A DNA stretch of 64,000 bases from Shigella phage Silverhawkium. Both the position numbers and the translations under genes were made by a program. The stretch is taken from sequence record MK562505; one strand, 5' to 3'. Below are positions 1 through 64,000 of the stretch, in pieces. The notes beneath the pieces are model-generated. The model was not told the origin of the DNA and did not search any database. It saw only the letters and a program-made list of their open reading frames with translations. How positions within the stretch are numbered: the stretch's first letter is position 1; every line of letters starts with the position of its first letter.

Positions 1-2422
1 CATTGCACCTGATTTATGGAACTTTGATAATCCAAAGTGTAAACCTTGGGGTGATTTCTTCCAAGACTCACTTATTCAGTCTCGCGTTCAGTGGATGGAT
101 AGGCCAACACCAAAAGGCTACAAAGGTGCTCACGGATTGGCTGCGTGGGGTGCTCGTGTTGGTGTTCGTAAACCTGAGATTGAAGAGTGGGGTGTATGGA
201 ATGCAGAAATCCTTAACCGTGTTGTTGAAGATATCCGCATTAACGCCAAAGCAAAAAGGGCTATGGATAATGAGTATCTAAAACTGAAGAAGTGTGGTGT
301 TGATACTTATGAAACATACATGAGAGCCAAGGAAACATCTTTTTGGATGAGTCAGCAAGCAATCAATGGTTGGAAAGCTGATATCAACAAAATGAAAAGT
401 TGTATCAAAGAGTTGGATAAGATGACTTCTGACTTAGCTTCTGAGGTAGAACCATTCTTACCACCAACTATCAAAACAAAAGGTAAAGTTACTGGTGAAG
501 AATTTGCCAAGTCATGGAATGAGTACGTAGAGACATTTGGTGGTGCAGATGGTTTGAAGAGAATCACAAAGTACCCTAAGACAAAATATCGTCAGCAGGT
601 TCGTAATGGTGAGATGCAAAGTTACCCTATCAAGCCATATGGAAAACCAACTACAAAGATTTTCAGCATTGAAAAAAGAAATTGCTACACTCCAACTAAC
701 ACCGTTACTGGAGAAGAGTACAAAGAAGGTTTTGTAGCGATGAAAGATGCTCGTGCAGTTTGCAATGAGTTAAATGCTAAAGTGGATAAGAAGTGCAAAG
801 ATTGGAAGCCAGTTAAGACGGTGAAGATTGTGAAGTACTACAACAACCATGTAGTTAATCACTTTGGTCTTGAATCAAGTCGATACACAGGGTTGATTGA
901 TGCACCGTATACACCTATTGAGTTTGAAGTGTCACGAATGACTCAGGTGGCTGTTGTTAAGGATTACTTGAAGACTTTAGGTTGGATTCCTGATGATTGG
1001 AATTACAAGAAGGATTCAGATGGTCGTCCTGTGAAAGTTTGTCGATTCAAAGACAATAAGAAAATGATTCGCAAGCACCCAAAATGGGATGAAATGGTTG
1101 AGCGTTGTGGATTGAACTATGTTGAGCACGAAGGTATTCAGTACATTGAGCATAACTGGTCTGTCAAAAAGTACACAGACTTGCTTGAGCCTTGCTTGAT
1201 TCGTACTTCACCAAAACTGACTGAATCATCTTATGACACCATTGAAGGTGAACTTGGACAGAAGATTGCGAAGTACTATACTTTGATGCACCGACGTAGA
1301 ACTATTGAGAACTCAAAAGATGATGAAAAGGGCTGGTTGAACCAGATTCGTCCAGATGGTCGTTTGAGTGCTGGTGCAATGGTGTTTGGTACATCTACTG
1401 GACGTATGACGCAGTATGGTATTGTAAACGTACCTTCTGGTGCTGCCGTTTATGGGGAACCAATGAGGGCAGTTTGGATTTGTGAAGAAGGGACAAACGT
1501 AGTCTCTGTAGATATGAACTCTGCACAGCTTGTTCTTCTTTGTAACTTTATGGGTGATAAGGATTTCACAAAGGCTGTAACTGAAGGTAAAGAAGAGATT
1601 GAGTTTGTTCGTCAAGAAGATGGTCGTTACTATTGCAAACACTTTGATGAATACTTGAACCCTGAAGTTGACAAGTATCTTCGTTATGACCATGAAAATG
1701 ACCTGTATGTAGTTTACTCAGGTACTGATGCTCATACACTGAACAGTATCTACTTTAGTTTGAATGATGAGCAGGATATCTTGACTTGTCGTATGACTCA
1801 GGATGAAAATCTTCTTCACGAAATTAGTAAGGGTCGTAAGAAAGCTAAGAATGGTATCTATGCACTGTTGTTCGGTGCAGGTGATGAAAAGTTTGCTAAG
1901 ACCATTAAAGCAGCTACCACTCAGGAAGGTGCATTAACTAAACAGACTTACTTTGTGCGTTTGCCGAAGATTAAGAAACTGTTAGACAACTTAGAAGCCG
2001 ACTTTAAAGCTACTAAGAAAGCACTGGAAGAGGTGTTTGGTAAAACTGCTGCTATCGCTAAAGGTGGTTTTGTTAAGGTTGCTGGTGCTTGGTTGTGGTG
2101 TAAATCTCCACATAAACTTTTGAACTATCTGTTGATGGGTTCAGAAGCACAAGTACAGAATGAAGCAATCAACCTTGCTTGTCGTCGTATGATTGATGAA
2201 GGGTTAATGAAACTGAATGGTCGTAAACCAGCTATTGGTGCTCGCCTACTCTGTGCTTACCACGATGAAACAAGCTGGGAATGTCCAGAGAGCATGACAG
2301 CAGAAGTCAAAGCAGTAACTGACTGGTACTACGGGCAAGCTTCTAAGAACTTAGGTCTTAAAAAAGATACCCTTGTAACTGGTGCTGGTAAGGTTGGTAA
2401 AAGCTGGCTGGAAGTTCACTAA
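1..2422 (+). CDS. DNA polymerase, family A (Pol I-like), 5'-partial; reading frame is open to the window edge
   Basis: Motif A-like DMNSAQLVLL, motif B-like RKKAKNGIYALLFGAG, motif C-like YHDETSWE; frame continues upstream of first ATG at 95. Confidence 0.85.
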   Translation, partial: IAPDLWNFDNPKCKPWGDFFQDSLIQSRVQWMDRPTPKGYKGAHGLAAWGARVGVRKPEIEEWGVWNAEILNRVVEDIRINAKAKRAMDNEYLKLKKCGVDTYETYMRAKETSFWMSQQAINGWKADINKMKSCIKELDKMTSDLASEVEPFLPPTIKTKGKVTGEEFAKSWNEYVETFGGADGLKRITKYPKTKYRQQVRNGEMQSYPIKPYGKPTTKIFSIEKRNCYTPTNTVTGEEYKEGFVAMKDARAVCNELNAKVDKKCKDWKPVKTVKIVKYYNNHVVNHFGLESSRYTGLIDAPYTPIEFEVSRMTQVAVVKDYLKTLGWIPDDWNYKKDSDGRPVKVCRFKDNKKMIRKHPKWDEMVERCGLNYVEHEGIQYIEHNWSVKKYTDLLEPCLIRTSPKLTESSYDTIEGELGQKIAKYYTLMHRRRTIENSKDDEKGWLNQIRPDGRLSAGAMVFGTSTGRMTQYGIVNVPSGAAVYGEPMRAVWICEEGTNVVSVDMNSAQLVLLCNFMGDKDFTKAVTEGKEEIEFVRQEDGRYYCKHFDEYLNPEVDKYLRYDHENDLYVVYSGTDAHTLNSIYFSLNDEQDILTCRMTQDENLLHEISKGRKKAKNGIYALLFGAGDEKFAKTIKAATTQEGALTKQTYFVRLPKIKKLLDNLEADFKATKKALEEVFGKTAAIAKGGFVKVAGAWLWCKSPHKLLNYLLMGSEAQVQNEAINLACRRMIDEGLMKLNGRKPAIGARLLCAYHDETSWECPESMTAEVKAVTDWYYGQASKNLGLKKDTLVTGAGKVGKSWLEVH

Positions 2423-2427
2423 TAGTG

Positions 2428-2456
2428 TTGACAAGGTGCTCATGGAAGAGTACCTT
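2428..2456 (+). promoter_or_regulatory. possible sigma70-like promoter (TTGACA-17-TACCTT)
   Basis: -35 TTGACA at 2428-2433; weak -10; precedes RBS and ATG at 2483. Confidence 0.25.
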
Positions 2457-2482
2457 ATACTATATCTTGTATAGGAGGTCAT

Positions 2483-2701
2483 ATGACACTTTCAGAGATT
2501 GAAGTACAATTGCAGTGTGCAGGTTATTCTCAAAAAGAGATTGAAGGTATGTTTATTGCTCTTTGCAGTGGTTCTAGAAATTTGAAGGTAAACCCTGAAG
2601 TTCTGCGTAAAGTAGATATCTTTATTGCTGGTGGGAAAATTGCAAAAGATAAGACAGGCTACTTAAAAGGTGAGCACGTAGATATTGAGAGTTTACTATG
2701 A
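2483..2701 (+). CDS. hypothetical protein (72 aa)
   Basis: ORF with AGGAGG-type RBS upstream; no recognisable motif. Confidence 0.4.
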   Translation: MTLSEIEVQLQCAGYSQKEIEGMFIALCSGSRNLKVNPEVLRKVDIFIAGGKIAKDKTGYLKGEHVDIESLL

Positions 2702-2907
2702 GCCACCGTGGAAGAACACATCTGGCAATGATGAAAGATGCTTCAAAGGAGACTATTAAGAACCGTAAGCAGAAGTTGTTTGAGAGGATGAACAGACTCA
2801 TTGATAACACTTCTCTTTCTGGTAGTGAGAAGGTTTTCTTGAAAGGGAATCTGAAAAGTATTGCACAGGAACTTATTGACATTGAATTTTGGAGACACCA
2901 AAAATGA
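2698..2907 (+). CDS. hypothetical protein (69 aa)
   Basis: ORF overlapping previous stop by 4 nt (ATGA coupling). Confidence 0.35.
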   Translation: MSHRGRTHLAMMKDASKETIKNRKQKLFERMNRLIDNTSLSGSEKVFLKGNLKSIAQELIDIEFWRHQK

Positions 2908-3155
2908 GCAGTAGAGAAGAAGAAGCTTTAGCAATCTTCAAGAATGAAGACAAATCAATAGCTTTTGTCTCAGAGGCTTGGTGCAGAGGTTTGGGATATG
3001 ATTGGTATCTTTTCTTATGCGCTAAGAAAGATGTTAAACCAGTTGATGAAACCCGATTCAAAGAACTGTATAATATCTGCCAAGAGGGTTATGAAGAACA
3101 TTACAAAGGTTCTTTGAATCCTGTAAATTCAAAAGCTTCAGATTTATTTTATTGA
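2889..3155 (+). CDS. hypothetical protein (88 aa)
   Basis: ORF in compact plus-strand gene series. Confidence 0.4.
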   Translation: METPKMSSREEEALAIFKNEDKSIAFVSEAWCRGLGYDWYLFLCAKKDVKPVDETRFKELYNICQEGYEEHYKGSLNPVNSKASDLFY

Positions 3156-3165
3156 GAGGTTTAAA

Positions 3166-3411
3166 ATGTTAAAATTATTGATACCAGCTTTAGCAGTCAT
3201 ACTGGTTGGGTGCAACCCTTCTTATGAGAATAAGGATGCTTCTTACAGACTTCCTCCAGAAATGCAAGACTGCAAGATTTATAAACTTAATGGTGATGCC
3301 ATTAGCAGGGATGTTATTGTAGTTCGCTGCCCAAATTCTCAGACTACAACTTCTTACAAGTATGGAAAGAATAGTCAGTCACACACTACAGTTTTTGATG
3401 GAGGATATTGA
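3166..3411 (+). CDS. putative lipoprotein (81 aa)
   Basis: N-terminal signal peptide with lipobox-like LVGC (MLKLLIPALAVILVGCNP). Confidence 0.45.
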   Translation: MLKLLIPALAVILVGCNPSYENKDASYRLPPEMQDCKIYKLNGDAISRDVIVVRCPNSQTTTSYKYGKNSQSHTTVFDGGY

Positions 3412-3412
3412 T

Positions 3413-3616
3413 ATGCAGGTTCTGGTAAACTTTATCTATAAGTATGAAAACATCTTCAGCACTATGACTGAAGGTCAACGCAATCCAGTTATCCCACGAG
3501 AAGGGGATACTGTTGAGATTAATGATTGGAACCACAGAGTTGCAGGGGTCAAGCATAAACTTAAAGATGATTATGACCACCAAGTTGTAAATGTGTATTT
3601 AGAAGGTAAGTGGTAA
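3413..3616 (+). CDS. hypothetical protein (about 67 aa)
   Basis: Internal Met of ORF 3362..3616 preceded by GGAGGA RBS; earlier start would overlap upstream gene. Confidence 0.3.
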   Translation: MQVLVNFIYKYENIFSTMTEGQRNPVIPREGDTVEINDWNHRVAGVKHKLKDDYDHQVVNVYLEGKW

Positions 3617-3710
3617 TGAGAATCTTACATATCATCTCTGAAGATTTTGGAGGGTGCTCTTGGCACTCATTTTTCACAAAAGGTTGTCTAGCTTGTGAGG
3701 CACGTAATAA

Positions 3711-4811
3711 ATGACAATTCTGTACAAACAAAATAAAGATGGCTCTTTTAACGTCTGGTCATGTGTTGCTGTAGGTGACAAAGTCGTCACAACTTATGGT
3801 AAAGAAAATGGCAAGATGATGTTTGAAGAGTACACAGCAGAACCTAAGAACATCGGTAAAAAGAATGAGCGTAATGCTGAACAGCAAGCTCTCTTTGAAG
3901 TTGCTGCTAAGTACAAGAAGCAGGTTGACCGTAAAGGGTATGCTTACACAAAATCTGAAGCAGAGAATGTTGAAAAGGTTGGTGTACAGCTTGCTCAGGA
4001 TGCTTCCAAGATAAGTCACAAGAAGTATCTGGTATTCCCTGCCGATGCTCAACCTAAACTTGACGGGGTTCGTTGCAGGATTTCAAGAGATGCTGACTCA
4101 GAAAGTTTTACAGCATATTCTCGTGAGAACACGGTATACAACATTCCTGTAGAGTTGATTCCTGATGTTCTTCTTATGCTGAAGCTTCATAAAGATGTTG
4201 AAGATTTCGACGGTGAGATTTATGCTCATGGTTGGGACTTGGAAGATATTGTGTCTATGATTAAGAATGCTGACAATCCAGACCGTCACCTTCTTAAATT
4301 CTACTGGTATGATATCTGTGACAAGACTAAATCTTGGCCTGAGCGTCGTGAAGTTATTGATAATTCACCAATCGTTGAACTCGGTGATGCTTGCAGGGTT
4401 GTACCTGTTCAGACAATCCGTGTTAACTCTTGGGAAGAATTTGATAATGCTCATGACAATTGGGTTAAACTCAAGTTTGAAGGGGCAATGTATCGGTCAA
4501 TCTCACCAGATTCGTTCTATGAGTGTGGTCACCGTTCGTACTTCTTGATTAAACACAAGAAGATGCACACGCAGGAGTTCATAGTAACTGCTGTCAAGAC
4601 TGATAAACGTGGTCACGGTAAGTTCGTTGTAGAGACCCTTCCTAACGTCTTTGTAGATGTTTCATGGAAAACTACCCATGAGAAGAAGCAGCATCTTGCT
4701 GAACATCCTGAAGAGTTTATCGGGAAGCCTTTAACGGTTCAGTTCCAGAAGATGACTCGTAAGGGGTCTTTACAGTTCCCTGTTGGGCTTGTTATACGAG
4801 ATTATGAATAG
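3711..4811 (+). CDS. ATP-dependent DNA ligase
   Basis: Nucleotidyltransferase motif I KLDGVRCRI (KxDGxR), DGE motif III-like FDGEIYAHG; size 366 aa similar to T7-type ligases. Confidence 0.75.
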   Translation: MTILYKQNKDGSFNVWSCVAVGDKVVTTYGKENGKMMFEEYTAEPKNIGKKNERNAEQQALFEVAAKYKKQVDRKGYAYTKSEAENVEKVGVQLAQDASKISHKKYLVFPADAQPKLDGVRCRISRDADSESFTAYSRENTVYNIPVELIPDVLLMLKLHKDVEDFDGEIYAHGWDLEDIVSMIKNADNPDRHLLKFYWYDICDKTKSWPERREVIDNSPIVELGDACRVVPVQTIRVNSWEEFDNAHDNWVKLKFEGAMYRSISPDSFYECGHRSYFLIKHKKMHTQEFIVTAVKTDKRGHGKFVVETLPNVFVDVSWKTTHEKKQHLAEHPEEFIGKPLTVQFQKMTRKGSLQFPVGLVIRDYE

Positions 4812-4974
4812 AGGTTAGCATGTTTAGCGCAATTATCCTGTTTGTTTTTGTTGTTTTATCATTATCTTACTTCATAAGTAAACTGATAAGCATAACATAC
4901 AAATCAGCCTTAGCCCTTACTCTGTTATCATTTGTAGTAAATGCAGTAGTCAGAGAATTTTTAATATAAAGTTG

Positions 4975-5002
4975 TTGACATAGAAAATTTGGTGAGTATA
5001 CT
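4975..5002 (+). promoter_or_regulatory. sigma70-like promoter (TTGACA-16-TATACT)
   Basis: Near-consensus -35 and -10 hexamers; lies upstream of repeat block and gene at 5366. Confidence 0.45.
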
Positions 5003-5038
5003 GAGCAGCATAAACCAACGGGTACTCACCAGCATCAC

Positions 5039-5330
5039 TTAAGAGTCTTTGAAAAGGATTTTTAAGTGATATTTGGTATGGTATGGTACGGTTCGGTGGT
5101 GTATGGTTTGGTTCGGTGGTGTAAGGTGTGGTCCGGTAAAGTATGGGTAGTTAGTCTCAGCTACATTAAAATGAGACTTACCTTTTTAAAAGGTCTTGAA
5201 GAGGGTCTTTTAATAAGGTAGGGTAAGGTTAGGTAAGGTATGGTTGGGTTAGGTATGGGTGGATGGTAGTAGCCACGTTAAAAATCTACCAAGTTTCTAA
5301 AGAGTCTTCTGTTGAGGGTTCTTTATAAAC
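5039..5330 (+). repeat. modular non-coding repeat block A: two units, each AAGAGTCTTT-type motif + about 75 nt GG-periodic tract + hairpin
   Basis: GG dinucleotide every about 5 nt at 5074-5156 and 5217-5265; hairpins agtctca/tgagact (5153-5178) and ggtag/ctacc (5265-5290); related to block at 6430-6691. Confidence 0.7.
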
Positions 5331-5348
5331 AACTTAACAATAAACTAA

Positions 5349-5954
<606 letters not shown>

Positions 5955-5956
5955 TT

Positions 5957-6397
5957 ATGAATACAAAAGCATTAGCAGCAAAGTTTAGTTACGGTGATAC
6001 TGTATCACACTCTGAGATGGACACCTTCTTAGGTATTGAGAAGCCAACTTATCAAGGTAACATTGTTAAGTACGAAGATGAAATGAAGGCTTACGCGCTT
6101 ACACGCCTAAATCGACTTGAGAAGTTTATTGAGAAGCTTCTTAAAGAAGAGAAGATTTATCTGGTTGCTTCAATGGGTGTTGGTTATCGCGTGGTTGAAC
6201 CCAAACATCAAGCAACTATTGCAAAACGTAAAATGTCTAGTAAGATTGGTCGTGCTTTAAAGCAAGCCACTCAAGCGATTGAGAATGTGAACACTATGGC
6301 ACTGAGTCATCAAGAACGTTCACGACTGATTGAACAGCAAAACCATTTAGCTGCCATGAAAGCTAACATTAACAAACAACGTAGAAAGCCTTTCTAA
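5957..6397 (+). CDS. hypothetical protein (146 aa), charged/helical
   Basis: ORF immediately following previous gene; Lys/Glu-rich. Confidence 0.45.
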   Translation: MNTKALAAKFSYGDTVSHSEMDTFLGIEKPTYQGNIVKYEDEMKAYALTRLNRLEKFIEKLLKEEKIYLVASMGVGYRVVEPKHQATIAKRKMSSKIGRALKQATQAIENVNTMALSHQERSRLIEQQNHLAAMKANINKQRRKPF

Positions 6398-6408
6398 GTT
6401 GATTAGGT

Positions 6409-6431
6409 AGCCTCTTCGGAGGCTCCTTTTT
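6409..6431 (+). terminator. rho-independent terminator
   Basis: Hairpin AGCCTC-ttcg-GAGGCT followed by TTTTT. Confidence 0.55.
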
Positions 6432-6691
6432 AAAAGGTCTTTAAAAGGGTCTTTTAATAAGGCTCGGCAATGTTCGGCATGGTCTGGTATAGTCCGGTGC
6501 TGTTCGGCGTGGTAAGGTGAGGTATGGGTAGTTAATCGGAGCTACATAAAAATTCGATTACATCACTTAAGAGTCTTTGAAAAGGGTTTTTAAGTGAGGT
6601 TTGGCTCAGTATGGTTATGTGTGGTGATGTGTGGTTCTGTAAGGTCATGTTTGGTATGGAAGGATGGCAGTAGCCTTATAAAAAATCTGCC
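6430..6691 (+). repeat. modular non-coding repeat block B: two units paralogous to block A, in shuffled order
   Basis: GG-periodic tracts 6461-6536 and 6597-6668; hairpins taatcg/cgatta and ggcag/ctgcc show compensatory changes relative to block A. Confidence 0.7.
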
Positions 6692-6710
6692 AAATAAGCT
6701 ATAAAATCTG

Positions 6711-6739
6711 TTGACAAGTCAGGTGTTATAGCTTATTTT
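6711..6739 (+). promoter_or_regulatory. possible sigma70-like promoter (TTGACA-17-TATTTT)
   Basis: Consensus -35, weaker -10; upstream of AGGAGG RBS and ATG 6780. Confidence 0.35.
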
Positions 6740-6779
6740 TATACTCAAATGTATACAAAATTTTATATAGGAGGTAGTT

Positions 6780-7160
6780 ATGAAAAAGTTACTTGTTGGT
6801 GTCATTGCTCTTGGTATGAGTTTTAGTGCAGTGGCTATGAAGATGCCTGAAGCAAACTTTAGTGGTGTTGCTTTAGAATCTTGTAAGATTGTACAGAAAA
6901 TTGCATCAAATGCTGGAGAGTTAACTAAACCGTTGTCTGCTACGACTGTTCAAGAAATGACTGATAAGATGGTTGACTACAACTACCATTTTATGGGAGA
7001 TTACTATGACAGATTAGCAGATGAGATGGTCACTCAGAACGTTGACCTTCTTGATAGTAAAGGTATTGAGACTGTAGAAGATGTGAAAGACAACTTTATG
7101 CGTGAGTCTTTCAAAGGTGTTCAATACTTTATTGAAAATCGTCACTGCATGGGTTTATAA
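6780..7160 (+). CDS. secreted/periplasmic protein (126 aa)
   Basis: N-terminal signal peptide MKKLLVGVIALGMSFSAVA. Confidence 0.5.
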   Translation: MKKLLVGVIALGMSFSAVAMKMPEANFSGVALESCKIVQKIASNAGELTKPLSATTVQEMTDKMVDYNYHFMGDYYDRLADEMVTQNVDLLDSKGIETVEDVKDNFMRESFKGVQYFIENRHCMGL

Positions 7161-7162
7161 TC

Positions 7163-7366
7163 ATGAAGAAGAACATCTGTAGAACAGACTATGGTGAAGT
7201 GGTCGATGATGACGGAGTAGTTATTTACAGAGTTTGGGCTAATGATTTTGCAACCGTTGTAGAGTCTTTAGATAACTACATCAATGGGACTCGTGAAAAC
7301 GTCAGAGCAACTAATCTTGATTCGTTAATCGACACTTCCAGAAAACGGAGAAAGAAAGATGAATGA
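7163..7366 (+). CDS. hypothetical protein (67 aa)
   Basis: ORF directly after previous stop. Confidence 0.35.
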   Translation: MKKNICRTDYGEVVDDDGVVIYRVWANDFATVVESLDNYINGTRENVRATNLDSLIDTSRKRRKKDE

Positions 7367-7658
7367 GGTTTTTGACCCTTATGCTCCACAAGATGATTGG
7401 GAGGCAAATAGAGAGGCTGAAATGGAAAGCTATATCTGTCCAATGGATGTTGAAGAAATGAGAGAGTTCGTTTCTTACAGATTCAGAAAAGAGATTGAGA
7501 AGCGAAAGTACTCTCAAGCACAAGTTGCAAAGATTTGTGAAATATCTCAAGCAAGAGTCTCGAACATCATTAATGAAAATGGTAAAGTAACTCTCGAATA
7601 CATGCTCAGGGCATGTGAAAAACTAGGTGTAAATTTTAACTTAAGGCTGGCAGACTAA
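7359..7658 (+). CDS. helix-turn-helix (XRE-like) DNA-binding protein
   Basis: C-terminal segment SQAQVAKICEISQARVSNIINENGKVTLEYMLRACEKLGV resembles HTH_XRE. Confidence 0.5.
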   Translation: MNEVFDPYAPQDDWEANREAEMESYICPMDVEEMREFVSYRFRKEIEKRKYSQAQVAKICEISQARVSNIINENGKVTLEYMLRACEKLGVNFNLRLAD

Positions 7659-7659
7659 T

Positions 7660-8019
7660 ATGAAAACTCAAAATGCAATCTTCAATGACAACTTTGCTCT
7701 TGGATTTTATGGTAAACCTACAAGAGTTGAGAAATCGTTTGGTGAAGAACTCTTATCTGTTTTGAAGAGTATGTACAAAGATGGTAAGATAAAACACACT
7801 GAAAAGAAGCGAATCGCTGGATACATGACGATTGGCTCTGCTATCTCAAACATTAAACTTGAAACAACATGTGCTCATGATGTTCGCAACAAGTTTATAA
7901 AGGAACTTTTTGACAACATTGATGGTGTTTCTGTGAAAGCTATCTGGTTAAATGTTGATGGTACTAACTACACAACATTCACTTTCAAAAACGAGGATAT
8001 CAAATGTCTCTTCCCATAA
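7660..8019 (+). CDS. hypothetical protein (119 aa)
   Basis: ORF in compact series. Confidence 0.4.
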   Translation: MKTQNAIFNDNFALGFYGKPTRVEKSFGEELLSVLKSMYKDGKIKHTEKKRIAGYMTIGSAISNIKLETTCAHDVRNKFIKELFDNIDGVSVKAIWLNVDGTNYTTFTFKNEDIKCLFP

Positions 8020-8507
8020 AAATAAACTTAGTCTTTGGATTTAACGTTCTAAAGGGTCAAATACTGAGTCTCCCAAAGTCACCTTATCGCACTGATAAGG
8101 GTTCAGTGAAACGTGCTGCACACTATAACAACAATTTAGGTGCTTTGCAGTCTCTATATGAGTGGCTTGATGAGGATGGAAGACTCAATGAATACCTTCA
8201 TCAACTTAATTTGACATTGGAAGAGGGCAATATGGTTTATAACCACCTTCCACAACTTTACACGCCAATGTCACCAACTCAGCAAAACTGGAATGAACGT
8301 GCTTTAGATGGGTATAGCACAATTACACACTCGAAAAGTCTGGACAGCACACCTGAGTACAGGAAACTCAGAGAGATTATCTACCAAACTATAGGTAAGA
8401 GAGTTTCAAAAGGGCTTGGTTACAAAGAAAAGGTTGACTGGAATACACAAAAGTGTATAAAATTCTACTCATTTGATAATGAGAAGCAGACATTTATAGA
8501 GGTTTAA
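8004..8507 (+). CDS. hypothetical protein (167 aa)
   Basis: ORF in compact series. Confidence 0.4.
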   Translation: MSLPIKINLVFGFNVLKGQILSLPKSPYRTDKGSVKRAAHYNNNLGALQSLYEWLDEDGRLNEYLHQLNLTLEEGNMVYNHLPQLYTPMSPTQQNWNERALDGYSTITHSKSLDSTPEYRKLREIIYQTIGKRVSKGLGYKEKVDWNTQKCIKFYSFDNEKQTFIEV

Positions 8508-8508
8508 C

Positions 8509-9030
8509 ATGCAAAAGATAGGATTCCTGTTGATACAACCAGAAGCTATTCTATTAAAAGGTATCATTTCAAGCCATTTTAAGAACAGAAACCTCCAAGA
8601 AGGTGAAGTTCTGATTGAGACAAACTATGAAGCTGGCACAACTGAGTTTGTTGATGCAGATACTGGAGATTCACTTTGTATTCTCCCTTCACACTTGTTC
8701 ACACCGGAGTTGAGAGATTCTAAATCAATCTCTATGAAGCTGGAGTCAAGTATTGAACTTTATGAGGATACTCAGTATCCAAGAAGCTTCAAATCTATGT
8801 TGAACATCTTCTTAGAGGATATCAAAGAGATTGTGAAACCAGAAGCAGGGAAACATATAGTGACTGCTGAGTGTCCAAATGGGACACACATAACATTTAC
8901 CGGAGATTTTGGTTCAATGGAGTTTCTGAGTTTTGTACCAAAACACTTCGTAGATTTCTTATCAACTGAGTGTGATGATTTAGATTTCATCGTTGATATT
9001 CAACAAATATTTAAGGTAAACAAAAAATGA
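8509..9030 (+). CDS. hypothetical protein (173 aa)
   Basis: ORF in compact series. Confidence 0.4.
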   Translation: MQKIGFLLIQPEAILLKGIISSHFKNRNLQEGEVLIETNYEAGTTEFVDADTGDSLCILPSHLFTPELRDSKSISMKLESSIELYEDTQYPRSFKSMLNIFLEDIKEIVKPEAGKHIVTAECPNGTHITFTGDFGSMEFLSFVPKHFVDFLSTECDDLDFIVDIQQIFKVNKK

Positions 9031-9299
9031 AAATCTTTGAAAAGTTTGAACAATGTTACGCTCAAGATGGTGAGCCTTTGAAATGCCCCACTTGTGGAGG
9101 TTCAAACTTCCAAGGTGAAATTTCAGAGATTGTTGCTGGGAACATAGCTGAAGAGTACACACGCTGTATTGATTGCAATAACATTGTATCTTTTTGGGCG
9201 TATGGTAGCTATCAACCACAACCTAAGCTGGTGTACCATCCGGTAAAAATCATCAAAGATATTGCAAACTGGTTTGTAATTAAGGGGTTCACACAATGA
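9027..9299 (+). CDS. zinc-ribbon protein (90 aa)
   Basis: CPTCGG ... CIDCNN pair of CxxC motifs. Confidence 0.4.
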   Translation: MKIFEKFEQCYAQDGEPLKCPTCGGSNFQGEISEIVAGNIAEEYTRCIDCNNIVSFWAYGSYQPQPKLVYHPVKIIKDIANWFVIKGFTQ

Positions 9300-9841
9300 T
9301 TCGTTTAGTATTTGCAAGTGGTAGAAAAGGTGAGTTTGGTTGCCCTAGTGGGATGCCTTGGGAACGTAACCGTGAAGACATGAAGGAGTTCAGGAAACTT
9401 ACTGAAAACCAACTAGTGGTTATGGGTAATGAGACCTTTAAAAGCCTTGGTAGAAAGCCTTTACCAAACCGTGAGAACATGGTTTTATCAAATAACCTAC
9501 CATACTATGGTATAGATTTTGATAATGAAAACTTTGTCATTGCAAAGGTTGAACCAGACTCTTTTGGTGCATTCCTTAAAAAGATTGATAAGCAAATTGA
9601 TGAAGATGTTTGTGTAATCGGTGGTGCAAATATCTTGAAAGCTGCCTTACCATTTGCTGATGAGGTTTACCATACAGTAATTTATGAGATTACTAAGGAA
9701 CCGACTGTCTATTTACCTGAAGAGGGTTTCTTTGAGTATTTGCATGAGAAAGAGTTATTTGCTAGAATACAATCTAAACCGTTAGCTGACAAATCTGGTG
9801 TAGTTAACTTTTATGTACCACAAGTAAGAGGACGTTTTTGA
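9296..9841 (+). CDS. frd: dihydrofolate reductase
   Basis: DHFR pattern MIRLVFASG...GMPWE...VVMGNETFKSLG...RENMVLS; 181 aa; adjacent to thymidylate synthase. Confidence 0.8.
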   Translation: MIRLVFASGRKGEFGCPSGMPWERNREDMKEFRKLTENQLVVMGNETFKSLGRKPLPNRENMVLSNNLPYYGIDFDNENFVIAKVEPDSFGAFLKKIDKQIDEDVCVIGGANILKAALPFADEVYHTVIYEITKEPTVYLPEEGFFEYLHEKELFARIQSKPLADKSGVVNFYVPQVRGRF

Positions 9842-9842
9842 T

Positions 9843-10742
9843 ATGTCACAAGCAGATGTAAGTTACAAAGGGATACTCAACCATGTTCTTTCTGTTGGAG
9901 AAGAACGTAAAACAAGAACTGGAAAGGTAGTATCTACATTCGCACCACCTGAGTTTCGATTTGATATGCGAAGCGGGTTTCCATTAATAACTTCGAAGCA
10001 AACATTTATGCGTCAAGTTTTAGGTGAAGCTCTATGGTTCCTCAACGGAGAAAACAAACTAGGTCACTTACGTTACAGGACTTGGGGTGAAAACGATGGA
10101 GAGCGTTGGACTATCTGGTCAGATGATTTTGAACGTTGGCTGAAGACAACTTATGCAACTGAAACAGATTGGTTGGAAGATGCAGGTGGAAGAATCTATG
10201 GAGTCCAATGGAGAGCCTACGAAGGTCATGGAGGGGTTGTTGTTGACCAGCTAACCAATCTTGTAGAGAAGATGAAAAACTCTCCTACAGACCGTTATAT
10301 GCTGGTTAATGCGTGGAATGCAGCAGATATTGCAAGCAACTCTATGGCATTAGCACCTTGTCATGTTCTGTTTCAGATTTATATCTCTAACACTGGTGAG
10401 GTTGACTTGAAATGGTATCAACGTTCCTGTGATACATTCTTAGGTTTGCCATTTAATATTGCATCGTATGGGTTTATTTTGGAAGTTTTGTGTAAGATGA
10501 CAGGGTTGACTCCACGATACCTCATTGGTACTTTTGGAGATACTCAAATCTACATGAACCATATGCAACAAGTTTACCAGTTGCTTGCAAATGAGGATTA
10601 CCCAGCACCTAAGTTCGAGATTGGTATCAACCTACACAGCATGGAAGACTTAAAACACTTAACAGCAGATGATTTTATTGGTGGTTTAACAGACTACCGA
10701 CATGCTGGTAAAATTGAAGCTCCACTGTCAGTAGGTAAGTAG
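9843..10742 (+). CDS. td: thymidylate synthase (ThyA-type)
   Basis: Active-site motif LAPCHVLFQIY; 299 aa; uninterrupted ORF. Confidence 0.9.
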   Translation: MSQADVSYKGILNHVLSVGEERKTRTGKVVSTFAPPEFRFDMRSGFPLITSKQTFMRQVLGEALWFLNGENKLGHLRYRTWGENDGERWTIWSDDFERWLKTTYATETDWLEDAGGRIYGVQWRAYEGHGGVVVDQLTNLVEKMKNSPTDRYMLVNAWNAADIASNSMALAPCHVLFQIYISNTGEVDLKWYQRSCDTFLGLPFNIASYGFILEVLCKMTGLTPRYLIGTFGDTQIYMNHMQQVYQLLANEDYPAPKFEIGINLHSMEDLKHLTADDFIGGLTDYRHAGKIEAPLSVGK

Positions 10743-10744
10743 AA

Positions 10745-10775
10745 ACAAAAAAGGCTCCCATAAAAAGGAGCCTTA
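10745..10775. terminator. bidirectional rho-independent terminator between convergent genes
   Basis: Hairpin AGGCTCC-cataaaa-GGAGCCT flanked by A-run and T-rich tract. Confidence 0.55.
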
Positions 10776-10778
10776 TAA

Positions 10779-11153
10779 CTATTTGTTTTTATTGTTCTGT
10801 GTATTTTGCTCAGTAATTGCTTGCAAAGCTGATACAGATTGTGCTAAGTTGTTAACACTGTCAGAGAATTTATCAAGGGTTTTGGTCAACTTAGCGTTTT
10901 CACCCTTTACGTTCTCTAGCTGAACTTTCTGGTTCTCCATCCCTAACTGTAAAAGTTTCATATCAGATTGCAAATCACGAATTGCTGAGTAGTTACCTTT
11001 AGAGTAACCATCCAACTGCTGTAATTTTGTATTGATAGAAACTTCCTGCTTACCGTCAGAGACCTGCATCGTAGTGTACATTCCAATCACACTGAAAATA
11101 CCCACAACAATTGCACCAATGTTATTCTTAAAAGCCTCTTCAATCCACTTCAT
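10779..11153 (-). CDS. membrane-anchored coiled-coil protein (124 aa)
   Basis: N-terminal hydrophobic helix then Q/L-rich heptad-like region; downstream of tail fibres. Confidence 0.4.
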   Translation of the reverse strand: MKWIEEAFKNNIGAIVVGIFSVIGMYTTMQVSDGKQEVSINTKLQQLDGYSKGNYSAIRDLQSDMKLLQLGMENQKVQLENVKGENAKLTKTLDKFSDSVNNLAQSVSALQAITEQNTQNNKNK

Positions 11154-11347
11154 TATTTCTCACCCTTAAAAGCCTTTTCCAAGGTATCTACAAATTCATC
11201 ATCAATAGGTGTATCAGTCTTACTCGCAAGGTATCTTGCAAGCTTGAAGAACACTTTTTCAATCATGTATTCACTAAGAAGAGAAAGTAGAAGCTTCCAG
11301 AAGAATGCCCCAAGATTTTTCATGAGGATTGCTAGGATAGTCGGCAT
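11153..11347 (-). CDS. small membrane protein (64 aa), possible holin
   Basis: Hydrophobic N-terminus, charged C-terminus; holin assignment is positional guess only. Confidence 0.3.
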   Translation of the reverse strand: MPTILAILMKNLGAFFWKLLLSLLSEYMIEKVFFKLARYLASKTDTPIDDEFVDTLEKAFKGEK

Positions 11348-11433
11348 TTAATCACCTTACTTCTTGAGCCAAGATGGTGAGAATACCTACTAAGAAATAT
11401 TAACACCATCTTAACAATTAGTCAACAAGGTAA

Positions 11434-13797
11434 TTAAGCAGTTCTAACCCAAGCCATCAGTTTGATGTAACTGTTTAACACACTGAATGCAGAACCAGAA
11501 CCAGTTGCACCAGTATTACCACTCACTGTATGGTTGTGAGCACCAATACCAACGTTGTGTGCATGGTTACCAGTTGTGTTGGTTACACCTGTCCAAGTTC
11601 TTGATGCGTGGAAATCAACTGGAGCACCATAAGTGAAGTTAGAACCTGTGAAGCCGTGTGAAGCCTGACTACCACCCATAACAAACGCACCACTCGCAGT
11701 GTAGAATGCACCGTTATCACTTCTGAACCAACCAAACACACCAGAGATTTCCATGTTACCCCTATCATGAGCGTGGTTACCTGCTGCCGTTGTTCCTTTA
11801 GTACCATAGTCGAACGTTGAAGTTGTACCAGAGAAGCTATGAGTGTGTGAAGGAATATGCCCTACAGACAGTGCTACAGAGTCTGCACCACCAACCTGCT
11901 TGATATCTGAACCGTTTGCTGCACCAATTCTGATAGTTCTTCCTGCACCCTCTGACAAATAAGTCCAAGTAGTGCCTGGGAAAGCAGTATTTGGGTTTGT
12001 GTTTGCTGCAAAGAATGTTACAATCCCAATTGGATAAATCTTCTTAAGGTCTGTTGAATCTGTTACAGCAGCAGCAATCTTCTGGTCAGTTTCAGCTTTA
12101 GTGTATGCACCAATATCTGAAGGTGTAGGTTTGTTCTTCTCTGTATAGAATTGGGTGAATGGTTCTTCAAAACCAAGACCATCTCTTGAAGACCTATACC
12201 ACACTCCACCATTTTTATAGTTGAATTTCAACTGTGCAGATGGTGTTGAGCTTGCCCCTTGATATAGCTGTAGGACAAGGTTAGTAGAGCCTCCAGAAGA
12301 AGTTGTTACATTGTAAAGTCCTGTTTTAGCATTCCAAGCAATACCATCTCCACCTCCAGCTTCAGTACCTGTACCAGTTGCACTAGCCAGCATGAATCTT
12401 GCATTTGCAGAGCTTTGAGTAAAGTATCTTGAATCTAGGTTAGACCAGTCAGAAGGTTGCACCTGTCCAGAAATTGCCAGAGTGGTATTAAGTTCTGCTG
12501 CTGAACCAATGCTAAGACCTTTACCTGTCTTGTAGTTATACAGGTTTAAGATATCACTGGCATCACCGTTACCAATATACCACTTGCTGGTTCCATCAGC
12601 AGCCTTACCTCTAATGAACAATGACGTGGCAGTTTTTGCTTGCAACGCAAGGGCTTCACCATCAGAGTTGATAATCTGCTGTACAGAGAATGTGTTAACA
12701 GCATTAGTTCTTGCTAGGACGTTTGTCAGAGAACTTGGAACATATCTTGAATCAAAGTTAGCAAAGTCACTTGGTTTTACTTGACCAGTTACATTAATTG
12801 CTTTATTGAAAGAAAACTCAGTAGCAATCTTAAAAGCAACGTTAGTCATCTGGTTAACCAGAGCAATCTCAGACTGAGTACCATCTGCTTGACCAACATA
12901 CCAAGTCCCTGTATTAGCACTATTGTACCCACGGATAAACAATGCAGCATTCTCTGTAGCTGCTCTTAAGTTTAGGGCATTGCTATCTGCAATAACGTAA
13001 GTCTTACCATTAAAATTGTTAACACCTACAAAGTTGTTATTTGCAGACAGTCTTGCAAATCTCTGGTCAGCAGCAGTTTGAGTAAAGTATCTTGCATCTA
13101 GGTTAGACCAGTTGTTAGGCTGGACTTGACCATTAATTTCCAAGTTCTTATCAAAACTAGCAGAGTTTGTACCAAGAGTCAATGTTGCACCCTTGCTATT
13201 AACTAAGGTTACATCAGAGCTTGAAGTCAGGTTACCAACTGTGAATCTCAAAGCATTTGAAGAATCTCTTGCTTCAATAAATGCACCACCATCAGGTAGG
13301 ATACTTTTCAGAGTCAGACCAACACCATTGATATTAATAATTTGTCTTGCTAAGAAAGTGTTTTCAGTTGCTTTCATAGCATATCTTGCATCATTCTCTG
13401 CATTTGTTCTCATGCCAAGTTCATTAGGAGTTGGTTTGTTCAAAGTGTGATAAACATTTGCAGACCTTGTAGCATCATTAACAGTAAGTCTCAAACCATT
13501 TGCATTAATTCTAAAAGTTTTTGCAACATCACCAAGAATAACCTCAGATGCACCTGTTGGGTCAAGTAAATCATTCCCACCATAAGTTAACTTCACAATA
13601 CCAAGATTACCTGTCATAGTCCCACCAGTTAATTGCAGGAATCTTTGAAGGTTAAAAGAGGCTAGGAAGTTTGCATAGGTCATTTTACGGTCTTCGTCAC
13701 CTAACATGTCAGACCTTTTAATAATTCTTAGGTGAAGCAAATCTTCTGAGCGAACTGTATCAATACTGTTTAGTTCACTTAGCTTATATTCAGCCAT
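11434..13797 (-). CDS. long tail fibre protein (787 aa)
   Basis: Repetitive Gly/Asn/Thr-rich; C-terminal His-x-His repeats (HTHS, HAHD, HAHN, HNHT) and shared C-terminus ...WVRTA with next gene. Confidence 0.7.
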   Translation of the reverse strand: MAEYKLSELNSIDTVRSEDLLHLRIIKRSDMLGDEDRKMTYANFLASFNLQRFLQLTGGTMTGNLGIVKLTYGGNDLLDPTGASEVILGDVAKTFRINANGLRLTVNDATRSANVYHTLNKPTPNELGMRTNAENDARYAMKATENTFLARQIININGVGLTLKSILPDGGAFIEARDSSNALRFTVGNLTSSSDVTLVNSKGATLTLGTNSASFDKNLEINGQVQPNNWSNLDARYFTQTAADQRFARLSANNNFVGVNNFNGKTYVIADSNALNLRAATENAALFIRGYNSANTGTWYVGQADGTQSEIALVNQMTNVAFKIATEFSFNKAINVTGQVKPSDFANFDSRYVPSSLTNVLARTNAVNTFSVQQIINSDGEALALQAKTATSLFIRGKAADGTSKWYIGNGDASDILNLYNYKTGKGLSIGSAAELNTTLAISGQVQPSDWSNLDSRYFTQSSANARFMLASATGTGTEAGGGDGIAWNAKTGLYNVTTSSGGSTNLVLQLYQGASSTPSAQLKFNYKNGGVWYRSSRDGLGFEEPFTQFYTEKNKPTPSDIGAYTKAETDQKIAAAVTDSTDLKKIYPIGIVTFFAANTNPNTAFPGTTWTYLSEGAGRTIRIGAANGSDIKQVGGADSVALSVGHIPSHTHSFSGTTSTFDYGTKGTTAAGNHAHDRGNMEISGVFGWFRSDNGAFYTASGAFVMGGSQASHGFTGSNFTYGAPVDFHASRTWTGVTNTTGNHAHNVGIGAHNHTVSGNTGATGSGSAFSVLNSYIKLMAWVRTA

Positions 13798-13842
13798 TTG
13801 TAAATCCTCTTATTAGGGGCTGTGTAGCCCCTTTAAAAATAA

Positions 13843-15018
13843 TTAAGCAGTTCTCTTCCAGACATATACAACATAAGATGGTTGTTCAATATTAAATGCT
13901 TGTCCAGAACCAAATGCACCAGTTGTACCTGAGTGTGTATGCTCAGAAGACTGTACAGTTACTGTACCAGAGTGGCTATGAGCACCAATTGCAACACTAT
14001 GACTGTGAGCACCAATATACACAGAGTGGTTGTGGTTACCTGCTGCTGAAGAGTTGACGTTGAATGTATGTGTATGAACACCGTCAAAATCAGTGTAGGA
14101 AGCATTACCAACACCAGCATCAGAAGAAGCTGTGATACCATTAGAGCCGGGTCTGTCATTACCACGCAACGGGATTCTGTGACTGTGATTACCAGCACTA
14201 CTTACAGAACCATTAACATTGTGAGCGTGATTACCACCGTCAGTTGTTGCCTTAGAACCGTAGTCGTAGCTTGAGGTGTTCTTGCTACCATAATCAAAAC
14301 TTGAAATACTGACCGTTGCTCCGTGAGTATGTCCACCACCAGTTAAATACACCGAGTGTGTGTGACTTGGGATGTTGTTCTGTGTAAGTGAAACCGTAGA
14401 AGAACCAAATACAGACTCTACAGGTCTTTCATCAGAATCGTAACCAACCAGTGACCTTCCTTTAGAAACTAACTCCCAAGTACCACCACAAAGTAAATAT
14501 GTAGCTGGGTTTGCAGGGTTAACTGATAAGTGAATAGTACCAATTGGGTAGCTATTCTGAATAGCTCTATACAGAGCATTAACAGCCCTTGCACTAGCAT
14601 ATTTGTCAGCATCTTCAGAGTAAGAGTTTGTGTAAGTCCAGTTTTGGATATTTCCAAGACCAACTTGAATTTTAGTAACGTTGTGAGGGTTATTCTTGTC
14701 ATCAATGTGAGCTTGAATAAGTGCATTCACTTCATCACTAGAAAGGATTCCTAAGTTTGTTCTTGCCTCTTCAACACTAACCACATCTGATAAGTTATTT
14801 GCCGCAACTAATTGCAGGGCGTTAATAACACTACTCAGACCAACTTGAGACTTTGTAACTCCATGAGGGTTATTTTTAAGTGATGCGTGAGGTGCAAGTA
14901 ACTGCTCTAATGTGCAGCGTTTATCCTCAATACCTTGCTTTAAGTGAAAGATATCACTCATATCAATTGGCAAGGAAGCTTGAGGTAACGCACTAATTTG
15001 AATTTCACCAACTGCCAT
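13843..15018 (-). CDS. tail fibre / receptor-binding protein (391 aa)
   Basis: C-terminal half dense in HxH motifs (HTHS, HTHG, HAHN, HSHR, HTHT, HNHS, HSHS x2, HTHS); ends ...WKRTA. Confidence 0.7.
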   Translation of the reverse strand: MAVGEIQISALPQASLPIDMSDIFHLKQGIEDKRCTLEQLLAPHASLKNNPHGVTKSQVGLSSVINALQLVAANNLSDVVSVEEARTNLGILSSDEVNALIQAHIDDKNNPHNVTKIQVGLGNIQNWTYTNSYSEDADKYASARAVNALYRAIQNSYPIGTIHLSVNPANPATYLLCGGTWELVSKGRSLVGYDSDERPVESVFGSSTVSLTQNNIPSHTHSVYLTGGGHTHGATVSISSFDYGSKNTSSYDYGSKATTDGGNHAHNVNGSVSSAGNHSHRIPLRGNDRPGSNGITASSDAGVGNASYTDFDGVHTHTFNVNSSAAGNHNHSVYIGAHSHSVAIGAHSHSGTVTVQSSEHTHSGTTGAFGSGQAFNIEQPSYVVYVWKRTA

Positions 15019-15020
15019 TA

Positions 15021-15320
15021 TTAGCCCCCTACATATTCATATGTGTATAGGTTGGTTGTGCTTGTACTTGCAGTCCCTGTTACGGTATCAATCAGAGTCC
15101 AACCATTTGATACAAGGTCTGGTTGTTCAGTAGCAAAAGAACGAACCTCCCCAACCGTACCATTTACTTTATTAAGCAGATAGTTGATAATATAGTTAAA
15201 CCACTGACGACCCATAGGTTCACCCCTTAATAGACCAGTGGCTTGAATTTCAGGAGGTGGTAAAACTTTAAGCTGGTTACCATCAGCATCAACTGTATCT
15301 GTAGACCATTCAAGAGCCAT
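15021..15320 (-). CDS. hypothetical tail-associated protein (99 aa)
   Basis: Positional, between baseplate and fibre genes. Confidence 0.35.
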
Positions 15321-16177
15321 TATGAGCTTCCTTCTTGTTGGGATTTATCTTTTCTGCCTTTGATGATTTGTGCAACTTCAGCCATAACACCATAATCACC
15401 ACCTGCAACCGTTTCTTTGCCAGCAATAAAGTAATCATTACTATTATTTGACTTGCTGACCTGCATATAATCTTTGCTTGTGCTATCACCAGTTTTATCA
15501 ACTCTGACATAGCCATCTCTTACACCAGCATCTGCTAAACTACCGAGCATGTTTGCTTCAAGAGAACCACCTGTGTTGTTTGTGATAAGACCCTTGTTAG
15601 TGTTCGTAACAAACCAGTTATTCTGTTCATCTGTGATTGCTAAGGCTGAGTCAGCAACCTCTACAGGAGTCCACGCAGTTCCATTAAGTGTTACATCTCT
15701 CAAGATAACTGCTGAACCAATAGTTGTTGCAGCAATCTTTGAAAGTGTGTATGCTGTATCTACAACGTTATTCCTTGTGTTAACCCTGATTACCACCCCA
15801 CCAGTCATTGGTGTAATATGCTCAAACACTTGGCTAAAAGTGGCATCATAAAGGGTCATAATAGCTTTCTGGAGGAATGCTGGAGTTGTGTCAGAACGTC
15901 TTAGAAAGATTTGGATGTAGAGGATTGCTCTATAGGTTTCGTCATCAGCACCAATAGGACGAGGGACTTTAATCAAAGCCCCAATATTGTCAAGCTGCTT
16001 ACCAACACCTGTACGGATATTTCTTTCAGTAAATAACTGACCACTAATATCCTCTAATAATTGTAACTCATTTGTAATAGATTTCAATAGACTAGTGTAA
16101 ATAAACTTATCTTTGAATTGAGTTACAGTCCTTTCATCCAATGTTTTCTCATAAAAGTTTTCAATCTTTTGAAACAT
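15320..16177 (-). CDS. baseplate protein (gpI-like position)
   Basis: Position in V-W-J-I-fibre order typical of P2-like baseplate operons. Confidence 0.45.
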
Positions 16178-16179
16178 TG

Positions 16180-17649
16180 TTACTCCTTAGTGATTGTGTA
16201 CTGTGAACTTTCCCAAACAGTATACTGGTCACCATCAATAGTCACCCTTGCTGTTGTATATTGGTCATCAGCAGGTGGAGTTGCTTGGTTGTTTGACAGA
16301 GCAACTTTAATCTCATTAATCTCAATACCCTGAATAACATCATAGATGTATCCATAGATTCTATTTGGAATTACGTCATTACCAACCTTTAGAGTCCTAC
16401 CATAAGCATTAATACCAGTTACAATTCTATCATGGATATCCTGTTCAGGGATGTTTAAGCTTTCTTCATCGTATAATGAGTAGGTTACCTTCACAAATAC
16501 ATACTTCGGCATAGGTCTACTAAAGTATACATTATGAGGAAGTCCACCTAAATCATATGCAGTACCAAAGATAGAGCCATAGGCACGAATACCAGCAGGT
16601 TTTGTATCCCAGATTGCTTGTGCGATATTATCATTCTGACCACCAACAACGACAATCTTAAATGATTTTGGAGGTAAACCATCTGACGTAGTAGTTTCTG
16701 TATCGTTCTCTACTCCAGAAGCATCAGATACACCTTGGATTCTCTTGACAGCAGCAACGATAGCATCTAAAGTACCAACACCAGTTACTGCAAGAGACTC
16801 TAGGTAGCGTTGTCTTAACTCTGTGTCAGTTTCTTCATCTCTACCAGTTGTTAGGTCATATCTGTTAAACACGCTATCAAGACCATCTACAGTTGTTTCA
16901 ATCTCAATAAGTGTCCCTGCCAAGGTCTGAATAGCACCAGTTTCTTCAGCTACAACGTCACTAATAGTAATAACCTTTGTAAATGTTAAGAAGGTTGTAG
17001 CAGTAACAACCATAGGGTTTGTTCTCGCAACAATATCACCAGTGTCTTTATAAATTCTTAACAGGGAACCATTTTCAATTACTTCTGCTTTTGCAGTCAG
17101 TCCACCATTAATAGCATCTGCTAACTCTTGAAGGAGAGTAGTGATAGTGTCTGAGCTAGTTGGTTGGTATGAGTATTCAACGTTATCAATGATAATAACA
17201 TAATTTGTGTCTGGACGCAAAGAGTTTACTTCTAAATTTGCTTCAACACAGTAAGAGGGTGTCAGTGTAAAAGTTGATACAGGGTAAAAGATATTCCCTG
17301 CTGTACTTCTTAGTCGTGTTGTTACTGGAACCTGAGCACCAGTGTTACCACTAAATTCTGCTTGTCCTCTTGTAGCTTGAGCAACAAATCTATAGACAGC
17401 ATTCAAAGCTGTTACATCGTCTAAACTGAAACCTTCAGCTTTATCAATAGTTCCACCATCATAGATTTCTGATAGAATCTCATGAACATCTGCAAGACCT
17501 CTACAAACCGAAGCTAAGAAGAGGCCAAGTTCACTATCTTCCGAAACGTCAAGGTTTGGAGAAATATCTCTATATAGACTTGCTTTTACATCATCAAGAA
17601 TCTCTTGGTATCTTTTTGTCTGCAAACCTGTACTAGTTAATCCAGCCAT
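16180..17649 (-). CDS. baseplate wedge protein (gpJ-like)
   Basis: 489 aa, position between W-like and I-like genes. Confidence 0.5.
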
Positions 17650-18064
17650 TAAATATTCACCTCTTCATTAATTTCAACTTCATTAGTAGAAGTCGTTGCA
17701 TTAAATCTCACCGAAACTTTCCTCAGTGCATTATCCATTGTTGAAGAGTAGTTATAGATGTTTGTTACATCCCTTGTATCAACAAGGTAACTCTTCATGT
17801 AATTGTCAAAAATAGAAGTCTTTTGCTTGAACTTAGCAAGCTGTAAATAAGGGAAGCCAGCAGATGTGTTAAAGAACACTTCACCAGCCCTTAATAGACA
17901 CCTAATATGTAATCTTTGTGCAACCTGTGTAGCTTTGTCATCTTCTGGGATGATTCTAATCTGGTTACCAACAATTTTTAAATCTCCGTGAGCTACATAA
18001 ACAGAATCATTTCCTAGTTTTGCTACGTAGTCACCGCCAAGGTTAATTGCAAAATCTGTTTTCA

Positions 18065-18065
<1 letters not shown>
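17649..18065 (-). CDS. baseplate wedge subunit (gpW/gp25-like)
   Basis: 138 aa, position and size typical of gp25/W family. Confidence 0.5.
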
Positions 18066-20808
<2,743 letters not shown>

Positions 20809-20809
<1 letters not shown>

Positions 20810-23025
20810 TATTCATCCTCTGGGTAGCTAGAGTTTAACAAAATATCTTCCTGATTCTTATCAGTGATATCAACCATCTTAGTAGCAATCTGCTTACCAT
20901 CCAGATTAAACGAGACATTAAGAGTTTGCTTAGTTTGCATTGGGAATCCAGAAGGTGTCATCATCATAGGTGTCTGGTTAAACTTAGTTGCAAAGTTGTT
21001 TAGAGACTCAGACAGGTTATTCATAATAATATCCCAATTCGACAAACCATTATCAACTCTCTGAATATTTCCAGAGGCATCTGTGGTATATTGTGCAAAC
21101 TGGAGTTGTCCATTCTGGTCAAAGAACATAGGGCGTTTAGCATTGGTAATCCCAGCAGTAGCTTCGTTGAAAGGATTTGGTGTATTAACATCACTAAACC
21201 TCTTTCCAGCATTAGGGTCAGAAGACCTAGATAGTGCCATTGTTGCCAAGGCTACCTTTACTTGAGGTGGCATTAAAAATGGAGATGCTCTTGGTGCAAC
21301 TTTCTCAGCCACCTCAATGCCAAATCTCTGAAGAATCTTTCGTACAATTGCTGTATCAAAGAATCCAGTGATAAGCTTCGCCACTTTAGCAACGGTTGCT
21401 ACAGCACCACCAATAGCAACAACCGTTGCAAGGAACTCTGAAGCTTCTTTCACTAACTTCTGCTGTCCAGCATCCATTTCCTTGTAATAACCCATTGCTG
21501 TGTAGTACAATGAAGAAATGCGGTACATAATATCTGTCACGAAGTCTAGAAAGTTACTAGCACCTTTCAAAAGGTAACCAATACCAGTACCAAGAGCTTC
21601 AGAAGTACCTAAAGAGCCTTGCAAGAACATTGCAACTGAGTTAGATAGCTGTGAAATACCATCACTAGAGTTATTAAACAGGGCTACCAGAGTGTTATCC
21701 CACATAGCCTTTGCCTGACCCATAGATGTTGCTGTCTGCTTGGAAACGGCATTCATACCACCTGCTGCATCCACCAACTCTCTCATTTTCTCAGAGACTT
21801 TTGGAAGAACATCTTTAGCAAGCAACTTACCGTCTTGCATCAACTTATCAAGCTCCTGTGGAGTCTTGCCAATAGCATCAGAGAATAACTGAACAGCACC
21901 TGCTAAACGGTCACCTAACTGACCACGAAGTTCTTCAGCCTGAATCTTACCTTTAGATGCCATCTGTTGGAAAGCAACCATGATACCTTTCAAGTCTTCA
22001 TCAGATGCCCCTCTAATACGAGAGAACATTGCAGCATTTTTATAGAACTCTTGAGTACCCTGAAAACCTAGTGTTGGTTGAGCACCAGCAGCAAAGTTTG
22101 AGTACTGTTTCATAGTGTCTGTATAGTTCTGACCAATCTGGTGAGCGAACGTTGCAGCGAACATTCTAGCTTGCTGTGTATCTCCACCAAAAATAGCTGT
22201 GGAAGCTAATTGTGCAGACTGTCTTTTAATACCAGCATCAATTGTCTTTTGAGCTAATTCAATCATAGCATATGCAGATACAAATCCACCGATTAACTGT
22301 CTCAGTGATGAGTTTGCTCTATCCTGTAGCCATGCTGATTCTTTGACTGCCTTAAGTCTAGCATTTTCTGCAATAACCCAACGTTTGGTTGTGTCAATGA
22401 GCTTTTTAACTTCCATCTCATATTCACCAACCTTTCCACTCCCTTTATACTTGTTATAGATGCCTTGTAAGTTTCCTCTAAAGGAAGCAGCCATTTGGTT
22501 TCCTTGTCCACCAATTGTTTCAAGACGACGAGTTAACCCAGAATAGAAGTTGTTATTAAACATCCTTTCCATCTGTCTCTGAGCAATATCCGGTCTTACT
22601 CTTGGTGAACCACCACTACCACCTGTTGGTGGAATATTATTACCACGGCCTTTACCAGTTCCACCACGAATATTAACTTTACCTTCAACATTCATAGCTT
22701 GTCTTAAAACCTTGTTAATTTCTTTGGCTGTTTTCTTACCTTGTGTCTCTAATTTACGGAGAGACTTAACACCTTGAGAATCCAAGTTTAGGGCGTTATT
22801 TAGGGATTTATTGATTCTGCCCGAAGCAGTCTGAGCGTTTTTAACAAGTCTGTTTAAAGCTTCTTGAGAACTTTTATTAGGCTTCACATCAAAAGCTTTG
22901 TTAATATTTCTTTCAATACGTTGAGCGGATTGCATAGCCATCTTTTCAACTCTTTGTAAGCCTTTAACTACTTTTTCACTGAATCCAAGTTCAACAATAA
23001 AACTATCAACTGTATACTGTGCCAT
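20809..23025 (-). CDS. tail tape measure protein
   Basis: 738 aa, Ala/Gln/Lys-rich helical with Gly-rich segment [20 protein letters not shown]; follows chaperone pair. Confidence 0.65.
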
Positions 23026-23252
23026 TAAATTTTACCTGCCTTTCTAAGTTCGTTGTAGGCCATTTCTTCTTTGTATGACTTTTGAATTTCAAGGTATTGA
23101 CGAAGAGATAATAGGTCAACGAAAGTCATTGAGAAAAGTTGGTCAAGTGTTTCTTTACACCCTTCCATACCATAAATGGCAAGCACAAATTTCATCTCAT
23201 CTGCTTCTTCATAAGTTGCTTCTACAGCCCCGTCAGTCAGCGGGGTCTGCAT
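23025..23252 (-). CDS. tail assembly chaperone (distal part)
   Basis: Small acidic ORF between chaperone and tape measure. Confidence 0.4.
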   Translation of the reverse strand: MQTPLTDGAVEATYEEADEMKFVLAIYGMEGCKETLDQLFSMTFVDLLSLRQYLEIQKSYKEEMAYNELRKAGKI

Positions 23253-23260
23253 AGCATATC

Positions 23261-23668
23261 TTAAGCTTCCTGAGAAGTTAGGCTTTTGAAAATGCTTGCC
23301 TCGAAAAAACTTCCGAAGTTTGCCTCCAAAGCAAATGCCAAGAAGTCAATAAACTCACCATAGTTTGCTTGGAAGTAACTATCAATTTTTAGTGGGAAAT
23401 CATCTACCGTTGCTCCCTGAAAAAGCAACTCTGCCATTGAGTCAAGATTTAACTCATCAATTTTATCAAAGCAAGCTTCCACAAGTTCTTTGAAAGGAAC
23501 TTTAGGAGCATCAGCATTTCCATCTTTTCCAGCAAGACTTGTCATCATCTGAGCAAATGTTGGAACAACTACTTTACCAAGCTTCATAGAAATCTTGATA
23601 CCTTCTCTTGCACCAAGAAGAATGATTGTTACCTTCTTGCCGTTAATAATTTTAGTTTCTGTTTTCAT
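23261..23668 (-). CDS. tail assembly chaperone
   Basis: 135 aa ORF between tube and tape measure genes. Confidence 0.45.
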   Translation of the reverse strand: MKTETKIINGKKVTIILLGAREGIKISMKLGKVVVPTFAQMMTSLAGKDGNADAPKVPFKELVEACFDKIDELNLDSMAELLFQGATVDDFPLKIDSYFQANYGEFIDFLAFALEANFGSFFEASIFKSLTSQEA

Positions 23669-23745
23669 TGTGATTCCTTAAATTTTGGTGGTATAAAAAC
23701 ACAAAAGGGGAAGACCTTTTACAGTCTCCCCCTTATTAGGATATT

Positions 23746-24192
23746 TTAAACACTTGACGCAGGAATTGTTGAAGTGTAGTCTAGCTTCTCACAACCGAAA
23801 ATCCAAGTTTTGGAGTTCTGGTCACGACCTAGTTCAATCTGTGGCAGTTCTTGCAACCAAGCATTAATACCTGTTGCTAAGACTGAACCAGATGGGTCGT
23901 AAATAACGAAGTTAGAAGAGATATCTTCTTCAAGTTCCATATCATCTTGTTTAGCTTGAATTGCAGAAAGCATCTGATTAGAGAGTGAAGTTTGCATTAA
24001 CTCAATCTCAATAGTACCTGTCTTATCTGCGTTTCTTGTCAGAGCTACTTGACCACCTGCACCTACAACTGGCGTAACAAGTGGAGAAGTTCTCTGAAGA
24101 CGTAAGAATGAATCTGGGGCAAAGCCTTCAATGGCAATACCATTCCAGCTACAAACTACATCTTTAGGGGAATATTGCTGATACATAGCCAT
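23746..24192 (-). CDS. tail tube protein
   Basis: 148 aa, directly downstream of sheath gene. Confidence 0.55.
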   Translation of the reverse strand: MAMYQQYSPKDVVCSWNGIAIEGFAPDSFLRLQRTSPLVTPVVGAGGQVALTRNADKTGTIEIELMQTSLSNQMLSAIQAKQDDMELEEDISSNFVIYDPSGSVLATGINAWLQELPQIELGRDQNSKTWIFGCEKLDYTSTIPASSV

Positions 24193-24207
24193 TCCTAATT
24201 ACTCCTT

Positions 24208-25560
24208 TTATTCGTAAGCCACTGTGCCTTTCAAGTCAACATCCAAGATAGCCCCTGCAAGAATACCGTGGAAGGTAATATCTTTCAGAATACGTGCTTT
24301 CTTATCTGCCAATGATACTTGTGAGGCTTTAGGAACAGTAACGGTATAAGTAGACAAAAAGTTTCTGTTAACTGCTCTCTGAAGAGATGTTTCAATGACC
24401 TGACGAATACGGGTAATACCAGTATCATCATAAGTAATCTTACCACCCTTCTGATTAATTAGCAAGTCTCTCAGAGAAGTTTTCAAATCAGATTCTAACC
24501 AGTCAACACCACGAATGATATCAATCCATTCTCCACCAGAAGTGATACCTCTACGCACAACTGGAACGCCACCATCAAGGTCAACGAAGTTACAGCTACG
24601 TGCATCAAGAGCAGACTTCTGAATGCTTGTCAGAGGTCTCTGATTAGCTGGCTGCAAAGATGCTTCCACACCAGTTAACTGAGCGTTACCCCAAGCAATT
24701 GAACCTGCATCATATGGAGCACCATATGCAATGTAAGCCATTTCTGGATAGTCAAACTGTGCAGTGTGATGCCATAGGCAAACTGTACGAGTGTATTTGC
24801 TCTTAGCAAGTTGTGCTGGTACGTCTGTAGCAGACTCTAGCTCAGTTCCTTGCAGGGCTTTCACATCAGCGTTAGCTGTGAAGAAAATCTTCTTACGAGC
24901 TTGAATCTCTGAAGCCATTGCCAATACAAACTGTGAAGTTCTATCTTCCGTGGCAATGAAATACCAATCAGTTGAATATGCTTCGATAGAGGCCAATGCA
25001 GTCGATGCTGTGTCGGCAGTCGTTGCAGCTACTGAAACTGTCTGTGTAGTTGTGGTAACTTTTACGAAGTCATTGTCACCAGCTTTTGTGATAATCATCG
25101 TTGCTGAAGAACCTGAACCAGTTACGCTAACAGATACACCCTCACTAATTGATGGCTGTGCTTCAATCTGTGTTTTGAACTCTCCAAGAACAATTTCAGC
25201 AGTGTCGTCAGCTTTAGCTGTATACTGGAATGGCTGAGAAATACCACCACCAATAGCAACTGTCAGTGAATATTCTTTACTTTCTTCAACTGTGTCTGGG
25301 ATTGAAACTGTATACTGCATAGTACGTCTACCAATATACAACTGAGTTACTTTTGGAGTTTGACTCCATAGCTGTTTAGCAGCTTTATACGCAGCAGTAT
25401 CTTCATCAAAGTCTTCGGCTACTTCAGATAGGGAAGTGTAACCACGAACTCTCTCTTCAAAGTTATCAGTTGAAGCGAGGAACAATGGTAAACCAAACCC
25501 TTCTCTCGTAGTCCCTGCTGTGTTCAATGTAATATCTACATTAACAATTGGATTCCACAT
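24208..25560 (-). CDS. contractile tail sheath protein
   Basis: 450 aa, position preceding tube gene. Confidence 0.6.
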   Translation of the reverse strand: MWNPIVNVDITLNTAGTTREGFGLPLFLASTDNFEERVRGYTSLSEVAEDFDEDTAAYKAAKQLWSQTPKVTQLYIGRRTMQYTVSIPDTVEESKEYSLTVAIGGGISQPFQYTAKADDTAEIVLGEFKTQIEAQPSISEGVSVSVTGSGSSATMIITKAGDNDFVKVTTTTQTVSVAATTADTASTALASIEAYSTDWYFIATEDRTSQFVLAMASEIQARKKIFFTANADVKALQGTELESATDVPAQLAKSKYTRTVCLWHHTAQFDYPEMAYIAYGAPYDAGSIAWGNAQLTGVEASLQPANQRPLTSIQKSALDARSCNFVDLDGGVPVVRRGITSGGEWIDIIRGVDWLESDLKTSLRDLLINQKGGKITYDDTGITRIRQVIETSLQRAVNRNFLSTYTVTVPKASQVSLADKKARILKDITFHGILAGAILDVDLKGTVAYE

Positions 25561-26160
25561 TTATTTTACCCCTTTGGAGTCTACATCTAGATGGATAGTA
25601 TATTCTGGTGGCTCCTGTCCTTCCTCATAAACCAATTCACCATCAACAATGATACGTTCAATAATATTTCCACGTTCATCTTTTAATACTGAATTTTTTA
25701 CAAGTGTTACAACAAGAGGTGCAGAATTTTCAAAGTCTGTGTTAAGATAAGTATAGTCATTTGGGATAGCTCCAGTGTCTAAGACTGTTGCTCCAGTTTC
25801 TTCAAGAATTAAATCTCTTGTAGTACTCATCTCTAACCTTTGTTTCAACTCAAGCATAATGCTATGAGCACCTTTACCATTTACCGTGATTAATACTGGA
25901 ATCTGGAAAGCAATTCTGTAACAAACTACATCATCTTCCACGAATTTATCAAGAACCCACCCGTAAGGTGTTGTAGCATCTTGACAGTAAACAGTAATAA
26001 ATGGCTGGTCAGGTTTTAAACCTTTATCATTAGAGTTGTCAGAAGGGTAAGCCCTAATAACATTTGGTCTGTTATTCTTATCTCGTGCTAAACGGTGTCC
26101 AATAACATCTACCAAAGTTCTAACAATCCCTTTCTCAAGTTCTGCTGTTTCTAACTGCAT
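25561..26160 (-). CDS. head-tail joining / tail completion protein (199 aa)
   Basis: Positional only. Confidence 0.35.
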   Translation of the reverse strand: MQLETAELEKGIVRTLVDVIGHRLARDKNNRPNVIRAYPSDNSNDKGLKPDQPFITVYCQDATTPYGWVLDKFVEDDVVCYRIAFQIPVLITVNGKGAHSIMLELKQRLEMSTTRDLILEETGATVLDTGAIPNDYTYLNTDFENSAPLVVTLVKNSVLKDERGNIIERIIVDGELVYEEGQEPPEYTIHLDVDSKGVK

Positions 26161-26536
26161 TCATTTTATCCCTTCTAATGATGATATATTCATAATGGGA
26201 TGTGTGAGCTAACTGATTAGACCAATCCATAGTCATAAATACCTCATATTCGTGACCATCAATCATTACAATATCTGCCTCTGTCCATTCAACATCATCA
26301 GAGGTTCTCAGTTTAGCTACAGTGAAAAGGATTCTTGTATCTGTAAGTCTGATACCTTCAGGTAAAACAATCTGTGTACCATTCTTTACAGAACCCTTAA
26401 TGTAAGGTTGAATATTACCTTTGCAGTTCACTTCCACAATATCCTGAGAAGATACCCAATCACCATCGGCATTGTAATAACCATCTTCAGAGACCTTGCG
26501 TTTGACTACAAAGCTGTGTCGATTTAAGAGTCTCAT
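26135..26536 (-). CDS. head-tail connector protein (133 aa)
   Basis: Positional only. Confidence 0.35.
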   Translation of the reverse strand: MRLLNRHSFVVKRKVSEDGYYNADGDWVSSQDIVEVNCKGNIQPYIKGSVKNGTQIVLPEGIRLTDTRILFTVAKLRTSDDVEWTEADIVMIDGHEYEVFMTMDWSNQLAHTSHYEYIIIRRDKMNAVRNSRT

Positions 26537-27015
26537 TTCTTAATACCCTTTTTAGTAGAAATTTTATAAGCAAGGTTATCTCGTAAATCTCCAGTCTCCA
26601 CTAGAGGTGCATTAAAGCCTTTCTTTTTAACAGTGGAAGGAGCATTAGGAGGAAGGATAGCAGTATTACCAAAACCTCTCTTAATAGACTTTTGAGCACC
26701 TTTTGCAAATGCCTCTAAAGTATCTGAGGGGTCTACATTAAGACTGTTTAGTTGCTTATAGAGATTCTTCTTAGTCTGCTCTAACAAGGTCTGTCTAGAT
26801 AACATCATAGTAATTTCGAACAGCCTACGATACACTTTACCAGAAGCTGAGGGAACACCTATAACTTCGTGTAAGTACATTAAAGCAGGATAAGAAAAAC
26901 CAGAGCTATGTTGACCTTGTTCTTGAAAATACCCAACTTGAGCATTAGCCGTTCGCAAGTTCTTCATAGCCCCGACTAATTTAGCTCTAGCGGGGTGAAT
27001 AACCCTTTTTACCAT
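26533..27015 (-). CDS. head-tail connector protein (160 aa)
   Basis: Positional only. Confidence 0.35.
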   Translation of the reverse strand: MVKRVIHPARAKLVGAMKNLRTANAQVGYFQEQGQHSSGFSYPALMYLHEVIGVPSASGKVYRRLFEITMMLSRQTLLEQTKKNLYKQLNSLNVDPSDTLEAFAKGAQKSIKRGFGNTAILPPNAPSTVKKKGFNAPLVETGDLRDNLAYKISTKKGIKK

Positions 27016-27464
27016 TATTCATCTCGCTCAATAATAAATACGCCATTGACACGTTCACAGTAATCTCTACCGTTGTATCTAGCAGCATCGCCATATTCAG
27101 TGTATTTCTTGACAGAGCAAGGATTACGACGACGCATATCAATATCACACTGATTAATACCACCCGCATAGGGAATACCATTAACAGAGCTTTTAACTAG
27201 GTCGTCGTAGACAGCTTTCAGAGATTTAAATCTGGAAGAGTTACGTAAATAAACACCACCAACTTTCTCATCTCCCATCTTGGCTACTTGAAAGAGTAAA
27301 TATTTAAGAGCTTTGATGGCTGCTTTCTTTTCATCCTTTCCAGATTCTAGATAGAACCACTCTAGCACCGATTGTTCAATAAGAATTTCATCGTTATTGG
27401 TATCGGTGCAGAGGATTCTAACTCTATCAAGAGGGTTATTGGCTGGGTCGCCTGTATAACACAT
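27015..27464 (-). CDS. head completion/adaptor protein (149 aa)
   Basis: Positional only. Confidence 0.35.
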   Translation of the reverse strand: MCYTGDPANNPLDRVRILCTDTNNDEILIEQSVLEWFYLESGKDEKKAAIKALKYLLFQVAKMGDEKVGGVYLRNSSRFKSLKAVYDDLVKSSVNGIPYAGGINQCDIDMRRRNPCSVKKYTEYGDAARYNGRDYCERVNGVFIIERDE

Positions 27465-27485
27465 TTATAACCCTCCTTATCTGAA

Positions 27486-28589
27486 TTACTCTGCGTCTGA
27501 ACGAACGTCAACCAGCAGTTGAGGACGTGTGCAGTATGGCAGCATGTAAGAGTGAGCTTCGAAGTCAATACCTTCGTCACGGTCTTTTTCGTATTCAAAT
27601 ACGTACAGTTCCTGACCAAGAGTATTTGCATAACCCATCTTAGGACATGGAGCGTAAGCCACTTCAAAGATGTTGTTTGCTTCACCCAGCATTGCTACGT
27701 TAGGGAAAGCATGACCTACACCAACGTTAGTATCAGAAACACCATCAATGCTAACCAGAGTGTGAGTCTTACCACGCTTGTCTTTGAACTTACCGTTGTA
27801 CTGTACGAATACAACACCACCGTAGTAGAAACGGTTCATGTGAGCCTGAACACCGTCAGCCCCACCAGTTCTCAGAGAACCAGTAATCTGTTGCCAAGCC
27901 AGCGGAGTCTGCTGTGCAAGGTATGCATCACGAATCTTAGGATGCTTGATAAGCTTGCTGAAGAAAGTTCTGTCAACAACGATGTGAATTTCTTCACCGT
28001 TGATTACAGTACCTGTCTTAGCTTCGTCTTCCATGTGCATACGCAGGTCTTCGATATGAGCATCGATATCAGAGTTCGGGTTGTCCAAGTCAAAGTAGAT
28101 AGTCTTCTTAGTTACATCGAACTGCTTGTACAGGTCTGCGTACAGAACACCGTTAGCGTCGATAACTTTACCCTTCAGAGCTTGCATGAACAGGAACTCA
28201 CGAGTAATATCAAACTTGGTACGAATCTTCATCAGCTTCTTAGCACGTACAACTGCTTCAGTAGTCAGTTCATTTGCAGTGCCTGGCTGACGAACACCCT
28301 GAATCTCATCAGGAGTAATGCTTTCAACTTCCTTGAAGTACATCATTGGGAAGCTAATCTGACGAACACGTTCAGGAGCGCTAGTCTCAGCTTTACGGCT
28401 AGTGCGGTCTACAGCGTCAAGCAAGCTGATATCCCAATCAGTCAGGTCCATCAGGAAAGTCGTCGTAGTTTGTGGAGCAGAACGGAACAATCCCAGACCA
28501 GAGATATATCCGTAAGTATTTGGAATAGACTGGACTTCACCAGTTAAATCAGCAAGGAAAAATCTGCTTTTTTCAGAATTAGTCAACAT
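27486..28589 (-). CDS. major capsid protein
   Basis: 367 aa, follows protease/scaffold and decoration-like gene. Confidence 0.55.
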   Translation of the reverse strand: MLTNSEKSRFFLADLTGEVQSIPNTYGYISGLGLFRSAPQTTTTFLMDLTDWDISLLDAVDRTSRKAETSAPERVRQISFPMMYFKEVESITPDEIQGVRQPGTANELTTEAVVRAKKLMKIRTKFDITREFLFMQALKGKVIDANGVLYADLYKQFDVTKKTIYFDLDNPNSDIDAHIEDLRMHMEDEAKTGTVINGEEIHIVVDRTFFSKLIKHPKIRDAYLAQQTPLAWQQITGSLRTGGADGVQAHMNRFYYGGVVFVQYNGKFKDKRGKTHTLVSIDGVSDTNVGVGHAFPNVAMLGEANNIFEVAYAPCPKMGYANTLGQELYVFEYEKDRDEGIDFEAHSYMLPYCTRPQLLVDVRSDAE

Positions 28590-28620
28590 TGTAAAATTCT
28601 CCAGAATGTCTTATTATTAA

Positions 28621-28998
28621 TTACAGGCCAGTTGGGACGAAATCAATACCTTTCGCCTTCAGAGCAGTCTTGACAGCAGCAGCATCAACGCTTTCTGCCA
28701 AAGTCAGCATGTCTTTCAGTTCAGCGTCACGGTAGATACCAACGACTTTTAACTGACCATGATAAGACAGTTGCAGGTCTGCGTAGAAGTTGACGATACA
28801 TACAGAGTCTGCCTGAGATTCTTCACCTGCTGCGACCTTAGTACCATCAGCTTTCAGAACTTCACCTACACGGTATTCTGTGCTGGCTACTGGAGCGTAC
28901 TCTTTACGAGAATGTCCAGTTGGTGTAATCTGTTCCCAAAGGATAATATCGTTAAGAGGTTCTCTGTTACCTAATTTAGTAAAACCTTGATATGCCAT
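28621..28998 (-). CDS. head decoration / auxiliary capsid protein (125 aa)
   Basis: Small ORF immediately upstream of capsid gene. Confidence 0.35.
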   Translation of the reverse strand: MAYQGFTKLGNREPLNDIILWEQITPTGHSRKEYAPVASTEYRVGEVLKADGTKVAAGEESQADSVCIVNFYADLQLSYHGQLKVVGIYRDAELKDMLTLAESVDAAAVKTALKAKGIDFVPTGL

Positions 28999-29010
28999 TA
29001 TTTGTGTTCC

Positions 29011-30357
29011 TTATTTGATAAGAGTTTTCAAAGCATTCTGGAGAGCCAGTTTGCGTTGGTCAGCGTTAGCATTAGCATTTGCTTCTGGAGCGGTGTCTTT
29101 ACCGTCATCCACTTCTGCTTCACCGTCATTTCCAATTTCTTCCATTGCGGTAGAGTGTTCCAGAACAGCACCAGCAGTTTCTTTCAGCTTAGTGATTTCT
29201 GAATCTTTCTCTTCCATTGCAGAAGCATGGGACGCGATAGTTTCATTAAGTTTCTGGTTAGCACCTTCCATAGCATTCATAAACAGAACACTCAGAGGGT
29301 TGTCAAGACCAGCACCTAAAATAGCTGTTGCAGCTTCTTTTGCATCAAACCCGAAAGCTTCAGCAGAAGCAGAAATCTTGCCAGTTAAATCTGACAGTGC
29401 AGCTTCCTGTTCTTTAGCTTTCATTTGAGCAACCTGAAGACGCAGAGCTTCTAGTTCTTGCTTTTCTTGTTCAGTCATTTCTTCACCTGAATTGTTAACG
29501 TTTAAACTTACAGGAGCCTCTTCAGAACCTTGTAAGTAATTTAAGAAATCATCTTGAGACATGATTGAGTTAATTAAACCAAGTTCAAGAGCTTCCTGAG
29601 CAGAATAAACATTCGCCTCAGTATTCTTTACAGCTTCTTCAGAGATGTTACGAGACTCCGCTACAAAACCTGTAAAGGTTGAATAGGTGTCGTTAATTCT
29701 CTTTTGAAGTCTTTCTTTGCTTTCTTCTGAAAGTGCTTGGAATGGAGAACCCATACCTTTAAATTCACCAGCTTTGATAACGTTAATAGTAACGCCATTC
29801 TTTTCAAATGCCTTGGTCAATTCTTGGTGAACCATAATTACACCAATTGAACCAACGTCTGCATCTGGTGATGCAATAATTTCTTCAGCAGAAGATGCAA
29901 GAGCATATGCAGCGGAACAAGCGAACTCATCTACATAAGCGATAATTTTCTTTTGGCCTCTTGAAGCCATAATGTGACGTGCCAACTCAAAGCAACCTGA
30001 CGCTTCACCACCACCTGAGTCAACGTGCAGTACAATTGTCTTAATAGATTCATCTGCTAAGGCTTCATCAAAACCTCTGCGTAAACCTTCATAAGAACTC
30101 AGACCACCTGTACACATTGCATCCATGAATGTCATACGATGTGTTAGGCCACCCATAATAGGAATAATAGCAATATCATCTTTAACTTTTAAAAGACTTC
30201 TTGCTTCACCTTTAGGTTTATCAAAATTGACTGCTGCTTGAACTTCACCTAGCAAACGGTTATTAACATACGTCGCTGCTGAGTGAGCTAATGATTCAGT
30301 GGCTAGTAAAGGTTGGTTGAATAATCTATCAGCAAGTCTGAAGATATTCGAACTCAT
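29011..30357 (-). CDS. prohead protease (S49/ClpP-like) fused to scaffold domain
   Basis: N-terminal peptidase-like segment (FACSAAYALASSAEE) then Ala/Glu/Lys-rich coiled-coil C-terminus. Confidence 0.55.
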   Translation of the reverse strand: MSSNIFRLADRLFNQPLLATESLAHSAATYVNNRLLGEVQAAVNFDKPKGEARSLLKVKDDIAIIPIMGGLTHRMTFMDAMCTGGLSSYEGLRRGFDEALADESIKTIVLHVDSGGGEASGCFELARHIMASRGQKKIIAYVDEFACSAAYALASSAEEIIASPDADVGSIGVIMVHQELTKAFEKNGVTINVIKAGEFKGMGSPFQALSEESKERLQKRINDTYSTFTGFVAESRNISEEAVKNTEANVYSAQEALELGLINSIMSQDDFLNYLQGSEEAPVSLNVNNSGEEMTEQEKQELEALRLQVAQMKAKEQEAALSDLTGKISASAEAFGFDAKEAATAILGAGLDNPLSVLFMNAMEGANQKLNETIASHASAMEEKDSEITKLKETAGAVLEHSTAMEEIGNDGEAEVDDGKDTAPEANANANADQRKLALQNALKTLIK

Positions 30358-30368
30358 TATTACTCACC

Positions 30369-30701
30369 CTATTTGTTTAAATCAACGGACACTGAAGAGA
30401 TAACATAGATACCTTCTTCAGCAAAGAACTGAGGACTACTCAAAGCACCTGTTGCCATGCACTTATCATTGTCATCCCATAGGCTAAAATGTGAAACCGT
30501 TGCAGAAGCCGGAACAGTAATGTTTACCGTATCTTCCGAGGCGATTAAGCCGTTATTAGGTTCCGAAAAGAAGATAGCCACTGGCTGAGTAACCTTATTT
30601 GCTGTAGGGTCTGCCGTTGGGTCTACGTTGTGTAATACAATAGTCGTTGGGGTTAGTGTGGCTAGGATTTTATTCTTACCATCAATAGTTAATGTTCCCA
30701 T
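30369..30701 (-). CDS. hypothetical head protein (110 aa)
   Basis: Positional only. Confidence 0.3.
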   Translation of the reverse strand: MGTLTIDGKNKILATLTPTTIVLHNVDPTADPTANKVTQPVAIFFSEPNNGLIASEDTVNITVPASATVSHFSLWDDNDKCMATGALSSPQFFAEEGIYVISSVSVDLNK

Positions 30702-31201
30702 TAATTAAACCTTACTTTTTGTTTAAGGACTGTTGAATGGTTACCAGATTCATCCACCACATTTACAATCATATCATAAACTTTACCTTTGACAAGTACT
30801 TTGTAATCATTTTGTGAAAAAATGTATTCAAGTCTGTTAGTGACTTTGTTTACTGTCATAGGAGATTGAAATGCTGTATCAATGGTAATGAAAGCAGCTT
30901 CAACACTATTAACGTTAACACGTTTATTCTCACAGTTATATAACTTTACACCCAAAAGGCATGAACTGTCAAATGGAATTTTAACAATTTCGTTACAATT
31001 GTTTGAAATAAACGAATTTCCGCTCATTGGAGCATCAAGTAACCTGCAAATAGTGAAAACGTCAGAGGTTCCACCATCACTAACATAACCTGAAAGGCTG
31101 ACTCTTGAGCCAGCCCTTACAGATAATTCATCAGTAATGATTAAGACACCTCTATAAGAATGCACTCTCGTAGCATTTGAAATAGAGATAACTTCTGCCA
31201 T
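30701..31201 (-). CDS. hypothetical head protein (166 aa)
   Basis: Positional only. Confidence 0.3.
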   Translation of the reverse strand: MAEVISISNATRVHSYRGVLIITDELSVRAGSRVSLSGYVSDGGTSDVFTICRLLDAPMSGNSFISNNCNEIVKIPFDSSCLLGVKLYNCENKRVNVNSVEAAFITIDTAFQSPMTVNKVTNRLEYIFSQNDYKVLVKGKVYDMIVNVVDESGNHSTVLKQKVRFN

Positions 31202-32667
31202 TATTTGTTTGCCTTGTTAGCTGTACTTGGGTCTTTTGCTGAAGGAGTCTTAGCAGTCCCTTCTCCAGCAGTCTTATAACCATCACCAGAGCGACTCTGA
31301 GTGTTTGGAGATAATGTCTCAGATACTGGTTTTGATTCATCAGCAGGTTCAAGGTCAAGGTATTCTCTAAGCTTGTTAGACAGAGGTTTGTCAACTTCAA
31401 GAGCACCGACTGCAACTGTCTTCTGAATAAAGGAAGCAATAGCTTCTAAATCAGGGGTTTCAATATCATCATAAACAATCTCAACATGTTCTTCATCGTC
31501 CCACATATTCAGAGCATAAGTCTGAGCTACTAGGTCACGATTAATGACATTCTTGATTTGTTTTAAGAGAATATCTACAGACATTGCAAGTAAGCTTGTC
31601 TTAGAATCTGCTAGAGAGAATGAACCATATTTTGATTGTCCCATTGCAAGAATATCAGACATAAATGCCATCATAATCTGCTTAGAATATCTGTCAATGA
31701 TTGCCCCTGTGTCATAAGCTTTAGCACCCTGTCTAGACACTAATGAGAACTCAAAAATATCCTCTTTAGTTTCTGGGTCAATAAATCTAGGCCAGATAAT
31801 ACCTGCCCTGTCATTTGCAATCATATCATTAACGATATCTTTGCAGTATTGTACGAAAGCTTTCTTCTCAGGTTCTGCATTCTCATCCAGATAATCTGGT
31901 GGAAGACCAATCTTAGGCATACCCACTAAGTCTCTGGAAACACCAACTGCTTCATACTCTTCAATCTGTACTTTATATTTCCAAGGTACATAAGCATTAA
32001 GTAATGGTGAACGACCTTCTGGGTTACCATATTCATCATCATACTTAAACAGTAAGAATTTACTTCTTGGGAGTTTTCTTGTTAGTGGTTGTTCTGCAAG
32101 ATTCATTGCTCCAGTGATGTATGAGATGTTTCTAAGGTTCTGTCTAACTCCAGTAACTTTTCTGTAGTCAGCATCAAAATACCACTTATCAAGAGTGGAT
32201 TGGTTTCTGATTGGTAACTTAGCCCAACCAATTAAACCGTCATTATATTTTGATGGATATTTCCCTTTCTTACCTTGACGCTTTTTGTAAACTTTTTCAT
32301 TGACACAGAAGCCATAAGTGCAGAATGACATTACAGAGTTAATAAAGTCAGCCCAATCATGCTCCATGTCATTCATTAATGAGTTGAAGAACTCTGCTCT
32401 TTCAATAAGCTTTGCATCTTTCTCTTTACCCTTCGGTGGTACGAATCTCCAGTTTACCTTTCTAACAAACATTTTAATAATGTTCACAGATGCAGCTACT
32501 GCTGGGTCTCGCATCATAAGTTGGAAAGTCTTAATACTTTCTGGGAATCTTAAAGCCTGTCTAGGTTCTTCATAGATTCTTCCTGAACGAACTTTAAGGC
32601 CAAGACTCCCAACCTCACCCATTCTGAATGGAGGAAGGCTTTCTTGTGTTTCTGTGATATCTGCCAT
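31201..32667 (-). CDS. portal protein
   Basis: 488 aa, immediately downstream of large terminase; acidic Lys/Ala-rich C-terminal tail. Confidence 0.6.
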   Translation of the reverse strand: MADITETQESLPPFRMGEVGSLGLKVRSGRIYEEPRQALRFPESIKTFQLMMRDPAVAASVNIIKMFVRKVNWRFVPPKGKEKDAKLIERAEFFNSLMNDMEHDWADFINSVMSFCTYGFCVNEKVYKKRQGKKGKYPSKYNDGLIGWAKLPIRNQSTLDKWYFDADYRKVTGVRQNLRNISYITGAMNLAEQPLTRKLPRSKFLLFKYDDEYGNPEGRSPLLNAYVPWKYKVQIEEYEAVGVSRDLVGMPKIGLPPDYLDENAEPEKKAFVQYCKDIVNDMIANDRAGIIWPRFIDPETKEDIFEFSLVSRQGAKAYDTGAIIDRYSKQIMMAFMSDILAMGQSKYGSFSLADSKTSLLAMSVDILLKQIKNVINRDLVAQTYALNMWDDEEHVEIVYDDIETPDLEAIASFIQKTVAVGALEVDKPLSNKLREYLDLEPADESKPVSETLSPNTQSRSGDGYKTAGEGTAKTPSAKDPSTANKANK

Positions 32668-32679
32668 TCTTTCTACCTA

Positions 32680-34296
32680 TTAGAATCTTAGCCCCTGATA
32701 TGGGTTGCTTCTTACAATATCTGTGTGAGAACCCATTGAAGGTGGCTTAAATAGTTTAACTTCGTTTAGACTGTTGAAAGCATCACTGGTAGCATCCACT
32801 TGGTCATCCTTAGTTCGACCATCACCACAAAAACCTTCTAGTTCTTGAAAGTAAGCCTCATTCCAAGAGCCTCTCACAATTTTTACAAGACCAGCTTCTG
32901 AAGCAGCAGAGAAACCCGCAAAACGGGTAACTTTATCTTTATTGGTAGGTTTAGCTCTTGCTCTATAGCCTTTCTCAGCAAGTTTTCTAATAAGAGATGT
33001 TGCGTAGGATTTACCAGCAGCGCCTGGGTCTTGTGGGATAAAAATACCAGTGCGTTTACCATCACCTTCAGCAGTCAGGTTAATTTGTGTCTCAACTCCA
33101 GAAGGTCTATCTCTAAATCTTACTACGTTAATTACATAATAGCAACCATCTTTTTTAGATTTACCCATTTTAACACCTGCTGTCCAGTCAGGGTTAGGGT
33201 TAACTTCAGAAGGTAATGTTGCAGCCAAGTCCCAAGCTCGAACATCAAATACATCTGCTGGAACACTATCAACAATCTCACACCATTGTCTTTGCCAATA
33301 GTTTGAACCTTCTGCACGAGCTTTCCAGTTACCGAAACGAAGTCTTGCAACGTTGACTGGTGTATTGTTTTCCAATTTACCACGATATTTTGGTTCTAAG
33401 AAGTCAAGGATTGGATTATCATCAATCGTACCAGAAATAAAGGTGTATGTTTGAGGAATCTCAAGAGGGAACATTTCAAGAATCTTATTCTTATCCCAAT
33501 CAGAAATCATAACACCATCACTCATTACATACCAACGAATCCTACCGCATTTAGCTGGGTCTGGATAACCTTCTTCATCCAAGAATGGTTCTACCCAATC
33601 GTAAATAAAGTGGTCTCTATCTGGGTTCATTGAAATCTTCATATATGAGTCACCTTCAGCACCAGAACGTAAACGTGTCTGTAGATAAGAAATCTGTGAA
33701 GCTGAGAAGTGAGTCCCTTCATCGAAATAGATAGCGGAATACTCAATCCCTTGGTGACCCTCTGAGTGCTTTTCAAGTTCCAAATAAGTGAACTTGATAG
33801 TTGCCCCTGAAGGGAATGTAATAGTCATCTTCTGTTCATGTGGGATTCCACCGAACTTACCAAATAACTTTTTAGCTGCTGGCCACAAACCACCCTGTAA
33901 CTGTGTAGTGTTTCTACGGAAATATACAGCATTATAGTTAGGGTCATCAATAAATCTTAGAGAGTCCATTAAAAGGGCAGCAGTCTTACCAGCACCAGCA
34001 GCACCACCATATAGCACTAGGTCAGCATTAGTGTTCAAGAATACCTCTTGAGAGCCAGGCTGAGGGGCTACATAGTTCTTGTCAGTCATCAATTTAAAGA
34101 TGAGTCTTACTTGGTCTGGGGTGTATCTTAATAAAGTCAGAATTTGAGTTGGAAGGAATTTAGAGGGGTCTTTACCAAATGATTTGATAATTTCTTTTAC
34201 TTCTTCAGAAAGCCCCAACTCACCAGCTAGGACTTTCCTTACATCTTCCACTCGCTTCTGCTTAATAGCATTTAAGTCCATTAAGCACCTCTGCAA
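32680..34296 (-). CDS. terL: terminase large subunit
   Basis: Walker A LYGGAAGAGKT near N-terminus; 538 aa; precedes portal. Confidence 0.8.
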   Translation of the reverse strand: MQRCLMDLNAIKQKRVEDVRKVLAGELGLSEEVKEIIKSFGKDPSKFLPTQILTLLRYTPDQVRLIFKLMTDKNYVAPQPGSQEVFLNTNADLVLYGGAAGAGKTAALLMDSLRFIDDPNYNAVYFRRNTTQLQGGLWPAAKKLFGKFGGIPHEQKMTITFPSGATIKFTYLELEKHSEGHQGIEYSAIYFDEGTHFSASQISYLQTRLRSGAEGDSYMKISMNPDRDHFIYDWVEPFLDEEGYPDPAKCGRIRWYVMSDGVMISDWDKNKILEMFPLEIPQTYTFISGTIDDNPILDFLEPKYRGKLENNTPVNVARLRFGNWKARAEGSNYWQRQWCEIVDSVPADVFDVRAWDLAATLPSEVNPNPDWTAGVKMGKSKKDGCYYVINVVRFRDRPSGVETQINLTAEGDGKRTGIFIPQDPGAAGKSYATSLIRKLAEKGYRARAKPTNKDKVTRFAGFSAASEAGLVKIVRGSWNEAYFQELEGFCGDGRTKDDQVDATSDAFNSLNEVKLFKPPSMGSHTDIVRSNPYQGLRF

Positions 34297-34302
34297 ATAG
34301 AA

Positions 34303-34569
34303 TTATTCAGGTTGAACTTCTTCTGGTTTAGCTTCTACACCAAATTTAGCATCCACTAAATCCAGAAGCTTATCCATAGTTGCTTCTTTAGGGTCAATAC
34401 CCGTAGCATTAATCAGTCGTTCAGCAACAGCCATAACAGTTGTCTTCAACATTTCAGCGTGTTTCTGAGTTTCATAAAGTTCTTTGTAAACGTTAGTCTC
34501 ATTCATTGTATTTTCTCCAAAAGTAAAGTTAATGGTTCCTCTGAAAAAAGACGGCGCAGAGACCGTCAA
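34303..34569 (-). CDS. hypothetical protein (88 aa; likelier start at internal MNETNVY)
   Basis: Small acidic ORF upstream of terminase; too small for a typical small terminase. Confidence 0.3.
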   Translation of the reverse strand: MTVSAPSFFRGTINFTFGENTMNETNVYKELYETQKHAEMLKTTVMAVAERLINATGIDPKEATMDKLLDLVDAKFGVEAKPEEVQPE

Positions 34570-34724
34570 GGAGAAACCACAATGTATGCCAGAGACATAC
34601 TGTATAAGTCTTCTTATAAAGTATAACTCTATAAAAAAGCCCTGTCTAAAAATACTCTCCGGTAGCGAAAGGGAGAATACTCATAGCAGGGCATATAATA
34701 ACTTTGAGAGAGATATTATTAAAT

Positions 34725-34800
34725 TGGAGTATCGGAAGGGACTCGAACCCTCATAAACCTGTTTTGCAGACAGGAACATATCCATTTCTGTCACCGATAC
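34725..34800 (-). tRNA. tRNA-Cys (anticodon GCA)
   Basis: Manual fold: 7-bp acceptor GTATCGG/CCGATAC, anticodon loop CTGCAAA, T-loop TTCGAGT, CCA encoded. Confidence 0.65.
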
Positions 34801-34806
34801 ATAATT

Positions 34807-34899
34807 TGGAGGAAGATACCAGACTTGAACTGGTACGCCGATTTCTCGGTTACTGGCAGTTTAGCAAACTGCTCCCTTACCTGTTAGGGTTAATCTTCC
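34807..34899 (-). tRNA. tRNA-Ser (anticodon GCT), long variable arm
   Basis: Acceptor GGAAGAT/ATCTTCC, anticodon loop TTGCTAA, long variable arm, T-loop TTCAAGT. Confidence 0.65.
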
Positions 34900-34901
34900 A
34901 G

Positions 34902-35699
34902 TTATTTGTTAAGTGCATCTTTCATTTCTGGTGTAGAGATAGAGTCAATAACACCAGTCTTACAAGCATCATCAAACCAGTCTGGTAAGACATTTGCAAG
35001 AAAACCGTTAATGTTTGTCTTAAGATACTCAGCCATCAATGCTACTTCATCAGCAATCATCTGTGTGACTTCTGAAGCGTATGCAGTAATCTTTGACATA
35101 CCTTCATTAATCGCTGTAACAGCTTGTGAGGCTAAATCTTCGATTGTATCAAGCCCTTGGTCAATTGCATCTTGTAAGTCGCTTAGAACGCCGTTTACAG
35201 CGTCTATGGAGGTGTTTATAATCTCCATAGCTTTGTTACCATACTCAGTAGCAACTCCCATAATCCCACTGAATGGCGTACAACCAACTTGTTCACCTGC
35301 TGCTCCCATTACATTAGAGTAGCCTTTTGCCACCTGCATTCGTTGAGAGAACTCATCTACAGATTTCTGACCATACTCAGTCAGTGTAGTGGTTGTTGAA
35401 GTTGTACTGCCAAGACTTGTTGTGAAGCTACTTAAGAGTGCTGCTGTTAATCCAGCCGCAATAAGCTTATCTTGCACAGTCGGGTCTGTTACGGAACTAA
35501 TAGAGTTTACTAATGACTGAGAGGCAGCAATTGTACCACCAAGGACTGCTGCACCAGTAATAAGAGGGTTTGAGAAACCATTACCAGTTTTAAGGAGATT
35601 AAAAATCTCTTTACTTTGTTCTGTCATCTCTTTCATTATGCACCTATAAAGTTGGTAGCCCATCGGGATTTGAACCCTGTTCTCATGTTTTTCAGACAA
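34902..35699 (-). CDS. hypothetical Ala/Ser/Thr-rich protein embedded in tRNA island (265 aa)
   Basis: Long ORF between tRNA genes; low-complexity A/S/T-rich N-terminal half. Confidence 0.4.
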   Translation of the reverse strand: MSEKHENRVQIPMGYQLYRCIMKEMTEQSKEIFNLLKTGNGFSNPLITGAAVLGGTIAASQSLVNSISSVTDPTVQDKLIAAGLTAALLSSFTTSLGSTTSTTTTLTEYGQKSVDEFSQRMQVAKGYSNVMGAAGEQVGCTPFSGIMGVATEYGNKAMEIINTSIDAVNGVLSDLQDAIDQGLDTIEDLASQAVTAINEGMSKITAYASEVTQMIADEVALMAEYLKTNINGFLANVLPDWFDDACKTGVIDSISTPEMKDALNK

Positions 35700-35729
35700 G
35701 CGCTTTAACCATATAAGCTAATTGAGCTA
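35655..35729 (-). tRNA. probable tRNA, isotype uncertain (possibly Phe, anticodon GAA)
   Basis: T-loop TTCAAAT with 3-bp GGG/CCC stem, D-loop ATATGGTTA, loop CTGAAAA; acceptor register ambiguous. Confidence 0.35.
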
Positions 35730-35735
35730 TTAAAT

Positions 35736-35812
35736 TGGGGTGACCTACGGGAATCGAACCCGTATAGACCATGTTCACAGCATGGGTCATTATCCATTTA
35801 TGATAAGGCCAC
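35736..35812 (-). tRNA. tRNA-His (anticodon GTG)
   Basis: Acceptor GTGGCCT/AGGTCAC, anticodon loop CTGTGAA, T-arm ACGGG-TTCGATT-CCCGT, CCA encoded. Confidence 0.7.
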
Positions 35813-35843
35813 ATTTAAGGACTCTCGTAAGAACCCTTAGAAG

Positions 35844-35919
35844 TGGCAGCAGTATAAGGATTTGAACCTTAATCTTTCAGCTTCAGAGGCTGGAGCATTG
35901 CCAGTTATGCTATACTGCT
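35844..35919 (-). tRNA. tRNA-Gln (anticodon CTG)
   Basis: Acceptor AGCAGTA/TACTGCT, D-arm GCAT/ATGC, anticodon loop CTCTGAA. Confidence 0.65.
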
Positions 35920-35925
35920 AATATT

Positions 35926-36004
35926 TGGTACTCCATATCGGATTCGAACCGATACATAACACAGATTTTAAATCTGGCCTCTCTGCCAATTGGAGTAATG
36001 GAGC
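35926..36004 (-). tRNA. tRNA with Leu-type anticodon TAA but short variable arm
   Basis: Acceptor pairs, A14/G18G19/A21 D-loop, anticodon stem CAGA/TCTG with loop TTTAAAA, T-arm ATCGG-TTCGAAT-CCGAT, A73. Confidence 0.5.
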
Positions 36005-36006
36005 CT

Positions 36007-36082
36007 TGGCGGGGGATGATGGAATTGAACCATCTTCTTCGATTTCAAAGACCGAGGTTTTAACCTTGTAAACTAATCCCCT
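36007..36082 (-). tRNA. tRNA-Gln (anticodon TTG)
   Basis: D-arm GTTT/AAAC, anticodon loop CTTTGAA, T-arm GATGG-TTCAATT-CCATC; A1-C72 mismatch. Confidence 0.65.
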
Positions 36083-36090
36083 ATTAAATT

Positions 36091-36167
36091 TGGTGCAGAA
36101 TAGAGGATTCGAACCCCTAACAAACAACTTCGTAGATTGCTGTTCTATCCATTTGAACTAATTCTGC
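36091..36167 (-). tRNA. tRNA-Arg (anticodon ACG)
   Basis: Acceptor GCAGAAT/ATTCTGC perfect, D-arm GTTC/GAAC, anticodon loop CTACGAA. Confidence 0.7.
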
Positions 36168-36168
36168 A

Positions 36169-36411
36169 TTATCCGATAAGGACACCATAAAGTTTTAACT
36201 CTTCATTAGTGTCTCTTCTGCTTAAGACTGACTCTCTAAAATCTTTAGCAATATTCTTTCGAGATTCCTGTCTAGCTCTCTTCTTATCTCTTCTGAGAAA
36301 GCGTTTACGATGGTCTGTACGCCATTTGTAATAATCTTCTTCACCATCATGTGCTGCACAGCAGCCACAACTTGCAATTTCAACTTTACCGTGTCTACCA
36401 TAAGGTTTCAT
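36169..36411 (-). CDS. small basic Cys-cluster protein (80 aa) embedded in tRNA island
   Basis: ORF with SCGCCAAHD cysteine cluster and Arg/Lys-rich C-terminus; abuts tRNA-Arg. Confidence 0.35.
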   Translation of the reverse strand: MKPYGRHGKVEIASCGCCAAHDGEEDYYKWRTDHRKRFLRRDKKRARQESRKNIAKDFRESVLSRRDTNEELKLYGVLIG

Positions 36412-36427
36412 AGGAATCTCCTAAAAT

Positions 36428-36505
36428 TGGTACTCCAAGACGGATTCGAACCGTCACTAATACAAGGTTTGAGCTTGCATCCTCTACCAATTGGGATACT
36501 GGAGC
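36428..36505 (-). tRNA. tRNA with Leu-type anticodon CAA but short variable arm
   Basis: Anticodon stem GCAAG/CTTGT with loop CTCAAAC, T-arm GACGG-TTCGAAT-CCGTC, A73, CCA encoded. Confidence 0.5.
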
Positions 36506-36506
36506 A

Positions 36507-36581
36507 TGGTACTCGCTGAAGAACTTGAATCTTCTTCACCAACTTGTAAGGATGGGGTTTTACCGTATAAACTAAGCGAGC
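36507..36581 (-). tRNA. tRNA-Val (anticodon TAC)
   Basis: Acceptor GCTCGCT/AGCGAGT, D-arm GTTT/AAAC, loop CTTACAA, T-arm GAAGA-TTCAAGT-TCTTC. Confidence 0.6.
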
Positions 36582-36676
36582 TTTGAAGAGGTCTGAAGCT
36601 GTGCCGCTAACTCAACTCCGTGGAATTTGTTACGGTCTTCAGTTGACTCAAGCGGTCTTTCACTTGACCTCAAAAT

Positions 36677-36752
36677 TGGTGCTCCCACAAGGATTCGAAC
36701 CCTGATAAGTTGCTTACAAGGCAACCGTAATAGCCAATTATACGATAAGAGC
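36677..36752 (-). tRNA. tRNA-Thr (anticodon TGT)
   Basis: Anticodon arm GTTGC-CTTGTAA-GCAAC perfect; T-loop TTCGAAT. Confidence 0.7.
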
Positions 36753-36758
36753 ATTATT

Positions 36759-36833
36759 TGGAGCATCCAGAGGGAATCGAACCCTCAACCTCAGTTTGGA
36801 AGACTGTAATTTTCCCGTTTAAACTATGGATGC
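36759..36833 (-). tRNA. tRNA-Gly (anticodon TCC)
   Basis: Acceptor GCATCCA/TGGATGC perfect, loop CTTCCAA, T-arm GAGGG-TTCGATT-CCCTC. Confidence 0.7.
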
Positions 36834-36839
36834 ACTAAT

Positions 36840-36914
36840 TGGTGGAGTCACCGAGAATTGAACTCGGTTCCCAAGTTTGCAAAACTCGAATTTTAACCAT
36901 ATAAACTATGACCC
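36840..36914 (-). tRNA. tRNA-Ala (anticodon TGC)
   Basis: G3-U70 wobble pair in acceptor stem (Ala identity element), loop TTTGCAA, T-arm CCGAG-TTCAATT-CTCGG. Confidence 0.7.
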
Positions 36915-36921
36915 CATTGTT

Positions 36922-36997
36922 TGGTACAGGTGGAGGGAATTGAACCCATCGTCTTACTGATTAAGAGTCAGCCGCATAACCATTTTGCTACACCTGC
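36922..36997 (-). tRNA. tRNA-Lys (anticodon CTT)
   Basis: Acceptor GCAGGTG/CACCTGT, loop CTCTTAA; T-stem only 3 GC pairs. Confidence 0.55.
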
Positions 36998-37004
36998 ATT
37001 AATT

Positions 37005-37081
37005 TGGTACACCTAGAGAGATTCGAACTCACACTGAGCAGATTCTAAGTCTGCTGCCTCTTCCAATTGGGCTATAGGTGC
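37005..37081 (-). tRNA. tRNA with Leu-type anticodon TAG but short variable arm
   Basis: Anticodon arm GCAGA-CTTAGAA-TCTGC perfect, 5-nt variable loop, T-loop TTCGAAT, A73. Confidence 0.5.
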
Positions 37082-37331
37082 ATTAAATCTTTGTAGAGAA
37101 CTGCTAAGACGCCAAAGCAACAATGGTATCAAATGCCTTAACAATTCTCTAAAAAGACCTATTGGCCTTTGCATAGTCTTGCTTAATCCGGTGACTAGAA
37201 CCTTTGGAGAGCTTGATACTATCTCTTCTCCGTGACACCTACTAGGTGCTTTCTCAACATCGTGTACGCCAATACACGGAGGGAAACCTAACGCAACATT
37301 CGAACGGAGCGCGGCTTTAAATCTTATTAGG

Positions 37332-37419
37332 CGGTAAGTAAAGGAGTCGAACCCTCACCGTATCTCTACAGTGGCAACTGTTTTCAAGACAGTTTGGCTA
37401 CCATTAGCCGCTACCTACC
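37332..37419 (-). tRNA. tRNA-Ser (anticodon TGA), long variable arm, CCA not encoded
   Basis: Anticodon arm ACTGT-CTTGAAA-ACAGT perfect, about 20-nt variable arm, T-loop TTCGACT. Confidence 0.65.
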
Positions 37420-37432
37420 CCTAATAAGACTT

Positions 37433-37515
37433 TGGCATGGGACGTAGGATTCGAACCCATTTGAAACGGTTTTGGAGGCCGTCGCACATGCCTTAGTGTC
37501 TTAACATCGTCCCAT
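37433..37515 (-). tRNA. probable tRNA-Trp (anticodon CCA) with atypical extra nucleotides 5' of the D-arm
   Basis: Perfect 7-bp acceptor ATGGGAC/GTCCCAT, anticodon loop CTCCAAA, T-loop TTCGAAT; 83 nt. Confidence 0.4.
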
Positions 37516-37680
37516 ACTATATTTCGAAGCTTACCCTGTTATCTCAACACTGTCAAGCTTCTTCTCAGATTATTTACATGTTCTGGAAAACATGAGATAC
37601 AGACCACCTCCTTATGAGATTGACTCTTTCAAGTCAATGCGGAGACCCATAAAGGTCGTCGTAGTAATCTGCTAACTATT

Positions 37681-37756
37681 TGGCACTCCGTATAGGACTC
37701 GAACCTATATATGAACTGTTTAGAAGACAGTTGCCTATCCTTTAGACTAACGGAGC
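37681..37756 (-). tRNA. tRNA-Arg (anticodon TCT)
   Basis: Anticodon arm ACTGT-CTTCTAA-ACAGT perfect; T-arm ATAGG-TTCGAGT-CCTAT perfect. Confidence 0.7.
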
Positions 37757-38003
37757 ATTATCTTTAAAGGCTCTCTTAGAAAACCCTTAAAGATGCCCAC
37801 TTTATTAATCATACCGTGGGCTAGTACGCCAAATTCTTTAACAGGGAGTTGGAATACCCTGCTGGTGTTTAGCCTATTAAGCTACTGCCAGAAAAACATT
37901 ATCGTTTGCATTTATTTTTAAGTTTTTAAAATAGACGCTACGCTAACGAAAACTAAGGTTATCTTAAAGTGGTCACATCTGAATGTCAACAACTTTATGA
38001 AAT

Positions 38004-38078
38004 TGGTTGTAGGTGAGGGTATCGAACCCTCTTCTAACGGTTATCAGCCGTTTGCATTACCATTTATGCTAACCCACA
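38004..38078 (-). tRNA. tRNA-Ile (anticodon GAT)
   Basis: D-arm GCAT/ATGC, anticodon arm AACGG-CTGATAA-CCGTT, T-arm GAGGG-TTCGATA-CCCTC. Confidence 0.7.
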
Positions 38079-38080
38079 AT

Positions 38081-38157
38081 TGGAGGTTCAGGTGGGAATC
38101 GAACCCACATTCATAGGGCTTATGAAACCCTTGCATTACCTTATCTGCGACTGAACC
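38081..38157 (-). tRNA. tRNA-Met (anticodon CAT)
   Basis: Acceptor GGTTCAG/CTGAACC perfect, loop TTCATAA with G-C-rich anticodon stem. Confidence 0.65.
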
Positions 38158-38161
38158 ATAT

Positions 38162-38237
38162 TGGTAGAAGTGGAGGGATTCGAACCCGTCGCCTGTCAGA
38201 TTAAAAGTCTGCCGCATCACCATTCTGCTACACTTCC
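38162..38237 (-). tRNA. tRNA-Lys (anticodon TTT)
   Basis: Loop CTTTTAA, T-loop TTCGAAT with 3-bp GGG/CCC stem as in tRNA-Lys(CTT). Confidence 0.6.
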
Positions 38238-38424
38238 ATTAAATCATCTTTGCAGTAACCTACGCAAACCTTGCTAAAGGGTTTGTAGAGTCATCTCTTA
38301 GTAAGCTAATCTAGAATCATGCTCAAGAGACTCTTCGGCACTCATGGGACGACTGGTTAGCTCCATAAGTCACTGCAAAGGTGATTACCAGACCGTTGTT
38401 ATCTTAAGTGCTTCCATTACACCA

Positions 38425-38525
38425 ACACGCCGTAACGTGTGAAGGAATCGAACCTTCGCCTTTTCTTTACCAGAGAAATAGATTGTTTAACTTGCTGTAA
38501 ACGGTCTTCTGTAAATTGTTGGAAC
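38425..38525 (-). ncRNA. orphan tRNA-like element (T-arm only) of unknown function
   Basis: Perfect T-arm GAAGG-TTCGATT-CCTTC at 38441-38457 but no matching acceptor, D or anticodon arms; overlaps repeated 24-nt motif. Confidence 0.3.
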
Positions 38526-38659
38526 CAGACCAAGTTTTAAATTTTTCAAAATTAAATTGGCTTGAAATTTTAAGTGACTTGCTGTATTTGGTCTTCTGCT
38601 CCTTTAAAGAATACTCGCAAGAACTCTTTAAGGGAGGGGCTAAATAGCCCTCTCAAAAT

Positions 38660-38736
38660 TGGCGGCTACGATGAGACTTGAACTCACATCATCTCCCGTG
38701 ACAGGGGAGTATTTTCTCCAGTTAAACTACATAGCC
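38660..38736 (-). tRNA. tRNA-Asp (anticodon GTC)
   Basis: Anticodon arm CTCCC-CTGTCAC-GGGAG perfect; T-loop TTCAAGT. Confidence 0.7.
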
Positions 38737-38741
38737 TTTAT

Positions 38742-38829
38742 TGGTGTGCCGTGTAGGAGTCGAACCTACCGAGTCTCAATGACAAGGGATTTACAGTCCC
38801 CACCGCTACCATCTACGGGATAACGACAC
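38742..38829 (-). tRNA. tRNA-Tyr (anticodon GTA), long variable arm
   Basis: 3-bp D-stem, loop CTGTAAA, long variable arm, T-arm GTAGG-TTCGACT-CCTAC. Confidence 0.65.
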
Positions 38830-38838
38830 ATTTAAATT

Positions 38839-38915
38839 TGGCGGTTAGTCAGGGATTCGAACCCTGTACCATTCGGTTAACAGCCGACCGCACATGCCTT
38901 ATGTGCTTCCTAACC
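38839..38915 (-). tRNA. tRNA-Asn (anticodon GTT)
   Basis: D-arm GCAC-ATAAGGCAT-GTGC, loop CTGTTAA, T-arm CAGGG-TTCGAAT-CCCTG. Confidence 0.65.
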
Positions 38916-38998
38916 ATGTTAGTATTACCAGACCGTATCTTTTCATTTTTTCCGATAAAAAATTTTAAGTGTTTGCTGTAAACGGCCTTCTGTAAATT

Positions 38999-39074
38999 TG
39001 GAGGCGGGTGTAGGAGTCGAACCTACCGATACCATGCTAATGAGACATGTGAGACGCCCTTTCTCTATACCCGC
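38999..39074 (-). tRNA. tRNA-Met or Ile2 (anticodon CAT), second copy, with 1:72 mismatch
   Basis: Anticodon arm CATGT-CTCATTA-GCATG; T1-C72 mismatch reminiscent of initiator-type acceptor end. Confidence 0.5.
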
Positions 39075-39162
39075 AATTCTTAATGACCAGACCAAATCTT
39101 TTTTGGATTTCTATGCGCGAAATTGAAAAGTTTGTTTGCTGTAATTGGTCTTCTGTCAAAAC

Positions 39163-39240
39163 TGGCATTCCCGAAGGGACTTGAACCCTCAAACCACACC
39201 TTGAAAGGGTGTTGACTTTACCTAATTTGTCTACGGGAAT
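39163..39240 (-). tRNA. tRNA-Glu (anticodon TTC)
   Basis: Acceptor ATTCCCG/CGGGAAT perfect, anticodon arm ACACC-CTTTCAA-GGTGT perfect. Confidence 0.7.
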
Positions 39241-39246
39241 ATAATT

Positions 39247-39326
39247 TGGTCTCCGTTGAAGGATTTGAACCTTCGACCCCTTGCTCCCAAAGCAAGTGCT
39301 GCTAAACCAAACTGAGCTAAACGGAG
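39247..39326 (-). tRNA. tRNA-Pro (anticodon TGG)
   Basis: Acceptor CTCCGTT/AACGGAG perfect, anticodon arm CTTGC-TTTGGGA-GCAAG, T-arm GAAGG-TTCAAAT-CCTTC. Confidence 0.7.
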
Positions 39327-39444
39327 ATAATCTTTTTAAACTCTATGAAACCACTATAACATTATTTTTTAGTGTTTGTCAAGAGGTTTTTTAAAACATT
39401 TTGAAAATCTTTTAGAAAAACTCTTTTTCGTTTCGATGTAGAAC

Positions 39445-39473
39445 ATCTTACAGGGTATCAACAACATTGTCAA
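39445..39473 (-). promoter_or_regulatory. sigma70-like promoter (TTGACA-17-TAAGAT) at head of tRNA island
   Basis: Read on minus strand; sits between vWA gene stop and first tRNA; spacer forms hairpin AGGGTAT...ATACCCT. Confidence 0.45.
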
Positions 39474-39491
39474 TACCCTTTTTAAAACTTT

Positions 39492-40976
39492 TTACCAATC
39501 GTAACGTTCAGACATAACAGCTTTAAGCATTACGCTAATTGGGTCAAACTTCTCACCACCAAGTAGTGCTTTTAAGGTGGCTGGAGAGAAGCCAGATACC
39601 ATAGCTACTCCGTTATCCTTTACAGATACTTCGCAGTTTCCACCACGATTAGCTAGATACCAGAAAACTAACTGAGGCATCTCATAACCAGACTCTTTAT
39701 ACTTACGACGAATTTCTTCGAAGTTAGTATTACCTCGCTGACCATCAACCTGATTGAACTGCATATCAGAGAATATAATAAGCTTACTTGGCATTGCTTC
39801 TTGAGTCAAGTTATTTTTAACACCAATCTCAAGGATTCGGTCAAAAGCTGCTTGAATGTTTGTTGAACCATACTCAACATTCTTCATAACTTGTCGAATA
39901 CGAGTCTCCAGAGAGCCACTCAGGGAGATAAAGTATGGTCTAGTAGAGTAAACCATTAACTCATCTTTGAAGCATCCTGTGTTGCGTTCTGCTACGTATA
40001 GGGCAAGTGATACACCAATATCTAAAGCAGTTACTGAGCCGTGTTTCTCCCAAGTCATAGAGTCAGATACATCAGCCATGCAAAGGATGTTTTCACCATC
40101 TCTCATCCAGTTTGGCAAAGCTTTCCATTGCTCATTAGCAACATCTGCTCGACCATACCGTACAGACTTCGTAATGTCATAAGGGTAGACAGCACCAGCA
40201 TTGATTTTCTCAGTACCTTCTGACAAAGCCTTTACATATTCTGCATAACGTTCTCCACCTTTTCTGGTGAAAAGCTTCTGGTAACGTGCAGCAGCAAGTG
40301 AAGGTAGTTTGCTATAGTCAATCTCACCAAATGAGTTTGCAGAGATTTTCTGCTCAACTGTATCTGATAGCACTGACAGCATCAGTCGGTACTCTTTCTG
40401 GCTTAGATTTGCAAACTTGCAAAAACGTTTTACAAAATCCATATGACGCTTTTTAACCCTTGGGAGCCACTTAGCAGCCAATGCTGAAGTATCTGGGTTA
40501 AGCAGACCTTGCTCAATATGCTTGAAAGCATCTGTCTCATAACGAGTACCCACAAAGATTTTGAAGTCATCAAAACGACCTAGTTCAGAAATCTTATCCA
40601 TAATACGGAGTACTTGGAACTCGTCAATCATATTTGTTCGGATTGCTTCGGTCATTACAGTCCTGAATGCCTTACGTTCGCCCATACCCTCTCGTGCATC
40701 TCGCATATGAAGGAGGATTCGAACCGCTACATCAACATCCTCTCGCAGAGCCTTGTAAAACAAGTTTGGTAGTGCCTCTGTAGAGTTGCGGCTAGAGCCA
40801 GCAGCCTTATAGAAATCTACCAGTGCAGACATTGAGGACAGGTGGTTTACAGCACCATTCTCAGTCAAACCAGCGTGTAAGTTCGCATGGTTAAATAATT
40901 CGCTCATAATATTCTCTCTTCTCTCATTGTTGTTGGTTAGACAGACTCTAGAGTAACCAATAAAGTCTGTCAACAC
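39492..40976 (-). CDS. von Willebrand factor A (vWA) domain protein, about 490 aa; Ro60/TROVE-like architecture is a hypothesis
   Basis: C-terminal MIDAS-type motif DVSDSM (DxSxS); long helical N-terminal region; function not assignable from sequence. Confidence 0.6.
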   Translation of the reverse strand: MLTDFIGYSRVCLTNNNERRENIMSELFNHANLHAGLTENGAVNHLSSMSALVDFYKAAGSSRNSTEALPNLFYKALREDVDVAVRILLHMRDAREGMGERKAFRTVMTEAIRTNMIDEFQVLRIMDKISELGRFDDFKIFVGTRYETDAFKHIEQGLLNPDTSALAAKWLPRVKKRHMDFVKRFCKFANLSQKEYRLMLSVLSDTVEQKISANSFGEIDYSKLPSLAAARYQKLFTRKGGERYAEYVKALSEGTEKINAGAVYPYDITKSVRYGRADVANEQWKALPNWMRDGENILCMADVSDSMTWEKHGSVTALDIGVSLALYVAERNTGCFKDELMVYSTRPYFISLSGSLETRIRQVMKNVEYGSTNIQAAFDRILEIGVKNNLTQEAMPSKLIIFSDMQFNQVDGQRGNTNFEEIRRKYKESGYEMPQLVFWYLANRGGNCEVSVKDNGVAMVSGFSPATLKALLGGEKFDPISVMLKAVMSERYDW

Positions 40977-40985
40977 ATTTTTAAA

Positions 40986-41357
40986 TTATTTCTTCAGGGT
41001 TGCTACAGCAGAGAACGTTGGTTTGTTGTCTTGTGGTTTTTCTCCACCCTTATCACCAACCTTCTTAGAGTCTTCTGCAATGGCTTTCATCTCACCTGCT
41101 GAGTGAGTCATGATGACTTTCCCAGCTTCCATCATAGATTTTAGCTGAACATCATTTGGTGCAAGACCAAACTCTGCAAGCTTAACAGGGTCTCTGGTAA
41201 CAACTGCCTCAAATAACTTTGCAGCAAACTCTGCTGAGTTGTCAATAGTTAATTGAGCTTTTACAAGAGAGCTTTTGTTACGTGAACCTTTTGGTCTCCC
41301 AGAAGGGTTACCGGATTGACCTTTTTTAAACTGGCCTTTGTTTGTTCTTTTGGTCAT
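40986..41357 (-). CDS. hypothetical basic protein (123 aa)
   Basis: N-terminal Lys/Arg-rich segment with GNPSGRPKG motif. Confidence 0.4.
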   Translation of the reverse strand: MTKRTNKGQFKKGQSGNPSGRPKGSRNKSSLVKAQLTIDNSAEFAAKLFEAVVTRDPVKLAEFGLAPNDVQLKSMMEAGKVIMTHSAGEMKAIAEDSKKVGDKGGEKPQDNKPTFSAVATLKK

Positions 41358-41359
41358 TC

Positions 41360-41520
41360 AACCTCCTACTATGAAGACTTCTTAAAAGGCTTTTAAGATA
41401 AGAGATAGATATCCAGAAAGATATCTGTTTAAATAGCCTTTTTAGAAGAGTCTTTTAAGTTATCTTTTAAGTGTTTTATTAGGCTACATCTTGTCAAGCC
41501 CCTTGTCAAGTAAAATTTTT
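41360..41520. promoter_or_regulatory. divergent regulatory region with AAGAGTCTTTT-family motifs and tandem TTGACA boxes
   Basis: Motifs AAAAGGCTTTTAAG and AGAAGAGTCTTTTAAG match those at 5.0 and 6.4 kb; palindrome AGATATC..GATATCT; two minus-strand TTGACA boxes at 41494-41512. Confidence 0.4.
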
Positions 41521-41534
41521 AAGTTGCAATAGTT

Positions 41535-41563
41535 CTTGACTTGTTGTATGGATTACTGTACCA
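41535..41563 (+). promoter_or_regulatory. possible sigma70-like promoter (TTGACT-17-TACCAT)
   Basis: Hexamers upstream of plus-strand gene series starting near 41751. Confidence 0.3.
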
Positions 41564-41750
41564 TCTTACTAAAGCTGTAGGTCTGCCTTGTCTACAAAGG
41601 AGACTTAATGAGAAAACAATCGAAAAAGAAGAAAGGTAATAATACCAATCACTGTAAGGAATCAAAACGTGTGGAAGCAATCCACTATACATCCTCTGAA
41701 ATTGGTTTGTACCTATACTTTCAAAATTATAGAAAACAAGAGGATTACTT

Positions 41751-41984
41751 ATGTGTAGCTCCCAATTAGAAATCACAGATATTATTGATTTGTACCAAAC
41801 TGCAAAGAGTCATGGCTATATCACTTCGGTAGGAAAGAATAAGCACTATGATGCTTTAACTGGTATGTATTTCAGAGCAATTGCTCAATCTAGTGAACAA
41901 GTGTTAATGGTTTCTTCCAGTGAATTTGCTTCTTTTCTCTATTGCAGCAAAATTATCAATCGTAGGAGAACTGATAAATGTTAA
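41751..41984 (+). CDS. hypothetical protein (77 aa)
   Basis: First ORF of plus-strand gene series. Confidence 0.35.
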   Translation: MCSSQLEITDIIDLYQTAKSHGYITSVGKNKHYDALTGMYFRAIAQSSEQVLMVSSSEFASFLYCSKIINRRRTDKC

Positions 41985-42568
41985 ACGTAAGTTTTAATTA
42001 TAATGGTGATGGCTCTGTTTCAATTACGTCACCATACTCTGATGACCTTCTTAGAGAATTGGTCAATCAGTGTGAAAGAGGTATGCACTACGTACCTAAC
42101 TCATTTAAACAGAAAACTATTGCAAATAATCTTATGCGTGTGACTGTTCAGTCTATGAACCCAAGTTACAGCATTGACGGTGAAAGCCCTTACTCGCTTA
42201 TGGCTATGGGTTCTGATAGTGAATTTAAACTTGTCTGCCACGATTCTGAAACCTTCTTCAAGGTATTCTCTAATCTTATCCACAACTCAAAATATAGTTA
42301 TGTAGAGGGTTCAACAACGTTCTCTCCAGCAAACTACACATGTATTGTTATTGATAACTTGCGAGAGTTAGAAGATACGGCAACAGAGATTTCATTTGAT
42401 GTGAACACCTCCCCAGAATCAACTCCAAGTAATGATTTTGATATGAATTACGCTCTAGCATTGAGCAAGAAATCTGATTTCATTGAGTATGTCAATGGAT
42501 TTGGATTTAAGTTTGACGAGACAATGAATCTCAAGAAACTTAAAAACATGCTTAAGACGATGGCTTAA
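41978..42568 (+). CDS. hypothetical protein (196 aa)
   Basis: ORF followed by clear terminator. Confidence 0.5.
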   Translation: MLNVSFNYNGDGSVSITSPYSDDLLRELVNQCERGMHYVPNSFKQKTIANNLMRVTVQSMNPSYSIDGESPYSLMAMGSDSEFKLVCHDSETFFKVFSNLIHNSKYSYVEGSTTFSPANYTCIVIDNLRELEDTATEISFDVNTSPESTPSNDFDMNYALALSKKSDFIEYVNGFGFKFDETMNLKKLKNMLKTMA

Positions 42569-42574
42569 GTTTTT

Positions 42575-42598
42575 GGGGCGAAAGCCCCTTTTTATTTG
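42575..42598 (+). terminator. rho-independent terminator
   Basis: Hairpin GGGGC-gaaa-GCCCC followed by TTTTTATTT. Confidence 0.7.
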
Positions 42599-42611
42599 TT
42601 AAGGAAAGATA

Positions 42612-42980
42612 ATGAAGGCTAAGAGTGGAAAAGACTTTTACTGCTTCTTACAATCTTATGTCCAAAGCGTTCAAGACGGTGACAGGTATAATCTTGATGA
42701 TGTACTTCCGACACCCTTAACATGGCGTGATAGTGAGTGGCCTGAGAAGGATATCAACCCAACTACAGCTACCTTTAAGTATGAACCAAAGATTGAACTT
42801 CCAGATTCAGAGGATTTGTTATATCCGATGTTTCATATTGTTGGTCTTGGAACGTTCTTAATGGATATTCAGTATGTGATGGGTAAAGGCTATAAGATTG
42901 AAGGTGTTGTTCTAGGTGACGTATCACCACAACACAAGGGTTATTTTAGACTAAACGCAAGATTAGAGGCTAATAAATGA
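42612..42980 (+). CDS. hypothetical protein (122 aa), paralogue of N-terminal domain of next gene
   Basis: Shares pattern GDRYNL/GKRYDF, SEWPEKDI/SPWPESDI, FLMDIQYVMGKG/FFMDLQYAIINGKD with ORF 42977. Confidence 0.5.
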   Translation: MKAKSGKDFYCFLQSYVQSVQDGDRYNLDDVLPTPLTWRDSEWPEKDINPTTATFKYEPKIELPDSEDLLYPMFHIVGLGTFLMDIQYVMGKGYKIEGVVLGDVSPQHKGYFRLNARLEANK

Positions 42981-44107
42981 TTAAAGCAAAAACATATCCA
43001 GACTTTAAAGAGTTCGTAAAAGGTTTTATCTCGAACATTAAAGCTGGTAAAAGATATGACTTTAGAACATATCAAGAAGCAATCCTACCACTGACTTATA
43101 GTTCTCCGTGGCCTGAGTCAGACATTCCTGAAGTGACAACGTTTAATTACACACCAGATTACACCGTCCCATTTAGCAATGAGCTTTTGTACTCCGTGGG
43201 TGCTCAAATGAGGACTGCTGACTTCTTCATGGATTTGCAGTATGCAATCATCAATGGTAAAGATGTAGACACTGTTTACTGTGAATGGCTTGCAAGGGTT
43301 AAACCTTTCTCTATGCTGAATGCCAAGTTGAAAGATGCTGTAGTTCCTCCAACAATTACTACACAACCAACTGACCAGACGGTTAATGAAGGGGATACCC
43401 TGACTCTACAGGTTGTTGCCTCAAATGCTACTGGTTATCAGTGGAAGAAGGGTGCTTCTAACATCTCTGGCGCAACTTCTGCAACCTACACAAAGAACTC
43501 TGTAGTCCCTGCTGATGCTGGCTCGTATACATGCGTAGTTTCTGGTGAAGGTGGTTCAAGTGTAACTTCTGATGCAGCTTCAGTAACTGTTAATGCACTA
43601 CCTGTAATCACTGTTCAACCAACTAACCAGACTGTTAATGCTGGTGGTACATTAAACCTTAGCGTAACTGCAACAGGTGCTACGGGTTACCAGTGGAAGA
43701 AAGGTGGGACAGATATCTCTGGAGCAACCTCTGCAACGTTCACTAAGGCAAACGTAACAACTGCTGACGCAGGTTCTTACACTTGTGTTGTGACAGGTGC
43801 TGGTGGCTCTGTAACGTCAAGTGCTGCAACAGTAACTGTGAACACTCCACCAGTGATTACAACTCAGCCTACTGGTGTAACTCTTAACGTAGGTGCTGCA
43901 CTGAACTTAACAGTTGTAGCTACTGGAGCAACTAGCTATCAGTGGAAGAAAGATAATGTAAACATCCCTTCCGCAACTCTGGCAACTTACACTAAAGCAG
44001 CAGTCGTAGCTGGTGATGCAGGAAACTACACTTGCGTAGTAACTGGTGCTGGTGGTTCTGTAACAACTAACCCTGTAAAAGTTGTTGTAAACGCAGTTGG
44101 AGGTTGA
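42977..44107 (+). CDS. protein with N-terminal domain plus three tandem Ig-like domains
   Basis: Three about 83-aa repeats each with ...TGYQWKKG...SGATSATYTK...ADAGSYTCVV...GGSVTS... Confidence 0.6.
   Translation: MIKAKTYPDFKEFVKGFISNIKAGKRYDFRTYQEAILPLTYSSPWPESDIPEVTTFNYTPDYTVPFSNELLYSVGAQMRTADFFMDLQYAIINGKDVDTVYCEWLARVKPFSMLNAKLKDAVVPPTITTQPTDQTVNEGDTLTLQVVASNATGYQWKKGASNISGATSATYTKNSVVPADAGSYTCVVSGEGGSSVTSDAASVTVNALPVITVQPTNQTVNAGGTLNLSVTATGATGYQWKKGGTDISGATSATFTKANVTTADAGSYTCVVTGAGGSVTSSAATVTVNTPPVITTQPTGVTLNVGAALNLTVVATGATSYQWKKDNVNIPSATLATYTKAAVVAGDAGNYTCVVTGAGGSVTTNPVKVVVNAVGG
43343..44104 (+). repeat. three tandem about 250-bp coding repeats (Ig-like domain units)
   Basis: Nucleotide-level tandem repetition underlying the three protein repeats. 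Confidence 0.6.
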
Positions 44108-44574
44108 TAATGAGACTTTCACAGAAAGGTTTAGATGCAATCAAGTTCTTTGAAGGGCTTGAATTAGAAGCTTACCCTGACTCTGCTGGAATCCCAACTA
44201 TCGGGTACGGTACAATTCGTATCCACGGAAAGCCAGTAACAATGGGTATGAAGATTACTGCTGAACAAGCGGAGCAGTATCTTCTTGCAGATGTTGAAAA
44301 CTACGTTGGTGCTGTAGCAAGAGCTATCAAGGTTCCTACTACACAAAACGAGTTTGATGCTCTTGTTATTGAGACTTACAACATTGGTATTGCTGCCATG
44401 CAGGATTCAACCTTTATCAAGCGACACAATGCTGGTGATAAGGCTGGATGTGCAGAAGCTATGCAGTGGTGGAATAAGGTTACCGTCAAAGGTAAGAAAG
44501 TTCCTTCCAATGGTCTGACAAACAGGCGTAGAATGGAAGCACAGATTTATCTTGACGGAGTATATCCAAAATAA
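44104..44574 (+). CDS. endolysin, T4-type lysozyme (GH24)
   Basis: Catalytic region FEGLELEAYPDSAGIPTIGYGT matches lysozyme E...D...T triad spacing. Confidence 0.8.
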   Translation: MIMRLSQKGLDAIKFFEGLELEAYPDSAGIPTIGYGTIRIHGKPVTMGMKITAEQAEQYLLADVENYVGAVARAIKVPTTQNEFDALVIETYNIGIAAMQDSTFIKRHNAGDKAGCAEAMQWWNKVTVKGKKVPSNGLTNRRRMEAQIYLDGVYPK

Positions 44575-44584
44575 TATATTCATA

Positions 44585-44608
44585 GGCTCCTTCGGGAGCC
44601 TTTTTATA
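44585..44608 (+). terminator. rho-independent terminator
   Basis: Hairpin GGCTCC-ttcg-GGAGCC followed by TTTTTAT. Confidence 0.7.
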
Positions 44609-44622
44609 TCTAGGAGAAAACT

Positions 44623-45021
44623 ATGAAACTGTGGGCTGATGATGTAGGAACTTTCAAGTACACAAGAAGTGGGATGAAGGTTAGAATTTACGGTAGTAAA
44701 CTAATAACATATGGTGAAAAGGTTGTTACCAAGTTCATTGTTGAGGTGATTGAACGTTCACCTATCACGATGGCTAACAAGGGTTTCTTTACAAATGAAC
44801 TCTACGATGTGAACGATGACGGGACATTTTGTAAACTTGGAGAGAGTTCTTTAGATATTATCTCAGAACACCCCTTGACAAGACAGCAATTATCAGGTTA
44901 CTATAAAACTCTACTTGAGGGACAGAAAGAGATGCACAGTCGTGAGGCTAACTACCACAACAACCAGTGTATCAAACTGCTGGATAAAATTGAGAAAGCT
45001 GAGAGAGGTTATTATGAATAA
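44623..45021 (+). CDS. hypothetical protein (132 aa)
   Basis: ORF with AGGAGAAAA RBS. Confidence 0.45.
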   Translation: MKLWADDVGTFKYTRSGMKVRIYGSKLITYGEKVVTKFIVEVIERSPITMANKGFFTNELYDVNDDGTFCKLGESSLDIISEHPLTRQQLSGYYKTLLEGQKEMHSREANYHNNQCIKLLDKIEKAERGYYE

Positions 45022-45409
45022 AGAGATTAAAGTAAAGGTTGACACTTCACGTCATGGTCATGACACTAACAATTTGGCAGATGCGACTATCTACCAGTAT
45101 CAAGGTGGTCTACGTTTACGTTTCGATATGTCTGGTAACATCCTATCTCATACACGAGATGATGAAGATGGTTGCCCTGTATTTGGTTGGTATGGTACAG
45201 ATTTCCCTCTGTATGCAATCCATTACCCAGATGGTCAAGAAGACTGGACTACACAATCAGTTCTGGATGAACTGAACGGAGTACCACTTGAAGATGAGAA
45301 CGATGGAGAGAAAGACTCCCTTGTGACATTCACCTTCATCACTGAAGAGAAGGTTGGCGATATCTCAGTAACAGAAGCAATTCAAGTATCACAGGTTATC
45401 CGAGCATGA
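45014..45409 (+). CDS. hypothetical acidic protein (about 131 aa)
   Basis: Internal Met (MNKEIKV) of ORF 44915..45409 chosen to avoid overlap with upstream gene. Confidence 0.4.
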   Translation: MNKEIKVKVDTSRHGHDTNNLADATIYQYQGGLRLRFDMSGNILSHTRDDEDGCPVFGWYGTDFPLYAIHYPDGQEDWTTQSVLDELNGVPLEDENDGEKDSLVTFTFITEEKVGDISVTEAIQVSQVIRA

Positions 45410-45699
45410 GCAAAGTACAGGTTATCTTCCCGATATGTAACTTTGAGTTAACACGAGAATTTGACCTGTACGAAGAAATAACTGATGAGAAGGTTTGGGA
45501 GGTTGTCAGTGAAGCTATTAAGAAGCTTTATGGTAACCTTCTGAATCCAAACAACAAGAAGCTGACTACAAATCAGGTGTCAGAACCCTATTCAGGGTAT
45601 GATGTAGGTAACTTTAAATACGAAATAACCTGCTTTGACCTTCTCGTAGGTTCTCAGAAGATTAACTATTTCTTCGTTAGGGAATATCGTGATGAATAA
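45406..45699 (+). CDS. hypothetical protein (97 aa)
   Basis: ORF in compact series. Confidence 0.4.
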   Translation: MSKVQVIFPICNFELTREFDLYEEITDEKVWEVVSEAIKKLYGNLLNPNNKKLTTNQVSEPYSGYDVGNFKYEITCFDLLVGSQKINYFFVREYRDE

Positions 45700-46036
45700 G
45701 TTGCATATAGTTGTATATAAAAGCTTTGCAGATATCCAAAACGCATTAACATCAAAAATTAATGAGTACCGCTCAAAGCTTTTTATTATGTGTGATTTAG
45801 ATGACTACCAGCCTCCAAAGATTCTGAACTACAAAGACGGCACTACAGTTATGAAGTGCAGAGATAGCGTCACAGTCTTTGTTAAGCACGATTTGCCAGC
45901 TAAACAGGTTGGTATGCTAGAATATTACATTTTTCAATCAACAGGTATGCGTGGTGATGGTATAAAGATTGACTCTATAGAAGTCTTTGAAAAGCCTAAC
46001 ACCCCACTTAAGAAATACCTAACAAGGAAACTTTGA
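45689..46036 (+). CDS. hypothetical protein (115 aa)
   Basis: ORF in compact series. Confidence 0.4.
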   Translation: MMNKLHIVVYKSFADIQNALTSKINEYRSKLFIMCDLDDYQPPKILNYKDGTTVMKCRDSVTVFVKHDLPAKQVGMLEYYIFQSTGMRGDGIKIDSIEVFEKPNTPLKKYLTRKL

Positions 46037-46632
46037 TTATGTCAAAAGAAACTAAGAATCCAACTGATGAACAGATTCCTCAAGTGAATTATGTCCAGTA
46101 CTGCAACAACATCCAAGGGGTAATTGCAGCTTTTCAACCAAGCATTACATCCCCAGCAAAAGTTGTGAAACTTACAATGGACGTTAACAATATCTCTGTG
46201 TGTATTGTTGATGATATTCAATACTTCAAATTCTCAGCAAAAGAGGTTGATGAGGCGTTACTCAAGTATCGTCTAGACCTTGAGAAAGACATTGACCACA
46301 AAGAAGTTGTTAACCTCTTCGGTGATTTGCATGACATGCTGGATAAGGTTCATAAGCGTACATACTACATGAACAATGGTTCAGTAATTACCACTTTCAC
46401 TTCACCACATACTGATGAGGTCATTTTGACTGATGATGGTCAGTATTTTGTTATGACTGCCTCAATGTCTGATTGGTGGATGAAGAATACTGGAATTAAG
46501 ACAATTGTTGAAGCAATCCGTCAACATATCCCAGACTTCAGCCCTTGGAAGGGTACGAAAGATACCATTGTTGGTTACTTGACAGATGTAAGAGACAAAA
46601 GAAGTGCATTACTGCCTAAAAAACATTCTTGA
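46033..46632 (+). CDS. hypothetical protein (199 aa)
   Basis: ORF in compact series. Confidence 0.45.
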   Translation: MIMSKETKNPTDEQIPQVNYVQYCNNIQGVIAAFQPSITSPAKVVKLTMDVNNISVCIVDDIQYFKFSAKEVDEALLKYRLDLEKDIDHKEVVNLFGDLHDMLDKVHKRTYYMNNGSVITTFTSPHTDEVILTDDGQYFVMTASMSDWWMKNTGIKTIVEAIRQHIPDFSPWKGTKDTIVGYLTDVRDKRSALLPKKHS

Positions 46633-46706
46633 CACTGATATATAAAATTGTTTATGATGGGAGCTATCGAAAGGTAGTTCCCTTTTTCATTTGCGAGGAA
46701 AGAAAC

Positions 46707-47378
46707 ATGATTACAGTTAAACCAGCAGATAAAATCACAATATACGTGAAAGATAACCCATCACGTAGAACAAAAGCGCTTGTTACATACATCTCTGCAA
46801 GTGGTGTTGTCTATTTTAGGCCACTAAAGACATTACATTTTAAAGTTTATCCAAACACGACTCTTGGCACAGAGGCTCATTTGTGGGCTGGTAATGTATA
46901 CTCAACAAGTGATATTGAAAATTTGGTCTTTACTGGAAGCTTCAAAGACTTGCTTGGTATTGCCCTCCAAGAATCTGATGAAGAGGCTACCTTTGAAGCA
47001 GCACCAACACTAAAACTCTCAGAGCTTCCCAGCCATGACTACGGAGAAGCACGATATACAACTGAAGAGGTTATAGCTGGAGGTGAATCAAGAGTTGTTG
47101 ACCGTGTTGGAGAATTTTTCAAAGCTTTCTCTTCTAACAGCCAACACCACCACTTTATGAACCCTAGTAAAAAACTTGACACAACCTTGACAAGTTTCTG
47201 TGAAGATGCTAAGAAGAAGTCTGAGGATTTTAAAGAGGCAGTCTTTATTGCAGACCGTGTGATAAACCACGGAGATATTGAGTACACAGTTAGAATGATG
47301 CTAAAAGCTGGTTTAACACCACATCAAATTGCTGAAGAAATCCAAAGACAGTTTTACAACGCAATGGTGACAGAATGA
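46707..47378 (+). CDS. hypothetical protein (about 223 aa)
   Basis: Internal Met (MITVKPADK) with GAGGAAAG RBS; ORF 46629..47378. Confidence 0.45.
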   Translation: MITVKPADKITIYVKDNPSRRTKALVTYISASGVVYFRPLKTLHFKVYPNTTLGTEAHLWAGNVYSTSDIENLVFTGSFKDLLGIALQESDEEATFEAAPTLKLSELPSHDYGEARYTTEEVIAGGESRVVDRVGEFFKAFSSNSQHHHFMNPSKKLDTTLTSFCEDAKKKSEDFKEAVFIADRVINHGDIEYTVRMMLKAGLTPHQIAEEIQRQFYNAMVTE

Positions 47379-47593
47379 AAAAGTTGACAACACTAGCAGA
47401 CTATTGGAAACTCTCTGTAAGTGAACAGTACCGTAGAGCAAAGAAAGTGAAACAGTGCTATGGTAAATTTGCAAGAGGTGACATACTTGTTTGCAGCCAA
47501 GAATCTCTTGAGAATGTAACGCCAAGAGGTAAAACATTCCAGAAAATGATTGACCGAGAGTGGGAAGCACGTTTAAAGAGGATTGAAAAATGA
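47375..47593 (+). CDS. hypothetical protein (72 aa)
   Basis: ORF in compact series. Confidence 0.35.
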   Translation: MKKLTTLADYWKLSVSEQYRRAKKVKQCYGKFARGDILVCSQESLENVTPRGKTFQKMIDREWEARLKRIEK

Positions 47594-48096
47594 TTATCGA
47601 AGAAACACGCGACAAAATTTCATATACACAGTCTCAGCACCATGTATCTTTCAAAATTGTAAAAGCGAACGGTGAAGAAGGTGTAATTTCCCACTTCGGA
47701 GGGGATAATTGGTTCGGCACAGGTTGTTTTGAAGGTTACAGTCGAGAGTACTTAAAAGCTTTCTACAGAGACTTTTCTAATGACTATAACGAACTTATCA
47801 ATACGAAGAATAAACAGACTATGTTTGAGCAACATGTAAGAGCATACGCAGGGATGATTGTATTCCTAGCAGTGTTCTTAGTAATGATTTGTGCAGTGGC
47901 TATAACATCTTTTTATGGACAAGAAATGACCATTAAGCAATCAATAGATAAGATTGAGGAAATTTGGTTCTTGTACGTGATTCCAATTGGTGCTATGATT
48001 GCTGCCTACTTTAGAATGAAGTTCCATAGGAAGAAAGCCTTGGAACAAGAGCGAAAATTTGAAGAGGTAAGTAAAGAATGCAACCTAAAATTTTAG
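47590..48096 (+). CDS. membrane protein (168 aa)
   Basis: Two hydrophobic helices (MIVFLAVFLVMICAVAI; FLYVIPIGAMIAAYF) in C-terminal half. Confidence 0.45.
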   Translation: MIIEETRDKISYTQSQHHVSFKIVKANGEEGVISHFGGDNWFGTGCFEGYSREYLKAFYRDFSNDYNELINTKNKQTMFEQHVRAYAGMIVFLAVFLVMICAVAITSFYGQEMTIKQSIDKIEEIWFLYVIPIGAMIAAYFRMKFHRKKALEQERKFEEVSKECNLKF

Positions 48097-48160
48097 TTAT
48101 CTGTATTCGTTATGCAATTGCAGAGATGATTAACAAACACATTCTTGATGAGGTGAATAA

Positions 48161-48355
48161 ATGATTAGAACTCCAATTAAACCGTTTGGCTTTGAAACTC
48201 TGGAAGATTTTAAAGAGTATCTTGACAAAGGCTTTTACAATGAGCAACCTGTAACTGTCTTGAAAGATGACCTGTCAAAGCTTGTAGATATTGCTATTGC
48301 AGCAACTTCTAAGAAGAAAACTTCTAAGAAAGACAAAGAGAAATCTGAAGAATAA
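48161..48355 (+). CDS. hypothetical protein (64 aa)
   Basis: Small ORF with Lys-rich C-terminus. Confidence 0.35.
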   Translation: MIRTPIKPFGFETLEDFKEYLDKGFYNEQPVTVLKDDLSKLVDIAIAATSKKKTSKKDKEKSEE

Positions 48356-48398
48356 TCTTGTGAGGGGTGTAAAAACCCCTTTAAATGAGGTAGCGAAA

Positions 48399-48695
48399 AT
48401 GACACCAGATAGCCGTAAAGTGAAAGGTATTCATCCACCAGAGGGTGGTTGGAAAGATAACACTTTTTATGTTGTAGAGGTTGCTTACAAGCCACTCAAT
48501 ATGATTCATAAGGCAATCTTTTACACTGGATTCTGTGATGAGAATGGTATACCATCTGGTTATAACTGGCTTATGAATGGTGGTTATGAAGACCTTTGCA
48601 GTATCCAAGAAGCTTATTACTTGAAAGCTATTGCAGAGTTACCTGAAGAGTTTCAAATTGAGAGAGATGAGGATTGGAACGATGAAGAACATTAA
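48399..48695 (+). CDS. hypothetical protein (about 98 aa)
   Basis: Internal Met (MTPDSRKV) preceded by RBS; ORF 48291..48695. Confidence 0.4.
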   Translation: MTPDSRKVKGIHPPEGGWKDNTFYVVEVAYKPLNMIHKAIFYTGFCDENGIPSGYNWLMNGGYEDLCSIQEAYYLKAIAELPEEFQIERDEDWNDEEH

Positions 48696-49146
48696 AGAGA
48701 CTGTTCGCAAAGCTATGCTGAACAACGGGACTAAGAATGAAATGTATGAAGAGATTGTTGCAGAGCTTGGTTGCTCAAGACATGCTGCAAAGGTTCTTCT
48801 TCATTGCTTTATCTGGGAGTGTTCAGAAGCTTACATGGCTCATGCAGCTTTTTCAGAGTCCCACTTACAAGCTGATAGAGACTTACTGAAACCATTTGAC
48901 TTACGTGTACCTGAAGAAGAAGAAGATTGTAAACTGAACCGTGTGTACATCATCAAACATGCACCAACAGGTGAAACAGTTGGCTCTATTAAGCTGGTCA
49001 GAGAGATTGATGATTTAGGCTATGAAGGTGATATTATGAGTGCTGATAGCAACTCTATTTTTAACACATATGGAAGATGGATGGTAGGTTATGATGGGTT
49101 CATTACAGCAAACTATAGCCGTTCAGACTACAAAGTTGACTTGTGA
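48682..49146 (+). CDS. hypothetical protein (about 154 aa)
   Basis: Internal Met (MKNIKETV) with GAGGA RBS; ORF 48631..49146. Confidence 0.4.
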   Translation: MKNIKETVRKAMLNNGTKNEMYEEIVAELGCSRHAAKVLLHCFIWECSEAYMAHAAFSESHLQADRDLLKPFDLRVPEEEEDCKLNRVYIIKHAPTGETVGSIKLVREIDDLGYEGDIMSADSNSIFNTYGRWMVGYDGFITANYSRSDYKVDL

Positions 49147-49814
49147 TTATGGTAGCCCGTCTGAAGAAGAGTCTGAAGTTCTTGAGAGATATGGTTCTCC
49201 CTCAGAAGAAGAACTCAGAAGAATGGAAGAAGGTTACTGAAAAAGTTTTTAAGGATTTGATAGAGATGAATATTAAAGAGTTTAACTTAGAGAGAAAGTA
49301 CTTGGTACTTAGCTTGGAAGATATTAACCAGTATCTTAATGAGGATGACAGAAGCACTTTACAGCAGATTGTTTTCACACTAAGGCATCACAGAGAGCAT
49401 GTAGAGGGTCGTGAACCACTCGAAGGTATCTTTGTGAAGAACTCTTATCCGTTCTATGAAGACACTTTCAAGAAACTTGAGATGTATGTTAGGCAGAAGA
49501 ATCGTAAAGAGTTCTCTATGGTTTCTCTTGGTGGTCAACAGATGCTAGTCTTGGAAGACATTAATCCAAAGAGAGTTAACAAGGGTGTCTGTATTAAGGT
49601 CACAGGTAAAGAAGAGTTTATTGATGCACATCTACTAGAACACATTGTAGAAGGTGGAAGTGCTGTATTGAACCTAAATGAGTATCACATAAGCTCACAC
49701 CCAATTAAGGGTGACCAGATAATGATTCAGGTAAGAGAACGACATAATGGATTCACACACTTCTTCCAGACGAATAAAACCTCATTGAAGGTAATGTTCA
49801 AAGAAGTGATGTAA
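49143..49814 (+). CDS. hypothetical protein (223 aa)
   Basis: Last ORF of plus-strand series, followed by terminator. Confidence 0.5.
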   Translation: MIMVARLKKSLKFLRDMVLPQKKNSEEWKKVTEKVFKDLIEMNIKEFNLERKYLVLSLEDINQYLNEDDRSTLQQIVFTLRHHREHVEGREPLEGIFVKNSYPFYEDTFKKLEMYVRQKNRKEFSMVSLGGQQMLVLEDINPKRVNKGVCIKVTGKEEFIDAHLLEHIVEGGSAVLNLNEYHISSHPIKGDQIMIQVRERHNGFTHFFQTNKTSLKVMFKEVM

Positions 49815-49820
49815 CTACAT

Positions 49821-49845
49821 AGCCCCTTAATTGGGGCTTTTTATT
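49821..49845 (+). terminator. rho-independent terminator
   Basis: Hairpin AGCCCC-ttaatt-GGGGCT followed by TTTTTATT. Confidence 0.7.
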
Positions 49846-51560
49846 GAGTAAAATTTACGAAATTTATATTTCTTATAAAATTTGGATTCACTCCGTTCAT
49901 CTTGGGTCACCATGATATGTGATAAAATATCTACCCCTTCTTAACAACCTATCTAAGCATACTCTCTATATAGTATTATATAGTATCTATATATCCTCTT
50001 AGTCCCTTTCTAGTGATTTGATATAGCTATCTCATAGTGAACTGTATAGCCCCTTCTAAATAGCCTCTTAACAAGCCCTCTAACAAGCCTTTCTTAACCA
50101 CCTATACAATCACCTTCCTAGCCTCTTAATAACCCCTTAGAAGCCCCTATACCCATCTTAATCTCTATGTTACCTGTGTTACCCTCTATAGATGGTTCAC
50201 TAGGGTCAACTAAGCCTCTATATAGACTGTTATATAGAACTAAACAGGTATTCCCTTCTAGTTGATTCGGTTGTTCTTAAGAATCAACCTCTTAGGCTTA
50301 CCCTACAAGGTCTAACACGGTATTAACAAGGTATCTTATAAGCCTGTTTTTACCTGTATTATATTAGATAGTGTATAGATAGTTATTCAGTTCTATAAAA
50401 TTTTTATAAAATAGACTGTCAAGTGTTTATTTAGGGGTCTTGAGAGAATCTGAAAAATATCTGTCTAGGATGTATATCTGCTTGGTAGCCCTTAACAGCC
50501 CTGTAACATCCCCTTTGCAAAATCTTAAAATATCATTAACAATTTCTTAACAACTCTAACAAGCTCCTAACAAGTCTCCAGAGTTCTTAACAGACCCTTA
50601 ACAGTTCTAACAAGGGCTTAACAAGTTCTTAACAGTTGTTGCATAGTCTTTACAGATGCTTAACAGATGACTAACAAGAGCTAACAGGGATTGGTAACAA
50701 TACCAATTAGTTAATTTTAAAGAGTTATTTTGTTAGGGATTGGTAACAATACCAATTAGATTATTAACAAGTTCCTAACAAGTGTTTAACCTTTTTAACA
50801 GTCTCTTAACATGGTCACTATCTCTTGGTTTATAGTTCCCTATCGTTCTTAGTGATTCTTTAAATAGCCCTCTTAAAAGCCCTGTATAGCTCTGTATAGC
50901 CTCTTCTTAGTCTCTCCTTAGTATCTATAGCCCAACTACCTGTATAGCTCTTTATAGCCCTTTCTAGGGGCTTTTATAGAGACTTCAAAGTGTCTTACAA
51001 GGTTGTAACATAGTCTTAACAAGGATTTAACAAGGGGCTAACAAGCATAACTATGTAGTAATTGTTAAAAATTTGTTAAGAAAATGTTAAGGGGGCTAGC
51101 TTTTACGATACTATTACGTAACTTTGAAGTGACTTTTAAGCTACTTTATAGCCCCTATAACATACTTTTTAGTAACTAACAAGCCCTTTTTAGTAGTTCA
51201 CTAGGGATTGGTAACAATACCAATAAGATACTAGCCAGCATATAAGCTTATACCCTTATAAGATTCTTTTAAGGCTCTAGGAAGCTCTATAAAGGGCTTT
51301 AAAGAGTGGGTTAATTGATTGGTTAAGTTGAGATGATAAGCCGTTATAGAGCGTTATAGAGCGTTTAAGGGATTGCCCTTCCCTTTCGGGTTATGGGCTT
51401 ATATTTATAGTTGATTTGATAAGAGAATATAGAGTAAACTATAGAGTTATTGTTCTAAATGTCTGGAAAGGGATTGTATAAGGATTCGATAGAGTCCTGT
51501 CTCATAGACGTTAAAAAGCCCCATTTAAGGGGCTGTTAAGGTATCTGGGGCTATTTGCCC
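49846..51560. repeat. 1.7 kb ORF-free region densely packed with short direct repeats (iteron-like)
   Basis: More than 25 copies of YTAACA(A)G at about 11-12 bp phasing, (C)TRTATAGC repeats, and three copies of GGGATTGGTAACAATACCAAT. Confidence 0.75.
50691..50706. promoter_or_regulatory. palindromic site TTGGTA-acaa-TACCAA (copy 1 of 3)
   Basis: Perfect 6-bp inverted repeat with 4-bp spacer inside conserved 24-mer; other copies at 50740-50755 and 51208-51223. Confidence 0.5.
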
Positions 51561-51575
51561 CGATGCGGCGTCTTA

Positions 51576-51827
51576 TTAGTCATTGAAGCCGTTTTTGTTG
51601 TAGTAAAGAGTGATAATAGAATCACCCCAATAGTAAGTTGTAACGCCGTCTTTTAAGACTTCCTGTTTTGTTTCTTTCCAGAAATTTTCTGACGGTTGAT
51701 AGTCCTGAATAGTTGCTTTCAGACACATTTCAATCATTCCGAAAGCATCACCAGTGCCTACCATGTCAAATTTAACATCTAAAACGTGAAAACCAAAGTT
51801 GTTAACAGTTGCGCGGATAGTTGCCAT
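51576..51827 (-). CDS. hypothetical small protein (83 aa)
   Basis: ORF preceded by conserved cassette CCTAAACTGGAGATTCTAAAATG. Confidence 0.45.
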   Translation of the reverse strand: MATIRATVNNFGFHVLDVKFDMVGTGDAFGMIEMCLKATIQDYQPSENFWKETKQEVLKDGVTTYYWGDSIITLYYNKNGFND

Positions 51828-52141
51828 TTTTAGAATCTCCAGTTTAGGATTGTTTAGGTTCTAAATAGTAGGGGCTTTTACACCCCTTGTCAACACTTAT
51901 TAGATAACTTTCTTATAAGAGTTACCAGATAAGATATAGTTAGTAACTGAGTGATTTAGTAAGTCTACACCAGTGATAACTACCGTTTCTTCATTTTTTC
52001 TTTCTTCGTGCTCTTTTTTCATCTCTTCCCAACGTTTAGCACCAAATTTACTAATCATACGCTGTTCAAAATTCATCTTTCTAGTCTCCAGTTTAGGATT
52101 TTTGTTTAGTGGGGAAGTTTCCCTCCCCGTTGAAAGTAATA

Positions 52142-52405
52142 TTAATTCATTGCCGCGTAGGTTGCAAGTCTTTTTTCGTTATATTTTGAAAGAATCTCAC
52201 AAGATAAAACATCATACTTAACAATTGCTTCAGATTTTGTCAAGTCAAAGTGTCCAAATGTTTCCCCATCTTTAAACCCTACCACTTCGTAAGATTCTTT
52301 GATTTGTTCACCTGTAAACATGTCGGATTCGACACGGTGAAACAATGAAACATCTTCTGTTACAGTGCCAATTTTTAACAGTTCGATAAGTTCTACATGT
52401 TCCAT
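52142..52405 (-). CDS. hypothetical small protein (87 aa)
   Basis: ORF preceded by conserved promoter/hairpin/RBS cassette. Confidence 0.45.
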   Translation of the reverse strand: MEHVELIELLKIGTVTEDVSLFHRVESDMFTGEQIKESYEVVGFKDGETFGHFDLTKSEAIVKYDVLSCEILSKYNEKRLATYAAMN

Positions 52406-52465
52406 TTTGAATCTCCAGTTTAGGATTTAGTGTGGAAGGTCATTCCCTCCCCGTTGATAAGTACT

Positions 52466-52993
52466 TTACAGACTTTCGATTAACTGGTCAAGCCCTTTTT
52501 GCATATCTTTTAAGGATTTTTCATGTAATTTTATCATGTCGTTGATTGCTTGCCCTAACTGAAGAGAGTAATCACCGTCTTTTGTTTCACTTGTATAGAT
52601 GTTCTCTACATCATACAGATTAAAAGGATTGCACCCTGTACCCATTGCCTGAGTCCCAAAAGCCAACGGCATGATATACAAATTAAGAGACTTTATAGAG
52701 CGCTCATAAGCCATTTTATAGCGGTTAATCTCTTCTTTTGATGACTTGATGCAATGCTCGTAGAGTTCTGCAACTATAGCCATAAAATCCGGTAAAATCA
52801 TTGCAACTGCTTTCATAAAATTGTTTGCTGTTACAAGTTTTACATTTGGGCGATGAATGTAATATTTTTTATCACTTCCCTTTGTGATGACTGCAAAGAG
52901 TTTAGCATTACAACGGAATTCGAAAGTGTCTTTTACTGGTTTGGTCATTACGTCTTTTGAGCGGATAGTGTTAATTGCAGTGAACTTATTCAT
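52466..52993 (-). CDS. hypothetical protein (175 aa)
   Basis: ORF preceded by conserved cassette with hairpin GGGGAGGGAAACTTCCCC. Confidence 0.5.
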   Translation of the reverse strand: MNKFTAINTIRSKDVMTKPVKDTFEFRCNAKLFAVITKGSDKKYYIHRPNVKLVTANNFMKAVAMILPDFMAIVAELYEHCIKSSKEEINRYKMAYERSIKSLNLYIMPLAFGTQAMGTGCNPFNLYDVENIYTSETKDGDYSLQLGQAINDMIKLHEKSLKDMQKGLDQLIESL

Positions 52994-53053
52994 CTTGATT
53001 CTCCAGTTTAGGATTTTTGTTTAATGGGGAAGTTTCCCTCCCCGTTGATAAGT

Positions 53054-53082
53054 ACTTTACTTGTTTTGATTTGCCTTTGCAA
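53054..53082 (-). promoter_or_regulatory. sigma70-like promoter (TTGCAA-17-TAAAGT), type-A cassette
   Basis: Hexamers followed by ACTTATCAACGGGGAGGGAAACTTCCCC hairpin and CCTAAACTGGAG RBS block; same cassette near 52080 and 55860. Confidence 0.45.
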
Positions 53083-53392
53083 GCTTTTTATTGAAAAAAT
53101 AATCTTGAATCTCACTTGCTATCAGCAGACCAAAAGGAATAACCACTGATACAATCATGCCACACAGAATAGGGTTTTTAATTACTTCCATCATTTTAGA
53201 ATCTCCAGTTTAGGAAAGCGTTATTGCTTGAGATAAACTATATAGACTTTGATGAGTCATTGCAAGTAATTTTTAAGCTTATCTATAAAGAATCTTTTAA
53301 GTGATTCCTTTTAGATAAACCCCCTCGAACAAAGTTACCAATGTCAAGGGGTATTGTCAAGATAATTTTTAATGTTTTTTGTAAGTCATTGA

Positions 53393-53734
53393 TTAGCTTA
53401 TAAAGATTTTTTCAGGCTTGACATAGGTTAATCTCTGTGATTTTAGTAAGTCACTCCAGATTAATCCCGCTATGTGACTATAACCCTTTTCACGTAGTTG
53501 TTTCATTGTCTCCGCTCTAGTTTCAAAGCGGCTTGCGTAGTATTCAGTGTTAAGGGTTGTTTTGTTTCCTTCGTTATCTGTATGCACAATTTGCATCACT
53601 TGAAAGGGGCTTACATCTTCCCCCCTATTCCATTGCTCAAAGTACTTCAGGCACTGCATAGGAGTCATTTTATCATTCACCTGAGTAGACCATGATGAAT
53701 TTTCTTTGTCAGTGATAACTGTTACGTAAGCCAT
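53393..53734 (-). CDS. hypothetical protein (113 aa)
   Basis: ORF preceded by conserved cassette. Confidence 0.45.
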   Translation of the reverse strand: MAYVTVITDKENSSWSTQVNDKMTPMQCLKYFEQWNRGEDVSPFQVMQIVHTDNEGNKTTLNTEYYASRFETRAETMKQLREKGYSHIAGLIWSDLLKSQRLTYVKPEKIFIS

Positions 53735-53786
53735 TTTAGAATCTCCAGTTTAGGATTGTTGGGGCTTGCTTGCCCCGTTGATGAGT

Positions 53787-53815
53787 ACTTTACTTGTTTT
53801 GTTTTCTAGTGTCAA
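53787..53815 (-). promoter_or_regulatory. sigma70-like promoter (TTGACA-17-TAAAGT), type-C cassette
   Basis: Hexamers followed by hairpin GGGGCAAGCAAGCCCC and CCTAAACTGGAG RBS block. Confidence 0.45.
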
Positions 53816-54045
53816 TCTTTTTCTATGATTATTTCATATTCTTTATCGACACTATCAAAATAGATTCCGTATTCGTCCTCAGTCTTGTAATAACATTGTA
53901 TATCATCGCTTTTTGGATAGTCAAGCCTTGCGATTTGGCATACAGCAATTGCATTTTCTTCTGTACCTGTGAACTCTTCAAGCCCTTTAAAGTCACATTG
54001 CGACCCGTTACAGATTGATAGTATTAGATAGATTGTTGTAAGCAT
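53812..54045 (-). CDS. hypothetical small protein with hydrophobic N-terminus (77 aa)
   Basis: ORF; possible signal peptide MLTTIYLILSICNG. Confidence 0.4.
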   Translation of the reverse strand: MLTTIYLILSICNGSQCDFKGLEEFTGTEENAIAVCQIARLDYPKSDDIQCYYKTEDEYGIYFDSVDKEYEIIIEKD

Positions 54046-54108
54046 GTTTTAAGCCTCTTATAAGCCCCTACACGGGGCTTTTATGGTTAACTGATACGTT
54101 TGCTTATC

Positions 54109-54666
54109 TTAAGCGGTAAAGCTCTCTAAATCGCTTTCTGTGATGTTAGATTGCATATTTTCGAAGATATCACAATAAACGTTACTCATTTCATCGTTAC
54201 GCTGTACCATTGCGGCAATATTGCGTAATTCATCCGGCAGATAACCCAAATTACGATTTTGCAAGCTGGGAACAAAGAAAGGTGCATACATTGTATTAAA
54301 ATCTGTTACGTAAACCTTTTTAATCCATTCCTTATCAAAGTATTCTGTAAAACTTGCAACGTCGCTCATATTTTCACAACTCCAATCGTCTTGCAACTCT
54401 TCGTCTGGTATGTCAAGCTCTAAAATAACTATTTTTTGCGACTTCATTTGATAAGCTGCTGTGATACTTGCACTATCAAGAGCATTTTTAATACCCTCAT
54501 CCGTGATTTGTTCGTTGTCCATTTCTTCAACGTCATAGAACTTGCTTACAGGGTAGACATAAAAACATCCATCCATATCTGAGCAATTCCAAGCGCCTGA
54601 TGGCTTATCGCCACCATTTAACAGGTTTACAAAGTTTTCTTGAGTAGTACCGTGAAAGCATTTCAT
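54109..54666 (-). CDS. hypothetical acidic protein (185 aa)
   Basis: ORF preceded by conserved cassette. Confidence 0.45.
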   Translation of the reverse strand: MKCFHGTTQENFVNLLNGGDKPSGAWNCSDMDGCFYVYPVSKFYDVEEMDNEQITDEGIKNALDSASITAAYQMKSQKIVILELDIPDEELQDDWSCENMSDVASFTEYFDKEWIKKVYVTDFNTMYAPFFVPSLQNRNLGYLPDELRNIAAMVQRNDEMSNVYCDIFENMQSNITESDLESFTA

Positions 54667-54750
54667 TTTAGATTCTCCAGTTTAGGATTGTTGGTAAAAT
54701 TCTTTATCTGGGGCTTATCTTATCGAACTATAAACCCCATGTAAAGCATT

Positions 54751-54999
54751 TTATTTAGTTTTCTTTGTAAAGATTAGTTTAACTGCAACAGTGGGCAACT
54801 CTTCAATACTTGTGAACAAAGTCACCTTTTGAGTCTTGACATTATAGCCATTTTTTGCAGCGTATGCCGTAAACCGATTCACAATATAGCTGTAAGTTTT
54901 TGCCGTATTATCTGGCATATGGTATAAATAGGGCTTGCCTAAATTTTGCGGTTGTGTTAATAGTCGGCAAGTGTCTGGAACGTTTAAGTAATTCAGCAT
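54751..54999 (-). CDS. hypothetical small protein (82 aa)
   Basis: ORF preceded by conserved cassette. Confidence 0.45.
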   Translation of the reverse strand: MLNYLNVPDTCRLLTQPQNLGKPYLYHMPDNTAKTYSYIVNRFTAYAAKNGYNVKTQKVTLFTSIEELPTVAVKLIFTKKTK

Positions 55000-55087
55000 T
55001 TTAGAATCTCCAGTTTAGGATTTTTGGGGCTTGCTTGCCCCGTTGATGAGTACTTTAATCTATCTAAAAATCAGTGTCAAACTATTT

Positions 55088-55489
55088 TTAAAGTTCTGCG
55101 TAAATTACATCGCAGATATCTTGAAAATCTTGCTTTGTCAAGTTGCGCTGTAACCAAGTTGCGAAAAAATCAGCAATTGCAAAATTTGCATCGAACTCGA
55201 TAGATAGCCACACTTTAACAGCAAATCGAAACATTTTCAAGTCTAGTTCTTTATTCATAACTTTTGATTTGGCTAACATGTCAGCCATTTCATATTGTGC
55301 GCCATCAAGTGTACTACCATTTGCAACGTTTGCAAGTGAATTTTTAATGTTTTCTACATCTAAAATCACTCCCTGAATTTTACCGATAATGTTATGCAAT
55401 GTTTCATCAGGTGCGGTTGATGTAATGGCATTGATGCGGTTTACAGTCAAACGTGCTTTCAGGATTGCAACTTCTTTATTGTTAGCCAT
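55088..55489 (-). CDS. hypothetical protein (133 aa)
   Basis: ORF preceded by type-B cassette (hairpin GGGGTTATCAGGCTGATAAGATAGCCCC). Confidence 0.45.
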   Translation of the reverse strand: MANNKEVAILKARLTVNRINAITSTAPDETLHNIIGKIQGVILDVENIKNSLANVANGSTLDGAQYEMADMLAKSKVMNKELDLKMFRFAVKVWLSIEFDANFAIADFFATWLQRNLTKQDFQDICDVIYAEL

Positions 55490-55579
55490 TTTTAATACTC
55501 CAGTTTAGGTTGGTTGTTTGGTAAATCTCTTTATCTGGGGCTATCTTATCAGCCTGATAACCCCATGTAAAGCAATTTA

Positions 55580-55852
55580 TTAAACTAAGTGTAATTTTTT
55601 ACCGTTAACAATGATGTAACTTACGCCGCTATTACTATAAACATCTTGATAAATTCTGCGTAACTTGCCCAAATAACGTACTTTCCAAGACGTTGGAATC
55701 TTTTTTCCATAGCCCGTAGCAGTTTTTTGAAGCCCTGCCAGTTGCCAATCTAAGATATGTTGTTCTGCTTGCAACTCTTCAAAGTTTAAAACCCCGTCAA
55801 TGTAAACTTTTAAGGTAACGTTTAAGGTACGGCCATTGTTAGTTGTATACAT
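55580..55852 (-). CDS. hypothetical small protein (90 aa)
   Basis: ORF preceded by conserved cassette. Confidence 0.45.
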   Translation of the reverse strand: MYTTNNGRTLNVTLKVYIDGVLNFEELQAEQHILDWQLAGLQKTATGYGKKIPTSWKVRYLGKLRRIYQDVYSNSGVSYIIVNGKKLHLV

Positions 55853-55951
55853 GTTTTGATTCTCCAGTTTAGGATTTTTGTTTAGTGGGGAAGTTTCCCT
55901 CCCCGTTGATAAGTACTTTACTTGTTTTGATTTGCCTTTGCAAGCTTATTT

Positions 55952-56281
55952 TTAAGAATTTTTTCTTTTGTTTATTTCTTGTGCAACAACTGGATAATAG
56001 TCTGTTAAATCAGCCACTTGCAAGGACTCTAACAGTACATTATAATCATTGATTAGTTCAAAATCACCAGATAAAACATCATTGATTTGGTATGTTTTAG
56101 CCTTAAATCTGAAGCTCATCTCTAAACGTTGCAATTGTGTACCATCTAAACGCTCTAAAAAGCCCCTGACAAGGTTTATTTTAACTTCCTTAGTGGTTAT
56201 CTCATTTACTTTGTTTAGCGCCTTATAAGCCTTGTAAAGCGCTACAATTGAGACCAGCAAAGCAACACCAGAGATTAACAT
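55952..56281 (-). CDS. membrane-anchored small protein (109 aa)
   Basis: N-terminal hydrophobic helix MLISGVALLVSIVALY. Confidence 0.45.
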   Translation of the reverse strand: MLISGVALLVSIVALYKAYKALNKVNEITTKEVKINLVRGFLERLDGTQLQRLEMSFRFKAKTYQINDVLSGDFELINDYNVLLESLQVADLTDYYPVVAQEINKRKNS

Positions 56282-56571
56282 TATGATTTCCCCTTGTGAA
56301 ATAATTTACCAGTATGACTAATTTCAAAAGAGTCTATCATGTCTTTTGTAGACTTAACAGAACTTTTATTAGTGTTATCATAAATATCAACCTGAAGCAA
56401 AGGTTTTTTGTATTCTTTACAAAAGTTCCATACACAAATAACAACTTCTTTACCATTGATTTTTCCATGATACCATTCCGTAATATCATGAGTTCGGCGC
56501 ATAGATTCTATGAAGTTGATATCTTGTAATAGTTTGCTGAGTTTAGAGCGTACATGAGCGGCAATAAACAT
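56281..56571 (-). CDS. hypothetical small protein (96 aa)
   Basis: ORF preceded by conserved cassette. Confidence 0.45.
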   Translation of the reverse strand: MFIAAHVRSKLSKLLQDINFIESMRRTHDITEWYHGKINGKEVVICVWNFCKEYKKPLLQVDIYDNTNKSSVKSTKDMIDSFEISHTGKLFHKGKS

Positions 56572-56662
56572 TTTAGATTCTCCAGTTTAGGATTGTTAGT
56601 TGTAAATCTCTTTATCTGGGGCTATCTTATCAGCCTGATAACCCCATGTAAAGCAATTTATT

Positions 56663-57175
56663 TTAAATATTGAAGATATTCATCACGGAATCTTTTAAAG
56701 CTTCCAAGCGCTCTAAAACTTCCCCTTCAGCACCTGAATTACTCACTTCCTCTTTTAATCTTTCCTCTAAATCTTCCCCGTCAAGATAGCACCAATCAAA
56801 GGAATAAGCAAGTGAAAAACTGTTTAGGACTGTATTTCCGTTGTTATCAACCACTGAAGCAAACAAGATATAGTTTGATGCTTCCAAATCACGCTGTAAT
56901 TCGTCCTGTAAGCTCTTATAAGCTTCCTGTGATGGGTTAACCCTTCCTTGTTTTGAATAGTCGCTCATAAGCTGTGATAATTCGTAATGCTGAGGAATAG
57001 CATATTTATAATCGCTACGTCCTGCATTTTTAACTTTTATTGTAACCCCGCCTTTGTGCTCATCTGTAAATTGCCAGTTTTCCACACAGTGGGAAGATTC
57101 ATAAAAGTTTACAGCTTCATAAACGATGGAATAGTTTTCTTTCTGTACTTCAAAGGTTGCGTCAACAGTTTTCAT
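56663..57175 (-). CDS. hypothetical acidic protein (170 aa)
   Basis: ORF preceded by conserved cassette. Confidence 0.45.
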   Translation of the reverse strand: MKTVDATFEVQKENYSIVYEAVNFYESSHCVENWQFTDEHKGGVTIKVKNAGRSDYKYAIPQHYELSQLMSDYSKQGRVNPSQEAYKSLQDELQRDLEASNYILFASVVDNNGNTVLNSFSLAYSFDWCYLDGEDLEERLKEEVSNSGAEGEVLERLEALKDSVMNIFNI

Positions 57176-57262
57176 TTTAGATTCTCCAGTTTAGGATTGT
57201 TGGTAAAATTCTTTATCTGGGGCTTATACTAGCAACTTATAAACCCCATGTAAAGCACTTTA

Positions 57263-57520
57263 TTAGATTAAATTGCTAGTTAATGCTAAGTGCATTTTAT
57301 AACCTTGTTTAGTGAATACATTCACTTTACCGATGGTTTTTACACCTTTAAAAAGGTTGTGTGAACTATGTTTCAGGGTTAATTCTTTATCAGTCTTTAC
57401 TCCCCATCTTACATCAGAATTTTTTCCGTTGTCAACAACTTTTCCATTTAATTTTTTAGCAGTTGCGCGAGCGTCATCACGAGATTTTGCAGAAATTACG
57501 ATGTTTTTGATAGTAGCCAT
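57263..57520 (-). CDS. hypothetical small basic protein (85 aa)
   Basis: ORF preceded by conserved cassette. Confidence 0.45.
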   Translation of the reverse strand: MATIKNIVISAKSRDDARATAKKLNGKVVDNGKNSDVRWGVKTDKELTLKHSSHNLFKGVKTIGKVNVFTKQGYKMHLALTSNLI

Positions 57521-57610
57521 TTTTAATACTCCAGTTTAGGTTGGTTGTTTGGTAAATCTCTTTATCTGGGGCTATCTTATCAGCCTAATAACCCCATGTA
57601 AAGCAATTTA

Positions 57611-57994
57611 TTAGTTAATTTCAAAGATTGTTACATATCCATCACTACCAACAACCTGAGATACTCCAGCTTTTACCACGTTATAACCCATGTTGTCAAG
57701 ATGATAAACTGCATCTTCATAGCCATATTTGCAACCTTGATAACGGCGCTTGTCGCAACGAATTATGGTCTTCCCACGTCCTGCCAGTGCATGGATAATA
57801 GCTTTTTCTCCTGAGAGTGTACCATCTAACATTGTAGCGGTATAGTGATTTATTTTGTTGCCATTCACATCATACTTAAAATTGTATGCGTGGACAACAA
57901 TTATTTTGCCTTTTAAGTTTTCACTCATAGATTTTTCTAGTGCATCACGAAAGTTTTCTTTGTTGATGAATTTAGGCATATAATATTTTTTCAT
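57611..57994 (-). CDS. hypothetical protein (127 aa)
   Basis: ORF preceded by conserved cassette and promoter. Confidence 0.45.
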   Translation of the reverse strand: MKKYYMPKFINKENFRDALEKSMSENLKGKIIVVHAYNFKYDVNGNKINHYTATMLDGTLSGEKAIIHALAGRGKTIIRCDKRRYQGCKYGYEDAVYHLDNMGYNVVKAGVSQVVGSDGYVTIFEIN

Positions 57995-58043
57995 TTTAGA
58001 TTCTCCAGTTTAGGATAGTTGGGAGTTGTTCCCGTTGATGCAA

Positions 58044-58071
58044 ATACTATAAAACCAGATTCATACAGTCA
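58044..58071 (-). promoter_or_regulatory. sigma70-like promoter (TTGACT-16-TAGTAT)
   Basis: Read on minus strand upstream of cassette and gene 57611..57994. Confidence 0.45.
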
Positions 58072-58246
58072 AGAAATTTTTTAAAAATATTTTTGGCATG
58101 TTGTGAATGAAACGGGTGCGTACACGTAGCACTAAACAGAAAACTGGTCAAGAATTATTTTTCAATCCGCTACAAATTTTTCTCTTGACTTTTGGGAGGA
58201 AGGGGAGTAAGAGGGGATGGTGGGGCTGGCTACCTATTGCGCTCTA

Positions 58247-58430
58247 CCTGCACAAATTGAAAATAAATTTCCTTGCCCGACCTTGGCGGGGTCTGCACGT
58301 TTTGAAAATGAAAAAACTCTTTGGAGTTGACCTGCACAATTCTAAAATGAATTTTCCCTTTGGAGATTGTGGAGATGTGTCTACAGATTTATGTGTAGCT
58401 TTTTATCTGCACGTTTTAGAAATAAAAAAG
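58247..58430. repeat. four direct repeats of about 24 bp, YCTGCAC(A/G)WTT..AAAAT(R)AA
   Basis: Copies start near 58247, 58292, 58331, 58406; ORF-track ORF 58107..58460 is probably an artefact of these repeats. Confidence 0.6.
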
Positions 58431-58460
58431 CCCTCCTTACCTCATTTTTTAAAATGGTAA
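58405..58460 (-). terminator. probable rho-independent terminator downstream of macro-domain gene
   Basis: Imperfect hairpin AAGCCTTCTTTACC...GGTAAGGAGGGCTT followed by TTTTTTATTT on minus strand. Confidence 0.4.
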
Positions 58461-58496
58461 AGAAGGCTTTATACACTGTCCACTTATGGACGAGAG

Positions 58497-59291
58497 TTAG
58501 TTACGTGCTTCAACAAAGGTAATACTCTTATCTGTGATAATTACATCAACTTCTTCATGGTTATCTGCAAGAATGTATACGCTTGCATCTACACCAAATG
58601 TGATAGCTCTGCAAGAATGTCCCTGTAACCTGTGGGTAACTTGAGCGTTACTCTTAGAGTACTCCTCAACCGGAGGGTTACTTTTATGTACCTTACCTTT
58701 GCGTTTCACCCGAAGGGTAACTTGCTCATTGTCTAATAGTGCAACACCATCGAAGAATTGTGGTTCGCTGTAGTTCTTCCAACCCTTAACCGGACTAGTC
58801 AACTGACTATACATCTTATCTTCATAGATATACATGTACACATCAACGTCCTTCATTGTCTGGTTAATGATTGACAGCACAGCCATTCCATCAAGACCAC
58901 CAATCCCTGCACCAAGCATTGGCAAGCCAACCTTCTTAAGTTGGTTAACTTTACAGTAATTGTTCAGACGCTGCAAAGCTTCTTCTAAAGCATTGTAACG
59001 TGCATCTTTACCAGTGATAACCTGAGTGTAAAGGTTTGCAATTCGACCTTGTTTTAATCGAGCTACAGAGATATTCCCAAGCATAATGTGCATTGGTTTA
59101 TGGTCTTCTCCACCAACAACTCCATAAACTTCTGAATCAGTTTCATAAGCTTTTGGATATCGTTTAGAAATGGTTGCTGCAATACCTGCACCCATCAGAT
59201 TCATACAGTTACATCCGTGACCAATGATATCAAACTTCTTGTTATCAAAAGCTTCAAAGATATCACCTTTAATGATTTTCACGATACCCAT
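58497..59291 (-). CDS. macro-domain protein (TARG1/OARD1-like ADP-ribose-binding fold) with C-terminal extension
   Basis: N-terminal KGDIFEAF...DIIGHGCNCMNLMGAGIAATI resembles macro-domain signature; 264 aa. Confidence 0.55.
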   Translation of the reverse strand: MGIVKIIKGDIFEAFDNKKFDIIGHGCNCMNLMGAGIAATISKRYPKAYETDSEVYGVVGGEDHKPMHIMLGNISVARLKQGRIANLYTQVITGKDARYNALEEALQRLNNYCKVNQLKKVGLPMLGAGIGGLDGMAVLSIINQTMKDVDVYMYIYEDKMYSQLTSPVKGWKNYSEPQFFDGVALLDNEQVTLRVKRKGKVHKSNPPVEEYSKSNAQVTHRLQGHSCRAITFGVDASVYILADNHEEVDVIITDKSITFVEARN

Positions 59292-59492
59292 TTAATACTT
59301 CTCCCATGATTCTTTGTCTTCAGAAGGTTTTACACGTTGACCTTCATGGTCTACCCAGATTCCACCACAACCTTCACACAGTGTAGGCATTGCATAACCT
59401 GCCTTGAAATCATCCTCTGTGATGAGACCTTTTAAGTCACCTGTATCACGTCCAAACATTTCTATAGAGCAATCTTTGCAGAAATCAGCCAT
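59292..59492 (-). CDS. small zinc-ribbon protein (66 aa)
   Basis: CKDC ... CEGC pairs of CxxC; start abuts macro-domain gene. Confidence 0.4.
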   Translation of the reverse strand: MADFCKDCSIEMFGRDTGDLKGLITEDDFKAGYAMPTLCEGCGGIWVDHEGQRVKPSEDKESWEKY

Positions 59493-59721
59493 TTGAGATT
59501 ACCTCTTGGAAGAAGATTTGACCATCATAAGCCCAAGCCTTTTTAAAATTTTCCTTAGTTACAGTGGTATACTGAGTTTCTAAGTAGTGTTTAAAGTTAT
59601 CATTCTTAAAATCAGATTGGCGTAATGGGTTCATAAATGGGACAACTTCATCCCGATTGATTACTATTGCACCACCTAATACACTACGGTTGATTTCACT
59701 TCTTACTAGAATTGCTTTCAT
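59485..59721 (-). CDS. hypothetical small protein (78 aa)
   Basis: ORF overlapping neighbours by a few nt. Confidence 0.4.
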   Translation of the reverse strand: MKAILVRSEINRSVLGGAIVINRDEVVPFMNPLRQSDFKNDNFKHYLETQYTTVTKENFKKAWAYDGQIFFQEVISNG

Positions 59722-60010
59722 ACATTACCTTCTCAGTTAGTTGGTACAAGTCTACGTGCTCTACAGAAGCTATGTCAATACCTAACTTCTCATAATTTTT
59801 CTGGATACTTTCAAAATCTATCCAGATAAGACACCAATGATTATGCACAGACTCTTCTAAGATATCAACACATTTCTTAAAAGTTTTTGTATCGCCTCTT
59901 GCACCAATCAAGGCAGTAATCCCATAAAGGAATCCTGAACAACCTTGTGTGACCTGTGCAGTACCTACAGGATTGTCTTGAGAATCCTTTAATACAGCTA
60001 CAATTTTCAT
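59696..60010 (-). CDS. hypothetical protein (104 aa)
   Basis: ORF in compact operon. Confidence 0.4.
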   Translation of the reverse strand: MKIVAVLKDSQDNPVGTAQVTQGCSGFLYGITALIGARGDTKTFKKCVDILEESVHNHWCLIWIDFESIQKNYEKLGIDIASVEHVDLYQLTEKVMYESNSSKK

Positions 60011-60169
60011 GCGATACTCCCCAATTCTTTCTTGATTTGTTGCAATATTGCTTCTGAAGATTCTTCCCAGAAAGTTAAGCCATCAATAGAACCTTGACAA
60101 CTTTCTCCAGCTACGTTATAGCGAGCATCACCATACTCTTTAATCAATTCAAGTAGCTTTTGCTTATCC
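60008..60169 (-). CDS. hypothetical small protein (about 53 aa), absent from ORF track
   Basis: Hand-translated MDKQKLLELIKEYGDARYNVAGESCQGSIDGLTFWEESSEAILQQIKKELGSIA; stop overlaps next start (ATGA). Confidence 0.3.
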
Positions 60170-60172
60170 ATG

Positions 60173-60442
60173 TTATTTCCTAGTCTTTAACGTTGCGTAG
60201 ATTTCTTTAGAATCTTCCCCGAACCAGATGTAGTGATTCTCGTTGATTTCTGGATGATTGTCAACACGAATCTTACACTCTCTTCCAACATGTTTAAGTT
60301 GTGCTGTGATTCCCTGTATAAACAAGTGGCACATCACATCATCCATGATTGTTGGCAAGAAATCAATTCTCATGTAAGTATTGCTTGGTCTTGGAAGGAG
60401 TAGATAACCTTCTACATAGAACGTTTCATTCTTTTCTGTCAT
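60173..60442 (-). CDS. hypothetical protein (89 aa)
   Basis: ORF in compact operon. Confidence 0.4.
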   Translation of the reverse strand: MTEKNETFYVEGYLLLPRPSNTYMRIDFLPTIMDDVMCHLFIQGITAQLKHVGRECKIRVDNHPEINENHYIWFGEDSKEIYATLKTRK

Positions 60443-60708
60443 TGCTGCTTATTTCCTAACAAAATCATATCAATCAAATTGTTTGCCTTGATAGTACACT
60501 CATAAAATCCATCACGATAAAACTCAAGAGCATTGGCAAGGTCTTCACCTTTAGTACCCTTGACAGTATATCTGGTTTCTTCCTGAGTGTACTTGTCACT
60601 CTCACTTACTTGGGAGTTTTTGAAGGTACTGTTCACTTTGTTCGTTGAACACCCTGACATAAGGCTCAGAAGCACAAATATTAAAAAACTCTGTCTTAGT
60701 TTTCTCAT
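60439..60708 (-). CDS. outer-membrane lipoprotein, o-spanin-like (overlapped with next gene)
   Basis: Signal peptide with lipobox LMSGC; start lies inside 3' end of upstream membrane-protein gene in another frame. Confidence 0.4.
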   Translation of the reverse strand: MRKLRQSFLIFVLLSLMSGCSTNKVNSTFKNSQVSESDKYTQEETRYTVKGTKGEDLANALEFYRDGFYECTIKANNLIDMILLGNKQQ

Positions 60709-60949
60709 AAGTCAACACCTCTTTTGTATGTTTATTTTTAGAAAGCACATCTTTTAAATCATTTTTGTAATTAGCGCTAAGATTTGCTAAACCTTCTTGA
60801 TAAGCATCCTTAGCAACACTTACGAGTTTCTGGTTAGTCAACTCTTTCTCATTAACTTGGCTGGTCTTGTAGGTGTAACCTCCCCAAGCTCCAACACCTA
60901 ATAAAAACATAATTGCAAAAGCTGCTTGGCAAAATTCTTTAAATGTCAT
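60602..60949 (-). CDS. inner-membrane-anchored periplasmic protein, i-spanin-like
   Basis: N-terminal transmembrane helix AAFAIMFLLGVGAWGG then charged helical domain; overlaps lipoprotein gene. Confidence 0.4.
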   Translation of the reverse strand: MTFKEFCQAAFAIMFLLGVGAWGGYTYKTSQVNEKELTNQKLVSVAKDAYQEGLANLSANYKNDLKDVLSKNKHTKEVLTYEKTKTEFFNICASEPYVRVFNEQSEQYLQKLPSK

Positions 60950-60960
60950 TCTAATCTCCT

Positions 60961-60988
60961 AAAATGAAAAAGGCTCCCGAAGGAGCCT
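60961..60988 (-). terminator. rho-independent terminator
   Basis: Hairpin GGCTCC-ttcg-GGAGCC followed by TTTTTCATTTT on minus strand. Confidence 0.65.
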
Positions 60989-60999
60989 CTATATTAACC

Positions 61000-61464
61000 T
61001 TAACCTAGAACTTTAGCAAGTACATTTGCAGCCATTGTTGAGGCTTTAGCAGCAGCGTTAACCCCAGCTTTAATGGTGCTGTCCTTGATAGCTGATACCG
61101 TTGCAGCATCAGTGAACAGATAAGTGGTAGTCTTATCACCACTTGTAAAGGAAAGCATAAGAGCAGTTTCCAGATTGAAGGAACGGTATGGAGCACCTTG
61201 TTTTACAATTCCTTCTGCACCAAGTTCTGAAGCCATTCCCATATCATAGATGGTCATCAGGTTTTCTTTGTGAGCAGTTGTAGAACCAACACCTTTAACG
61301 TGTTTAGAAACGTTTAGCAATGCGCGATACTCACGAATCTCCCCATCGGCTTTAACGTTTACAGCACGAAAGATTTTGCCTTCAAAGTTGTCTTTGATAA
61401 TACGACGAACAACTTCAGATTTATTTCCGGTTGCATCAATAGCTACTGTGATAATGTTTTGCAT
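61000..61464 (-). CDS. hypothetical protein (154 aa)
   Basis: ORF preceded by (GA)9 purine tract. Confidence 0.45.
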   Translation of the reverse strand: MQNIITVAIDATGNKSEVVRRIIKDNFEGKIFRAVNVKADGEIREYRALLNVSKHVKGVGSTTAHKENLMTIYDMGMASELGAEGIVKQGAPYRSFNLETALMLSFTSGDKTTTYLFTDAATVSAIKDSTIKAGVNAAAKASTMAANVLAKVLG

Positions 61465-61469
61465 GGTTT

Positions 61470-61487
61470 TCTCTCTCTCTCTCTCTC
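61470..61487. repeat. dinucleotide microsatellite (TC)9 / (GA)9
   Basis: Perfect repeat between stop of 61486..62181 and start of 61000..61464. Confidence 0.9.
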
Positions 61488-62181
61488 AGTTTTTCACTAG
61501 CATTGTTTTAATTTGTGGAAGGATTCTTTCAACCTTTGCCACGTTCTTTACTGTATCTTCTATAAAGCATACTACATCATAATAGGGGAGTATGCAAGAC
61601 TGAAGCATACGAACTTTCAAACTTTCTGCACTGATTGTATTATCACCAAAACCACGCATGAAGAGAAGAAAGTCACTGTCCACATTATCATTCAGGAACA
61701 GATGAGTCACAACCCTTTGTGATTCACCACGAGCAGTTAAGAACCCTATATCCGCATTCTGTGATATCCCACACAGGATATTAAAAACATAAGTTGGTTT
61801 AGCCCTGTGAGAGTCTACCAAGTTGGTATACTGTGAGTAAGTACCATCATCTAATAATGTTGCATTAAGCCCTTTATCAAAGCTTGTAAGTACTCCGTCA
61901 ATGTCTGCCAGAATCATCTTACGCTTTGCTTCTAAATCCTTTGCAACTAAGATAAGACTGTTACGGCCTACATACACAGTTTTACCAGTTAGCAAATCTT
62001 GACAAGGAACCTTTGTCATCGTCGAATGAAAGTCTTCAAATTTACACTCAACATACCTTGCTGTATCTGCAAAGTCAGCCTTAGCAACATCTGACCAACT
62101 TGCAGAACTGATATCTAAATCCAGTGGACTGATATCGTAAGCGTGACACAGAACCTTATCAAATTGTTTTGATTCGCTCAT
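61486..62181 (-). CDS. HAD-superfamily phosphatase-like protein
   Basis: Motif I ILADIDGVLT (DxDG), motif II-like GFLTARGES; 231 aa. Confidence 0.5.
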   Translation of the reverse strand: MSESKQFDKVLCHAYDISPLDLDISSASWSDVAKADFADTARYVECKFEDFHSTMTKVPCQDLLTGKTVYVGRNSLILVAKDLEAKRKMILADIDGVLTSFDKGLNATLLDDGTYSQYTNLVDSHRAKPTYVFNILCGISQNADIGFLTARGESQRVVTHLFLNDNVDSDFLLFMRGFGDNTISAESLKVRMLQSCILPYYDVVCFIEDTVKNVAKVERILPQIKTMLVKN

Positions 62182-62731
62182 ATTTTACCTTTTTAATGTT
62201 GGTTGCAAACTCACATTGAGCAAGCAGTTGCATGTTATTGTACACATCCTGAGAATATTGTCTAGCTTTTGGAATCTTATATCTGTAACCAGCATTATAA
62301 GAGGCTAGGACACGCTTCATAGAGTACTTTCCATTTGGGTGACCATGTACCTTAGTCCAGAAGAGAAGTTCCTTATGAGCCTCTTTAGCTGAGTAATGGA
62401 AATCTCTTACAAGCTTTCTCTTTGCAGTATTCGGTGAAATTTTGTTACGCTTTACAACAGTCTTCAAATGATTCTGGAATACTCCATAATCGTGAGTCTT
62501 ATTATTAACTACATTGACACCTAATTGTGACTCTTGTAAGGCTATAGCTGCCAGTGGGATTCCCCAACCTTGTCCCATCTCTTTCTCGCCATAATTGTAA
62601 GCCTTTAACATATTAACCTTTTGACTAATTGTTAGCTCTGGACAATCTGACGCTGTAGCAACCTGTGCTGTGAATAATAAGCACAAACCTAAAATGAATT
62701 TCTTCATTGGGTCTCCTATTTTGTTAAACAT
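62159..62731 (-). CDS. secreted lytic transglycosylase-like protein
   Basis: Signal peptide MKKFILGLCLLFTAQVATA; SLT-like catalytic region AAIALQESQLG...DYGVFQ. Confidence 0.5.
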   Translation of the reverse strand: MFNKIGDPMKKFILGLCLLFTAQVATASDCPELTISQKVNMLKAYNYGEKEMGQGWGIPLAAIALQESQLGVNVVNNKTHDYGVFQNHLKTVVKRNKISPNTAKRKLVRDFHYSAKEAHKELLFWTKVHGHPNGKYSMKRVLASYNAGYRYKIPKARQYSQDVYNNMQLLAQCEFATNIKKVKYERIKTI

Positions 62732-62763
62732 GCAAACAATTATACACCATCATGCACGTTTTT

Positions 62764-62792
62764 CAAATAAAAAAGGCTGCCGAAGCAGCCCT
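62764..62792 (-). terminator. rho-independent terminator
   Basis: Hairpin GGGCTGC-ttcg-GCAGCC followed by TTTTTTATTTG on minus strand. Confidence 0.65.
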
Positions 62793-62807
62793 TTAGGAAT
62801 CTTACTA

Positions 62808-63935
62808 TTAAACTTCACGTTGACGCTGAGAGATGAGTTCACCAGCAGTACCTACTACGACGTGGAGTGCATCTTGACCATCCCATTCTTTAACAACTTC
62901 ACGATGACCATTTACAATCGCTGCAACTTCATAACGAGAAGCTCGCATTTTCATGTCATTGTAGTCAGTTGGTACAGAGACTACATCTCGTGGATGTACT
63001 CGAACTTTCAGAATTGTATCACCAGAGAAACTAGTAACGTAATCCCAAGCCCCTACGTGCAGACCTTGTGAGCATGTTACGTTACGGTTATTATCAACCA
63101 TCCAACGAGGCATCTCTACAATGTTACCTAAATCATTAGGAACCTTACAAGTACGGGAGTCAAACAGTTTACCGCCACGGCTAGTAACCTTCTTCCAACC
63201 GATGATATAACCTTCTTCATCAATCTCAACGTCCAGATGTGATACAAATCCCCACAACTGCTCTACAGAGTCTTTGGATGGGTTTTCCATCAGTTTTTCG
63301 AAGAACGCTACCAAGCGGGTAAAACCTTCATCGCCATTCTTCATCATGTCCAGAATACGGTCTACCAGAGTTGAACGCATTTGTACAGCACCGTAGTACA
63401 AATTATCACCTTTGATAGTGATAGCACCTTGAGTGAAATTCTCAATAGATTTGCGAATGTTCATCAACTCAAATGCTTTCTTGTACTCACCTGAAACAAC
63501 TGCCACTTTGATTTCTGCAAAGTTTGGATGAGTTGACTCAACAATCTCAGACTCTGCACCAAATGTCATAATAACAGAGTCGCCAGTAATCATGTACTCA
63601 ATCTGGTTATTGTTCTGCATTGCATCGTGCAAAGCATTTACTGGTTCTGCTTTAACTTCTTCTTTCTTAACAGCCTTGCTAACAGCCTTTGCAACCGTAG
63701 TCTTAGAAGTTGTTTTTTTAGAAGTCTTAGCAGATTTTGCAATGGACTTCAGAGTTTTTGCTGGTTTAACTGGAGTCTTACCAAGAGTTGCTTGGTGACG
63801 CTCTACAGCACGACCAACAGAACGTGTTGATGTATTGTAACGGTTTGCAATGGCGGTCTTGGTCAGTTTACCTTCCATAACCAGTGCATAGATTTCTGCG
63901 TCGATTTGTGCTTTAGTTTTAGTAGTCATCTTCAT
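62808..63935 (-). CDS. putative DNA-binding protein with N-terminal HTH and Lys/Thr-rich linker (375 aa)
   Basis: N-terminal TKTAIANRYNTSTRSVGRAV helix-turn-helix-like segment; basic low-complexity linker. Confidence 0.45.
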   Translation of the reverse strand: MKMTTKTKAQIDAEIYALVMEGKLTKTAIANRYNTSTRSVGRAVERHQATLGKTPVKPAKTLKSIAKSAKTSKKTTSKTTVAKAVSKAVKKEEVKAEPVNALHDAMQNNNQIEYMITGDSVIMTFGAESEIVESTHPNFAEIKVAVVSGEYKKAFELMNIRKSIENFTQGAITIKGDNLYYGAVQMRSTLVDRILDMMKNGDEGFTRLVAFFEKLMENPSKDSVEQLWGFVSHLDVEIDEEGYIIGWKKVTSRGGKLFDSRTCKVPNDLGNIVEMPRWMVDNNRNVTCSQGLHVGAWDYVTSFSGDTILKVRVHPRDVVSVPTDYNDMKMRASRYEVAAIVNGHREVVKEWDGQDALHVVVGTAGELISQRQREV

Positions 63936-63964
63936 ATCTCTCTTTAGTTAATTTACAGTATCGT

Positions 63965-63993
63965 ATTCTAAGGGGCTTCTCAGCCCCTGTCAA
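63965..63993 (-). promoter_or_regulatory. sigma70-like promoter (TTGACA-17-TAGAAT) with hairpin in spacer
   Basis: Near-consensus hexamers on minus strand; spacer contains AGGGGC-ttctca-GCCCCT; upstream of gene 62808..63935. Confidence 0.55.
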
Positions 63994-64000
63994 ACTATTA

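What the first reader, a model, noticed from the sequence alone, without database searches (positions are those of the whole stretch)
58247..58430. Four direct repeats YCTGCAC(A/G)WTT..AAAAT(R)AA in an intergenic region
Four copies of an about 24-bp element lie within 190 bp between the macro-domain operon and the small-gene array. The ORF-track protein 58107..58460 shows the same periodicity (LYLHKL / LHVLKM / LHNSKM / LHVLEI), so it is most likely a translation artefact of the DNA repeats. The element could be a protein-binding array or a set of phage-specific promoters.
Basis: seen in the sequence. Interest (0 to 1): 0.45.

Follow-up and report, generated by a model that had tools for sequence, protein, structure and literature searches.

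The report
Conserved non-coding repeat array in Felix-O1-like phages
Four copies of a two-part DNA motif sit in a gene-free control region of a Felix-O1-type phage and are kept in every relative examined, so they are a real but uncharacterised functional element (probably docking sites for one protein, possibly also part of a small untranslated RNA), while the "protein" predicted across them is an artefact.

Summary
Four same-strand copies of YCTGCAC-N5-RAAAT(G/A)A-(A/T)5 start at 58248, 58293, 58332 and 58407. A degenerate search finds 5 matches against 0.16 expected.

The window is an Ounavirinae (Felix O1-like) phage. The 500-bp gene-free region holding the repeats is conserved in 255 phage records, at least as well as the flanking genes. 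The array also occurs, with the same core and orientation, behind the macro-domain gene of Erwinia Kolesnikviruses (macro protein only 36% identical) and of an uncultured IMG/VR lineage.

The 117-aa ORF is not conserved: relatives read the repeats in other frames. There is no conserved RNA fold and no Rfam family. ToxI antitoxin repeats show no similarity, and the motif is not scattered genome-wide.

Context: the macro-operon terminator fuses with copy 4. Upstream lies an invariant 46-bp block with back-to-back -35 hexamers, one aimed into the array. One solitary copy overlaps the gp3-operon promoter.

Best reading (about 0.4): iteron- or operator-like binding sites for one sequence-specific DNA-binding protein, transcribed by the inward promoter. 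Main rival (about 0.3): modules of a roughly 260-nt untranslated RNA. Function is unproven.

The parts
58247..58271 (+). Repeat copy 1 (type A: CCTGCAC-AAATT-GAAAATAA-ATTTC)
   Evidence: matrix score 30.5. Orthologous copy present in all 17 aligned relatives.
58292..58316 (+). Repeat copy 2 (type B: TCTGCAC-GTTTT-GAAAATGA-AAAAA), followed by the tail CTCTTTGGAG
   Evidence: score 31.3. 13 of 22 core columns are invariant across 17 genomes.
58331..58355 (+). Repeat copy 3 (type A: CCTGCAC-AATTC-TAAAATGA-ATTTT), followed by the tail CCCTTTGGAG
   Evidence: score 33.1. Deleted in 2 of 17 relatives, L014 and L015.
58406..58430 (+). Repeat copy 4 (type B: TCTGCAC-GTTTTA-GAAATAA-AAAAG). Its A-run is the T-run of the minus-strand terminator.
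   Evidence: score 25.5.
58427..58470 (-). Hairpin terminator of the rIIA...macro operon. It is a good intrinsic terminator on the minus strand and a weaker one on the plus strand. The 5' arm GCCCTCCTTACCT is invariant among relatives.
   Evidence: Inverted repeat I5. The equivalent hairpin is called as a terminator in FO1a and the Erwinia phage and is annotated in wV8 and ASO1A. Invariance.
58148..58193 (.). 46-bp block, 40 of about 50 columns invariant, holding two back-to-back -35 hexamers (GGTCAA ... TTGACT) 33 bp apart
   Evidence: Alignment of 17 genomes.
58185..58213 (+). Candidate sigma-70 promoter aimed into the array: TTGACT-17 nt-TAAGAG (weak -10). G-13, T-12 and A-11 are invariant in both alleles. 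Predicted start is near 58220.
   Evidence: Read. It does not pass the simple scan. The Erwinia phage has TTGACG-18-TATACT (10 of 12) at the same place and orientation.
58123..58151 (-). Candidate divergent promoter P2: TTGACC-17 nt-TACGTG with TG at -15/-14
   Evidence: Read. Inference only.
58044..58072 (-). Sigma-70 promoter P1 (TTGACT-17-TAGTAT) for the downstream small-gene array
   Evidence: Annotated as a promoter in ASO1A. Conserved.
58196..58245 (+). Leader between the promoter and copy 1. Here it is the G-rich allele with GGGGCTGGCT. Other Felixounaviruses carry an unrelated allele of identical length.
62751..62775 (+). Solitary fifth copy (CATGCACGTTTTTCAAATAAAAAAG) abutting the rIIB terminator. 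It overlaps the -35 and spacer of the minus-strand promoter of the gp3...macro operon (TTGAAA 62766-62761, 16 nt, TATAAT 62744-62739).
   Evidence: (score 22.0). Conserved with TGCAC intact in Felix- and Moogle-type genomes.
58107..58460 (+). 117-aa ORF: not a gene

Best explanation
The repeats are a conserved non-coding array of three to five units of about 37-45 bp. Each unit carries a bipartite core, YTGCAC, then a 5-nt A/T-rich spacer, then RAAAT(G/A)A, then an A-tract or T-tract. I think the units are most likely iteron- or operator-like docking sites for one sequence-specific DNA-binding protein. The protein could be phage-encoded or host-encoded; DnaA is a candidate only in two lineages. 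The protein would assemble a multi-site complex at the boundary between the conserved rIIA...macro operon and the variable small early genes.

Bound there, and at the solitary site over the gp3-operon promoter, it would do one of two things. It could control or insulate the back-to-back early promoters. Or it could mark a transcription-activated replication origin.

Shown: the array, its conservation, its fixed position and orientation, the surrounding terminator and promoter-like elements, and the absence of coding potential. Inferred: protein binding, the identity of the ligand, and the regulatory or origin role. The plus-strand promoter probably transcribes through the sites to the terminator, giving an untranslated RNA of about 260 nt, so a DNA role and an RNA role are not mutually exclusive.
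For: 1. Purifying selection acts on the motif rather than on the region as a whole. Core columns have a majority fraction of 0.93-0.94 with 13-15 of 22 invariant, against 0.78-0.85 for the inter-copy spacers. TGCAC and AAATGA are invariant while the 5-nt spacer varies freely among A/T-rich words.
2. The bipartite, non-palindromic, same-orientation layout is that of iterons and operators.
3. The tract after the second half-site is always of AnTn type (AAAAA, ATTTT, TTTTT, AAATTT) and never TnAn. This fits DNA shape read-out better than single-stranded RNA recognition.
4. The array is kept in four lineages whose transcription context differs. Felix, Moogle and Susp viruses have a terminator plus an inward promoter. 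Kolesnikvirus has a strong inward promoter. The IMG/VR lineage has no predicted terminator and no clear inward promoter.
5. The solitary copy lies in the -35/spacer of a sigma-70 promoter, where it would not be in a plus-strand transcript. There TGCAC is conserved although neighbouring bases vary.
6. There is no conserved RNA secondary structure: RNAalifold gives -7.6 kcal/mol with a covariation term of -0.12.
7. Individual units decay independently in close relatives, as expected for redundant sites.
8. The distance from promoter to terminator is fixed at 259-263 bp, even where the leader has been replaced by an unrelated allele.
Against: No candidate binding protein was identified. Neighbouring genes have no Pfam DNA-binding domains, and the gene downstream of the array is not conserved between lineages. 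A conserved promoter points into the array and a terminator closes it, which is the anatomy of an RNA gene. Spacings of 37-45 bp put adjacent sites on opposite faces of the helix, unlike classical 22-bp iteron spacing. The DnaA-box match is good only in Kolesnikvirus (7 of 8 specified positions) and poor in the window (5 of 8). The solitary copy is absent from Kolesnikvirus and from the IMG/VR lineage.
Confidence: 0.4

Rival explanations
1. The repeats are the working modules of an early, untranslated plus-strand RNA of about 260 nt (about 325 nt in Kolesnikvirus), transcribed antisense to all neighbouring genes. The RNA would present 3-5 single-stranded A/U-rich sites (UGCAC...GAAAAUGAAAAA) and act in trans as a sponge or decoy for an RNA-binding protein or endoribonuclease. 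Candidates are Hfq, S1 or RNase E, or a type III toxin, in which case the RNA would be a pseudo-antitoxin.
For: An inward sigma-70 promoter lies at the same position in distant lineages: TTGACG-18-TATACT in the Erwinia phage, and the invariant TTGACT with -12T/-11A in 17 other genomes. No ORF is available for these promoters to express. A hairpin terminator closes the array. Transcript length is constant. In Kolesnikvirus the array is truly tandem, with period 37 nt and 3.8 copies, which is within the 34-45-nt range of type III antitoxin repeats. Enterobacterial toxIN loci have the same promoter-repeats-terminator layout. ToxN enzymes cut A-rich sites such as AA^AU and GAA^AU (PMC8860590). Phage-encoded pseudo-ToxI is a known escape route (PMC3475682).
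Against: There is no conserved fold or pseudoknot and no Rfam family, including ToxI, even at E<=10. The weight matrix finds nothing in six enterobacterial ToxI arrays. No similar sequence was found in 5,426 E. coli genomes or 72,556 plasmids. No toxin gene follows the array. The plus-strand terminator has a poor U-tail. The -10 in the window is weak and fails the scan. The IMG/VR lineage lacks a clear promoter and terminator. Whole-tract swaps between AAAAA and TTTTT would be drastic for an RNA ligand. The solitary copy is not in a plausible plus-strand transcript.
Confidence: 0.3
2. The array is specifically a replication origin. The iteron-like units, each containing a DnaA-box-like TGCACA and an A/T-rich stretch, would be activated or primed by the inward early transcript, whose G-rich leader is R-loop-prone. 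The comparison is with phage c2 ori, T4 oriE/oriF and lambda ori. This is a sub-case of the best explanation.
For: The locus is unique in the genome. It combines 3-5 direct repeats, an invariant A/T-rich block and a promoter reading into non-coding DNA. The core is YTATGCACR in Kolesnikvirus, matching TTATNCACA at 7 of 8 specified positions. The leaders in the window and in Kolesnikvirus are G-rich.
Against: The G-rich leader is replaced by a non-G-rich allele in several Felixounaviruses. DnaA-box quality is poor in Felix and Moogle types. No initiator gene was found. GC skew shows no switch beyond gene orientation. The site spacing is unlike known iterons.
Confidence: 0.12
3. The copies are phage-specific or tandem sigma-70 promoters.
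For: Each unit has a -10-like GAAAAT or TAAAAT. One Kolesnikvirus junction scores as TTGCCA-17-GAAAAT. The solitary copy overlaps a real-looking promoter.
Against: The motif is absent from the rest of the 64-kb window. No copy in the window passes the promoter scan. The invariant TGCAC would fall in the spacer. Plus-strand promoters here would express nothing, and minus-strand readings lack a -10.
Confidence: 0.05
4. The copies are decaying duplications of the terminator-proximal segment and have no function, or the region encodes the 117-aa protein.
For: Copies 2 and 4 share AAAAAGCYCT, the start of the terminator stem. An ORF exists in the window.
Against: The core is conserved across lineages whose proteins are only about 36% identical and across 255 records. 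The ORF is not conserved.
Confidence: 0.05

Closest known systems
Iteron arrays of plasmid and phage origins (lambda ori, P1 oriR, F ori2; T4 oriE; lactococcal phage c2 ori with its untranslated early transcript). Recalled from established literature, not tested here.
   Same: There are three to five same-orientation copies of a roughly 20-bp non-palindromic bipartite motif at a single genomic locus. An A/T-rich block lies beside them, and a promoter reads into non-coding DNA.
   Different: Unit spacing is 37-45 bp rather than about 22 bp. No initiator gene was identified, and no origin activity has been shown. The motif is unrelated to known iterons.
Type III toxin-antitoxin RNA antitoxins (ToxI, CptI, TenpI) and the phage 'pseudo-ToxI' decoy (PMC3475682, PMC8860590, PMC12283969)
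   Same: The layout is a sigma-70 promoter, then repeats with a period of about 37 nt that have A-rich stretches, then a terminator. The repeats are non-identical, as reported for TenpI. The element lies in an early phage region.
   Different: No toxin gene follows. There is no pseudoknot or conserved fold. No similarity was found to enterobacterial ToxI units or to Rfam models. In most genomes the repeats are interspersed rather than tandem.
Protein-sponge sRNAs (CsrB/RsmZ, CrcZ)
   Same: The element would be a short untranslated RNA carrying several copies of one single-stranded motif.
   Different: GGA motifs are present in the Felix and Moogle tails but absent in Kolesnikvirus. There are no hairpin-presented motifs, no Rfam hit, and no experimental evidence that the RNA exists.
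DnaA-box clusters (datA, oriC, plasmid origins; consensus TTATNCACA, from established knowledge)
   Same: The core TGCAC(A/G) equals box positions 4-9. All Kolesnikvirus copies match at 7 of 8 specified positions.
   Different: Copies in the window, in Felix and in Moogle types match only 4-6 of 8. The equally conserved second half-site, RAAATGA, has no counterpart in DnaA boxes.

Membership tests
Protein-coding gene (ORF 58107..58460) | The ORF and its reading frame are conserved in relatives | tested here: not met
   Frames, starts and stops differ among 18 loci, and indels are not multiples of three.
Type III antitoxin / pseudo-antitoxin RNA | Head-to-tail tandem repeats of 34-45 nt between a promoter and a terminator | tested here: inconclusive
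   Kolesnikvirus has period 37 and 3.8 copies. In the window TRF finds nothing and the spacings are 45, 39 and 75.
Type III antitoxin / pseudo-antitoxin RNA | Cognate toxin gene (ToxN, CptN or TenpN) directly downstream on the same strand; for a mimic, sequence similarity to a host antitoxin | tested here: not met
   The next gene is the convergent macro gene. There are no matrix hits in six enterobacterial ToxI arrays, no Rfam ToxI hit, and no match in E. coli genomes or plasmids. CptI and TenpI sequences could not be obtained.
Type III antitoxin / pseudo-antitoxin RNA | Each repeat folds into a conserved pseudoknot or stem | tested here: not met
   RNAalifold finds no conserved pairing within the units.
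Iteron-type replication origin | At least three direct, same-orientation copies of a bipartite motif of about 20 bp at a unique locus | tested here: met
Iteron-type replication origin | Adjacent initiator gene and demonstrated origin activity | not testable with these tools
   Pfam and PHROGs give no initiator among the neighbours. Origin activity needs an experiment.
DnaA-box cluster | Match to TTATNCACA | tested here: inconclusive
   Kolesnikvirus 7 of 8; IMG/VR lineage 5-7 of 8; window, Felix and Moogle types 4-6 of 8.
Phage-specific or sigma-70 promoter set | The motif recurs upstream of many genes and has -35/-10 geometry | tested here: not met
   There is only one further significant locus in 64 kb, and no promoter call on any copy in the window.
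Described RNA family (Rfam 15) | Score at or above the gathering threshold | tested here: not met
   Only tRNAs pass in the window. The best hits in the region are 13-21 bits against thresholds of 35-211.
Packaging site or terminal repeat | Lies at the physical genome ends | tested here: not met
   The experimentally mapped 608-bp terminal repeats of Felix-like phage UAB_Phi87 lie next to the homologues of wV8 gp054/055 and the terminase (PMC4837284). The array lies between wV8 genes 12 and 14.

The most novel reading that the evidence does not exclude
The array is the active part of an abundant early phage RNA, antisense-oriented and about 260 nt long. The RNA would act as a multi-site decoy for a host RNA-binding protein or a type III-like endoribonuclease toxin. 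That would make it an RNA-based counter-defence or host-takeover device conserved across the whole subfamily Ounavirinae, including the classical typing phage Felix O1.
Probability: 0.12. Interest if true: 0.8.

Novelty: new member of a known kind. Interest (0 to 1): 0.42.

Why it matters
Felix O1-like phages are widely used for Salmonella and E. coli typing, biocontrol and therapy. Even so, their origin of replication, their temporal transcription control and any non-coding RNAs are unknown; the Felix O1 genome paper states that temporal regulation is not understood (PMC3185647). This array, with the invariant promoter block next to it, is the most strongly conserved non-coding feature of the early region and is absent from the published repeat lists. 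It gives a precise, mutable target of about 25 bp in four copies. That target can be used to find either the control protein or origin, or a new phage RNA. It also removes spurious 'hypothetical protein' annotations from many GenBank records.

Tried and rejected
1. Coding ORF: rejected.
2. Structured RNA: RNAalifold shows nothing. Single-sequence z-scores are about -3 on both strands and are explained by the terminator; the Erwinia RNA gives z = -0.4.
3. Rfam at gathering threshold and at E<=10: no family.
4. Trans-antisense regulator of the gp3 (SLT-like) mRNA. The window has a 20/21-bp complementarity at 62678-62702, but it is not conserved in wV8 or the Erwinia phage. I therefore take it as chance similarity in a signal-peptide coding sequence.
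5. Host counterpart of the repeats: no match in E. coli genomes or plasmids.
   - Pattern scans of 596 Gb of bacterial genomes and of JGI metagenomes returned only unrelated tandem repeats and Lachnospiraceae toxIN loci. Those loci share TGCAC-N7-AAATGA only because the pattern demanded it.
6. ToxI mimicry: no similarity to six enterobacterial ToxI arrays.
7. Terminal repeat or pac site: the genome ends lie elsewhere.
8. CsrA sponge: the GGA tails are not conserved in Kolesnikvirus.
9. Sigma-54, NtrC, Fis, IHF, LexA and type I restriction-site readings were compared by eye from memory and did not fit.
10. Association with macro genes in general: 79 other macro-encoding phage loci (419 kb) have no array.
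11. A conserved partner gene downstream of the array: none.
12. Literature: no transcriptome of a Felix O1-like phage and no prior description of this array was found.

Full report
**What is there**

The window is a Felix O1-like myovirus of subfamily Ounavirinae. Its closest records are Shigella phage ESh22 and Citrobacter phage HP1, at about 83% identity. All genes around the finding lie on the minus strand.

Between the stop of the macro-domain gene (58497-59291; Pfam Macro) and the next gene (57611-57994) lies 502 bp without a conserved ORF. Four same-strand copies of a bipartite motif lie within it. They are confirmed by the repeat finder and by a degenerate search that gives 5 hits against 0.16 expected. 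A weight matrix scores them 25.5-33.1, against at most 14.9 in shuffles. They are interspersed, with spacings of 45, 39 and 75 bp, and are not detected by Tandem Repeats Finder.

**Conservation**

The intergenic region matches 255 phage records, all Ounavirinae-like, at 72-86% identity. That is at least as high as the 1.7-kb stretch including the flanking genes, which is 73-83% identical.

In an alignment of 17 genomes the motif cores are markedly better conserved than the spacers between them. The majority fraction is 0.93-0.94 in the cores against 0.78-0.85 in the spacers.

The consensus unit is YTGCAC, then 5 variable A/T-rich bases, then RAAAT(G/A)A, then an A- or T-tract, then a short tail. 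Copies 1 and 3 carry a T-tract (type A). Copies 2 and 4 carry an A-tract (type B).

The same array, in the same place and orientation, occurs in two further lineages:
- **Erwinia Kolesnikviruses.** The macro protein is only 36% identical. Here the array is truly tandem, with period 37 and 3.8 copies.
- **An uncultured 85-88-kb IMG/VR lineage.** It has no DNA match in the phage collection.

Seventy-nine other macro-encoding phage loci lack the array. Pattern scans of bacterial genomes and metagenomes found no true relatives.

**Not a gene**

ORFs across the array differ in frame, start and stop between relatives, and repeat spacings change by 2 nt. GenBank annotators place contradictory ORFs there.

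**Surroundings**

- **Terminator.** Copy 4 runs into a hairpin that is a good intrinsic terminator for the minus-strand macro operon.
- **Invariant block.** Left of the array, at 58148-58193, is a 46-bp block that is almost invariant in all 17 genomes. It contains two back-to-back TTGAC hexamers.
- **Inward promoter.** The right-hand hexamer, TTGACT at 58185-58190, is followed after 17 nt by TAAGAG. The T and A of that hexamer are invariant even in genomes where the surrounding 45 nt have been replaced by an unrelated allele of equal length. This promoter points into the array, against the direction of all neighbouring genes. It fails the simple promoter scan in the window because its last base is G.
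- **Erwinia equivalent.** The Erwinia phage has a near-consensus promoter, TTGACG-18-TATACT, at the equivalent place and orientation.
- **Fixed length.** The distance from the -10 element to the end of the terminator is 259-263 nt in every four-copy genome.
- **Downstream promoter.** A further minus-strand promoter, TTGACT-17-TAGTAT at 58072-58044, serves the downstream genes.

**A fifth copy**

The only other significant matrix hits in 64 kb are at 62751 and 62678.

The hit at 62751 abuts the rIIB terminator. It overlaps the -35 and spacer of the promoter of the gp3...macro operon (TTGAAA-16-TATAAT). It is conserved in Felix- and Moogle-type genomes, with TGCAC intact while neighbouring bases vary. 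It is absent from Kolesnikvirus.

The hit at 62678 lies in the first codons of gp3, an SLT-domain protein. It is not conserved in wV8. The attractive idea of a trans-antisense target is therefore not supported.

**RNA or DNA?**

For an RNA role:
- an inward promoter with nothing to express;
- a closing terminator;
- a constant length;
- a period of about 37 nt in Kolesnikvirus, like type III antitoxins. Enterobacterial toxIN loci do have the same promoter-repeats-terminator plan.

Against an RNA role:
- no conserved fold and no Rfam family;
- no similarity to ToxI units or to any E. coli or plasmid sequence;
- no downstream toxin gene;
- a poor plus-strand U-tail;
- no clear promoter or terminator in the IMG/VR lineage;
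- A-tract/T-tract swaps that preserve DNA geometry but not RNA sequence;
- a solitary copy located where only DNA recognition makes sense.

I therefore rank a DNA-level protein-binding array first, at about 0.4. That figure includes a regulatory reading and an origin reading. A multi-site untranslated RNA comes second, at about 0.3. The two are not exclusive.

DnaA is a candidate ligand only in Kolesnikvirus, where every copy matches the box at 7 of 8 specified positions. In the window the match is 5 of 8.

**Other readings excluded**

- **Genome ends.** The physical ends of Felix-like phages are elsewhere (PMC4837284).
- **Promoter class.** The motif is not distributed as a promoter class would be.
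- **Partner gene.** No partner gene is conserved downstream.
- **Replication switch.** GC skew shows nothing beyond gene orientation.

**Known or new?**

The Felix O1 genome paper lists only exact repeats of 24 bp or more and does not mention this array. It also states that temporal control is not understood (PMC3185647). No transcriptome of these phages was found.

The element is a new, subfamily-wide example of a familiar kind of feature: a repeat array in a phage control region. Its ligand and role remain to be determined experimentally.

Noticed in passing
window 58148-58193: A 46-bp block (TCAAGAATTATTTTTCAATCCGCTACAAATTTTTCTCTTGACTTTT) is essentially invariant in 17 genomes that otherwise differ by 15-28%. 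It contains two back-to-back -35-like hexamers 33 bp apart, suggesting divergent promoters that share an upstream element or a regulator site.
   Followed up: partly
window 58196-58245: The segment between the inward promoter and copy 1 exists as two unrelated alleles of identical length. One is G-rich with GGGGCTGGCT. The other begins TTTATTTCCAGATGTGGTAGCC and has an extended -10. This implies recombination between flanking conserved elements and a spacing constraint.
   Followed up: partly
window 62751-62775 and 62739-62766: A solitary repeat copy lies next to the rIIB terminator, overlapping the -35 and spacer of the gp3-operon promoter. The gp3...macro operon is therefore bracketed by motif copies in the same orientation.
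   Followed up: yes
window 58430-58442: The 5' arm of the macro terminator, GCCCTCCTTACCT, is invariant across genera although the pairing 3' arm differs. On the plus strand it reads CCUCCUUA, identical to the 3' end of 16S rRNA. On the minus strand it reads UAAGGAGG.
   Followed up: no
window 57995-58015; L001 3392-3412 and 3863-3883: A conserved leader and ribosome-binding module (TTTAGATTCTCCAGTTTAGGA on the plus strand) recurs in front of several small early genes. It is apparently the module that the wV8 record annotates as direct repeat DR_6.
   Followed up: no
L141 600-760 (IMG/VR contig 3300045988_063805): About twelve phased TGTTAA (TTAACA) repeats lie beside that lineage's array, and an exact Chi sequence GCTGGTGG lies between its units. 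Neither is present in the window.
   Followed up: no
L034, L050, L065, L066, L103, L115 (bacterial MAG contigs): Long tandem arrays of 21-nt hairpin units of the form YTTGCAC-loop-GTGCAAATGA occur in Prevotellaceae, Eubacteriales and Ignavibacteriales MAGs. They surfaced in the pattern scan and are unrelated to the phage array. Their nature is unknown.
   Followed up: no
L028 6583-7182 and L038 556-1145: Complete toxIN type III toxin-antitoxin loci occur in Lachnospiraceae, with ToxN at Pfam E = 5e-50. Their 37-nt antitoxin repeats contain TGCAC-N7-AAATGA. The pattern scan selected them, so the match is not evidence of relatedness.
   Followed up: yes
window 34725-39326: A cluster of 26 tRNA genes lies on the minus strand.
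   Followed up: no

Follow-up and report, generated by a model that had tools for sequence, protein, structure and literature searches.

Macrodomains that erase ADP-ribosylation, such as the AdfM proteins of phages T4 and PhiKZ, increasingly look like a general means by which phages respond to ADP-ribosylating immunity, and macrodomain counter-defense against DarTG2 is of a kind that is already known. On DarTG2, a transposon screen yielded the T4 gene tk.4 as its single hit, and T4 becomes DarTG2 sensitive when tk.4 is cleanly knocked out (bioRxiv 10.1101/2025.11.20.689424, a preprint with genetic evidence). Its product, referred to as Tk.4 or AdfM (NP_049723), carries the annotation "phosphatase, A1pp motif." PhiKZ gp104, a more DarG-like phage macrodomain, strips DarT2-made ADP-ribose from DNA in vitro (PMC13309987). 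SCO6735 from Streptomyces coelicolor (PDB code 5E3B) hydrolyzes thymidine-linked ADP-ribosylated DNA; this activity is abolished by a Q85A substitution and nearly abolished by N27S, and an H24Y variant is also inactive, but through structural disruption, so that it is not read as the loss of a catalytic His24 (PMC9411070). The closest known systems further include DarG (5M3I from Mtb and 5M31 from Thermus aquaticus), human TARG1/OARD1, and the yeast ADP-ribose-1''-phosphate phosphatase Poa1p (6LFQ), with which Bacteroides BT1257 (2AFC/2FG1) was grouped.

Here, we describe a relative of these proteins in Shigella phage Silverhawkium (MK562505), of which a stretch of 64,000 nucleotides, referred to as the window, was analyzed. 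An earlier note on this DNA had proposed a macrodomain protein coupled to a small zinc-ribbon protein, and both genes were found in the open reading frame list on the minus strand where it had placed them: a gene for a two-domain protein of 264 amino acids (58497..59291, stop codon included) and a gene for a four-cysteine protein of 66 amino acids (59292..59492). The macro gene is not new. The annotations "macro domain-containing protein" and "phosphatase" have already been given to its relatives. A protein spanning at least 80% of the 264 residues is encoded in 257 phage records, and through these, virtually every matched Felix O1-like genome carries the gene; the macro subfamily as a whole occurs in about 2,800 phage genomes. 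We tentatively propose, giving this reading not quite an even chance, that the protein is a Gln-type ADP-ribosyl hydrolase which serves as an early counter-defense against a DarT2-type toxin by de-ADP-ribosylating DNA.

Residues 1 to 157 (58821..59291, minus strand) constitute an ALC1/TARG1/DarG-like macrodomain according to Pfam, PDB profile, and fold searches, in agreement with the N-terminal domain that had been noted, and the motifs on record, GDIFE at residues 9 to 13 and GHGCNCMNLMGAGIA at residues 24 to 38, are present. Pfam Macro (PF01661) matches residues 25 to 141 with 30.1 bits (gathering score, 22; E value, 4.9e-7), and a family profile searched against the PDB recovered TARG1 (E value, 3.4e-16), Mtb DarG (E value, 1.2e-14), and SCO6735 (E value, 2.3e-11); this signature is far beyond chance. 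The domain has the three-layer α/β/α macro fold, of the ALC1-like form that is common to SCO6735. The family-conserved elements G9-D10, G34-A-G36-I-A38, and G127-A-G129-I-G-G, which lie in the motifs GD (residues 9 to 10), GAGIA (residues 34 to 38), and PMLGAGIGG (residues 124 to 132), are predicted to bind ADP-ribose as the Asp that contacts adenine and the two glycine-rich loops for the phosphates, and the motifs HGCNC (residues 25 to 29) and NLYTQ (residues 86 to 90) lie between them. It is very improbable that the protein is a noncatalytic binder of ADP-ribose derivatives, acting as a sponge for ADP-ribose-based immune signals such as Thoeris products, as hydrolases are its nearest structural matches, with far higher Z scores, and all residues needed for SCO6735-type catalysis are invariant.

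The active site departs from those of TARG1 and DarG. In pairwise, profile, and multiple alignments, the TARG1 dyad Lys84/Asp125 is replaced by Gln90/Gly131, and in HMMER and MAFFT alignments, Gln90 aligns with both TARG1 Lys84 and DarG Lys80, the Lys of the DarG FPTK segment. Asn28 aligns with Asn22 of DarG, Asn23 of PhiKZ AdfM, and Ser35 of TARG1, and His25 lies before it. Neither of two family alignments (A1 and A5) shows any variation at Gln90, Asn28, Gly34, Gly36, Pro124, or Gly127; at His25, Gly26, and Gly129, A1 is likewise free of variation, and conservation in A5 is at least 90%. The set H25, N28, and Q90 thus corresponds to H24, N27, and Q85 of SCO6735, which likewise has a Gln for the catalytic Lys, although the equivalence of Gln90 and Gln85 is transitive, having been reached through the TARG1 and DarG alignments. 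The DNA-positioning residues K34 and K89 of SCO6735 are not conserved, the former corresponding to Ala35 and the latter to Lys95 with an offset of one residue. In the earlier note, the protein had been called TARG1-like; this holds for the macro fold but not for the catalytic dyad, the absence of which rules out membership in the TARG1 group, and the site is instead of the His-Asn-Gln type of SCO6735 and Tk.4.

DarG is the sole match to the protein among the NCBIfam and PADLOC models (the latter comprising 5027 defense models), with 56.9 bits and an E value of 2.1e-15 in NCBIfam and an E value of 8.7e-16 in PADLOC. The 56.9 bits fall well short of the 250 bits that the NCBIfam DarG model (NF048014) requires, and only positions 2 to 154 of its 338 are matched. 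Moreover, the C-terminal domain does not resemble the part of DarG that binds DarT, and no DarT gene adjoins the macro gene, which in the window has the zinc-ribbon gene upstream, a terminator downstream, and phage genes on both sides. Together with the lack of the catalytic Lys, these features rule out membership in the DarG family. Since this Lys is present in both DarG and PhiKZ AdfM, an activity of the window protein on DNA would rest on the analogy with SCO6735.

The protein matches phrog_335 across residues 1 to 263 (E value, 9.2e-98), and this family is the best PHROG match of T4 Tk.4 as well. The two proteins are 38% identical over 137 amino acids (BLASTP E value, 8e-20) and have the motifs KGD, HGCNC, MGxG, NLYTQ, and P-x-[IL]-GAGIG in common, and both are encoded in the early region of the phage genome, the macro gene in the window being rII proximal. 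Counter-defense against an ADP-ribosylating host system, as suggested previously for this locus, is therefore reasonable and is the best-supported function, because the T4 protein is needed for DarTG2 resistance. This analogy draws on genetic evidence, reported in a preprint, for a protein with 38% identity and no C-terminal domain; the anti-DarTG2 phenotype is on record for Tk.4 only, and a literature search returned no report of Felix O1-like phages meeting or resisting DarTG2. By analogy, the substrate is probably ADP-ribose linked to thymidine in DNA, and the system countered would be of the DarT2 type. In such an infection, the host toxin would ADP-ribosylate thymidines in single-stranded phage DNA and thereby block replication. 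The phage enzyme, expressed early, would bind the ADP-ribose through Asp10 and the GAGIA and GAGIGG loops, with Asn28 and Gln90 positioning the distal ribose, and hydrolysis of the N-glycosidic link would then restore thymidine and release free ADP-ribose. If the Felix O1-type protein acts in this way, one could predict DarTG2 resistance for many therapeutic Salmonella, E. coli, and Citrobacter phages.

A hydrolase of this type could also act on ADP-ribosylated protein or RNA rather than on DNA, the modification being made by other host ADP-ribosyltransferase (ART) defenses or toxins, for example, those targeting mRNA or protein, or by a Sir2-type enzyme of phage or host. TARG1 and SCO6735, the closest characterized structures, also de-modify proteins (PMC9411070), RNA ADP-ribosylation defenses and their reversal by macrodomains are documented in the literature, and phage SIR2 genes lie near macro genes in two other loci, L092 and L097. 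However, the sole known phenotype of the subfamily is DarTG2 specific, and the genes beside the macro gene in the window, none of them recognized as an ART or Sir2 gene, encode small proteins that gave no match in Pfam, NCBIfam, or PADLOC; we regard a protein or RNA substrate as distinctly unlikely. In favor of the counter-defense reading, the related macro gene at locus L097 is also located two genes from a NADAR (AdfN-like, anti-DarT1-type) gene, and T4 similarly carries both the macro and the NADAR types.

With regard to the zinc-ribbon gene, the note was correct that the two genes abut but had the order reversed, as the zinc-ribbon gene is located 5' of the macro gene rather than after it. 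Its TAA stop codon (59294..59292) directly adjoins the macro ATG (59291..59289), and a Shine-Dalgarno sequence for the macro gene, GGGAGA, can be read at 59300..59305 (minus strand) within the 3' end of the zinc-ribbon gene. Beginning 28 nucleotides past the macro stop codon, an intrinsic-terminator-like hairpin (58419..58469, minus strand) consists of a 14-bp stem, a 14-nucleotide loop, and a U-tract; its RNA fold has an energy of -30.4 kcal/mol (z, -3.96), and none of 200 shuffled sequences was as stable. A terminator pattern scan missed this hairpin because its loop limit was 8 nucleotides. The scan did reveal a terminator-like hairpin at 60969..60990 (minus strand), which is probably the upstream boundary of a transcription unit containing the spanins, four small open reading frames, the zinc-ribbon gene, and the macro gene. 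In phage Mordin, a terminator is annotated at the equivalent place, ahead of the Rz-like spanin. The zinc-ribbon gene is cotranscribed with the macro gene, and the two are probably translationally coupled. A link to tRNA repair through a nearby HAD/PNK-like gene (61486..62181) was considered and rejected, as proximity was its sole support and the open reading frame has no Pfam match at an E value of 0.001.

The 66-amino-acid protein itself is acidic (pI 4.4) and belongs to phrog_2210 (E value, 6.9e-40), with CxxC motifs at C5/C8 and C39/C42. In an alignment of seven homologues from five phage groups, these four cysteines are invariant, as are the residues MADFC-xx-CS ... CEGCG ... VD. Searches of Pfam, the PDB, NCBIfam, and PADLOC gave no assignment; the score for Pfam Zn_ribbon_TFIIB was 15.1 bits, under the gathering score of 22, and the best PDB match had an E value of 0.6. 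We considered whether the zinc-ribbon and macro proteins act jointly, with the former providing, for example, recognition of a nucleic acid or another target. The shared terminator-bounded unit, the placement of the Shine-Dalgarno sequence, and the abutting TAA/ATG layout, which is kept in all 27 Felix O1-like loci and in locus L007, are in line with such an arrangement. However, the zinc-ribbon protein is carried by 835 phage records, and its homologues in rV5, T5-like, PaMx43, and Bhz59 phages have no macro gene beside them; T5 is DarTG2 sensitive (bioRxiv 10.1101/2025.11.20.689424) despite having a homologue, T5.062. Conversely, the zinc-ribbon gene was absent from all 53 other phage macro loci, and the Kolesnikvirus phages, which belong to the same subfamily (Ounavirinae), and locus L008 encode a long macro protein alone. 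Similarities are discordant as well: the zinc ribbon reaches 94% against those of ST11 and L007 and 73% against that of HP1, whereas the corresponding values for the macrodomain are 77% (ST11), 50% (L007), and 92% (HP1), which indicates that the alleles assort independently. Joint action is accordingly quite improbable, and distribution and mosaicism rule out the zinc ribbon as a conserved partner of the macro protein. The coupling proposed in the note thus applies to the gene layout and not to a partnership, and the zinc-ribbon gene appears to be just a syntenic neighbor and not a required partner.

In contrast to Tk.4, which is a bare macrodomain of 155 amino acids, and to the chromosomally encoded SCO6735, which also lacks such an extension, the window protein continues into an orphan C-terminal domain of 107 amino acids (residues 158 to 264; 58500..58820, minus strand) made up mostly of β-strands with one helix. 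As had been remarked in the note, sequence and fold searches found no relatives of this extension outside the Felix O1-like phage group, apart from three metagenomic relatives. When 1.84 billion representatives were searched with a profile of the domain, the matches were confined to its own family and one spurious NHL-like repeat protein (P0020); no fold match was found, and the domain alone had no match in PADLOC. The C-terminal extensions of the macro proteins of L076, L095, and the Kolesnikvirus phages have no detectable relation to it. The possibility that it is an acidic DNA mimic akin to the DarG C terminus finds no support in its charge (pI 7.1), which is weak evidence. We infer that the domain is an accessory targeting or partner-binding module, with the toxin, single-stranded DNA, or the replisome as possible partners. 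It evolves much faster than the macrodomain, and if the Felix O1-type protein acts like AdfM, the window protein would be a natural two-domain variant in which this fast-diverging domain may mark an arms-race interface.

Gene neighborhoods elsewhere point to, or at least allow, a different substrate, as macro genes are found recurrently beside NAD+ salvage genes. The macrodomain could be a helper in NAD+/ADP-ribose salvage that yields free ADP-ribose for NARP1 (Adps plus Namat) in the face of NAD+-depleting defenses. It might do so by dephosphorylating ADP-ribose-1''-phosphate derived from the ADPR-PP side product ADPR-cyclic phosphate or by freeing ADP-ribose from O-acetyl-ADP-ribose or ADP-ribosylated macromolecules. 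Vibrio phage K354 has a macro gene of the His/Asn/Gln type that lies between Prs/Adps-like and Nampt/Namat-like genes, with overlapping ends. In the IMG/VR loci L092/L093, L097, and L099, the end of a Nampt-like gene coincides with the macro start or is no more than about 40 nucleotides away, and the vicinity also contains Nudix, SIR2, NAD synthase, and Adps-like genes. Among 53 diverse macro loci, 7 have such genes within 4 to 5 kb, as do 2 of the 7 loci found by searching with the K354 macro protein; these samples are nonindependent and include some near-duplicates. Poa1p acts on ADP-ribose-1''-phosphate and resembles the window protein in its fold and HxCNC motif, although its segment at the place of NLYTQ, read from the Tk.4-Poa1p alignment, is LFTSS, so that Gln is apparently replaced by Ser in Poa1p. 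NARP1, defined in phage Bas63, is present in Felix O1-like phages, and ADPR-cyclic phosphate is reported to be a breakdown product of ADPR-PP (bioRxiv 10.1101/2024.02.11.579819). In Mordin, NARP1 is located about 8.2 kb upstream of the macro gene on the same strand and in the same early region.

Nevertheless, the macro gene is not next to NARP1 in the lineage of the window, the phenotype demonstrated for Tk.4 is anti-DarTG2, and T4 has Tk.4 but is not known to carry NARP1. No macro gene is mentioned in the NARP1 preprint, in which two genes were enough for the effect (bioRxiv 10.1101/2024.02.11.579819), and the main text of the PhageMaP paper on Bas63 is likewise silent on the macro gene. As the same islands also hold NADAR, the clustering may reflect just a shared theme of ADP-ribosylation conflict, and we consider the salvage role unlikely, if deserving of attention. 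A bolder version, which we rate as rather improbable, is that the His/Asn/Gln-type phage macrodomain is an unrecognized third enzyme of NAD+ reconstitution. The enzyme would convert ADP-ribose that is bound or trapped in dead-end products (ADP-ribose-1''-phosphate from ADPR-PP/ADPR-cyclic phosphate, O-acetyl-ADP-ribose, or ADP-ribosylated macromolecules) back to the free form for Adps and Namat, and the Felix O1-like C-terminal domain would add host-factor binding in an independently arisen, DarG-like two-pronged architecture. The recurrent islands of Nampt/Namat, Adps, NAD synthase, Nudix, Sir2, and NADAR genes suggest that phages combine the removal of ADP-ribose and the regeneration of NAD+ in a single module.

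Both reading frames proposed in the earlier note exist, but they lie on the minus strand, so the 66-aa zinc-ribbon gene (59492..59292) precedes the 264-aa macro gene (59291..58497). The TAA stop of the former directly abuts the ATG of the latter, whose ribosome binding site, GGGAGA, is placed within the end of the upstream gene. The phage is Felix O1-like (Ounavirinae), and a 4-kb stretch around the locus is 81 to 85% identical to Salmonella phage S.Kent 1-2-1, to the Mooglevirus phages Mordin, Michonne, and HP1, and to phiSUSP1. The transcription unit comprises i-spanin, o-spanin, four small ORFs, zinc ribbon, and macro, and is arranged identically in Mordin. Downstream of the macro stop codon is a strong hairpin carrying a U-tract (58419..58469; −30.4 kcal/mol, z −3.96), and a terminator-like site (60969..60990) lies before the spanin genes, so that macro is the last gene of this unit.

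The proposed macro fold was borne out by agreement between Pfam Macro (30.1 bits; threshold, 22), comparison of a 15-member family profile with solved structures, and an AlphaFold model (mean pLDDT, 78.8; most of the macro core, 83 to 95). The profile matched TARG1 (E = 3.4e-16), Mtb DarG (1.2e-14), the BT1257-like structure 2AFC (5.7e-13), Poa1p (7.8e-13), SCO6735 (2.3e-11), and T. aquaticus DarG (2.4e-11). Among NCBIfam and 5027 PADLOC defence models, the sole match was DarG, limited to its macro half. Because of these results, residues 1 to 157 can be placed in the ALC1/TARG1/DarG-like macrodomain class.

The designation "TARG1-like" thus describes the fold and not the chemistry. All alignments, whether pairwise, profile, or multiple, put Gln90 (motif NLYTQ) opposite TARG1 Lys84 and DarG Lys80, and Gly131 opposite TARG1 Asp125. 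Asn28 aligns with DarG Asn22 and with Asn23 of the PhiKZ anti-DarT macrodomain factor (AdfM), mutation of which lowers activity (PMC13309987), and His25 lies three residues before Asn28. Streptomyces SCO6735 has the same configuration, without the Lys/Asp pair and with Gln85 at the lysine position, the equivalence of Gln90 and Gln85 being transitive rather than derived from direct alignment. SCO6735 hydrolyses thymidine-linked ADP-ribose on DNA; its Q85A variant is inactive and N27S nearly so, while H24Y is inactive but, as circular dichroism revealed, structurally disrupted, so that this loss is not assignable to His24 chemistry (PMC9411070). No variation occurs across the phage family at Asn28, at Gln90, in either glycine loop, or at Pro124, and little or none at His25; the 264-aa protein therefore looks catalytically competent.

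The T4 relative Tk.4, a 155-aa protein annotated "phosphatase, A1pp motif", aligns over 137 residues at 38% identity (E = 8e-20), has the HGCNC, MGxG, NLYTQ, and GAGIG motifs in common with our protein, and likewise belongs to PHROG 335. Its gene, now named adfM, was the only T4 gene depleted on a host carrying the DarTG2 toxin-antitoxin system, and a clean tk.4 knockout renders T4 DarTG2 sensitive (2025 preprint, bioRxiv 10.1101/2025.11.20.689424). PhiKZ gp104, a more DarG-like phage macrodomain with the FPTK lysine, in vitro strips DNA of the ADP-ribose that DarT2 adds, and it also rescues DarT2 toxicity (PMC13309987). Because of these results, the suggestion of a counter-defence role is well founded, and proteins of this kind have already been described. 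GenBank homologues are labelled "macro domain-containing protein" or "phosphatase", and macrodomain relatives are encoded in about 2,784 phage records, the full two-domain protein in 257. The Silverhawkium protein is a macrodomain hydrolase, catalytically plausible and of the glutamine type seen in Tk.4/AdfM and SCO6735; it is a variant of known phage macrodomains with an orphan C-terminal domain fused on. Erasing DarT2-type DNA ADP-ribosylation is its most likely role, a choice we make tentatively, at close to an even chance.

The main rival, which we consider rather unlikely, is NAD+/ADP-ribose salvage, in which the macrodomain would turn ADP-ribose derivatives back into free ADPR. In Vibrio phage K354 (4169-7122), a His/Asn/Gln-type macro gene with overlapping gene ends is flanked by Prs/Adps-like and Nampt/Namat-like genes, and in the IMG/VR loci L092/L093, L097, and L099 a Nampt-like gene ends at, or no more than about 40 nt from, the macro start. 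The L092 island (2047-8342) holds Nudix, Nampt, macro, HAD, and SIR2 genes (Nudix, HAD, and SIR2 by Pfam) and, by tblastn, an Adps-like gene; that of L097 (584-5772) holds SIR2, Nampt, macro, NAD synthase, and NADAR. Such genes occur within 4 to 5 kb at 7 of 53 diverse macro loci and at 2 of 7 others found by searching with the macro protein of K354. However, NADAR is an anti-DarT1 enzyme type, and a general ADP-ribosylation-conflict cluster fits these islands equally. Felix O1-like phages also have the NARP1 pair, which makes NAD+ from ADP-ribose; in Mordin this pair shares a strand with the macro gene and is situated about 8.2 kb upstream, and here it would lie past coordinate 64000, outside the window. 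Hydrolysis of ADPR-cyclic phosphate would give phosphorylated ADP-ribose, of the type dephosphorylated by Poa1p-like macrodomains. NARP1 was defined in Bas63, in a preprint that reports the breakdown of ADPR-PP to ADPR-cyclic phosphate and does not mention a macro gene (bioRxiv 10.1101/2024.02.11.579819). We keep salvage open because of the islands, NARP1, and ADPR-cyclic phosphate.

The C-terminal domain (residues 158 to 264) was said to lack recognizable relatives, and this was upheld: a profile of nine C-terminal sequences matched five of 1.84 billion representative proteins, four from its own family or fragments thereof and one, an NHL-like repeat protein, spurious. With a local HMM, matches came from 27/27 of the Felix O1-like loci in IMG/VR, as well as from three metagenomic relatives (L007 to L009), but from none of 60 other macro loci, nor from the 260-aa Kolesnikvirus protein. 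The domain is modelled with moderate confidence (pLDDT 65) as six strands and one helix, and with a pI of 7.1 it is neither acidic nor basic. Its identity is lower than that of the macrodomain in HP1 (64 versus 92%), Felixounavirus ST11 (46 versus 77%), and L007 (33 versus 50%); neighbouring genes are mostly 84 to 94% identical to HP1. Judged by identity, its coding segment (58500-58820) is among the fastest-evolving of the region, far faster than 58821-59291. Such divergence beside a conserved catalytic domain fits an arms-race partner-binding interface and, equally, relaxed constraint. The domain may be an accessory targeting or binding module. In DarG, too, a macrodomain is joined to a second domain, there one that binds DarT; this parallel is an analogy only, because NCBIfam and PADLOC revealed no sequence similarity between the C-terminal domain and DarG.

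The zinc ribbon was described in the earlier note as coupled to the macro protein, which applies to expression, given the abutting layout, but not demonstrably to function, given its distribution and discordant similarity. The stop/ATG abutment is kept in 27/27 Felix O1-like loci and L007. The encoded protein is a member of phrog_2210, a well-conserved family present in 835 phage records and with invariant residues MADFC-xx-CS...CEGCG..VD, and Pfam, NCBIfam, PDB, and PADLOC gave no functional assignment. No macro gene adjoins its homologues in rV5 (ORF26), T5-like phages (T5.062, bas33_0115), PaMx43, and Bhz59, the zinc-ribbon gene is found at 0 of 53 other macro loci, and Kolesnikvirus and L008 encode a long macro protein without it. 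T5 is DarTG2 sensitive despite having a homologue. Zinc-ribbon identity is 94% to ST11 and to L007 and 73% to HP1, values discordant with those of the macrodomain (77, 50, and 92%), and the two zinc-ribbon allele classes (about 70 to 74% and 91 to 97%) each occur with either macro type among IMG/VR loci. From these comparisons, the two genes recombine independently.

When 58497-59492 is compared with HP1, ST11, L007, and L016 to L042, a mosaic breakpoint falls where the zinc-ribbon gene meets macro, or close by. T5.062 (14981-15181, minus strand), 66% identical to the zinc-ribbon protein, adjoins tRNA-His in the tRNA region, and the Bas33 homologue occupies the same place. In L009, a distant two-domain macro relative, a 74-aa CPLC...CTGC protein (3805-4029) overlaps the macro start and, by eye, looks like a Lar-family restriction-alleviation protein; a small zinc protein upstream of macro was thus seen twice, the two being non-homologous.

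Downstream of the macro gene, a 25- to 34-nt repeat occurs four times (58246-58440) in a roughly 500-bp noncoding stretch showing 79% conservation with Mordin. Read on the minus strand, every copy finishes with an (A/T)-rich run plus GTGCAG(G), and one overlaps the terminator hairpin. The 62-aa Mordin gp014 is annotated on the opposite strand of this stretch, and its repetitive translation suggests that it is not a real gene. At 57992-58021 (minus strand), CAACTATCCTAAACTGGAGAATCTAAAATG stands before ORF 57611..57994; the same block of about 30 nt (CAACAATCCTAAAC plus TGGAGAATCTAAAATG), annotated in Mordin as a 14-bp "repeat_region" plus ribosome binding site, precedes at least 10 annotated sites there, four of which were read, and is a shared translation-initiation or promoter-proximal cassette. 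The 231-aa ORF at 61486-62181 (minus strand), annotated "polynucleotide kinase" (HAD-like) in relatives, is 94% identical to HP1 but only 58% to ST11; it had no Pfam match at E 0.001, and its homologues carry a faint precomputed match to HAD_PNKP. Finally, a 494-aa protein with DUF2828 and DUF7788 domains is encoded at 39492-40976 (minus strand); in Mordin its counterpart, which lies upstream of the tRNA cluster, carries the annotation vWA "RNA-binding protein". Matched by position, it probably corresponds to Bas63 gp130, which PhageMaP reported to be Ro60-like and to counter the ppl defence system.
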